This document shows positions 1 to 39,188 of a stretch of 39,188 nucleotides of DNA, piece after piece; within the stretch, counting starts at the first letter, position 1, and every line of letters starts with the position of its first letter. Where the stretch lies: contig JAAYJY010000176.1 in NCBI GenBank assembly GCA_012522705.1, positions 1 to 39,188 of the forward strand, read 5' to 3'. Both the position numbers and the translations under genes were made by a program. The notes below the pieces were generated by a model. It did not search any database and was not told the DNA's origin. It was given only the letters and a program-made list of their open reading frames with translations. This stretch comes from Syntrophomonadaceae bacterium. Its GTDB lineage: Bacteria > Bacillota > Syntrophomonadia > Syntrophomonadales > Syntrophomonadaceae.

Positions 1-25
1 ATTTTAATGTTTAAGGGGTGTGACG

Positions 26-1258
26 ATGGATTTCTTCTTCGCCATCCTTAAGGAAATGGGGCGGGTGCTGGTGAATAACCTGACATCCCCCTCTTTTCTA
101 TTTCTGTATCTCCTTCTTTTTGGATTGGTAGCTCTGCAGTACCGGAGGCTGCAAACTACCTCCGCATCCATGCTGCCCTGCAGCCAAAACATCTATATGC
201 GCACCGCCTTGGTATCCACGTTGTTGGGCTTGGGGGGCGGTTTAGCTGGCAGCCTGGTGCTAATCTTGTTGGGGGTGGACCTGACCGACATTGCCGTGGG
301 ACAGATGTGGTTGACAGCCTTCCTCTTGATGCTTATTAAACCTCGGTTTTTGTGTTTCGCTTACGCGGCAGGGGTGATCAGTGCGGCTAGTCTGATGACA
401 GGATATCCGACCGTCAATATACCCCAATTGATGGCTTTGGTGGGAGCGTTGCATCTGGTTGAGAGCCTGTTGATTTTCATCAGCGGTTCAATAAGCTCAT
501 GGCCGGTCTATATAAATAAAAATGGGAGGATGCGGGGTGGTTTTAATCTGCAGCAATTTTGGCCGATACCCTTGGTGGCGTTGATAACAGTAGGGGTAAT
601 CGAACCCCGGGGAGCAATTATGACCCCGGAGTGGTGGCCCTTGCTGCGAGAGGGGACCAGCCTCGGCACGAGTCACACCTATATCTTGATACCGGTCCTG
701 GCCATACTGGGCTATGGGGAGATAACCACCACCAATTCACCGGCCCAAGCTGTGCGAAAATCTTCCCGGCATTTGCTCATTTACAGCATCGGGCTTATTG
801 TATTGGCGGTGCTGTCATCACGTTATAGCCTGCTGTTGCCCTTGATAGCACTATACAGTCCCCTCGGGCATGAAATGGTTATATGGATAGGTATGAAATC
901 GGAAAACCGGCCGGCTTTGTTCACATCTCCGCCCCAAGGAGTGATGATCCTGGACGTAGTGCCGGGGACTCCGGCTCATGCTCAGGGGTTGCGTTCGCGC
1001 GACATACTCCTGACCGCGGGCGGGGAACCCGTCAATAGTTATCAAGAGCTTCTCAACATATCCGGTCAGTCGGGGAAGACCCTGCTGCTGGAAGTGTCAC
1101 GCCACCGGCAACAATTCTCGCGGCGCTTGAAATTAAGGGAAGATAAAGCTATCGGGATCATACCCGTTCCGGATGACGGGACCCAGCGGTATTTGTGCCT
1201 CGCCGATGATGGGATTTTCGCCGTGGTAGCCCGCCTATGGCATAAAATCAAGCATTAG
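26..1258 (+). CDS. Polytopic membrane protein with C-terminal PDZ domain (function unknown)
   Basis: ORF 20..1258. The ATG at 26 lies 7 nt after AAGGGG. Many hydrophobic helices are followed by a PDZ-like segment (GVMILDVVPGTPAHAQGLRSRDILLTAGGEPVNS). Stop codon is TAG. Confidence 0.7.
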   Translation: MDFFFAILKEMGRVLVNNLTSPSFLFLYLLLFGLVALQYRRLQTTSASMLPCSQNIYMRTALVSTLLGLGGGLAGSLVLILLGVDLTDIAVGQMWLTAFLLMLIKPRFLCFAYAAGVISAASLMTGYPTVNIPQLMALVGALHLVESLLIFISGSISSWPVYINKNGRMRGGFNLQQFWPIPLVALITVGVIEPRGAIMTPEWWPLLREGTSLGTSHTYILIPVLAILGYGEITTTNSPAQAVRKSSRHLLIYSIGLIVLAVLSSRYSLLLPLIALYSPLGHEMVIWIGMKSENRPALFTSPPQGVMILDVVPGTPAHAQGLRSRDILLTAGGEPVNSYQELLNISGQSGKTLLLEVSRHRQQFSRRLKLREDKAIGIIPVPDDGTQRYLCLADDGIFAVVARLWHKIKH

Positions 1259-1311
1259 CGGTTCACCTCCAAACGGCACTTCGAATATATTAGAAGAAAA
1301 TTGGTGAAGAG

Positions 1312-2388
1312 GTGGCCGTTTTGGGCAAACGGGGGAACACCCGCTACAGTTTTGTCAGCAGTTTTACCAACCTGGGATTTAGAACCTTTGTCCCCGATCT
1401 AATAGATGGGATTAGGAAAGTATTCATTCTAAAGGGAGCACCGGGAACAGGCAAATCGACATTCATCCGTCTGGTTGGCGAAGCCCTGTCTGAACAAGGG
1501 TATGACATAGAATACTGGGTTTCATCCCTGGACCCGGTAACGCCGGACGGAGTATATATCCCCCAACTGGATGCGGCGGTTATCAACGGCAGTCTGAAAA
1601 TTCCGGTGGACCCTCAATACCCACAGATCCGGGAGATCATGATCAATCTGGGTGAATACAGTGAGGGCATTGCAGCGGGGGATTCCCGGACCGTCATTGA
1701 ACTGCTGGACTGTATAAAGGCATCACAGGAGCAGACAATTCGCTTTGTACAGGCAATCACCGAGGCCAGACAAGTGATTCGGCATTTCAACAACTCCCAC
1801 CTGGATATGGCAGCCATCCAGGCGCTTATCAATGAAATATGCGGACGGATCATGGATCACCGTACAGCGGAGAGACACTATTTTGCTCGTACCATAACCC
1901 CTGATGGTATGGCTGACTATATAGATGACTTGAGCCGCGAATGTCAAAAACGGTATATATTTAAAGGTGGCCCGGGAAGCGGCGGATCGATCATTATTGC
2001 TCATCTGATAAAACAGGCTCGGCAGAAGGGCTACGCGTTGGAATACTACCATTGCGGCATGGAGTATGATCAATTGGTGATGGTTATAATCCGCAGCCTG
2101 CAAGTGGCTCTTATTGAGACTGACAAGGTAGATATAGAGTTCCGCCAGGGTGACAAGGTGGTGGATATGCAGAAGTTCCTGGACATAGACAACGGCGATC
2201 CGTTCTGCCTTAATAGCAGCGAAACCGGCCGGCGCTGCGAAACCTTGCTTCTCCAAGCCCAGCAGGAGTTGGTCAATGTGCAGAAGCAAACGCGGCTGGT
2301 GAAAAAGTACTATTGTGAAGCCATGGATTTCGAGAGGCTGGACCAGAAACGGGCCGAGGTCATCAAGGATATCCTGAAATCAGGATAA
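1312..2388 (+). CDS. P-loop NTPase with a duplicated nucleotide-binding fold
   Basis: ORF 1312..2388 with a GTG start. The first Walker A is intact (LKGAPGTGKST). The second repeat has a degenerate P-loop lacking the Lys (FKGGPGSGGS). Both halves are followed by a similar GY(D/A)(I/L)EY(W/Y) segment. Confidence 0.6.
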   Translation: MAVLGKRGNTRYSFVSSFTNLGFRTFVPDLIDGIRKVFILKGAPGTGKSTFIRLVGEALSEQGYDIEYWVSSLDPVTPDGVYIPQLDAAVINGSLKIPVDPQYPQIREIMINLGEYSEGIAAGDSRTVIELLDCIKASQEQTIRFVQAITEARQVIRHFNNSHLDMAAIQALINEICGRIMDHRTAERHYFARTITPDGMADYIDDLSRECQKRYIFKGGPGSGGSIIIAHLIKQARQKGYALEYYHCGMEYDQLVMVIIRSLQVALIETDKVDIEFRQGDKVVDMQKFLDIDNGDPFCLNSSETGRRCETLLLQAQQELVNVQKQTRLVKKYYCEAMDFERLDQKRAEVIKDILKSG

Positions 2389-2633
2389 TTGGAGTAGGTG
2401 ACCATTTTACTCGGCGGTATGCTATAAGCGGATGATGCCCGCAGCAAAATGCAGTCGCCAAATGCAGCTGCCAAATATGACCAGACCAGTTATATTACCC
2501 GTATTTCAACGGATCACGTTCATCGGCGAGACAGGTTAGTGCTGGTCGACAATGTGAGGCTAAGGGGGAAACGGTTTTTTTGTTGTACCTATAGTATAAT
2601 AAGCTGATATCCTCAAAAATATAAGGAGCCGCC

Positions 2634-4625
2634 ATGCAGGAATTCAGAATAAATTCGGATTATGTACCCACTGGTGATCAACCCGGGGCTATCAGGCAGC
2701 TGGTAGAGGGGCTGCGGCTGGACTACCGGGACATGACCTTGTTGGGGGTGACCGGTTCGGGCAAGACCTTTACCATGGCTCAGGTTATCCAAGCGGTGCA
2801 GCGGCCCACCCTGGTCATGGCACCTAATAAAACCCTGGCCGGGCAGTTGTTCTCGGAATTCAGGCAGTTTTTTCCCGACAATGCGGTAGAGTACTTTATC
2901 AGCTATTATGATTATTACCAGCCGGAAGCCTATGTTCCCCATACCGATACTTATATCGAAAAGGACTCATCCATAAACGATGAAATAGATAAGTTCCGTC
3001 ATTCTGCCACCGCCTCCTTGTTGGAGAGGCGGGATGTAATCATCATCGCCAGTGTTTCCTGCATATATGGTTTGGGAGCACCGCAGGACTACTATGAAAT
3101 GGCGATTTCCCTGCGTCCAGGCGCCCAGTTGTCTCGGGAGCGGCTCTTGCACCAGCTGGTGGAAAACCATTACGAACGCAATGATACTACCTTCTTCAGA
3201 GGTAATTTCCGGGCTCGGGGGGATGTGGTGGAGATATTCCCGGCCTCCTCATGGGACAAGGCCCTGCGGGTAGAGTTTTTCGGCGATGAGATCGAGCGCA
3301 TCCTGGAGTATAAGCCAATAACCGGGGAGGTCCTGGGCAAACAGCTGCATGCCATGGTATTTCCAGCCTCCCATTTCGTGACCACCCGCGACAATATGCT
3401 GGCGGCGGCGGAGGAGATTGAGTCTGAACTAGCCGTGCAGGTAGAGAAGTTCCAAAAGGAAGGCAAACTGCTGGAAGCGCAGCGCATCGCCCAGCGGACC
3501 AGGTACGATCTGGAGATGATTAAAGAAATCGGCTATTGCAAGGGGATAGAGAACTATTCCCGTTATATCACCGGGCGCCAAGCGGGGGAACCGCCCTATA
3601 CCCTGATCGACTTCTTCCCCGAGGACTACTTGCTGTTCATGGATGAATCGCATATCTCGGTACCCCAGGTCAGGGGTATGTATGCAGGCGACCGTTCCCG
3701 CAAGGAAAACCTGGTCGAATATGGCTTCCGGCTTCCCTCGGCTCTGGACAACCGGCCTCTGACTTTCCAGGAATTCGACCAAAGAATAGACAACGTTATT
3801 TATGTTAGCGCCACCCCTGGAGATTATGAACTGGAGAAGAGCAGGCTGGTGGCAGACCAGGTGATTCGCCCTACCGGATTGCTGGATCCGGAGATAGAAG
3901 TGCGACCTACCCTCAACCAGATCGACGACTTAATGGCTGAGATCCAGGTCCAGGTGGAAAAGGGCTACCGGGTGTTGGTTACCACTCTGACCAAGCGCAT
4001 GGCCGAGGACCTCACCGATTACCTGGCCGTGAACGGGATGAAGGTGCAATACATGCACTCGGAAGTGGAAGCCCTGGAGCGCATGGAGATATTAAGAGAG
4101 CTGCGCAGTGGCGTGTTCGATGTGCTGGTGGGAATAAACCTGTTGCGGGAGGGACTGGACCTGCCCGAGGTTTCACTGGTAGCAATTCTGGACGCGGATA
4201 AGGAAGGTTTTCTGCGGTCGGGACGGTCTCTGATCCAGACTGCCGGCCGGGCCGCCCGGAATGTGGACGGCAAAGTGGTCATGTACGCCGACCGGGTGAC
4301 ACCTTCGATGCAGCAGGCCATTGACGAAACCAATCGCCGGCGGGAGAAGCAGTCGGCCCATAACCTGGCCCATGGTATAACCCCGGAGTCCATAAAAAAG
4401 GCGGTGTTTGCAGCCATTGAAGCCACAGTCCAGGAAGAACCGGTGGAATACCAGCCCGCTTTTTTTGAAGGTTTGAGCAAGAATGAGAGAAACCGCTTGG
4501 CTGCCGAGATGGAGATTGAGATGCGCAAAGCGGCTGAAGCCCTGGAATTTGAAAGGGCGGCCCAACTCCGGGATATGATCAGGGAACTGAATCTGCCTCT
4601 CAAAAAGAAGCGTAAGAAGAGATAG
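2634..4625 (+). CDS. uvrB: Excinuclease ABC subunit B
   Basis: 663-aa ORF with an AAGGAG RBS. Walker A is [10 protein letters not shown]. It also has the helicase motif DESH and a C-terminal UVR domain ([13 protein letters not shown]). Confidence 0.97.
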
Positions 4626-4646
4626 GCATATGAAGGTAAGAGCGAG

Positions 4647-7493
4647 ATGAAAGACTACATTTATATAAGAGGTGCCCGCGAGCACAACCTCAAGAATATT
4701 GACGTCACCATACCCCGGGATAAGTTGGTGGTATTTACCGGCATATCCGGTTCAGGCAAGTCAAGCCTAGCCTTCGATACCATATACAGCGAGGGGCAAA
4801 GACGTTACGTGGAATCCCTGTCCACTTATGCGCGCCAGTTTTTGGGGCAGATGGACAAACCGGATGTCGATCATATCGAGGGACTCTCCCCCTCCATATC
4901 CATCGACCAGAAGACGACTTCCCATAATCCCCGCTCTACAGTGGGTACCGTCACTGAGATCTATGACTATATCCGATTGCTGTTTGCCCGGGTGGGGCGA
5001 CCGCATTGTCCTTACTGTCATAAACCGATCCGCCGCCAGACGGTGGATGAGGTAGTGGATGCGGTACAGGCTCTGCCGGAGGGCAGTCGCATCAAGGTCC
5101 TGGCCCCCATCATCAAAAGACAGAAAGGGGAGCATCGCAAGCTAATTCAGAGACTGTTCAAAGATGGATTCACGCGGATAATCGTCGACGAACTCGAATA
5201 CACAGCCGATGAAGGCATCGAACTGGAGAAGAACAAGAAACATGACATAAGCGCGGTAATCGATCGCCTGGTGATAAGGGAAGGCATTCGCAGCCGCCTG
5301 GCGGAATCGCTGGAACTGGCTTTCCACTTGGGCGAGGGGTTGGTGGTGATCAGACTCCTGGCGGATGAAGGGGAGGAGCAGGATATGCTGTTCAGCCGTG
5401 AATTTGCCTGTGCCGATTGTGGTTTCAGCCTGCCCGAACTGAGCCCGCGCATGTTTTCCTTCAACAGTCCTTTTGGGGCCTGCCCCGAATGCAACGGCTT
5501 GGGGGAGAGAAGGGAAATGGATCCGGATCTGGTCCTGGACCTGGACCTCTCTCTGGAGGAAGGGGCCATCATCCCCTGGTCGCTTAACTCCCATAATTAT
5601 TATCGCCAGTTGGTGCTGGGCATGAGTGAGAAGTACGGAATCCCCATGGACAAGCCACTAAGCACGATGAGTCCCAGCCAGCTGGAGCTGATACTATATG
5701 GCAACAAAGGTGAGCAATTCAAGATCACCTATACCAATTCCTATGGCGAGACCGGCACTTACTATACCCGTTTTGAGGGAGTTATCAATGCCCTGAAAAG
5801 GCGCCACCAGGAGACCAAGTCCGATGTGGCCCGGGAAGAAATGGAGAAGTTCATGACCATCAGTCTTTGCCCCGCTTGCTTGGGCCAGAGGCTGCGGCCG
5901 GAGATCCTGGCGGTGCTGTTGGGAGGCAAAACCATCGCCGAGGTGACCGCCATGGCCGTGTATGAGACCATGGAGTTCATGACCCACCTGGACCTGGACC
6001 AGCGGGAAGCATTGATCGCCCGCCAGGTAATCAAGGAGATCACGGAGCGATTGAGATTCCTGATCGATGTAGGATTGAACTATTTAACCCTGGACCGTCC
6101 TGCCGGCAGCCTGTCAGGAGGGGAGGCCCAGCGCATCCGGTTAGCCACCCAGGTTGGCTCCAGCCTGGTAGGGGTGCTGTACGTGTTGGATGAACCCAGT
6201 ATCGGCCTGCATCCCCGGGATAACATCCGGTTGCTGGAGACCCTGAAGAGTCTGCGGGATTTAGGCAATACGGTAATAGTGGTGGAGCACGACGAGGAGA
6301 CCATCCGTTATGCTGATTATATAGTAGATATAGGGCCGGGGGCAGGTATCCATGGAGGGCATGTTGTGGCGACGGGGTCGGTGCAGGACCTGATGCAGTC
6401 ACCCGGTTCCATAACCGGGCAATACCTGGCCGGTATCCGTACCATTGCGGTTCCCCCGCAGCGGCGGGGAGGCAGCGGGCAACAACTGGTGATCAAGGGT
6501 GCCCGGGAGCACAATCTAAAGGATCTAACCGTCCGCATCCCCTTGGGCAAGATGGTAGTTATCACCGGGGTATCTGGCTCGGGCAAGAGCACCCTGGTGG
6601 AAGATATCCTCTATCCGGCCCTGATGAAAAAGATATACAACAGCCGGTATCGGGTGGGCGTCCATGATTCTATAGAAGGAATGATGTACCTGGACAAGGT
6701 CATCAATATTGACCAGTCGCCCATCGGCCGAACACCCAGATCCAATCCGGCCACCTATACCGGTACCTTCGACAGCATCCGGGAGTTGTTCGCGGAGACA
6801 GCGGAAGCCAGGGTCCGAGGCTATAAGCCGGGGCGCTTCAGCTTCAATGTGCGGGGCGGCCGCTGCGAAGCGTGTGCCGGCGACGGTATCATCAAGATTG
6901 AGATGCATTTCCTGCCCGATGTATACATTCCTTGTGAGGTGTGCAAAGGTAAAAGGTACAACCGGGAGACCCTGGAAGTCAAGTATAAGGGCAAGAACAT
7001 AGCCGACGTTCTGGCCATGACCGTGGATGAGAGCGTTGAATTCTTCGAGAGCATCCCCCGGATTGGGCGCAAGCTCAAGGTGCTGCAGGACGTGGGCCTG
7101 GGATATGTCCAACTGGGGCAGCCGGCCCCTACCTTGTCGGGGGGAGAGGCGCAGCGGGTAAAGCTTTCCACTGAATTGTCCAAACGTTCGCTGGGACGCA
7201 ATCTTTATATACTGGATGAGCCTACCACCGGGCTTCACCGGGAAGACGTCAAACACCTGCTGGGTGTTTTAGAACGGTTGGTGGATGCCGGCAACTCAGT
7301 CATCGTTATCGAGCATAACCTGGATGTGATTAAATCCGCTGACCACATCATCGACTTGGGACCGGAAGGCGGAGAAGAAGGAGGCCGCGTCATCGCCGAG
7401 GGCACGCCGGAGGAGGTGGCCCGCTGTCCGGATTCCTACACCGGACAATATCTTCGGACCATATTGGATGACAATCGTGGGAAAAGCAATTAA
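4647..7493 (+). CDS. uvrA: Excinuclease ABC subunit A
   Basis: 948-aa ORF with two ABC modules ([14 protein letters not shown] and [11 protein letters not shown]) and two LSGGEAQR signatures. Zn-finger Cys pairs are present (CPYC, CADCG, CPEC, CEAC). Confidence 0.97.
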
Positions 7494-7539
7494 TGGATTT
7501 GCTTTGTTTATACAATCAAGTCACTATCAACTATTGAGT

Positions 7540-7580
7540 GTCACTCTGAACGCAGTGAAGAGTCTAGCGAGAAGCATCCC
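7540..7580 (+). repeat. Small hairpin repeat element, copy 1 (GTCACTCTGAACGCAGTGAAGAGTCTAGCGAGAAGCAT)
   Basis: 5-bp stem ACTCT/AGAGT (7543-7547 with 7559-7563). About 40 nt are similar to the copy at 32962. It lies in the uvrA 3' UTR, upstream of the terminator. Confidence 0.45.
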
Positions 7581-7654
7581 TAAGATATACTGTATGCATA
7601 GGTAGGCAATAAGGGTGGCCCAGCGGAGATGTATCTTAGCAAATCCTGCCGAAT

Positions 7655-7698
7655 GGGAGGTTGGACCGCATTCTGGCGGGCAACCTCCCAACTTTTTC
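7655..7698 (+). terminator. Rho-independent terminator of uvrA
   Basis: 9-bp GC-rich stem GGGAGGTTG (7655-7663) pairs with CAACCTCCC (7681-7689). It is followed by AACTTTTTC. Confidence 0.65.
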
Positions 7699-7723
7699 AC
7701 TCCTGTCGGCACTTCGCAAATCT

Positions 7724-7731
7724 TGTATAAT
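7724..7731 (+). promoter_or_regulatory. Extended -10 promoter element (TGTATAAT) for the redox operon
   Basis: TGnTATAAT match about 35 nt upstream of the ATG at 7766. The RBS GGGAGGGG lies at 7751-7758. The -35 element is weak. Confidence 0.4.
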
Positions 7732-7765
7732 AGATTAATGAAATAGGCAAGGGAGGGGCAGTAGA

Positions 7766-8311
7766 ATGTCCTGTAGTTGTCAAACAGAGGAAAAAGCGGC
7801 CATCCAGAGAGTCAGCACCGAGACGCAAATATCTGCTCTGGAGGAATTGATCAATAGATACAAAGGCGTAGAAGGGAGCCTGATATCAGTCCTGCAAGGT
7901 ATCCAGGAGATGTATGGATATCTGCCCCGGCCGGTGCTGGAATACATTGCGAAGCGGTTGGACATAAAAAAGGCCCGCATATATGGAGTGGCTACCTTTT
8001 ATGCCCAGTTCCGGCTGACCCCGGTGGGCAAGCACCTGATCCTGCTGTGCCAGGGGACCGCCTGCCATGTCAACGGAGCTGATAAAATAGAGGCCGCCCT
8101 GTGTGACGAACTCGGGGTGGAGATGGGCGGAACCACCGAGAACCGGTTATTCACCCTAACCGAGGCCGCCTGTTTGGGCTGCTGCAGCTTGGCCCCGGTG
8201 ATGATGATCGACGGGCAGGCCTATGGGCCGCTGACCCCGGACCAGGCCCGTAAGGTCATCAGGGGAATACTTAAACAAGAAGAACAGTCTCGGGAAGAGG
8301 TGGGAGCATGA
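7766..8311 (+). CDS. NuoE/HydC-like [2Fe-2S] thioredoxin-fold subunit
   Basis: 181-aa ORF with the Cys pattern CQGTACH ... CLGCCSLAPVMMI typical of NuoE-family proteins. Its stop overlaps the next start (ATGA). Confidence 0.85.
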   Translation: MSCSCQTEEKAAIQRVSTETQISALEELINRYKGVEGSLISVLQGIQEMYGYLPRPVLEYIAKRLDIKKARIYGVATFYAQFRLTPVGKHLILLCQGTACHVNGADKIEAALCDELGVEMGGTTENRLFTLTEAACLGCCSLAPVMMIDGQAYGPLTPDQARKVIRGILKQEEQSREEVGA

Positions 8312-10068
8312 TCGTGAGGATAGGCTTAAGCAGTTGCGGCATCGCCGCCGGAGGCCTGCTGGTAAAAGAAGCCCTGGCCTTTGCTTTTGAAGAGGAGGGG
8401 CTGGGCTGGGAACTGCAGCAAACCGGATGCATCGGCATGTGCCATTACGAGCCCCTGGTGGATGTCATCCACCAGGATGGCAGCATCAATACCTATGGCA
8501 ATGTGACCGTGGATACCGCCCGGGAGATAGTGGTGGCCGAGATGAGCGGCGCAGCGTTGGAGAAATACCGCATCGCCACCGACCGGGAGCCTAATGACTG
8601 CCTGGCCGGGCAGGTCCGCATAGCCCTGCGCAACTGCGGCATCATCGATCCTGAATCCATCCGGGACTATACCGATAGAGGAGGGTACCAGGCCCTTCAA
8701 AAAGCCCTTACCCGGATGACCCCCCAGCAGGTAATCGAGGAAATCAAGATCTCCGGTTTGAAAGGGCGCGGGGGGGCCGGCTTTCCCACCTGGTTCAAGT
8801 GGAATGCCACCCGGCAGGAACCGGGAGACATCAAATACCTGATATGCAACGCCGATGAAGGAGACCCGGGCGCATTCATGGACCGCAGTCTGCTGGAGGG
8901 AGACCCCCATGCAGTGCTGGAAGGGATGATTATTGCCGGCTATGCAATCGAGGCCACTAGTGGTATCGTCTATGGCCGGGCCGAATACCCCCTGGCCATC
9001 AAAAGACTGGGCAAAGCCATCGGACAGGCCCGGGCCCAAGGCATGCTGGGCAACAAAATCATGGGCAGTAAATTCTCCTTTGACATATCCATCAAGCAGG
9101 GAGCGGGAGCCTTCGTATGCGGAGAAGAAACCGCCCTTATCGCCTCCCTGGAAGGAGAGCGAGGCATGCCCCGGCTCAAACCCCCCTTCCCCTCCCAGCG
9201 AGGCTACTGGGATAAACCCACTAACATCAACAACGTCGAGACCCTGGCCAATGTACCCTGGATAATCGCCAACGGGGGAGAGTCCTTTGCCGCCATGGGC
9301 ACCGCAGACAGCAAAGGCACCAAAGTGTTTGCCCTGGCCGGTCGCATCAAACGGGGCGGACTGGTGGAAGTCCCCATGGGCATGCCCCTGCGGGAGATCA
9401 TTTATGGGCCCGGCGGGGGGATCAAGGACGACAAAAGATTCAAAGCCGTGCAGTTGGGCGGACCTTCCGGGGGCTGCATACCCGAAGCCCTGCTGGACAC
9501 CCCGGTGGACTACCAATCCATAAAAAACACCGGCGCCATCATGGGCTCCGGAGGCATGGTGGTGATGGACGAAACCACGTGCATGGTGGACCTGGCCCGC
9601 TATTTCTTGAACTTCACCCAGGACGAATCCTGCGGCAAATGCGTACCCTGCCGGATCGGCACCAAGCGCATGCTGGAGATCATGGAGCGATTGTGCGCCG
9701 GAGAAGGCCAACCAGGAGACATAGAACTGCTGGAGATGCTGGGACAGCAGATAATGGAAGGCTCCCTGTGCGGACTGGGCAACAGCGCCCCCAATCCGGT
9801 GTTGACCACCATCAGGTATTTCCGGGAGGAATATGAAACCCATATTCATGACAAAAAATGCCCCGCCAAACAATGCAAGGCCCTGATCACATACCATATC
9901 GAAGCCGACAAATGCAAGGGCTGCACCCTGTGTGCCAAGAAATGCCCGGTCAATTGCATCAGCGGGGAAGCCAAAAAACCCCATGTCATAGACCAGAATC
10001 TGTGCACCAAATGCGGCACCTGCCTGGAAGTATGCCCTTCCAAGTGGAGTGCGGTAAGCGTGAGCTAG
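8308..10068 (+). CDS. NuoF/HydB-like NAD(H)- and FMN-binding Fe-S subunit
   Basis: 586-aa ORF. It has GRGGAGFPTWFKW (FMN/NADH site) and ESCGKCVPCRIG ([4Fe-4S]). Two C-terminal ferredoxin motifs are present (CKGCTLCAKKCP, CTKCGTCLEVCP). Confidence 0.9.
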   Translation: MIVRIGLSSCGIAAGGLLVKEALAFAFEEEGLGWELQQTGCIGMCHYEPLVDVIHQDGSINTYGNVTVDTAREIVVAEMSGAALEKYRIATDREPNDCLAGQVRIALRNCGIIDPESIRDYTDRGGYQALQKALTRMTPQQVIEEIKISGLKGRGGAGFPTWFKWNATRQEPGDIKYLICNADEGDPGAFMDRSLLEGDPHAVLEGMIIAGYAIEATSGIVYGRAEYPLAIKRLGKAIGQARAQGMLGNKIMGSKFSFDISIKQGAGAFVCGEETALIASLEGERGMPRLKPPFPSQRGYWDKPTNINNVETLANVPWIIANGGESFAAMGTADSKGTKVFALAGRIKRGGLVEVPMGMPLREIIYGPGGGIKDDKRFKAVQLGGPSGGCIPEALLDTPVDYQSIKNTGAIMGSGGMVVMDETTCMVDLARYFLNFTQDESCGKCVPCRIGTKRMLEIMERLCAGEGQPGDIELLEMLGQQIMEGSLCGLGNSAPNPVLTTIRYFREEYETHIHDKKCPAKQCKALITYHIEADKCKGCTLCAKKCPVNCISGEAKKPHVIDQNLCTKCGTCLEVCPSKWSAVSVS

Positions 10069-10080
10069 GGGGACAAATCC

Positions 10081-13000
10081 ATGATTAAGATAAATATCGA
10101 CGGCAGGGAAATAAATGGGCAGCCTGGGCAGACCATACTGCAGGCCGCCCGGGACCACAGCATCGACATCCCCACCCTGTGTTACGATGAACGACTCAAG
10201 ATTTTCGGCGGCTGCGGCATCTGCATGGTAGAGATCGAAGGGATGGCCAAATTGCAGCGGGCTTGCGCGACTGAGATCGCACCCGGCATGAAGATCGACA
10301 CTGCCAATGCCCGGGTTCGGACTGCCCGCAAAGCCGTCCTGGAACTAATGCTGTCCGACCATGTAGGGGATTGCCGGCCTCCCTGCGTTAAAGCCTGTCC
10401 GGGAGAAACCGACTGCCAGGGATACGTGGGCCTGATTGCCAATGGGGAATACCTGGAAGCCTTTAAGGTGATCAAGGAGCAATTGCCCCTGCCCACCAGC
10501 ATCGGCCTGGTGTGCCCCCACCCCTGCGAGACCGCCTGCCGGCGCCAACTGGTGGAGGCCCCGGTAGCCATCGCTGCCCTCAAGGTATTTGCCGGCGAAT
10601 TCGATCTATACAACGGCAATGCCTTCGTACCGGAGATAAAAGCCCCCACCGGCAAGAAGGTGGCCATCGTCGGTTCCGGCCCGGCCGGTTTGACCGCCGC
10701 CTACTTCCTGGCCGTGGAGGGGCATGAAACAACCGTATTTGAAGCCATGCCCCAGCCAGGGGGGATGCTGCGTTACGGCATCCCTGAATATCGCCTGCCC
10801 AAACGCATTTTAGACCAGGAGATCGATATCATCAGGTCCATGCGGGTGGTTATTAGAACCAATACCAGACTGGGTGAAGACATCAGGCTGGAAGAACTGC
10901 GGGAGACACACGATGCCGTCTTCTTGGGCATCGGGGCCTGGCGCTACTCCAAGATGAACTGCCCCGGCGAAGATCTGCCGGGGGTCATCGGCGGGATCGA
11001 CTTCCTGCGCGATGTGGCCCTGCACAAACCCGTAACCCTGGGTGATCGGGTAGCGGTGGTAGGCGGCGGCAATACGGCCATGGATGCCAGCCGGACCGCC
11101 GTCCGGCTGGGAGCCCAAGAAGTAATGGTACTCTACCGGCGCACCCGGGAAGAGATGCCGGCCGAGGATATGGAGATCCATGAAGCCATGGAGGAAGGAA
11201 TTGACTTCCGCTTCCTCATGGCTCCCATCGAGATAATGGCTGTCAATGGTAAAGCAGCCGCCATCCGCATGCAGAAGATGCAGCGGGGTGAACGGGATTC
11301 ATCCGGCCGCCGTTCCCCGGTGCCCATCGCAGGCGCCGAGGAGATTATCCAAATAGACAACGTGATTGCCGCCATCGGCCAGCAGGTGGACATGCCCGGC
11401 TGCGAAGGGGTTGCGCCCAGCAAATGGCACAGCATCGCTGTCGACGACCATACCTTCATGACCAACCTGCCCGGGGTGTTTGCCGGCGGGGACGGGGTGA
11501 CCGGTCCTGGTATCGCTGTAGCCGCTATGGGGCAGGGCAAGAAAGCTGCAGGCGTAATAGACAGCTACCTGGCGGGCGAGATTAAGCCCCTGCGTACCCC
11601 TTTCCTGGTAGAGAAGACTGTCAGCCGGGATGACTTCGCCGCCATCGAACCGGTAGAGCGGGTGGCCATAGAGCCGGTGGGCCCGACCCTGCGAAGCGCC
11701 AACTTCACCGAGGTAGCCGGGCGCATGACCGAGGCAGAGGCCCGTGAAGAAGGCAGCCGGTGCCTGGAATGCGGCTGCCGGGATTGGTTCGAATGCAAGT
11801 TGATTGCCTACGCCAACCAGTACGGAGCCCAGCCCGGGTACCTGCAGGGAGAGAAACACCGGCAGGTTGAACCAGACCCCCATCCCTTAATCGAAAGGGA
11901 TGCGGCCAAGTGTATATTGTGCGGACTATGTGTCCGCTTCTGTGACGAGTATATGGGCATAAATGCCCTGGGACTGGTGGAACGCGGTTTTGAGACTGTG
12001 GTGGAACCAGAGTTCGGCCTGCCCCTCCAGGACAGCTCCTGCATCAGCTGCGGGCAGTGTGTGGCGGTTTGCCCCACCGGGGCTTTGCTGGAACGTTACC
12101 CCCAGCCCAAGAATGTGCCGGTCAGGGCAGAACAGACCGCCACGGTGTGTTCCTTCTGCGGATTGGGCTGCCACGGGGCGGCGGAAAGCTGCGGGGATAT
12201 GATGATCAGAATGCTGCCCCGGGATAATGGGATACTATGTGCCAAGGGCCGGTTTGGTTTCGGCGAATACAGCCGCGATCGTTTGACCCGCCCCCTGGTA
12301 AGAAGAGATGGTGGGCTGCAGGAGAGCAGTTGGGAAGGAGCCCTGGCCGCCGCCGCCGAGGGTTTGAAAAAGACTGGTTCCAGAGAGAATGCCATCGCCG
12401 CCTCACCCTCCCTGACCTGTGAGGAAGCGGTCCTGGCCGCATTTTTGGGCCGCAGCCTGGGTGAGTCGTGCCTGGCCAGCTTCAGCAATGACCCGGGACG
12501 CGGTTTGCAGGCGGTGTTGGGCAGAAATATTTCCACCAACCGCCTGGACGAGATGGAATTGACCGACGTAATCATGTTGGTAGGGTCATTCAATGAGAAC
12601 CAGGTGCTGCCAGTCAAGGTGCGCCAAGCGGTGAAAAGGGGGGTCAAACTGATCGTGGTCAGTGATGAGGCAACACTGGTGGATGATATCGCTGCCCTGA
12701 AAATAACTCCCACCGGCAATGAGTTAATAACCCAGATGGCAGCCGCCATTATTGCCGGAGGTTGGATCGATCAAGACTTCATCGATGAATTCACGGTCGG
12801 ATATGATCAGTTGCACCAGCAGCTGGCAGCGGTTACCCCCACGGACGATGCCCGGGAAGTGGCCCGAATGTATGGGCAGGCCCGCCGGGCTATGATAATT
12901 GCCGATGGTTTCAGGATAACCGCAGCCGGGGTCACCTGGCTGGCGGACCTAGCCCTGATTACCGGAAAAATTGGCACATCCGGTAATGGCATAATTATTA

Positions 13001-13569
13001 TAACGCCGGGAGGCAACCGGATCGGGACCGGTCAGGCGGGTTTTGCTGAAGACGGTTGCGAAGTGATAAAATCCATCCGATCGGGTGAGACCAACCGGGT
13101 GGTTATAATTGGAGAGGATCCCGTCGGAGCCGGGGTAATGAGGGCTGAAGACCTGGACGGACTAGATATGCTGGTGGTGTTGAGTCCATCCCTGACTGCC
13201 ACTGCCGCCAGGGCTGATGTGGTATTGCCGTCGTCAACCCCCCTGGAGACAACCGGGACCTAGATTAGTGCCGACGGAAGATTGGCGGAACTGAAAAGGG
13301 TGGCCCAGCCTCCGGCCGGCCGGGATATGGAAGCAATCCTTTTAGAATTGATCGCCAGACTGGACCCGACGGTTTCGAATGTGCAAGTGGAACAGGCCAG
13401 GGCTGAGGTTATATCGGATGAAATATGGACCCAACCGGTTAAATTCAGCGGCGGCTTCGCATTCGAGGATGGCCGGGCCAGACTGGTGGTTCCCAGCGGG
13501 GAAGGGCTGTTGGCACCTGCTAGAGAGACCGACCCGGCTCTGGTTGGTTTCCGAAAATATAGGATATAG
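10081..13569 (+). CDS. Multidomain Fe-S flavoprotein interrupted by an in-frame TAG at 13261-13263. Domains: N-terminal [2Fe-2S] ferredoxin, GltD/NfnB-like FAD/NAD(P) oxidoreductase, 2x[4Fe-4S], and a molybdopterin-oxidoreductase-like (FdhA/NuoG-like) domain.
   Basis: ORFs 10081..13263 and 13282..13569 are in the same frame. Motifs seen: CGICMVE, VAIVGSGPAGLTAAYFLA, VAVVGGGNTAMD, CILCGLCVRFC, CISCGQCVAVCPTGAL and CSFCGLGCHG. Homology to the MopB C-terminal region (ADVVLPSSTPLETTGT-TAG-ISADGRLAELKRV...PPAGRD) runs straight across the TAG. Confidence 0.75.
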
Positions 13570-13597
13570 TCTTAAATCCAGTGAGGCGGATCAAGTT

Positions 13598-15379
13598 ATG
13601 AAGGACCGGCTGAAAAACGTTCCCCTGCAGCCAGGGGTATACTTATATCGGGACAAGGAAGGCCGAGTGATATACGTAGGCAAAGCTCGGGTGTTGCGCA
13701 GCCGTATGCGCTCCTATTTCCAGAGCCCGGCAGGCATGGATCCCAAAGTGCGGGCGATGATGGCCAAGGTGGGCGATTTTGACTATATAGTTACCGGAAC
13801 CGAAGTGGAGGCCCTGATCATGGAAAGCAATCTGATCAAGGCCTATCAGCCTCGTTATAATATTGACCTGAGAGACGACAAGAGCTATCCCTACCTCAAA
13901 ATCACCGCCGAGAAATTTCCCCGTCTCTGTATTGTGCGTGAAAAGAAGGACAAGGTTTCCCGGTACTATGGACCTTATGCCGAGGTTGGACTGTTGCGGG
14001 AGACGGTCAAGGTTATAACGGGGATTTTTCCCTTGCGCACCTGCAAGAGCATGAATAACCGCCGACCTTGTCTCAACCACGATCTGGGCAAGTGCCTGGC
14101 CCCCTGCAGTGGAGAAGTAGAAACAGAGGAATACCAACGCCTGGTCGACGGAATCGTTTCCTTTCTGGACGGTAATGGACAGCAGTTGACCGAGCAGATC
14201 GCTGCCGAAATGCAAGAGGCGGCTGCCAACCTGGAGTTTGAAAAGGCAGCCCGACTCCGGGACCAAGCCAGCGCTTTGAAGGTATTGACGGAGAAACAAA
14301 AGGTGTGTACAGATCAGTCCTATGATATGGACATCGTAGGGATGATCGGCGGGGAACAACACAAGTTGACTCTGGTGTTCAAGCTCCGGGCTGGGAAGAT
14401 TGTGGCCAAAGAGACATTCTGGCTCAAGCGGGTAATTGATGAAGCTGATGATGAGGTTGTGGAGTTTTTTATCAAACAGTATTATGCCGACAACCAGGAT
14501 ATACCTGCGGAGATATTGGTCAGCCTGCTTCCTCCCGATACTGGATTGATGCAGACTTGGTTGAAAGAGGTGCACGGGTCACGCTGCCGGATCTGGAAGC
14601 CGGAACGAGGCGAAAAACATGGCTTATTGGAGATGGTTATGGAAAACGCTCGCCTCTTGTGGGAAGAGAGAATGCTGGACGATAGCCGGAACCAGCGAAT
14701 CCTCCAGGAGTTGGCCCACACCTTGGACCTGGAGGCAGTTCCCCAAAGGATCGAGTGCTTTGACGTTTCCCATCTGGGAGGGCGGGAAACCGTGGCATCG
14801 ATGGTGGTGGCCACCTTGGGCAGGCCCGACAAAAAAGCGTACCGGCGCTTCAAGATCAAAACCGAACAGAACAACGACACTGCATCCTTGAGTGAGGCTC
14901 TGCGCCGTCGCTTGGAGGAAGCCTGCAAGGGCAACCCGGCATTTCTGCCCGAGCCGGATCTGTTGTTAATCGACGGTGGATTGGGGCAGGTTAATGCGGC
15001 TCGCTTGGTCCTGGAGGACCTGGGGGTAGAAATCCCGGTATTGGGACTGGCCAAGAGGGAGGAGGCCCTTTACTGGCCCGGCCGCCGTGATCCGTTGCGC
15101 CTGCCGCGCCGCCATGAGGGGCTGCAGATGTTGCAGCGATTACGTGATGAAGCCCATCGGTTTGCAGTCCAATACAACCGCCAGCGGCGGGGAAGCCAGA
15201 CCATCCGTTCGGCGTTGGATGATATCGAAGGGGTAGGTCCGAAACGCCGACAGGCGCTTTTGCTGCACTTCGGCTCAGTGGCTAGGATCAAGACCGCCAG
15301 CCGGGAGGAGTTGGGTCAAGTACCGGGGGTGAACAAACCGATCGCCGAGCGGATATACACCCATTTCCATCAGTCTTGA
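13598..15379 (+). CDS. uvrC: Excinuclease ABC subunit C
   Basis: GIY-YIG motif (GVYLYRDKEGRVIYVGKA), UVR domain (NLEFEKAARLRDQ) and a C-terminal HhH region. The start is taken at ATG 13598 (MKDRLKN), not the ORF-track start 13379, which overlaps the upstream gene. Confidence 0.95.
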   Translation: MKDRLKNVPLQPGVYLYRDKEGRVIYVGKARVLRSRMRSYFQSPAGMDPKVRAMMAKVGDFDYIVTGTEVEALIMESNLIKAYQPRYNIDLRDDKSYPYLKITAEKFPRLCIVREKKDKVSRYYGPYAEVGLLRETVKVITGIFPLRTCKSMNNRRPCLNHDLGKCLAPCSGEVETEEYQRLVDGIVSFLDGNGQQLTEQIAAEMQEAAANLEFEKAARLRDQASALKVLTEKQKVCTDQSYDMDIVGMIGGEQHKLTLVFKLRAGKIVAKETFWLKRVIDEADDEVVEFFIKQYYADNQDIPAEILVSLLPPDTGLMQTWLKEVHGSRCRIWKPERGEKHGLLEMVMENARLLWEERMLDDSRNQRILQELAHTLDLEAVPQRIECFDVSHLGGRETVASMVVATLGRPDKKAYRRFKIKTEQNNDTASLSEALRRRLEEACKGNPAFLPEPDLLLIDGGLGQVNAARLVLEDLGVEIPVLGLAKREEALYWPGRRDPLRLPRRHEGLQMLQRLRDEAHRFAVQYNRQRRGSQTIRSALDDIEGVGPKRRQALLLHFGSVARIKTASREELGQVPGVNKPIAERIYTHFHQS

Positions 15380-15429
15380 CCGTGAAGCTTGGAAAAAGTG
15401 GCTCTTTTTATGGGTAAATGTCGGGAAAA

Positions 15430-15453
15430 ATATTATTTCCCGGGAAATAATAT
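15430..15453. promoter_or_regulatory. Perfect 24-bp palindrome ATATTATTTCCCGGGAAATAATAT (candidate operator)
   Basis: Verified by hand to equal its own reverse complement. It lies between uvrC and the DUF360 gene. A further GGGAAAA half-site sits directly upstream (15423-15429). Confidence 0.4.
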
Positions 15454-15560
15454 CGAAATCGGCTTGAAATTAATAGGCATTTTTGGCGTAATTGCTTATG
15501 ATAAGACTAAGCCCATAGCAGGAAACAAATATTTAACATCAAGGAAAGGAGCGGGTGGCG

Positions 15561-15920
15561 ATGCCAGGTTGGGTTTTACGGTGGATTCTGAACATTCTAG
15601 CGATAATTGTGACAGCAGCCCTTTTAACCGGGTTTGAGGTCAGTGTATGGGGGGCTATTGTAGGATCTCTTGTGCTGGGCCTATTCAATGCGATCATCAG
15701 GCCGGTGCTGCTAATATTGACCTTGCCCCTGAACATTGTTACCCTAGGCTTGTTTACCTTCGTGATAAATGGTCTGATGTTATGGTTGACCTCGGTCACG
15801 GTTAAGGGGTTTGATATACATGGATTTGGCTGGGCGATTCTGAGCGCTGCCGTCTTAAGCTTGTTCAGCTTTGTAATCAGCTATTTTGTTGAGGATAGGT
15901 ACATCGAACTAGGCAGATAA
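15561..15920 (+). CDS. Small four-helix membrane protein, DUF360 / phage-holin-family-4-like
   Basis: ORF 15555..15920. The ATG at 15561 lies 9 nt after AAGGAAAGGAG. The sequence is WILNILAIIVTAALL...NAIIRPVLLILTLPLNIVTLGLFTFVINGLMLWL. Confidence 0.7.
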   Translation: MPGWVLRWILNILAIIVTAALLTGFEVSVWGAIVGSLVLGLFNAIIRPVLLILTLPLNIVTLGLFTFVINGLMLWLTSVTVKGFDIHGFGWAILSAAVLSLFSFVISYFVEDRYIELGR

Positions 15921-15940
15921 AAGTGAAGGGAAAAGAGCAA

Positions 15941-15970
15941 AGCCGGGCTGTTTAGCCCGGCTTCTTGATG
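15941..15970 (+). terminator. Rho-independent terminator
   Basis: AGCCGGGCT (15941-15949), loop GTTT, then AGCCCGGCT (15954-15962). It is followed by TCTTGATG. Confidence 0.6.
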
Positions 15971-15983
15971 AGGGGAGAGGAAT

Positions 15984-17105
15984 ATGGCAGTTGTCGTTTG
16001 GTTCAGCAACCTAAGGACCGGAAGTACCAGTCTGCTGGACAAGGTAACCAGACTGCTGAAGAATGCCGGTTTGAAAAGGGCGGTTGCGCCGGGGGATCTG
16101 GTGGCGGTGAAACTGCATTTTGGTGAGACCGGCAATATGGCTTACATCAGGCCGCCGTTCGTACGCCGGGCGGTTGATATGGTCAAGGATTATGGCGGAC
16201 GTCCTTTCCTAACCGACGCCAACACCCTTTATGTGGGGACCAGGCAAAACTCAGTGGAACACATGGAGACTGCCATTCGTAATGGGTTTGATTATGCAGT
16301 GGTGGGAGCGCCGCTCATAATCGCTGACGGTTTGACCGGCAAGGACTATGTCAAAGTGCCTGTACCGGGTAAACACTTCAGGGAGGTTAACATCGGCAGC
16401 GCTGCCTATCATGCTGATGCCATGGTGGTCATGAGCCATTTTAAGTGCCATGAACTTACTGGTTTTGGCGGAGCCATAAAGAATATTGGTATGGGCCTGG
16501 GATCCCGCAGCGGTAAGCAGCAGATGCACTCGGACGTCTTGCCTGAAGTAAAAGATGAAAAGTGCACTGGCTGTGCCAAATGTAAAGAATGGTGCCCGGC
16601 CGATGCCATTGAAATGCAGCCCTGGGAAGGGAATAAAAAGGGACTGAAGGCATATATTCTCGATAAGAAGTGTTGGGGGTGCGGCGAGTGCGCTGTAACC
16701 TGCCAGTTCGATGCGGTCAGGATCAACTGGCGTACCACTCCCGAAGCGGCTCAGGAAAAGATGGCCGAGTATGCATTGGGCGCCGTTCAAGGCAAGACCG
16801 AAAAAGTTGTTTATATCTCCTTTGTGATGAATGTAAGCCCCGACTGCGATTGCTTTGGTCACAATGATCACCCCATCGTCCAGGATATCGGCATCCTCGC
16901 ATCATTGGATCCGGTGGCGCTTGATACTGCTTGCTACGATCTGGTCAACTCCCAGCCGGCTCTGATCGGCTCGGTTATAGAAGGTTGCCATACAGGGGAA
17001 GATAAGTTCCAGATGGTTCATCCCGGAATAAATCCCCTCACTCAGCTTGAACATTCCGAGAAGATTGGATTGGGGATGATGCAGTACGAGCTCAGGCAGA
17101 TTTAA
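15984..17105 (+). CDS. DUF362-domain protein with an inserted 2x[4Fe-4S] ferredoxin module
   Basis: 373-aa ORF. The N-terminal segment is DUF362-like (VAVKLHFGE...RPFLTDANTLY). Ferredoxin motifs are CTGCAKCKEWCP and CWGCGECAVTCQ. Confidence 0.8.
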   Translation: MAVVVWFSNLRTGSTSLLDKVTRLLKNAGLKRAVAPGDLVAVKLHFGETGNMAYIRPPFVRRAVDMVKDYGGRPFLTDANTLYVGTRQNSVEHMETAIRNGFDYAVVGAPLIIADGLTGKDYVKVPVPGKHFREVNIGSAAYHADAMVVMSHFKCHELTGFGGAIKNIGMGLGSRSGKQQMHSDVLPEVKDEKCTGCAKCKEWCPADAIEMQPWEGNKKGLKAYILDKKCWGCGECAVTCQFDAVRINWRTTPEAAQEKMAEYALGAVQGKTEKVVYISFVMNVSPDCDCFGHNDHPIVQDIGILASLDPVALDTACYDLVNSQPALIGSVIEGCHTGEDKFQMVHPGINPLTQLEHSEKIGLGMMQYELRQI

Positions 17106-17233
17106 TATTGCCCGCGCAGGGCGTGGATAAAAGGGGCAGGCTGGGGATGTAAAGATATCCAGGCTCATCCTGTGCTTTCCGATCCTTGGCGCGGGCTTGG
17201 CAGTTCACAGCAATGGAAAGGTGGTGCCTTAAC

Positions 17234-18256
17234 ATGACTAAAGAGAAGATGGCTTCTTACTTGTGGGGTTTGCCGGAACAGTTTGCAGCCATTCTCCCGC
17301 AGGGCGTCCAACTACCGCCAAGTTATAAACGGGAATATCGCCACATATTGGTGTCGGGTCTGGGCGGTTCAGCCATTGGCGGCGACGTACTGCGCACCTA
17401 TGCTCAGACTCAGGCTGCGATTCCAGTAGTGGTCAATCGGGATTACGACCTCCCCGCCTTTATCGGTGATCAGAGCCTGGTTCTGGTTGTCAGCTATTCA
17501 GGGAACACTGAGGAGACCCTTGGTGCCTACCGCCAGGCACGTGAAAAGGGAGCGACTCTAATAGTTGTCACCAGCGGCGGCAAACTTGCCGATTGGGCCC
17601 GTGACGATAACGTTGCAGTGGTCATCATCCCGGGAGGATTATCACCCCGGGCGGCTACCGGCTATCTGTTTACTCCGTTGGCCTTGATTCTCCAGGATCT
17701 GGGCATAATGAAGGGGGCAGAGGAGGATATTAAGGAGGTGATCGAGGTTCTGCAGGCTATGCGGCAGGCCATCGGTCCCGATACCCCTTGGGAAGGAAAT
17801 ACAGCCCGGCAGATAGCCCGGGACTTAAAGGGACGCCTACCATTGATTTGGGGCAGTACCGGGCATTCCGAAATTGCTGCCTTGCGCTGGAAGACCCAGA
17901 TCAATGAGAATGCCAAATGTCCGGTATTTTACAATCTCTTCCCGGAACTGAATCATAACGAAATAGTGGGGTTTGAAGTCCCGGAGGAAATCCTATCCTA
18001 TATAGTAGTAGTAATGCTGCGTGATCCCGAAGATCATATCCAGGTTAAGAAGCGTATGGATATCAGCAAGCAGATAATTCAGGATAAGGTGGCAAAAATA
18101 GTGGAGGTAGATAGCCAAGGCCAAGGGTTTCTGGCCCGGTTTTATTCACTGGCTTACCTGGGCGATTACGTAAGCTTCTACCTGGCCGAAGAGTATGGCA
18201 TTAATCCCACCCCGGTTGCGAGTATAGACTTTTTGAAGAGTGAATTGAACCGGTGA
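17234..18256 (+). CDS. Bifunctional phosphoglucose/phosphomannose isomerase family protein (SIS domains)
   Basis: ORF 17186..18256. The ATG at 17234 follows GGAAAGGTGG. Motifs: SGLGGSAIGGD, VVSYSGNTEETL, and the C-terminal FYLAEEYGINPTPV typical of PGI/PMI enzymes. Confidence 0.8.
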   Translation: MTKEKMASYLWGLPEQFAAILPQGVQLPPSYKREYRHILVSGLGGSAIGGDVLRTYAQTQAAIPVVVNRDYDLPAFIGDQSLVLVVSYSGNTEETLGAYRQAREKGATLIVVTSGGKLADWARDDNVAVVIIPGGLSPRAATGYLFTPLALILQDLGIMKGAEEDIKEVIEVLQAMRQAIGPDTPWEGNTARQIARDLKGRLPLIWGSTGHSEIAALRWKTQINENAKCPVFYNLFPELNHNEIVGFEVPEEILSYIVVVMLRDPEDHIQVKKRMDISKQIIQDKVAKIVEVDSQGQGFLARFYSLAYLGDYVSFYLAEEYGINPTPVASIDFLKSELNR

Positions 18257-18292
18257 TTCGCCGGGGAAAGGGCATATTATCTTAAATGTATC

Positions 18293-18301
18293 TGCTATAA
18301 T
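18293..18301 (+). promoter_or_regulatory. Extended -10 element TGCTATAAT upstream of rapZ
   Basis: Sequence match only. A second TATAAT lies at 18322-18327. Confidence 0.35.
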
Positions 18302-18371
18302 ATAGGTTAGCGGTGGTTTCTTATAATAAACCGAGGGCGGCGTGACTCACAGGGAAGGGAGGGCACGGGCA

Positions 18372-19259
18372 GTGAATGAAGACAATCAAGAGCTGCATGT
18401 AGTAATAATAACCGGGCTATCCGGAGCTGGGAAGACCCAAACGATCAATTGCCTGGAGGACATGGATTACTATTGTGTGGACAATATGCCCCCGGCTCTG
18501 CTGAGAAAGTTCATCGAACTTAGTATGCAATCGGAAGGTAAGATCGATAAAGTTGCCCTGGTCATCGATGTTCGCGGCGGGGATTTCTTCCACAACCTTT
18601 CCCAGGCCTTAAATGAGCTGGAAGAAAGCCAAATAGCCTATGAAATACTATTCCTGGAAGCATCCGATGAGGTATTGGTAAGAAGGTTCAAGGAATCACG
18701 CCGGCGCCATCCCCTGGCGCCCCAGGACCGCCTGCTGGATGCCATTCGCATGGAACGTAATATATTGGAGGAACTCCGCGGCCGGGCCAACGTCATCTTG
18801 GATACTTCGGACACCACACCCCGAGTGCTCAAAGAAAAGCTTAATGATCTATACAGTGAGCGAGAAACCGGTAATTTTGCCATCCATGTAGTTTCCTTTG
18901 GCTACAAAATGGGCATTCCGCTGGATTGTGACATCATGATGGACGTCAGGTTCCTTCCCAACCCGTTTTATGACCCTGCGATGACTACCCAGACCGGTAT
19001 GGATGATGAGGTGGTCGACTATGTAATGCAATCGCCCATAACTAAATCATTTGTACGGCGATATATGAATATTCTAAAGTTTTTGATACCTCACTATATT
19101 CAGGAGGGCAAGACCAACCTTGCTATTTCTATCGGTTGTACCGGGGGACAACACCGTTCGGTGGTTTTGGCCAACTATCTAGGTAACCAACTGACCAAAC
19201 TGGGCTACGATGTCATGGTTCGGCACAGGGATTTGGCACGTTACAAGAAGGATGCCTGA
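18372..19259 (+). CDS. rapZ: RNase adapter / nucleotide-binding protein RapZ (YvcJ)
   Basis: ORF 18342..19259. The GTG at 18372 lies 9 nt after GGAGG. Walker A is ITGLSGAGKT. The C-terminal motif is GCTGGQHRSV. Confidence 0.9.
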   Translation: MNEDNQELHVVIITGLSGAGKTQTINCLEDMDYYCVDNMPPALLRKFIELSMQSEGKIDKVALVIDVRGGDFFHNLSQALNELEESQIAYEILFLEASDEVLVRRFKESRRRHPLAPQDRLLDAIRMERNILEELRGRANVILDTSDTTPRVLKEKLNDLYSERETGNFAIHVVSFGYKMGIPLDCDIMMDVRFLPNPFYDPAMTTQTGMDDEVVDYVMQSPITKSFVRRYMNILKFLIPHYIQEGKTNLAISIGCTGGQHRSVVLANYLGNQLTKLGYDVMVRHRDLARYKKDA

Positions 19260-20197
19260 TGAGTTTTTCCCATGATGCTCGGAATGAAATAGCCCGGATA
19301 ATACCGGAGAAGAGATGTTGCCAGATAGCTGAGCTTTCTGCCCTGGTAGGAATGCGGGCCGATATCAGCCCTAACCGAGATGGCGTACTGACACTTTACA
19401 CTACCATGGAGAATGCAGCCCAGGCGCGCAAGGCTTATACCCTGCTGAAAGACACCTTCGGACTGTCTTCAACGGTCCACATCCTGCAAAAGAAACGGTT
19501 CAAGAAATCCCGGATATATCGGGTAGAAACCCCACTTGACAGCGCCGAGGGATCTGTTCTTCTGCAGGAACTGGGGCAGTTGGGGTCCGAGATCAAACGG
19601 CAGGTGCACTGGAAGGCGATAAGAAAGAACTGCTGCAAACGTGCATTTTTACGGGGGGTGTTTACCAGCAGCGGCTTCGTCAACAGACCCGAGGGTAATT
19701 ACCACCTGGAAATTGTATTCAATGATTCACGGATGGCCGCTGATGTGTTGAAGGTCATGAATAAACTGGATTTGGATGCGCGGTTGACCGAGCGCAAGAA
19801 CAATCTGCTGATATACATTAAGGAAAGCGAAAGGATTGTAGATTTTCTCCGATTAGTAGAGGCTAGCAATGCCCTTCTCGATTTTGAGAATGTAAGGATT
19901 ATCAAATCCATGCGCAACCAGGTGAACCGGCAGGTAAACTGCGAGACCGCCAACCTGGGAAAGACCATTGACGCTTCAGTCCGTCAGGTCGAGATGATTA
20001 AGAGAATTGTGGCCAGAGTAGGGGTCAAAGGCATTTCCCCCCATTTACGGGAATTGGCAATGCTGCGACTGGATCACCCCGACAGTTCCCTCAAAGAACT
20101 AGGCTTGATGCTGGATCCCCCCCTCACCAAATCTGGAGTCGCCTACCGTATGGCCAAGTTGGAGAAGGTCTCCGACACCATCGATCAATTAGAATGA
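19259..20197 (+). CDS. whiA: DNA-binding sporulation/cell-division regulator WhiA
   Basis: 312 aa. The N-terminus is typical (SFSHDARNEIARI...RCCQIAELSAL) and there is a C-terminal HTH. The start overlaps the rapZ stop by 1 nt. Confidence 0.92.
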   Translation: MSFSHDARNEIARIIPEKRCCQIAELSALVGMRADISPNRDGVLTLYTTMENAAQARKAYTLLKDTFGLSSTVHILQKKRFKKSRIYRVETPLDSAEGSVLLQELGQLGSEIKRQVHWKAIRKNCCKRAFLRGVFTSSGFVNRPEGNYHLEIVFNDSRMAADVLKVMNKLDLDARLTERKNNLLIYIKESERIVDFLRLVEASNALLDFENVRIIKSMRNQVNRQVNCETANLGKTIDASVRQVEMIKRIVARVGVKGISPHLRELAMLRLDHPDSSLKELGLMLDPPLTKSGVAYRMAKLEKVSDTIDQLE

Positions 20198-20205
20198 GGT
20201 AATGT

Positions 20206-21612
20206 ATGCGTCTTACTAATGACATCTTTCTGGAGCAACAGCAAAAACTGGTTATGACCCCCGAATTGCGACTGGCCATAGCCATTCTGCAAATGTCGAC
20301 CATGGAATTGGAAGAGTACGCCCAACAGGAGTTGAATGAGAATCCTCTTTTGGATGTGCAGGAACCGGAGGAACCAAGTGGAGACTCGGCCGCTGAAAAC
20401 GCGGAGGCTGGCTCAAATGGTGACCTGGAACCAACCACCAGCATGGAAGAATGGGCTGATTATTACCATGATCGGGATATCGGCTATTCCGCTGGAGATC
20501 GCGAAGACAAGTCCTACGATAATTTCCTCACCAAACGGCCTACTTTATACGAACATTTGCAGTTTCAACTTCGCCTGGTCTGTAAGGAGATCGAGGATGA
20601 GGAAGTCGGTTTGTACATTATAGGTAATATCGACGATAATGGCTATCTCTGCGTCAGTCGGGAGGAAATGGCGTTCCAAACGGGGGCTTCTCCAGAAAGA
20701 GTGGACCGGGTTCTGGGTCTGGTGCAATCCTTCCATCCCCATGGAGTTGGCGCATTCACTCTGCAAGAATCACTTATGATTCAACTTCGCTACTTTGGCA
20801 AAGAAGATTCCCTGGCCGAAAAAATAATCTATGAGCATCTTGATGACCTGGCCCAGGGGAGGCTAGCCAAGATATCCCAAGCAGTGGGTATATCAGTCCA
20901 ACAAGTGCAGGGAGTCTGTGACATAATCCGCACCCTCGATCCCAAACCAGGCCTGCAGTACAGTTCCGACGACGAGATCAAGTACATCATCCCGGATGCT
21001 ATCGTGGAAAAAATAGAAGGCCAATATGTGGTAGTTCTCAATGACAACGCCTCGCCCCGTTTGGTGGTAAACCGACTGTATAAAAGTATGATGCGCAAAC
21101 CGGGACAATTCAGCGACGAAGCCCGGAAGTATCTGGGCGACAAAATGAACTCGGCCATTTGGCTGATCCGCAGCATCGAACAGCGCCGCCGAACCCTGGA
21201 CAAGGTGATACGCTGCATTGTGGATATTCAAACTGACTTTTTGGATCAGGGTATCAAATATCTCAAACCGCTTACTTTGAAGCAGGTCGCAGACCTTATA
21301 GAAGTACATGAGTCGACAGTCAGCAGAGCGACGTCGAAGAAATATATCCAGACCCCGCAGGGGCTATTTGAGCTTAAGTTCTTCTTTGGCAGCGGGATCA
21401 GTACCAGCGTTGGCACCGATAAAGTATCCGCCAAGAGTATAAAAAGGATGCTCGAAGAGATAATCACGGGAGAGGATCCCGCCCGACCCATCAGCGACCA
21501 GGCCATAGTAGCTAAATTACAGGACGAGGGAATCGATATCTCGCGGCGGACAGTTGCCAAATACCGGGGGGAAATGGGTATACCGGCAACCTCAGCCCGC
21601 AAGAGATATTAG
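20206..21612 (+). CDS. rpoN: RNA polymerase sigma-54 factor
   Basis: 468 aa. It has a Gln-rich N-terminal region I (LEQQQKLVMTPELRLAIAILQMS), an acidic linker and a C-terminal RpoN box (ISRRTVAKYR). Confidence 0.93.
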   Translation: MRLTNDIFLEQQQKLVMTPELRLAIAILQMSTMELEEYAQQELNENPLLDVQEPEEPSGDSAAENAEAGSNGDLEPTTSMEEWADYYHDRDIGYSAGDREDKSYDNFLTKRPTLYEHLQFQLRLVCKEIEDEEVGLYIIGNIDDNGYLCVSREEMAFQTGASPERVDRVLGLVQSFHPHGVGAFTLQESLMIQLRYFGKEDSLAEKIIYEHLDDLAQGRLAKISQAVGISVQQVQGVCDIIRTLDPKPGLQYSSDDEIKYIIPDAIVEKIEGQYVVVLNDNASPRLVVNRLYKSMMRKPGQFSDEARKYLGDKMNSAIWLIRSIEQRRRTLDKVIRCIVDIQTDFLDQGIKYLKPLTLKQVADLIEVHESTVSRATSKKYIQTPQGLFELKFFFGSGISTSVGTDKVSAKSIKRMLEEIITGEDPARPISDQAIVAKLQDEGIDISRRTVAKYRGEMGIPATSARKRY

Positions 21613-21641
21613 AACATTATGGGAAATGGACCATAATACTG

Positions 21642-21650
21642 TGCTATAAT
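21642..21650 (+). promoter_or_regulatory. Extended -10 element TGCTATAAT upstream of cggR-gap operon
   Basis: Sequence match only, about 90 nt upstream of the cggR ATG. Confidence 0.4.
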
Positions 21651-21693
21651 ATTTGATGAAGAATATAAATCGAAGTAAAGGCATAATCTTGCT

Positions 21694-21709
21694 GGGACAA
21701 AATTGTCCC
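21694..21709 (+). promoter_or_regulatory. CggR-operator-like inverted repeat GGGACAAAATTGTCCC
   Basis: Two 7-bp arms. It resembles the GGGAC-N-TGTC half-sites known for Bacillus CggR operators. It lies between the putative -10 element and the cggR start. Confidence 0.45.
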
Positions 21710-21740
21710 TTATAGATATATTTAAACCAGGGGTTATTAC

Positions 21741-22775
21741 ATGGATAGACTTTTTTCGCTTATCGAGCGGTTTGCCCCCGAGGTAATGGAAATACTGACT
21801 GATCGATACAAGATCCTGAGGCAGGTTTTGTATAACCAACCCATTGGCCGCCGCCAGTTGGCACTTAACGTGGACCAGACCGAGAGAATGGTGCGTACCG
21901 AGGTTGATCTGCTGAAAACCCGTGGAGCATTGCAGACTACTCCGGCAGGGATCATGCTCACCGCTTACGGGGAAGAGATGCTGCGGGAGATAGACGAATA
22001 TGTGCCTTGGTTGTTGAACACCCAAACCTTGAGTGAGCGGCTGAAAGAACGATTCCATCTTCAAGAAGTAATTATCGTTCCGGGCGATTCGTTTCAAAAT
22101 GAGTTTATCAAACATGATTTGGGCCGGGCGGGAGCTGAATTCTTGTTTAGAAAGCTCCGGCCCCCCTGTACCTTGGCGGTGACTGGGGGGACCACTCTGG
22201 CTCAGGTAGCAGATCAGATGCGGGAAGATGTGAATCTCCACCAGGTTTGTGTAGTGCCAGCCAGAGGGGGATTGGGCGAAAAAGTCGAACAGCAGGCTGG
22301 TAATATTGCAGCCAAGATAGCCAATCGCATAGGGGGACAATATCGACTCCTGCATATCCCCGACATCCTTGAGGAGAGCACCGCAGCAGTCCTTAAGAAA
22401 GACATACATATAAGCGAAGTTGTCAAGATCATAAAATCTGCTGATATCCTTATGCATGGGATCGGGCCCGCTATTGATATGGCCATCAAACGCGAGCTAT
22501 CTCCTGCGGAAGTGGAATATTTGCAGAAAAATGAGGCTATGGGTGAAGCGCTTCGATATTATTACGACCGGAGGGGTAAAATAATATTCGAGATCCCCGG
22601 TATTGGCTTGGAAGGGGCGGATTTGAGCAATATCCCTTTGATAATAGCCATTGCCGGTGGCAGCAACAAGGCGCCGGCAATTGAGGCAGTCTTAAGAAAC
22701 GGCATCGAAAAGGTGCTGATAACCGATGAGGGCGCAGCCCAAAAAATTATCTATGGAAAGGATGATGGTTGTTAA
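21741..22775 (+). CDS. cggR: SorC-family central glycolytic genes regulator
   Basis: 344 aa with an N-terminal wHTH and a sugar-phosphate-binding domain. It sits immediately upstream of gap, and its stop overlaps the gap start. Confidence 0.88.
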   Translation: MDRLFSLIERFAPEVMEILTDRYKILRQVLYNQPIGRRQLALNVDQTERMVRTEVDLLKTRGALQTTPAGIMLTAYGEEMLREIDEYVPWLLNTQTLSERLKERFHLQEVIIVPGDSFQNEFIKHDLGRAGAEFLFRKLRPPCTLAVTGGTTLAQVADQMREDVNLHQVCVVPARGGLGEKVEQQAGNIAAKIANRIGGQYRLLHIPDILEESTAAVLKKDIHISEVVKIIKSADILMHGIGPAIDMAIKRELSPAEVEYLQKNEAMGEALRYYYDRRGKIIFEIPGIGLEGADLSNIPLIIAIAGGSNKAPAIEAVLRNGIEKVLITDEGAAQKIIYGKDDGC

Positions 22776-23782
22776 TGGCAGTCAAATTCTCTATCAATGG
22801 CTTTGGCCGCATAGGTCGATTAGTGGCCCGTGCCGCCATGGCCAGGGATGATCTGGAACTGGTAGCCGTAAACGATCTGGGAGCTCCCAGAGGGGGAGCG
22901 CATCTATTCAAGTATGACTCTATTCACGGTACTTTTCCCGGGGATGTGGCAGTTGAAAATGATGTGATATATAGTGCCGGCAGAAGCTTCCGTTACCTGT
23001 CGGAGAAAGAACCTGAAAAATTGCCATGGAAGGACCTCGGGGTGGAGATAGTGGTGGAAGGCACCGGCCGATTCAGGAGTAAGGAGAAAGCCTCCAAGCA
23101 TCTCACCGCTGGCGCCGCCCGGGTAATTATAACCGCCCCAGGCCAGAATGCAGATTTGACCGTGGTAATGGGGGTCAATAATCACAAGTATGATCCCACC
23201 AGTCACCACATCCTATCCAACGCATCCTGCACTACCAACTGCCTGGCTCCGGTGTCCATGGTCCTGGTCAAAGAGTTCGGTATTGTAAAAGGCATGATGA
23301 ACACCATCCATTCCTACACCAATGACCAGCGGGTATTGGATTTGGAGCACGATGACCTGCGCCGGGCCCGGGCTGCCGCTCTGTCTATGATCCCCACCAC
23401 AACTGGGGCAGCCAGTGCTATCGGTCTGGTCATACCGGAACTGGAAGGCAAACTCGATGGCTTGTCAATACGGGTACCTACTCCCAATGTCTCCTTGCTG
23501 GACCTAACGGTGGAGTTGGAGAAAAGCACCACGGTCACGGCTATCAACGAGGCATATAGAAATGCCGCGGCAACCTATCTTAAAGGCATATTAAAATATA
23601 CCGAGGTTCCGTTGGTCTCCCACGACTATAACGACGAGGAGCATTCCGCGGTTGTCGATGGCCTATTAACCATGATGATGGGCGACAGAATGGCCAAGGT
23701 GATTGCCTGGTACGACAATGAGTGGGCTTATTCCCTGAGGGTGTTAGATCTGGCCGCCTATATCGCCGGGCGGGGCATGTAA
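22775..23782 (+). CDS. gap: Glyceraldehyde-3-phosphate dehydrogenase
   Basis: INGFGRIGR and the active site SNASCTTNCLAP. The C-terminal motif WYDNEWAYS is also present. Confidence 0.95.
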   Translation: MAVKFSINGFGRIGRLVARAAMARDDLELVAVNDLGAPRGGAHLFKYDSIHGTFPGDVAVENDVIYSAGRSFRYLSEKEPEKLPWKDLGVEIVVEGTGRFRSKEKASKHLTAGAARVIITAPGQNADLTVVMGVNNHKYDPTSHHILSNASCTTNCLAPVSMVLVKEFGIVKGMMNTIHSYTNDQRVLDLEHDDLRRARAAALSMIPTTTGAASAIGLVIPELEGKLDGLSIRVPTPNVSLLDLTVELEKSTTVTAINEAYRNAAATYLKGILKYTEVPLVSHDYNDEEHSAVVDGLLTMMMGDRMAKVIAWYDNEWAYSLRVLDLAAYIAGRGM

Positions 23783-23873
23783 CTGATGATGGGCCCGGAA
23801 GCCTGCAAGTATGACTCTGTATAACCTTTTAATAGTTGCGCTGGTTTAACCAACACCGGAGGAGGACGATGAA

Positions 23874-25045
23874 TTGAGAACTATCCGAGATATCGAGCTT
23901 AATGGCAAGAGGGTGTTGATGCGGGTCGATTTCAATGTACCCATGAATGCTGAGGGCAAGATAATCGATGATACCAAAATGACTGCAGCTATCCCTAGCA
24001 TAAACTACCTGCTCGAACACGGAGCACGCTTGGTATTGATGAGTCATCTGGGTCGTCCCAATGCTAAACCGGACCCTGCTTTCAGTCTTAGACCGGTAGC
24101 GGTGTGTTTAGGGGAACTGCTCCAGACAAATGTCATAATGGCCGGTGATTGCATCGGGCCGGCGGTGGAAGCTATGGCCGCTACATTAGGCCCGGGACAG
24201 GTCATGATGTTGGAAAACGTCCGCTTCCATGGCGGCGAGGAAGAAAACGATCCGGGATTTTCCCGGCAACTGGCCAGACTTGGTGACGTCTTCGTAAATG
24301 ATGCCTTTGGGAGCGCCCACCGGGCTCATTCCTCCACAGTTGGGATAGCAGATTATCTCCCGGCTTATGCCGGATTCCTGCTGGAGACGGAAGTCAAAAT
24401 GCTCAGGCAGGTCCTCGAGTATCCTCAAGCTCCCCGGATGGCCATACTGGGAGGGGCCAAGGTTAAGGATAAGTTGGGTTTGATCAGGAATTTGCTCAGC
24501 AGGTTCGACATTCTTTTGGTAGCGGGGGGGATCGGCAACACCTTTTTGGCCGCTCGGGGCAGGAAGATCGGCAAATCATTGCACGAAGCTGAGTTTTTGA
24601 GGAATGCGATGATATACTGGACATCGCTGCCAGAAAGCGCAAGTATATTCTGATGCCGGTAGACGCTGTGGTGGCAGACAAGATATCGGCAGATGCCCAA
24701 TACAAAGTCGTTGACATTGACCAGATCCCCGAAGACATGCTGATAGCAGATATCGGGCCCAAGACCGTCACGGGTTTTGCCATGGCTATCGGGAAGGCCA
24801 AGACCATCATCTGGAATGGTCCGGTGGGCGTTTACGAATATCCCCAATTTGCCAATGGCACTGAAGCTATTGCCAAAGCGATAGCCGCTTCTGCGGCGAT
24901 CAGTGTCATCGGTGGAGGAGACTCGGCGGCGGCTATAATGAAAATGGGTTTGGAGAAGGACATCACCCACATATCTACCGGGGGCGGCGCAACCCTGGAA
25001 TTTCTGGAGGGGATAGAGCTGCCTGGGGTTAAGATTTGCGAATAA
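23874..25045 (+). CDS. pgk: Phosphoglycerate kinase, reading frame broken by a 1-nt shift at a T5 run (24594-24598)
   Basis: ORFs 23874..24653 and 24653..25045 carry the N-terminal part (MRVDFNVP, HLGRP) and the C-terminal part (MPVDAVVADK...GGGDSAAA...STGGGA) of PGK. The frames join at KSLHEAEF / EECDDILDIAARKRKYILMPVD. The start is TTG, 8 nt after GGAGGAGG. Confidence 0.9.
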
Positions 25046-25057
25046 AGGGAAAGGTTC

Positions 25058-25808
25058 ATGGAAATGAAGAGACTGATGATTGCCGCCAACTGGAAAATGA
25101 ATAAGACTGTTGCTGAAGCAGCCGCGTATATAAAAGACTTAGGGCCAAGATTGGCTGGTTGGGACCGGGTGGAGGTGGTAATCTGCCCTCCATTTACATG
25201 CCTGGCTTATTTAAGCGATGCACTGAAACATACCGAACTCCAACTGGGAGCCCAGAATCTGTTTTGGGAGCCAAAGGGTGCTTTTACCGGTGAGATTTCA
25301 GCCGAGATGTTACTCGATATGGGCTGCCGCTACGTTATCATTGGGCATTCGGAACGGCGACAAATGATGGGTGAGAGCGACCAGGATATCAATCGCAAAC
25401 TCGGTTCGGCTGGCGGTGCCGGATTGATACCTATATTTTGTGTGGGTGAGACCTTGCCGGAGAGGGAAGACAGCCAAACCCGGAATGTAGTCCAACGGCA
25501 ATTGGAACAAGGCCTGGCAGGGCTGGATTTGCAGGAACTGGTGATCGCTTATGAACCGGTGTGGGCGATTGGAACCGGACTCAATGCCAGTCCGGCAGAT
25601 GCCCAGGATACGTGTAAATATATCAGGGATTGTCTGGGCAGGCACAGAGATGAGTCATGGGCCGCTGCGGTTCCCATCCTTTATGGCGGCAGCGTCACTG
25701 CCCTGAATATTCAGAGCTTCGTGGAACAGCCGGATATCAACGGTGCCCTGGTAGGTGGAGCCAGTCTGGATCCGGAACACTTTGCCAGAATTGTGAGGTT
25801 GAATATGG

Positions 25809-25816
<8 letters not shown>
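25058..25816 (+). CDS. tpiA: Triosephosphate isomerase
   Basis: AANWKMN, IIGHSERR, AYEPVWAIGTG and LYGGSV. Confidence 0.95.
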
Positions 25817-28674
<2,858 letters not shown>

Positions 28675-28681
28675 TAAAATC

Positions 28682-28711
28682 TTGAACAATCGGTTTCTAT
28701 TGTGTTACAAT
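28682..28711 (+). promoter_or_regulatory. Sigma-A-type promoter for secG (TTGAAC-18 nt-TACAAT)
   Basis: The -35 TTGAAC lies at 28682-28687 and the -10 TACAAT at 28706-28711. Sequence match only. Confidence 0.4.
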
Positions 28712-28753
28712 ATAATGCGGCTTTAGGGAAGATGACGAAAGGAGGTTCTGTGG

Positions 28754-28981
28754 GTGGTTAAAACGATATTTCTTATTCTGCAGTTCATTACTGCTATAGG
28801 CTTGATATTCACAGTCCTGATGCAAGAAGGCAAGAGTGCCGGATTATCGGGAAGCATTGCCGGTGGAGCAGATATGATCTTTGGAAAGAAGAAGGGTGTA
28901 GATGAACTGTTTGCTAAGATAACAGGTTATTTGGCCGCCTTGTTTCTAATATTTACCCTGGTTGTAGCTCTGCGCAGCTAA
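28754..28981 (+). CDS. secG: Preprotein translocase subunit SecG
   Basis: 75-aa protein with two TM helices and a Gly-rich loop (GLSGSIAGGADMIFG). GTG start 8 nt after AAAGGAGG. Its position after eno matches Bacillus. Confidence 0.85.
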   Translation: MVKTIFLILQFITAIGLIFTVLMQEGKSAGLSGSIAGGADMIFGKKKGVDELFAKITGYLAALFLIFTLVVALRS

Positions 28982-29155
28982 ACGGGCACAGCGCTGCCGG
29001 TGGTAAGATGCCTCGGGTTATCTTAATCCAAGCCCGGACAGGTTGTAGGAAGCCAAGTCTGCCGATGACCATTATAAAACCCTGGGTTATCAGCGTCAAC
29101 CGGTAGACTACAAGGCTACATATGTAGTAAGAGAGTCGCCCCGAAAGTCTGAGCT

Positions 29156-29194
29156 AATAGTATGAAAGCTATTGCAGGTAGCCTTCATACTATT
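29156..29194 (+). other. Long hairpin in the hppA 5' leader (16-bp stem, one mismatch)
   Basis: AATAGTATGAAAGCTA (29156-29171) pairs with TAGCCTTCATACTATT (29179-29194). No T-tract follows it. Confidence 0.5.
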
Positions 29195-29255
29195 ATGATG
29201 CTAAGGGATAAAGCATCGCACAAGATAACGATTATTTAAGGAAGTGAAATTGTTA

Positions 29256-31697
29256 ATGAACCTTCAGCTCAAAAAAGTAATGCAGCCGGCAATAGCCTTC
29301 ATCGCTGCTCTGGCAATTGTGCTGTTGACCCCTTCGTTGGCAGTCGCTGGTGAGGCCAATCTGGTACTGCCGGAATTGAGCAGCGATCAGAATACCCTAC
29401 TCATTTTGGGTATGCTGGTCTGCGTATTGGGTATGTTCTTCGGTTACTATCAGTTTATTCGGGTTACCAAATTCAGGGCTCACCGAACAATGCTGGATGT
29501 AGCCCAGACTATTTACGAAACCTGTAAAACCTACCTGATTCAACAAGGAAAATTCATCGCTATCCTGTTCTTCTTCATCGGCTTGTGTATAGCCTTCTAT
29601 TTTGGCTACCTTTCCCAGATGCCGATAGGATCCGTATTATTCATCCTGATGTGGACTGTGATCGGGATACTCGGTTCCTACAGCGTAGCTTGGTACGGCA
29701 TCCGCATGAACACCCTGGCCAACAGCCGGGTAGCCTTCAGCTCCCTGGAGAGAAAACCCCTTAAGATGTTAAACATAGCCCTGGATGCCGGTATGAGTAT
29801 CGGAGTCTTGCTGGTATGCGTGGAGCTCATCATGATGCTGGTCATATTGGTATTTGTACCCCGGGAACTGGCCGGAGCCTCCTTTATCGGATTCGCCATC
29901 GGAGAATCATTGGGAGCCAGTGCCCTGCGTATAGCCGGGGGTATATTTACCAAGATAGCCGACATCGGCGCCGACCTGATGAAGATAGTATTCGGCATCA
30001 AAGAAGACGATCCGAGAAACCCGGGTGTTATTGCGGACTGCACCGGTGACAACGCCGGCGACAGTGTAGGTCCGACTGCGGATGGATTCGAGACCTATGG
30101 CGTGACCGGGGTGGCCATGGTCACCTTCATCGTCCTGGCAGTGGCTCCTGCCCTGCAGACCACCCTGCTCACCTGGATATTTGCCGTCCGGATTATGATG
30201 GTTATCAGCTCAGTCGCTTCCTTCTATATCAACCGCGCCGTGAGCCAGTCCCGATTTGGCAGCCTCACCGATTTTGATTTCGAAGCGCCCCTGACCAGCC
30301 TGGTATGGATCACCTCCATAGTGTCAATCGGCATCACCTACCTTCTCACCTACTATATGGTGGGACCGGGATCCAGTATCGTCACCGCCTTGACCCCCCA
30401 TTGGGCAACCCTGGCAACCATATTCAGTTTTGGTACCCTGGCCGCAGCCATGATCCCGGAAGCGGTTAAAATATTCACCAGCCCCAACTCCAAGCATGTT
30501 GCCGAGGTAGTACAAGCCTCCCGGGAAGGCGGACCCTCACTAAACATCCTGTCCGGACTGGTGGCTGGCAACTTCAGCGCCTTCTGGATCGGCATGGTAT
30601 TTGTCTTCATCATGTTTGGCGGATATTGGGCCAGTTTGCCCCTCACCGCAGATATCATGAGCTACCATTCGGTATTCGCCTTTGGCCTGATCGCTTTCGG
30701 CATGCTGGGCATGGGTCCGGTTACCATCGCTGTGGACAGCTATGGACCAGTCACCGATAATGCCCAGTCCATCTATGAATTGTCACTTATAGAAGAGGTC
30801 AAGGACGTCGATAAGGATATCGAGAAAGACTATGGATTCAAACCAGACTTTGAAAAGGGTAAACACTACCTGGAAGCCAACGATGGCGCCGGCAACACCT
30901 TCAAAGCCACCGCCAAGCCAGTCTTGATCGGCACCGCGGTAGTAGGAGCCACCGCCATGATCTTCTCCCTGATCCTAGTCATCGAGAATGTGTTGGAGGT
31001 AGACCCGGCCACCATCCTGGCCCTGCTCAATCCCTATACCATTCTGGGCCTGCTGTGCGGCGGAGCGGTAATCTACTGGTTTACCGGGGCATCTACCCAA
31101 GCCGTGGTCACTGGCGCCTACCGGGCAGTGGAATATATCAAAAGAAACATCAATTTGGACGAAGCCGCGGATGTCAAGGCCAATACCGAAAAGTCCAAAG
31201 AAGTGGTAAAGATATGTACCCAGTATGCCCAATCAGGTATGTTCAATATCTTTATCGCCCTGTTCTCCTTTGCCATGGCGTTTGCCTTTTTAGCTGCTCC
31301 CGCAGGAGGAAATTCCGAGCGAGTATCCTTCTTCGTGGCTTACCTGCTCTCCATAGCCATCTTTGGACTGTTCCAGGCCGTGTTCATGGCCAATGCCGGC
31401 GGCTGCTGGGATAATGCCAAGAAGGTAGTGGAAGTAGACTTACAGGAGAAAGGCACTCCGCTGCATGAAGCAACAGTGGTGGGAGACACTGTAGGCGATC
31501 CCTTCAAGGATACCTCCTCGGTTGCCTTGAACCCCATCATAAAGTTCACCACCTTGTTCGGGTTGCTGGCTATGGAGATAGCCATTGCGGAAGCATTCCG
31601 GGAGATAGCTCCCTTGGTTGGGATTGGATTCCTGTTGATAGCTTTGTTCTTTGTATGGCGTACCTTCTACGGAATGAGAATACCAGTTAAAGGATAG
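29256..31697 (+). CDS. hppA: Membrane-bound proton-translocating pyrophosphatase, K+-independent-type signature
   Basis: ORF 29244..31697, with ATG 29256 preferred. Motifs: ADCTGDNAGD, DSYGPVTDNA and VGDTVGDPFKDTS. GNTFKATAKP carries Lys at the A/K position that marks K+-independent enzymes. Confidence 0.92.
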   Translation: MNLQLKKVMQPAIAFIAALAIVLLTPSLAVAGEANLVLPELSSDQNTLLILGMLVCVLGMFFGYYQFIRVTKFRAHRTMLDVAQTIYETCKTYLIQQGKFIAILFFFIGLCIAFYFGYLSQMPIGSVLFILMWTVIGILGSYSVAWYGIRMNTLANSRVAFSSLERKPLKMLNIALDAGMSIGVLLVCVELIMMLVILVFVPRELAGASFIGFAIGESLGASALRIAGGIFTKIADIGADLMKIVFGIKEDDPRNPGVIADCTGDNAGDSVGPTADGFETYGVTGVAMVTFIVLAVAPALQTTLLTWIFAVRIMMVISSVASFYINRAVSQSRFGSLTDFDFEAPLTSLVWITSIVSIGITYLLTYYMVGPGSSIVTALTPHWATLATIFSFGTLAAAMIPEAVKIFTSPNSKHVAEVVQASREGGPSLNILSGLVAGNFSAFWIGMVFVFIMFGGYWASLPLTADIMSYHSVFAFGLIAFGMLGMGPVTIAVDSYGPVTDNAQSIYELSLIEEVKDVDKDIEKDYGFKPDFEKGKHYLEANDGAGNTFKATAKPVLIGTAVVGATAMIFSLILVIENVLEVDPATILALLNPYTILGLLCGGAVIYWFTGASTQAVVTGAYRAVEYIKRNINLDEAADVKANTEKSKEVVKICTQYAQSGMFNIFIALFSFAMAFAFLAAPAGGNSERVSFFVAYLLSIAIFGLFQAVFMANAGGCWDNAKKVVEVDLQEKGTPLHEATVVGDTVGDPFKDTSSVALNPIIKFTTLFGLLAMEIAIAEAFREIAPLVGIGFLLIALFFVWRTFYGMRIPVKG

Positions 31698-31776
31698 AAA
31701 ACAGACAGAGATCTCACGACAGTGAGGTTGTGAGGTCTCTAATTGTAAAAAGAAGGCTAAATGGCTACGTAAATAC

Positions 31777-31838
31777 GAAAGCCCGTTCAATCGGCGTACC
31801 TCATCATGTACGCCTCAATTACGGGCTTTCCTTTTGCC
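31777..31838. terminator. Nested hairpin between convergent hppA and the SIR2 gene
   Basis: GAAAGCCCGT (31777-31786) pairs with ACGGGCTTTC (31821-31830). An inner stem GGCGTAC/GTACGCC lies inside, and CTTTTGCC follows. A second hairpin, AGAGATCTCA/TGAGGTCTCT, sits at 31707-31740. Confidence 0.55.
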
Positions 31839-31929
31839 TTGCTCCAAGCCTTTCTCTATTCGATCTACTAAAGTTCAGAAATTATGTAATATTTAGATAC
31901 GATCTGATGGTGTTGAGATTTTAGTGCAC

Positions 31930-32742
31930 TCAAGGTTGCACCGCTTGCAGGAAACTGGCCAGTTTTTCACATCGGTCTAGTCCTTCATACCGTGATAGGT
32001 CGATGGTGTTTATGCCCATGCTTTCCAGAAGCACACTGGTCACATGACCTGGTTCGAAGAGCAGGATGTAGGAATCAGGAATATCCCTGGGGTCGACTTC
32101 GTACATCATACGCCGCAATTTGAACCAGAGGTAGCGGATGTTGAAATCAGAAAAACTATAACCGATAAATAAAAGACTTTTGCCCAGGCTGTCGGCCCGC
32201 AGTTTAATATCGATCGGGGTGACAAATTCCAGACGTTTGTAATAATCTGACTCGGTCAGAACCAGAGAATCATCCACTTCCAAAGAACCATGGAACTTCA
32301 CTATTTGAACCTCACTGCAGCCGGTGGTCTGAATAATGTCAGCAGTAGTCACTATTACTTTATAAGGCATAGCGAGTTCGGCAAAACTTCTCTCCAGCAA
32401 ACGGTCATAATTGGTGGTATAGATGATGGAGGCTCCCAACTGGGCCAAGAGCTGATGGGGTCGTGATAAAGCCACATCCTGGTCAGGCAGGCAAGAACGC
32501 AGTCTATTTAATACTGGTGTTGATGACCCGTCATGGATGATCTTTAGGTATTCAGTAAGATGCAACAGGTCTGTATCTGGAGGTATTGGTTCATCTGCAT
32601 CGAGGTTAAAGTGTTTTAGGAGTTTTTGAGTCAGCGCCAAGGTAGAAGGAAGTCCGGCGTTTTCAGAAAAACCGGCTCCAATAAAAGGGATAAGCTTATG
32701 ATTTTTGATCAATTGCCGCAATGCGATAGTATCGGACGTCAT
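31930..32742 (-). CDS. Stand-alone SIR2-family (SIR2_2-like) protein, putative NAD+-consuming effector
   Basis: ORF 31930..32805. The ATG at 32742 lies 6 nt after GGAGG and is preferred over the TTG at 32805, which falls inside a TTGACATTGACA promoter-like repeat. Motifs: LIPFIGAGFSENAGLPS, IIYTTNYDRLLE, VKFHGSL and LLFIGYSFSDFNIRY. Confidence 0.8.
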   Translation of the reverse strand: MTSDTIALRQLIKNHKLIPFIGAGFSENAGLPSTLALTQKLLKHFNLDADEPIPPDTDLLHLTEYLKIIHDGSSTPVLNRLRSCLPDQDVALSRPHQLLAQLGASIIYTTNYDRLLERSFAELAMPYKVIVTTADIIQTTGCSEVQIVKFHGSLEVDDSLVLTESDYYKRLEFVTPIDIKLRADSLGKSLLFIGYSFSDFNIRYLWFKLRRMMYEVDPRDIPDSYILLFEPGHVTSVLLESMGINTIDLSRYEGLDRCEKLASFLQAVQP

Positions 32743-32868
32743 GTCATACCTCCAGGGGCCATCTACACACTTCACGACATTGAGAATAAGAAATGTCAAT
32801 GTCAAGGGGACGGTTCTCTCGATACCTCCGTAGTTGCATGTATATTATGAGCACAGCAGTTTAGGCCC

Positions 32869-32913
32869 ATTTCTAGCGCAGCATTACCGTTCTTTCGAAA
32901 CGCAGCTAGAAAT
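32869..32913. other. Hairpin / inverted repeat ATTTCTAGC-27 nt-GCTAGAAAT
   Basis: 9-bp arms at 32869-32877 and 32905-32913. The loop contains a CGTT..AACG mini-stem and a TTCGAA palindrome. Confidence 0.4.
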
Positions 32914-32961
32914 CTAACCTGTCCGGAATTTAGACTTCACTGTGTTAAGAGTGACACTAAT

Positions 32962-32998
32962 GTCATCCTGAGCAAGCGAAGGATCTGCGAACGATGGG
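32962..32998 (+). repeat. Small hairpin repeat element, copy 2 (GTCATCCTGAGCAAGCGAAGGATCTGCGAACGATGGG)
   Basis: 5-bp stem ATCCT/AGGAT (32965-32969 with 32980-32984). It is related to the copy at 7540, with two compensatory base-pair swaps. Confidence 0.45.
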
Positions 32999-33329
32999 AA
33001 GCTATACAATCTAGGTGTGTGACCCCGCAAAACTTTGGATTTAGCTTGCACACAAAGGTTGCAATAAATACCCAGCCGATTGCAATGTAGCAGGGGTGGG
33101 GAGTTAGTAAATCGGACTGGTTCGTAAATTCCGGGGAAAGCGTAAACTCAAGAGTACTGTGGATATGATAGGGGACAATCAGGTAAATGTTCTTGATAAG
33201 GGTGAAGTGCTAAGCTATAGTGACAATATAATCACATCTGAAGTTTATTTGCATGGTATTGAAAACAAGGCCAGTTTGCGTTAGCATTTCCTAGCCGTTG
33301 CGTTTGAATATCGAATGGGGAGAATAAAT

Positions 33330-34079
33330 ATGGGATTGATCAATCCGCAAGCAGCGTCATTTTTAATAACTGGAGCTAAAGACACCGCTTGCATCTTTAT
33401 TCATGGATTTACCGCTTCACCTTCGTAGGTTTACCCAGTAGCCGGGATAGTCTTTGCAGAGACCGGAATAACGGTCAGCGGACCGTTGCTGCCCGGGCAT
33501 GGCTGTTCCCCGCAGGAGATGAATCAAACCAACTGGGAGGATTGGTATGGCCGAGTCGAACAGGAGATCAGGTATTTAAAGAAAGAACATCGTCGAGTTT
33601 ATATTACCGGCTTATCAATGGGAGCCCTGCTGGGTTTGCATGCCGCCAGTGAAACTAAAGATATCGACGGGCTCATCGTCATCAATACCCCTATCTACAC
33701 CACCTCCCCGCGTCTGATGAGCTTGGCGCCCCTGCTGCGCTATGTTAGGCCCTATTATCCTAAAAAAAGACAAGGTGATCTGATGGAACTGTCCCGACAG
33801 GGGCGGTTTGCTTACGATGTGATGCCGCTGAAAGCACTGCAAAGCATGCATGTCTTGCGGGATAAGGTGATCAAGGAACTGCCCGGTCTGGACTTACCGA
33901 TTTTACTAATGCAGTCACGTTGGGATGAGACCGTCGACCCCCGCAGCGCCCGCTTTATCAAGGAGAAAGCCCAGCGGGCGCCAGTTAGGTTGGTGGCACT
34001 TGAAAACTCCGGTCATTGCGCCACTATGGGGCCGGATACCGGTGTGATTGCCGATCAGATTATCGAATTTTTGAAATGA
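33330..34079 (+). CDS. est: Alpha/beta-hydrolase carboxylesterase (Est/YvaK-like), interrupted by in-frame TAG at 33426-33428
   Basis: The ATG at 33330 lies 7 nt after GGGGAG. The N-terminal 32 codons (CIFIHGFTASPS) are in frame with ORF 33486..34079. The nucleophile elbow is GLSMGA, and ENSGHCAT lies near the C-terminus. The position upstream of rnr matches Bacillus yvaK. Confidence 0.75.
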
Positions 34080-34141
34080 GTGGAAGAAACTATAAAGCAG
34101 GCAGTGTAGATACTGTAACATAAATAAGGAGGCACGCAACC

Positions 34142-34693
34142 TTGGACAGAGATGCCGCGTTGGATTTATTGAAACAAAACCTGCATAATGAGAACCTAAT
34201 CAATCATTCCCTGGCGGTGGAAGCCATTATGAGGGGATTGGCGGAGTACTTGGGCCAGGATGTGGAGAAATTTGGCCTGGCCGGACTTTTGCACGATATC
34301 GACTACGACCAGACCGGGGATGACTTCCATCGGCATTCTCTGGTAGCAGCCGAGATGCTGGAGAAAGAAGGATTAGCGGAGGACATTGTTTACGCGGTCA
34401 AGGTTCATAATGAGATCCATGGATTGGAACGGAAAAGCCTTCTGGATAAAACGCTATATGCCGCCGACCCGGTCAGTGGATTCATAACTGCGGCAGCCTT
34501 GGTGCGCCCCGATAAAAAGCTGGCTGAGGTGCAGATGAAATCCCTGCGCAAAAGATTCAAGGAAACCGCTTTTGCCCGGGGCGCCAGCCGGGAGCAGATG
34601 GACACTTGTGTGGACTTGGGCCTGGAAAGGGAAGAGTTTTTGAATATTGCCTTGGAGAGCATGAAGAAAATTTCCGCTCAGATCGGGCTGTGA
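34142..34693 (+). CDS. HD/HDIG-domain metal-dependent phosphohydrolase
   Basis: 183 aa. TTG start 9 nt after AAGGAGG. The H...HD signature is present (NHSLAVE ... GLLHDIDY). Confidence 0.8.
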   Translation: MDRDAALDLLKQNLHNENLINHSLAVEAIMRGLAEYLGQDVEKFGLAGLLHDIDYDQTGDDFHRHSLVAAEMLEKEGLAEDIVYAVKVHNEIHGLERKSLLDKTLYAADPVSGFITAAALVRPDKKLAEVQMKSLRKRFKETAFARGASREQMDTCVDLGLEREEFLNIALESMKKISAQIGL

Positions 34694-34781
34694 ACTAAAC
34701 TGGCCGTGGATTTGTAAGAACCCTGTAAATTGTGGGTATACTGTTAGAGTAATACCTACTGGAAATGGAAGGGGTGGGATA

Positions 34782-36890
34782 TTGCTTACCCGCGAGGATA
34801 TCCTCAACCATATGCAACAGGAAAGCTACCGGCCTTTGTCGTATCAGGAGCTGGCCAACACTTTTCATATCGAAGATATAGATCAGGTTAAGTTTGCCAA
34901 GATAATCGGCCGCCTGCAAAAAGACGGCGAAATCCTTAAGACCCGTAAGGATAAATACGGTTTACCGGAGAAGATGAACACCTACCGCGGCATGATAAAA
35001 CTCAGCCAGCGCGGCTACGGAATCTTCACCCCGGAGGATGCCGACCTGGGCGAGGTCTTTATTTATGGCCGTAATTTGAATGGAGCCATGCATGAAGACC
35101 GGGTTCTGGTCCGGATCAACCAGCGAGGCGGTGGTGACCAGCGCCCTGAAGGCGAAGTTATCCTGGCCGTAACCAGGGCTCACAAGGCACTGGTGGGCAC
35201 CTTTAGGAAATAGCGCCAGGCAGCCCAGGTTACCCAGGACGATTCCCGTCAAATCTATCCGATTTATGTAAAGGTCAATGACAAGAGCAAGGTGCGCAAT
35301 GGGGACAAGGTCCTGGTCAGAATCAGCACCTGGCCGGACAAGGACCGTTACCCGGATGGAGAGATCGTGGAGGTTTTCGGCAGGAAGGGGCAGCCGGGGG
35401 TGGACCTGCAGATCGTGATCAAAAAACATGCCCTGCGGGACCGTTTTCCAAACTCGGTGCTGGAAGAAGCCCGACGAGTGGCGCACCGGGGAGCAGAGAC
35501 CGATTTGGCTGGCAGGCGTGATCTGCGCGAGTTGCGGATGGTGACCATCGACGGGGAAGACGCCAAGGACCTGGATGATGCGGTTTCGATAGAGAGGAAA
35601 AGGGGCGGCTACCAGTTGGGGGTGCATATTGCCGATGTATCCCATTATGTGAAAGAAGACAGCAAGCTTGATAAAGAAGCCTGCGAGCGCGGCACCAGCG
35701 TATATCTGATTGACAAGGTTCTGCCCATGCTGCCAGCGGAACTGTCCAATGGTATCTGCAGCTTGAACGCAGGGGAGGATCGCTTGGCCATAAGTTGTAT
35801 CATGGACATCGATGGGTCCGGTAAGGTGCGCAAATATGAGATTGTCCCGTCGCTTATACATATCGATCAACGCATGACCTACACCACCGTCAACCTCATT
35901 CTGGAACAGAACGATGCGTGTGCCATCGCTGCTTACCAGCCCTTGATAGATGATTTCCGATTGATGAAGGAATTGGCCGACATACTCCGCAGCGAGAGGA
36001 TGAACCGGGGAGCTTTGGATTTCGACTTCCCCGAGCCTAAAGTAATAGTAAACGAGCAGGGATTTCCTTTAGAAATTAAAGTGCGGGAGAGCGGCGCGGG
36101 CGAAATGCTCATTGAAGATTTCATGATCAAAGCCAACGAAGTAGTAGCCGAACACCTGATTAAAAAGGAAGCTCCGGCACTTTACCGGGTACATGAAAAA
36201 CCGCAAGGCGACTCATTGCTGCGGCTGAACAATGTGCTGGGCGTATTCGGGCAGAAACTCCTTGAAAATCGGATCAATCCCAAGGAGTTCCAGAGGATCC
36301 TTAATGAGATCAAAGGCAGCCCCGGAGAAAAGACCATATCCCTGATGCTGCTGCGGTCGATGAAACATGCCCGCTACGCACCCCAGCCGTTAGGGCATTT
36401 TGGCCTGGCTTCCCAATATTATTGCCACTTCACCAGTCCCATTCGCCGATACCCGGACCTAGTCGTGCACCGGGCTCTGAAATTGCTGCTGGCCGGGGGA
36501 ATTAAGGGCTCGCGAAAAGTCCAGTTGGAAAAGAAAATGGGCTACTACAGCGAACGCTCCACTATCCAGGAGATCAAGGCCGAGGAAGCAGAGCGTGACT
36601 TGGTAGCCATCAAAAAATGCCAGTATATGCAGCAGTTTATTGGCGAGGAGTTCGATGCCACCATATCATCGGTGCTGTCCTTCGGGTTCTTTGTGGAACT
36701 GCCTAATACTGTTGAGGGTCTGGTTCACATATCCAGCATCCATGATGATTATTATCAGTTCAATGACCGCAACTTTACCTTGACCGGCAACTACAGCGGC
36801 AAGAAGTATGCTATTGGGGACCCGGTCCGGGTCCTGCTGGTCAAAGTAGACATAGATGACGTAAAGATCGATTTCGAACTGGTCTGCTAG
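34782..36890 (+). CDS. rnr: Ribonuclease R, interrupted by in-frame TAG at 35211-35213
   Basis: ORFs 34782..35213 and 35292..36890 are in the same frame. The protein has an N-terminal HTH/CSD region, an RNB domain (TIDGEDAKDLDDAVS, HFGLASQYYCHFTSPIRRYPDLVVHR) and a C-terminal S1 domain. Confidence 0.9.
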
Positions 36891-36984
36891 TGCGGGGATT
36901 TCATACCTTCACTGGTAACTGAACGCATTGACTGGCTGGAGCTCCCTCCTATATAATAAAGAAGCATTGTTCAGCCAACCTTGG

Positions 36985-37021
36985 CCCGGGCGCTAAACTT
37001 CCTGGTGCGAGGGTTTTTTTA
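36985..37021 (+). terminator. Possible terminator after rnr (imperfect GC hairpin plus T7 run)
   Basis: CCCGGGCGC ... GTGCGAGGG followed by TTTTTTT (37014-37020). The stem has internal mismatches. Confidence 0.4.
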
Positions 37022-37062
37022 TCGAAGCCACGGGTTATGTTCAAACTAATTGGAGAAAGCCG

Positions 37063-37536
37063 ATGAAGAAAAAGAAAGGCCTGCCGGCCGCAGTTGAGAA
37101 CCGGAAGGCCAGACACGAATATCATATAGAGGATACATATGAGGCCGGTCTGGTGCTGGTTGGCACCGAGGTCAAGTCCTTGCGGGCGGGCAAAGCCAAT
37201 CTCCAGGATGCCTATGCGGCCATCAAGGATGGAGAGGCGTGGGTTTACAACTTCCATATCAGTCCCTATGAACAGGGCAATCAGTTTAACCATGATCCCA
37301 AGCGGCCCAAGAAACTCCTCCTGCACAAGAGTGAGATAAGGCGCCTGCTATCCATGCAGAGAGAAAAAGGCTACACTTTGGTTCCTCTGAAGGTATACTT
37401 CAAACAGGGTAAGGCCAAGATGAACTTGGCGGTGGCGGTAGGCAAGAAACTGTATGACAAGCGCCAGGACATTGCCGAGCGGTCTGCCCGCCGGGACATA
37501 GAACGAGCCATCAAGGAAAAAGGGCGGGGCGAATAG
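37063..37536 (+). CDS. smpB: SsrA-binding protein
   Basis: 157 aa. Motifs: [24 protein letters not shown] and a basic C-terminal tail. Confidence 0.95.
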
Positions 37537-37585
37537 GCATCATTCACCTGATGCAGGATAAGCACCGATATGGTATACTATTACT

Positions 37586-37615
37586 GTTGGTAGATGTACA
37601 CCAACCGGTTCTTTT
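37586..37615 (+). terminator. Weak terminator after smpB
   Basis: GTTGGT-8 nt-ACCAAC followed by CGGTTCTTTT. Confidence 0.35.
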
Positions 37616-37657
37616 AAAATAATCCGTATTCGGCAGCCATTATGTACTCCTTAATAA

Positions 37658-38006
37658 GGGGGCGCAATGGTTTCGACGGGGGATAAGATGGGTTGAGAAG
37701 CGAGCCGAGTTGTCGCCAGCTCGTTAAAAAGGTGAAAAAACTACAACTGCCGAAGATAACTTCGCACTAGCGGCTTACGCCGCTCGTCCGGCCAGGTTTC
37801 CTAGCGGCCTGGTGCAGGGCGTCACTTAGTTAGGGTACCCTTTAGCCTTCTTTCTCGAGGGGCTTTATGGGGAAACCAATCGGGGATAGCTTAAGGAAGC
37901 CTGTTCGTGGGCGTCTGGATGGCGAAACTCAAATCACGAACTGCGCTCGGAGATGCTCTTCTGGTCTTTCTTTCGGACGGGGGTTCGACTCCCGCCGCCT
38001 CCACCA
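37658..38006 (+). ncRNA. ssrA: Transfer-messenger RNA (tmRNA)
   Basis: The 5' end is GGGGGCGCAATGGTTTCGACGGGG and the 3' end is GGACGGGGGTTCGACTCCCGCCGCCTCCACCA. The acceptor stem carries the G3:U pair. The internal tag frame GCC GAA GAT AAC TTC GCA CTA GCG GCT encodes AEDNFALAA (37749-37775). Confidence 0.93.
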
Positions 38007-38020
38007 TTATATTTTAGAAT

Positions 38021-38278
38021 TCACACCCCTGTAATTATCGTTTTTTTGCGGTGTTGCATGGGTTTTTGCTTGCCTTTGGCAAAATGTTGTTCCTTACAAG
38101 GTTCACCCACTTCGTTGAACAGTGGGCCCTGCTCAATCTTCGCCTTGTACTCGATCATTTTCCGTTCGACCTGGGCGTCGCTGCGACCTCGAAAAGGTAC
38201 GCGCTTTCCGTTGATGACCCGAATCGCTTCATGGAGACCGTCTGGCCTGACATAGTATTTGGGTTTTTTCTTGGCCAT
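38021..38278 (-). pseudogene. Truncated tyrosine-integrase gene (only the N-terminal arm-binding part, about 60 aa, remains)
   Basis: MAKKKPKYYVRPDGLHEAIRVINGKRVPFRGRSDAQVERKMIEYKAKIEQGPLFNEVGE resembles integrase N-termini of Firmicute phages and ICEs. The frame then runs into unrelated sequence abutting the tmRNA 3' end. No catalytic domain is present. Confidence 0.45.
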
Positions 38279-38280
38279 TA

Positions 38281-39117
38281 TTATTCACCTCTTTTCGTTA
38301 TTCGTTTAAAAGCCTTCTGATTCTTTTTCTCTAGTTTTTTAATACTGTCTTCTACCGGGAGATTCTCAGGCATGGTCCCACCCAACTCTTCAATAGTATC
38401 CCTGACTTTTCTTCCTACCTTGTAATGAGTTCTGTTAGCATTTTCTTTGCCTTGAATATTATCACGGCGAAGCTTCTCTTCTGTTTGTGTTGCGCGGAAA
38501 AGGTTGGCTGCGAGTTCTGTACTACCCATATGATCAAGAATATTTTGTGACTTTTTTAACTGTTTACGGCGATGAATATCTTTGGCCTCCAGTCCTCCGT
38601 AAAGGCCTTTATAGCCGTGATTCTGAAATATGGCAAAGTCCAATCCGGTATCTACCCCTGAATCTTTGGCTGCACTAGCAAGATATGTATTATGCTTCTT
38701 GAGTTCTTGCCTGAGCATTAACCGTTTATCATCTTCAGATGCCTGTTCGAATAACTCTTGTTTTCGCGTTTGGACAGCGAAATACGTTTGACCCATGGCC
38801 ACAATTTCTTTGGACGGATCAGCATTTTGTACAATTAAATAACATGCATAACGAGATAAATGATAATTTTCTATTGTTCTCTTTGCTTTGCTTCCGATAT
38901 CGACCAATTCGTTTATTTGCACGAAATGGTTTTCTATAATCTGCTGGCTGTTTTCGCACGCTTTCATAGCTTTTTTGATAACAGGTAAAAAATTTCTATA
39001 TTCAGCATATTCGAGGATTATCATTAAATCTCTAGCCGACCAGTATTCCATGTTTTGTTTAGTCACTTTTTTTATTTGTTCAAAGGGTGATTGGATCCCA
39101 ACTGGTTTGTCGGTCAT
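38281..39117 (-). CDS. dinD: DNA-damage-inducible protein D family protein
   Basis: 278 aa. It closely resembles my recollection of E. coli DinD (WSAR.L...YACYLIVQN.DP...GQTYFAVQTR.QEL, FAIFQNHGYKGLYGGL, LDHMGSTELAANLFRATQTEEKL, GRKVRDTIEELGGTMPE). The gene is strongly AT-rich. Confidence 0.8.
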   Translation of the reverse strand: MTDKPVGIQSPFEQIKKVTKQNMEYWSARDLMIILEYAEYRNFLPVIKKAMKACENSQQIIENHFVQINELVDIGSKAKRTIENYHLSRYACYLIVQNADPSKEIVAMGQTYFAVQTRKQELFEQASEDDKRLMLRQELKKHNTYLASAAKDSGVDTGLDFAIFQNHGYKGLYGGLEAKDIHRRKQLKKSQNILDHMGSTELAANLFRATQTEEKLRRDNIQGKENANRTHYKVGRKVRDTIEELGGTMPENLPVEDSIKKLEKKNQKAFKRITKRGE

Positions 39118-39188
39118 TATGAAGCCCCTTTCAAATTAAGTGAAAACCACAACTTTTGCTCAACCTCACCATCGGATCGGCCCCGGAA

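Follow-up and report, generated by a model that had tools for sequence, protein, structure and literature searches.

How can a SIR2 protein of a defence-type family be kept in a genome as a single gene, with neither a sensor domain nor a partner protein at its side? The question is raised by a SIR2 gene in a 39-kb stretch of Syntrophomonadaceae DNA (39,188 nucleotides, here called the window), for which the first-pass annotation, made from the letters of the DNA, put forward a candidate minimal NAD-depletion defence gene, with the implication that it had arrived not long ago as an islet of its own. The analysis described here points elsewhere: judged by sequence and by predicted fold, the product is a KomC-type SIR2, that is, a member of the effector family of the Kongming (KomABC) system, and its gene is inherited vertically at a fixed spot in the chromosome under purifying selection.

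Results

The SIR2 gene

The SIR2 ORF is intact and starts with the ATG at 32742 (minus strand; Table 1). The N-termini of its orthologues line up in the alignment at the Met encoded there, and a longer version beginning with the TTG at 32805 was rejected, as the orthologues give it no support. The gene is monocistronic and lies on the strand opposite to all its neighbours. That it is the sole minus-strand gene, as had been claimed, holds for the chromosomal part of the window: each of the other long minus-strand ORFs overlaps a plus-strand gene with a Pfam match and has none of its own, and only past ssrA does the minus strand carry another gene, a Bro-N ORF. Equally borne out are its convergence with hppA and its lack of a co-oriented neighbour, both hppA and est being on the opposite strand; from est the gene is divergent. 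The ssrA gene, 5 kb from SIR2, is an integration hotspot whose islands differ between strains.

Table 1. Features of the SIR2 locus. Positions are those of the window; KomC residues are those of the E. coli protein; fractions give clade members against the rest of the family.
Feature	Position	Strand	Evidence or remark
hppA (membrane pyrophosphatase), convergent left neighbour	29244..31697	+	PF03030 in the identical contig; same in all syntenic loci
Inverted repeat between the hppA and SIR2 3' ends, 28-nt arms, 8-nt loop, 71% complementary	31772..31835		Putatively terminator-like on both strands
SIR2 CDS, 270 aa, KomC-type (SIR2_2), stop codon included	31930..32742	-	ORF list, PF13289, KomC match
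Thr235 codon, at KomC Q231 (KomC-KomC dimer contact with E56)	32038..32040	-	T 32/36 vs Q 58/77; no overlap
Asp199 codon (SFSDFN), KomC D194, NADase Asp typical of immune-type SIR2	32146..32148	-	Invariant
Val174 codon, at KomC E169 (active-state salt bridge with R177)	32221..32223	-	V 35/36 vs E 68/77; no overlap
Ser153 codon, at KomC D148 (loop1, filament contact)	32284..32286	-	S 36/36 vs D 60/77
His151 codon (KFHG), KomC H146, catalytic His	32290..32292	-	KomC alignment; invariant in all groups
Asn111 codon (YTTNYD), KomC N107, conserved catalytic Asn	32410..32412	-	Invariant in 113 aligned family members
Leu78 codon, at KomC R72 (filament contact)	32509..32511	-	L 33/36 vs R 68/77
Ribosome-binding site GGAGG, 6 nt 5' of the SIR2 ATG	32749..32753	-	Read off the sequence
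Divergent SIR2-est spacer, 587 bp	32743..33329		est promoter-like site 33193-33221 (+); no conserved ORF
est (alpha/beta hydrolase), divergent right neighbour	33330..34079	+	Interrupted by a stop at 33426-33428 in the window

A KomC-type protein with an intact catalytic centre

The roughly 270-aa product carries all the SIR2 hallmarks that had been listed for it, namely IPFIGAGFS, YTTNYDRLLE (N111), VKFHGS (H151) and LLFIGYSFSDFNIRY (D199). The HMM search that had been proposed for PF13289 (SIR2_2) yields a match above the curated threshold (92.3 versus 24.5 bits, E 3.8e-26) covering the full 141-position profile, and at E <= 1 Pfam returned this family alone, with no match to the canonical sirtuin model (PF02146, CobB/Sir2). 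The protein ends after the SIR2 domain, at residue 270, in keeping with the claim that no sensor domain is fused to it. The first-pass assignment to the defence-type SIR2_2 proteins is thus upheld by an intact catalytic centre, but it had left the closest family, KomC, unnamed.

By sequence the nearest solved structure is that of KomC from E. coli NCTC13216 (PDB 8ZSF, 8ZSG-8ZSI and 9XVC; Zeng et al., bioRxiv 10.1101/2024.12.20.629578 and Science 2025; Li et al., Nat Commun 2026, PMC13454610), chain 8zsf_D of which matches with an E value of 3e-43 (residues 13-249 against KomC residues 9-245 of 264). Both are single-domain proteins of similar size (270 versus 264 aa) and are 36-40% identical over nearly their full length. 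A Foldseek search with the AF2 model of the protein (pLDDT 89.6) likewise placed KomC structures at the top (TM 0.84-0.86; ranks 1, 2 and 4 are KomC with TM 0.83-0.86). The SIR2 chain (278 aa) of a second KomBC complex (PDB 9V0G and 9V12) is also similar (E 2.4e-31, TM 0.82), but it shares only 28% identity and was solved together with KomB.

Better-known SIR2 effectors are related at the level of the SIR2 domain. That of ThsA from type I Thoeris (PDB 6LHX, 8BTO and 7UXT) is homologous (E ~1e-18 against the PDB, query-normalised TM 0.80), and ThsA is likewise activated by helical assembly. However, ThsA senses gcADPR through a C-terminal SLOG/STALD domain and works with the TIR protein ThsB, whereas the window protein ends after SIR2 and has no ThsB (TIR) gene nearby, its neighbours being hppA and est. 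DSR1 and DSR2 too have a homologous SIR2 domain (fold TM ~0.8; NCBIfam Dsr2 with E 5e-16 over the N-terminal 150 residues, at 57.9 bits against a cut-off of 1400), but they are proteins of ~1000-1200 aa with a large sensor that binds the phage tail-tube protein and that the 270-aa protein lacks. The best PADLOC matches are to ThsA and cover its SIR2 half only (profile positions 17-214 of 478; ThsA1 E 2e-31), which agrees with a published remark that Kongming gets labelled Thoeris in annotation; no Kongming model is among the matches from PADLOC-DB 2.0.0 (2023). The names ThsA, Dsr2, LmuA, PDC-S25 and Avs5 offered by PADLOC and NCBIfam were therefore rejected as partial matches confined to the SIR2 domain.

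The catalytic residues of KomC are all present. N111, H151 and D199 are unchanged across the 113 aligned relatives, at up to 43% protein divergence, the Gly-rich NAD loop is kept alongside them, and R177, R198 and E159 of KomC are identical in the window protein as well. In KomC the H146A exchange abolishes Kongming defence and NAD depletion (bioRxiv 10.1101/2024.12.20.629578) and D194A abolishes NADase activity; an Asp at the latter position is reported to be typical of immune NADase SIR2s rather than of deacetylases (PMC13454610). We infer that the window protein would still hydrolyse NAD+ to ADP-ribose and nicotinamide.

Partner genes in the family and at the locus

KomC normally depends on KomB, a dead HAM1 serving as the dITP sensor, and without it the E. 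coli protein shows no NADase activity in vitro (bioRxiv 10.1101/2024.12.20.629578). The two have been reported to be tightly linked, co-evolving and even fused, and Kongming has been described from the HAM1 (KomB) side, each defensive HAM1 being linked to a KomC. We looked at the family from the KomC side in a similarity-ranked sample of 81 loci from species-representative genomes. KomB is adjacent in 26 of them, the genes typically overlapping by 1-8 bp, and is a HAM1 protein (PF01725) of the defensive type, with VEHGG or VEHTG where housekeeping HAM1 has its catalytic Asp. Some of these loci also encode an adenosine deaminase or UDG, in agreement with published accounts. The other 55 KomC-like genes have no KomB within 5 kb, and in Mesorhizobium, Burkholderiales and Bacteroidia such KomB-less relatives sit in neighbourhoods conserved at the genus level. 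Relatives from Paenibacillus and from actinobacteria carry C-terminal extensions, which form two unrelated families with no Pfam match and are absent from the window protein. Neither the Kongming papers (bioRxiv 10.1101/2024.12.20.629578, PMC13454610) nor the literature searched describe a solitary or orphan KomC.

The gene studied here belongs to the KomB-less majority. Unlike E. coli KomC it has no adjacent KomB or KomA: a six-frame search of the window turned up no HAM1-like segment (best E 0.7), and Pfam annotation of the neighbours, both in the identical contig and at the syntenic loci of other species, includes no HAM1 or KomB. A KomA adenosine deaminase (PF00962) or other nucleotide-modifying gene is likewise missing among the genes of the window, and KomA from the syntenic loci of other species. 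The first-pass annotation would have read the gene as a remnant had its homologues always come with one partner; KomB recurs, but beside a minority of them.

Replaced activation and partner contacts

A comparison of the 36 members of the window's clade with the 77 other aligned members of the family revealed that the clade has replaced residues which in KomC serve KomB contact, filament formation and the active-state salt bridge. Five changes, R72L, D148S, E169V, Q231T and E246S, run through the clade and are essentially confined to it (Table 1). In the window protein KomC R72, D76, R77, loop1 D148-D152 and E169 correspond to L, R, S, S...D and V, respectively, while R177 is kept; the replacement of D76 and R77, too, is shared across the clade. 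Of the residues that contact KomB, E246 is S in the window and S, A or T in 36/36 clade members, and it is acidic in none of these as against 23 of 27 KomB-linked proteins; D248 is L in the window and not conserved in the clade; and D46 is deleted in the window protein and in 29/36 clade members. In three proteins that are 46-48% identical and lie outside the chromosomal slot described below (L016, P0033 and P0034) E169 is kept, as is R72 except in P0034 (Lys). Many other KomB-less family members retain the filament and KomB-contact residues.

In KomC, E246 and D248 are essential for the contact with KomB, in which D44 and D46 also take part. Swapping the whole of loop1 costs KomC both its filaments and its activity, and E169K, which affects the E169-R177 salt bridge, impairs defence; R72, a filament contact, is only partly needed for activity, D148 was not mutated singly, and the Q231-E56 dimer contact is described in the same work (PMC13454610).

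Chromosomal position, inheritance and expression

At least six more lineages of Syntrophomonas/Syntrophomonadaceae, with SIR2 identities as low as 57%, have the gene in the same slot between hppA and est, which speaks against the recent insertion implied by the first-pass annotation. The order hppA, SIR2 on the opposite strand, est-HD-rnr-smpB is kept at 74, 60, 57 and 57% SIR2 identity as well as at L116. As had been claimed, a secG-est-rnr block is interrupted: the classical arrangement is seen in the relative L099, and hppA, SIR2 and the HD gene are extra in the present lineage. The slot is empty in one lineage of the same clade and in more distant relatives. SIR2 identities of 91, 74, 57, 60 and 57% track those of est (91, 76, 58, 65 and 64%) and also those of tpi, and the topology of the SIR2 tree (neighbour-joining only) agrees with that of the neighbour genes. 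The dN/dS ratio of SIR2, 0.086, is close to those of est (0.083) and rnr (0.089), and the two variants found in the CDS within the population (32068 and 32365) fall on third codon positions, as worked out by hand. SIR2 is thus inherited vertically at a fixed spot under purifying selection, different from KomC, which is mobile. In the window est has an in-frame stop at codon 33, position 33426 being T where reads and a contig of 99.8% identity have G, and for this reason the est ORF as listed appears shorter than the real one.

A conserved non-defence context had been named as a finding that would speak against a defence gene, and the clade does sit in a housekeeping neighbourhood in several species. 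There are no defence genes near SIR2, and we found no functional link between it and the genes beside it.

The contrast in GC content noted in the first pass is real, in that SIR2 has the lowest GC of the chromosomal genes in the window (45.6%, GC3 47.6%), but it is smaller than claimed, as hppA has 52.0% over the whole gene (54-56% mid-gene) and the window 52.2%. It is clear in the window's own lineage only: L015 is slightly low, and at L013, L017, L116 and L009 the GC3 equals that of the neighbours.

Nothing recognisable was found in the 587-bp upstream spacer, to which control of the gene had been tentatively assigned. The spacer measures 155-330 bp in the orthologues, and its DNA is conserved among them only as a 38-nt block that is shared with L013 and overlaps the est promoter-like site. 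Neither it nor the 232 bp that separate SIR2 from hppA contain an Rfam match above threshold (best Chlorobi-1, E 0.7), a conserved ORF (short non-conserved ones only) or any remains of KomB, of KomA or of a C-terminal extension, and translated similarity to the neighbour proteins of the 81 loci is limited to trivial matches from near-identical strains. The 31772..31835 repeat was not called by a simple terminator scan. We found no recombinase, meaningful flanking repeat or tRNA at the slot; an 18-nt inverted repeat (31952-31969/33260-33277, 83%) considered as a mobile-element boundary was put down to chance, since one of its arms falls within the CDS and no recombinase goes with it.

Coverage of the locus in two 'RNA-Seq' runs is flat and DNA-like. 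Five metatranscriptomes of very low depth gave 17 small contigs over 8.9 kb, one on the spacer and none on the SIR2 CDS, and as far as this depth shows SIR2 transcripts are much less abundant than hppA mRNA. A viral origin was rejected: seven IMG/VR contigs carry relatives at 37-38% identity, none of them close to the clade.

Discussion

On balance we consider it probable that the gene encodes an orphan, partner-independent and chromosomally fixed derivative of KomC, which still hydrolyses NAD+ under some trigger. A KomC-like gene without KomB or KomA would have become fixed between hppA and est in the ancestor of a Syntrophomonas subclade and would have been passed on vertically under purifying selection ever since. 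The derivative would cleave NAD+ to ADP-ribose and nicotinamide, but would no longer be switched on by KomB and dITP, nor use the filament rearrangement of the Kongming type. If these modes of activation have been lost the activity must be gated in another way, for which a remodelled and more hydrophobic homo-oligomer interface, low expression and direct sensing of a cue are candidates.

Could the gene instead be a one-gene defence islet, acquired recently by horizontal transfer? Its strand, its GC and GC3, the lowest in the chromosomal part of the window, its defence-type family, the integration hotspot 5 kb away at ssrA and the empty slot in one lineage of the clade would all fit such an origin. 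We nevertheless hold it to be very improbable, given that at least six other lineages, with identities as low as 57%, have SIR2 in this slot, that the gene diverges and branches as its neighbours do, that GC3 equals that of the neighbours at most orthologous loci, that recombinase, meaningful repeats and tRNA are missing from the slot, and that viral contigs carry nothing closer than relatives at 37-38% identity. Quite unlikely as well, if less so, is a split two-component system, whose sensor, KomB-like or other, would lie elsewhere in the genome. KomC needs KomB in E. coli, the inspected part of the genome is 39 kb long (66.7 kb on the best contig), and since many KomB-less members have kept their filament and KomB-contact residues, one can imagine trans-acting partners in this family. 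In this clade, however, the positions that would receive KomB are lost (E246, D46 and D248), no syntenic locus has a conserved partner in cis, and KomB and KomC are reported to be linked so tightly as to co-evolve and even to fuse.

A domesticated housekeeping or regulatory enzyme, in which the KomC fold would serve, for instance, controlled NAD+ turnover or ADP-ribosylation or deacylation of a cellular target, would go well with the stable position, the vertical inheritance, the housekeeping-level dN/dS, the lack of defence genes nearby and the genus-conserved neighbourhoods of KomB-less relatives in Mesorhizobium, Burkholderiales and Bacteroidia. We still regard it as unlikely: the protein retains D199, the reported immune-NADase Asp, and matches no canonical sirtuin model, the absence of the gene from one lineage of the clade means that it is dispensable, and nothing links it functionally to its neighbours. 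As to an orphaned remnant, the term is apt for the origin of the gene but not for decay, which is at odds with purifying selection. That the gene is a non-functional leftover of a Kongming operon in decay, as the absence of partner genes and of transcript contigs on the CDS might suggest, is scarcely credible: all lineages examined have an intact ORF, dN/dS stands at 0.086, the catalytic residues have not changed over up to 43% protein divergence, and the substitutions particular to the clade are conserved in their turn.

What, then, would a partner-independent KomC derivative do in the cell? We slightly favour an abortive-infection type of NAD depletion over a domesticated physiological role. 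Then again, defence genes are not usually passed down vertically for long among housekeeping genes, which weakens the case for defence. As E. coli KomC alone is without NADase activity in vitro, an orphan KomC might by analogy be inert without KomB; moreover, E169 and loop1, both replaced here, are required for the activity of E. coli KomC, and R72 in part. More tentatively still, and with doubt prevailing, solitary KomC-type SIR2s may be a class of self-contained enzymes that are activated without a nucleotide-sensing partner, to which the Syntrophomonas clade and possibly the KomB-less clades of Mesorhizobium, Burkholderiales, Bacteroidia and Bacillaceae would belong; the Syntrophomonas interfaces would have been rebuilt into a hydrophobic oligomer switch, and the function might be one-gene NAD-depletion immunity or NAD-control of syntrophic metabolism.

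Conclusions

What is known is the Kongming KomABC system; what is new, on the evidence of the sequence comparisons, is a solitary, vertically inherited clade of KomC proteins with replaced contacts. The view from the KomC side differs from that from the KomB side, in that most sampled KomC-like genes (55/81) are without a nearby KomB. The Syntrophomonas clade appears to be the clearest case, with the sensor lost, a housekeeping neighbourhood, ongoing selection and rewritten residues for KomB binding and filament activation. Should the enzyme prove inert without KomB, automated defence annotation would be going too far in labelling such genes ThsA- or Thoeris-like. Should it be active, it would illustrate how a signal-dependent immune effector can turn autonomous or be domesticated, and R72L, D148S, E169V, Q231T and E246S would provide a natural set of substitutions with which to probe the published activation model.

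Results

A KomC-type SIR2 protein

The SIR2 open reading frame is intact and begins at an ATG with GGAGG 6 nt ahead of it; a longer reading from a TTG was rejected, as the N-termini of 30 homologues line up at the ATG. Its product matches the Pfam family SIR2_2 (PF13289) along the full profile (92.3 bits, cut-off 24.5, E 3.8e-26) and no other family in a Pfam search, and carries all motifs quoted in the first-pass annotation, with G22/G24 of the NAD loop, N111, H151 and D199 as key residues. PADLOC and NCBIfam gave partial matches only, to the SIR2 halves of ThsA, Dsr2, LmuA and others. Among solved structures, KomC gives the best sequence match (8zsf_D, E 3e-43, query 13-249 against 9-245 of 264), with ThsA matched at E ~1e-18 and DSR2 at ~1e-6, and the best fold match of an AlphaFold2 model (pLDDT 89.6) is to the KomC cryo-EM structures (TM 0.84-0.86), followed by a second KomBC complex (9v0g) and then by ThsA and DSR2. 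By sequence and fold match alike, the window protein is thus a KomC-type SIR2.

The partner gene of relatives and its absence from the window

More than 1,298 homologous proteins are found in public data, nearly all of 265-290 aa and from many phyla. A scan of species-representative genomes gave at least 495 loci, 80 of which, ranked by similarity, were retrieved; ORFs were extracted around each hit and the neighbours clustered. In 26 of 81 loci SIR2 has a gene of about 185-200 aa on its own strand directly upstream or downstream, usually with a 1-8 bp overlap. This gene encodes a Ham1p_like protein (PF01725, Pfam E 1e-32 to 1e-36) with VEHGG or VEHTG at the site of the catalytic Asp in housekeeping HAM1 enzymes. 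SIR2 paired with a dead HAM1 in this way makes up the KomBC effector in the anti-phage system Kongming, in which the adenosine deaminase KomA makes dITP jointly with a phage nucleotide kinase, KomB senses dITP and KomC is the NADase (Zeng et al., bioRxiv 10.1101/2024.12.20.629578; Li et al., PMC13454610). In agreement with the Kongming paper, adenosine deaminase (PF00962) or UDG stands beside the pair in some sampled loci. The 39-kb window holds neither a HAM1-like segment in six frames (best E 0.7) nor an adenosine deaminase, and no HAM1 gene was found in the syntenic loci at 91, 74, 60, 57 and 57% SIR2 identity or in a further slot-bearing locus, L116.

No KomB lies within 5 kb in 55 of the 81 KomC-like loci, a fraction biased by the similarity-ranked sample. 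Among L013-L092, syntenic genus-specific KomB-less clades occur in Mesorhizobium, Variovorax/Burkholderiales and Bacteroidia; a further clade, in Bacillaceae, lacks KomB and has no evident shared neighbours. In seven Bacteroidia loci (L019, L022, L028, L043, L048, L073, L078) SIR2 lies downstream of a same-strand APH/fructosamine-kinase-like gene; the wider neighbourhood is conserved in L022, L028 and L073, with smpB upstream, and a gene for an inosine-uridine nucleoside hydrolase separates smpB from the kinase-like gene in L028 and L073. L048, too, has smpB, two genes upstream. Some KomC-like SIR2 proteins continue into a C-terminal extension of about 190-280 aa without Pfam match. One family of such extensions occurs in Firmicutes (L016 from Paenibacillus and the protein P0038, whose gene adjoins GmrSD_N and HEPN genes), and Actinobacteria have a second, unrelated family; the extensions are possible alternative sensor modules.

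A conserved slot between hppA and est

By Pfam, the window reads: PDZ protein, P-loop protein, uvrB, uvrA, an Fe-S/flavin/molybdopterin oxidoreductase cluster, uvrC, small membrane protein, DUF362, pgi, rapZ, whiA, rpoN, cggR, gap, pgk, tpi, pgm, eno, secG, hppA, SIR2 (opposite strand), est, HD-domain gene, rnr, smpB, ssrA (tmRNA) and a low-GC minus-strand Bro-N ORF. Since all other long minus-strand ORFs overlap plus-strand genes with strong Pfam matches and have none themselves, SIR2 is, as first proposed, the only minus-strand chromosomal gene. Its GC (45.6%; GC3 47.6%) is the lowest among the chromosomal genes of the window (range 49-60%); the contrast with hppA (52.0%) is real, if somewhat smaller than first estimated.

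The exact protein was recovered from many Logan contigs and from one ENA contig of 66.7 kb, each time in identical context, and homologues at 74, 60, 57 and 57% identity, plus L116, fill the same slot, in the order hppA, SIR2 (opposite strand), est-HD-rnr-smpB. All slot-bearing homologues come from uncultured Syntrophomonas or Syntrophomonadaceae MAGs. On the partial contig L014 (91%), SIR2 is likewise accompanied by est, rnr and smpB, and ten more SIR2 homologues pair with est homologues of matching rank by shared longest-contig size, circumstantial evidence suggesting the same linkage. In L096, of the same clade (673-kb contig, est 64% identical), the hppA-est gap is 188 bp and SIR2 is absent; as the neighbour tree does not fix the place of L096 relative to the SIR2-bearing lineages, this may be a loss or a branch that split before insertion. 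The more distant Syntrophomonadaceae L097 and L098 have a different, short hppA directly beside est, and L099 has the classical secG-est-rnr order. The short hppA is 28-30% identical to the long type of the window, which occurs in all SIR2-bearing lineages examined and in SIR2-less L096.

Strain similarity stops exactly at the 3' end of ssrA, with different genes beyond it in other strains and species; ssrA is therefore an integration hotspot, its islands differing by strain. An 18-nt inverted repeat (83% complementary) brackets SIR2 and most of its upstream spacer; with one arm inside the CDS it is probably due to chance. The sole true metatranscriptome contig near SIR2 (run X3, 183 nt, depth 2.3) sits within the SIR2-est spacer, on neither CDS, and may represent carried-over DNA, a 5' leader or a small RNA lacking annotation; the metatranscriptomes are too sparse here to demonstrate expression.

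Coordinates of features in the window and in comparison loci
Feature	Sequence	Position
SIR2, 270 codons	window	31930-32742 (-)
Longer SIR2 reading from TTG	window	to 32805
Third-codon-position variants in SIR2	window	32068, 32365
hppA, long type, 813 aa	window	29244-31697
Inverted repeat	window	31952-31969 / 33260-33277
Run X3 contig	window	32844-33026
pgk, split by 1-bp deletion	window	about 24599
est in-frame stop, T for G, codon 33	window	33426
rnr in-frame stop, TAG for TAC, codon 144	window	35211-35213
Strain-specific region beyond ssrA	window	38007-39188
Bro-N ORF, 38% GC	window	38281-39117 (-)
Serine recombinases, DUF927, S24 peptidase or SHOCT beyond ssrA	L001	1-4600
Same	L009	1-3200
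Same	L011	1-2351
Same	L116	8820-9312
hppA, short type, 660 aa	L097	2668-4665
Same	L098	2894-4873
SIR2 with extension	L016	103-1746
SIR2 with extension (P0038)	L095	5310-6698
SIR2 with extension	L025, L026, L033, L052	

Inheritance and selection

Identity of SIR2 to the window copy is 91, 74, 57, 60 and 57% in the syntenic loci and runs parallel to that of est (91, 76, 58, 65 and 64%) and of tpi (69, 57, 58 and 58% in the last four); hppA, eno and smpB are more conserved. The SIR2 topology, {L001,L013} | L015 | {L009,L017}, agrees with a concatenated neighbour-protein tree, and dN/dS against L014, the closest relative with DNA, is 0.086 for SIR2, 0.083 for est and 0.089 for rnr. Two population variants in the SIR2 CDS, counted by hand, fall at third codon positions. 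GC3 of SIR2 equals that of its neighbours in most orthologous loci; only the lineage of the window itself shows a clearly lower value. Because divergence, topology and dN/dS are neighbour-like, as is GC3 in most loci, we rejected both a recent island and a decaying relic; these comparisons show SIR2 as a gene apparently inherited vertically and under purifying selection.

The SIR2 CDS is identical between the window and L001, a 99.78% identical ENA contig, relative to which est, rnr and pgk are disrupted in the window. The base at the est stop is G in two public runs, and the three disruptions probably reflect rare variants or errors of consensus or assembly. The homologue P0006 (68% identical overall) matches the window protein exactly over its C-terminal ~100 residues (alignment columns 201-305) and is far more divergent N-terminally, which suggests a chimeric assembly or recombinant allele.

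Remodelling of the KomC interfaces

We mapped the residues tested by Li et al. (PMC13454610) onto an alignment of 27 KomB-linked proteins (including E. coli KomC), 36 of the Syntrophomonas clade and 50 other KomB-less proteins. All three groups keep the catalytic N107, H146 and D194 without exception, as they do E159, R177 and R198 (numbered as in E. coli KomC). Eight residues are replaced in the Syntrophomonas clade alone.

KomC residues replaced in the Syntrophomonas clade (roles in KomBC from Li et al., PMC13454610)
Residue	Role	State in clade
R72	filament contact	L in 33/36
D76	filament contact	R/H/Q
R77	filament contact, essential	variable
D148 (loop1)	filament contact	S in 36/36
E169	active-state salt bridge to R177	V in 35/36
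Q231	dimer contact with E56	T in 32/36
E246	KomB contact, essential	S/A/T in 36/36
D46	KomB contact	deleted in 29/36

Screening the alignment systematically gave 11 clade-specific positions, four of them reported interface residues and several others immediately adjoining these; against the other 77 proteins there are 0-2 exceptions at R72, D148, E169 and Q231. E169K in KomC impairs defence (PMC13454610). Other KomB-less clades largely keep R72, D76, R77 and E169; unlike the Syntrophomonas clade, those of Mesorhizobium, Variovorax/Burkholderiales, Bacteroidia and Bacillaceae for the most part retain E169 and the filament residues. Four relatives at 46-48% identity lie nearest outside the slot: L016 and P0038 carry a C-terminal extension, whereas P0033 and P0034 are bare. 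Since E169 is kept in the three of these sequences that were read (L016, P0033, P0034) and R72 in L016 and P0033, with Lys in P0034, the remodelling, as far as the alignment tells, coincides with fixation in the hppA-est slot.

Discussion

Our comparisons establish a KomC-family SIR2 with an intact catalytic centre and no cis partner in several species, and a clade-wide loss of the residues corresponding to KomB-contact, filament and active-state contacts. The protein belongs to the KomC family, but as a system it departs from Kongming, since KomB and KomA are missing and the interface residues are not conserved; it differs from Thoeris in lacking the SLOG domain and ThsB, and from DSR in lacking the sensor domain.

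The clade SIR2 would still hydrolyse NAD+, because it is the catalytic residues that selection has kept invariant, among them the Asp characteristic of NADases with an immune role. In vitro, E. coli KomC shows no activity by itself (bioRxiv 10.1101/2024.12.20.629578). A KomB encoded elsewhere in the genome is unlikely given that the residues contacting it are lost, and the clade SIR2 is presumably beyond control by dITP-bound KomB or the Kongming filament transition. The polar-to-hydrophobic swaps R to L and E to V suggest a rebuilt homo-oligomer interface. As to the role of the clade SIR2, its family, the retained D199 and its dispensability in one lineage speak for defence, and its long vertical history, housekeeping neighbourhood and housekeeping-level constraint for a domesticated role.

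Neither the Kongming papers nor the other literature searched gave a description of KomC as a solitary gene; the original survey began from HAM1, not SIR2 (bioRxiv 10.1101/2024.12.20.629578). The clade is a caution for automated defence annotation and would represent a natural experiment in which a signal-dependent immune effector turns autonomous or domesticated.
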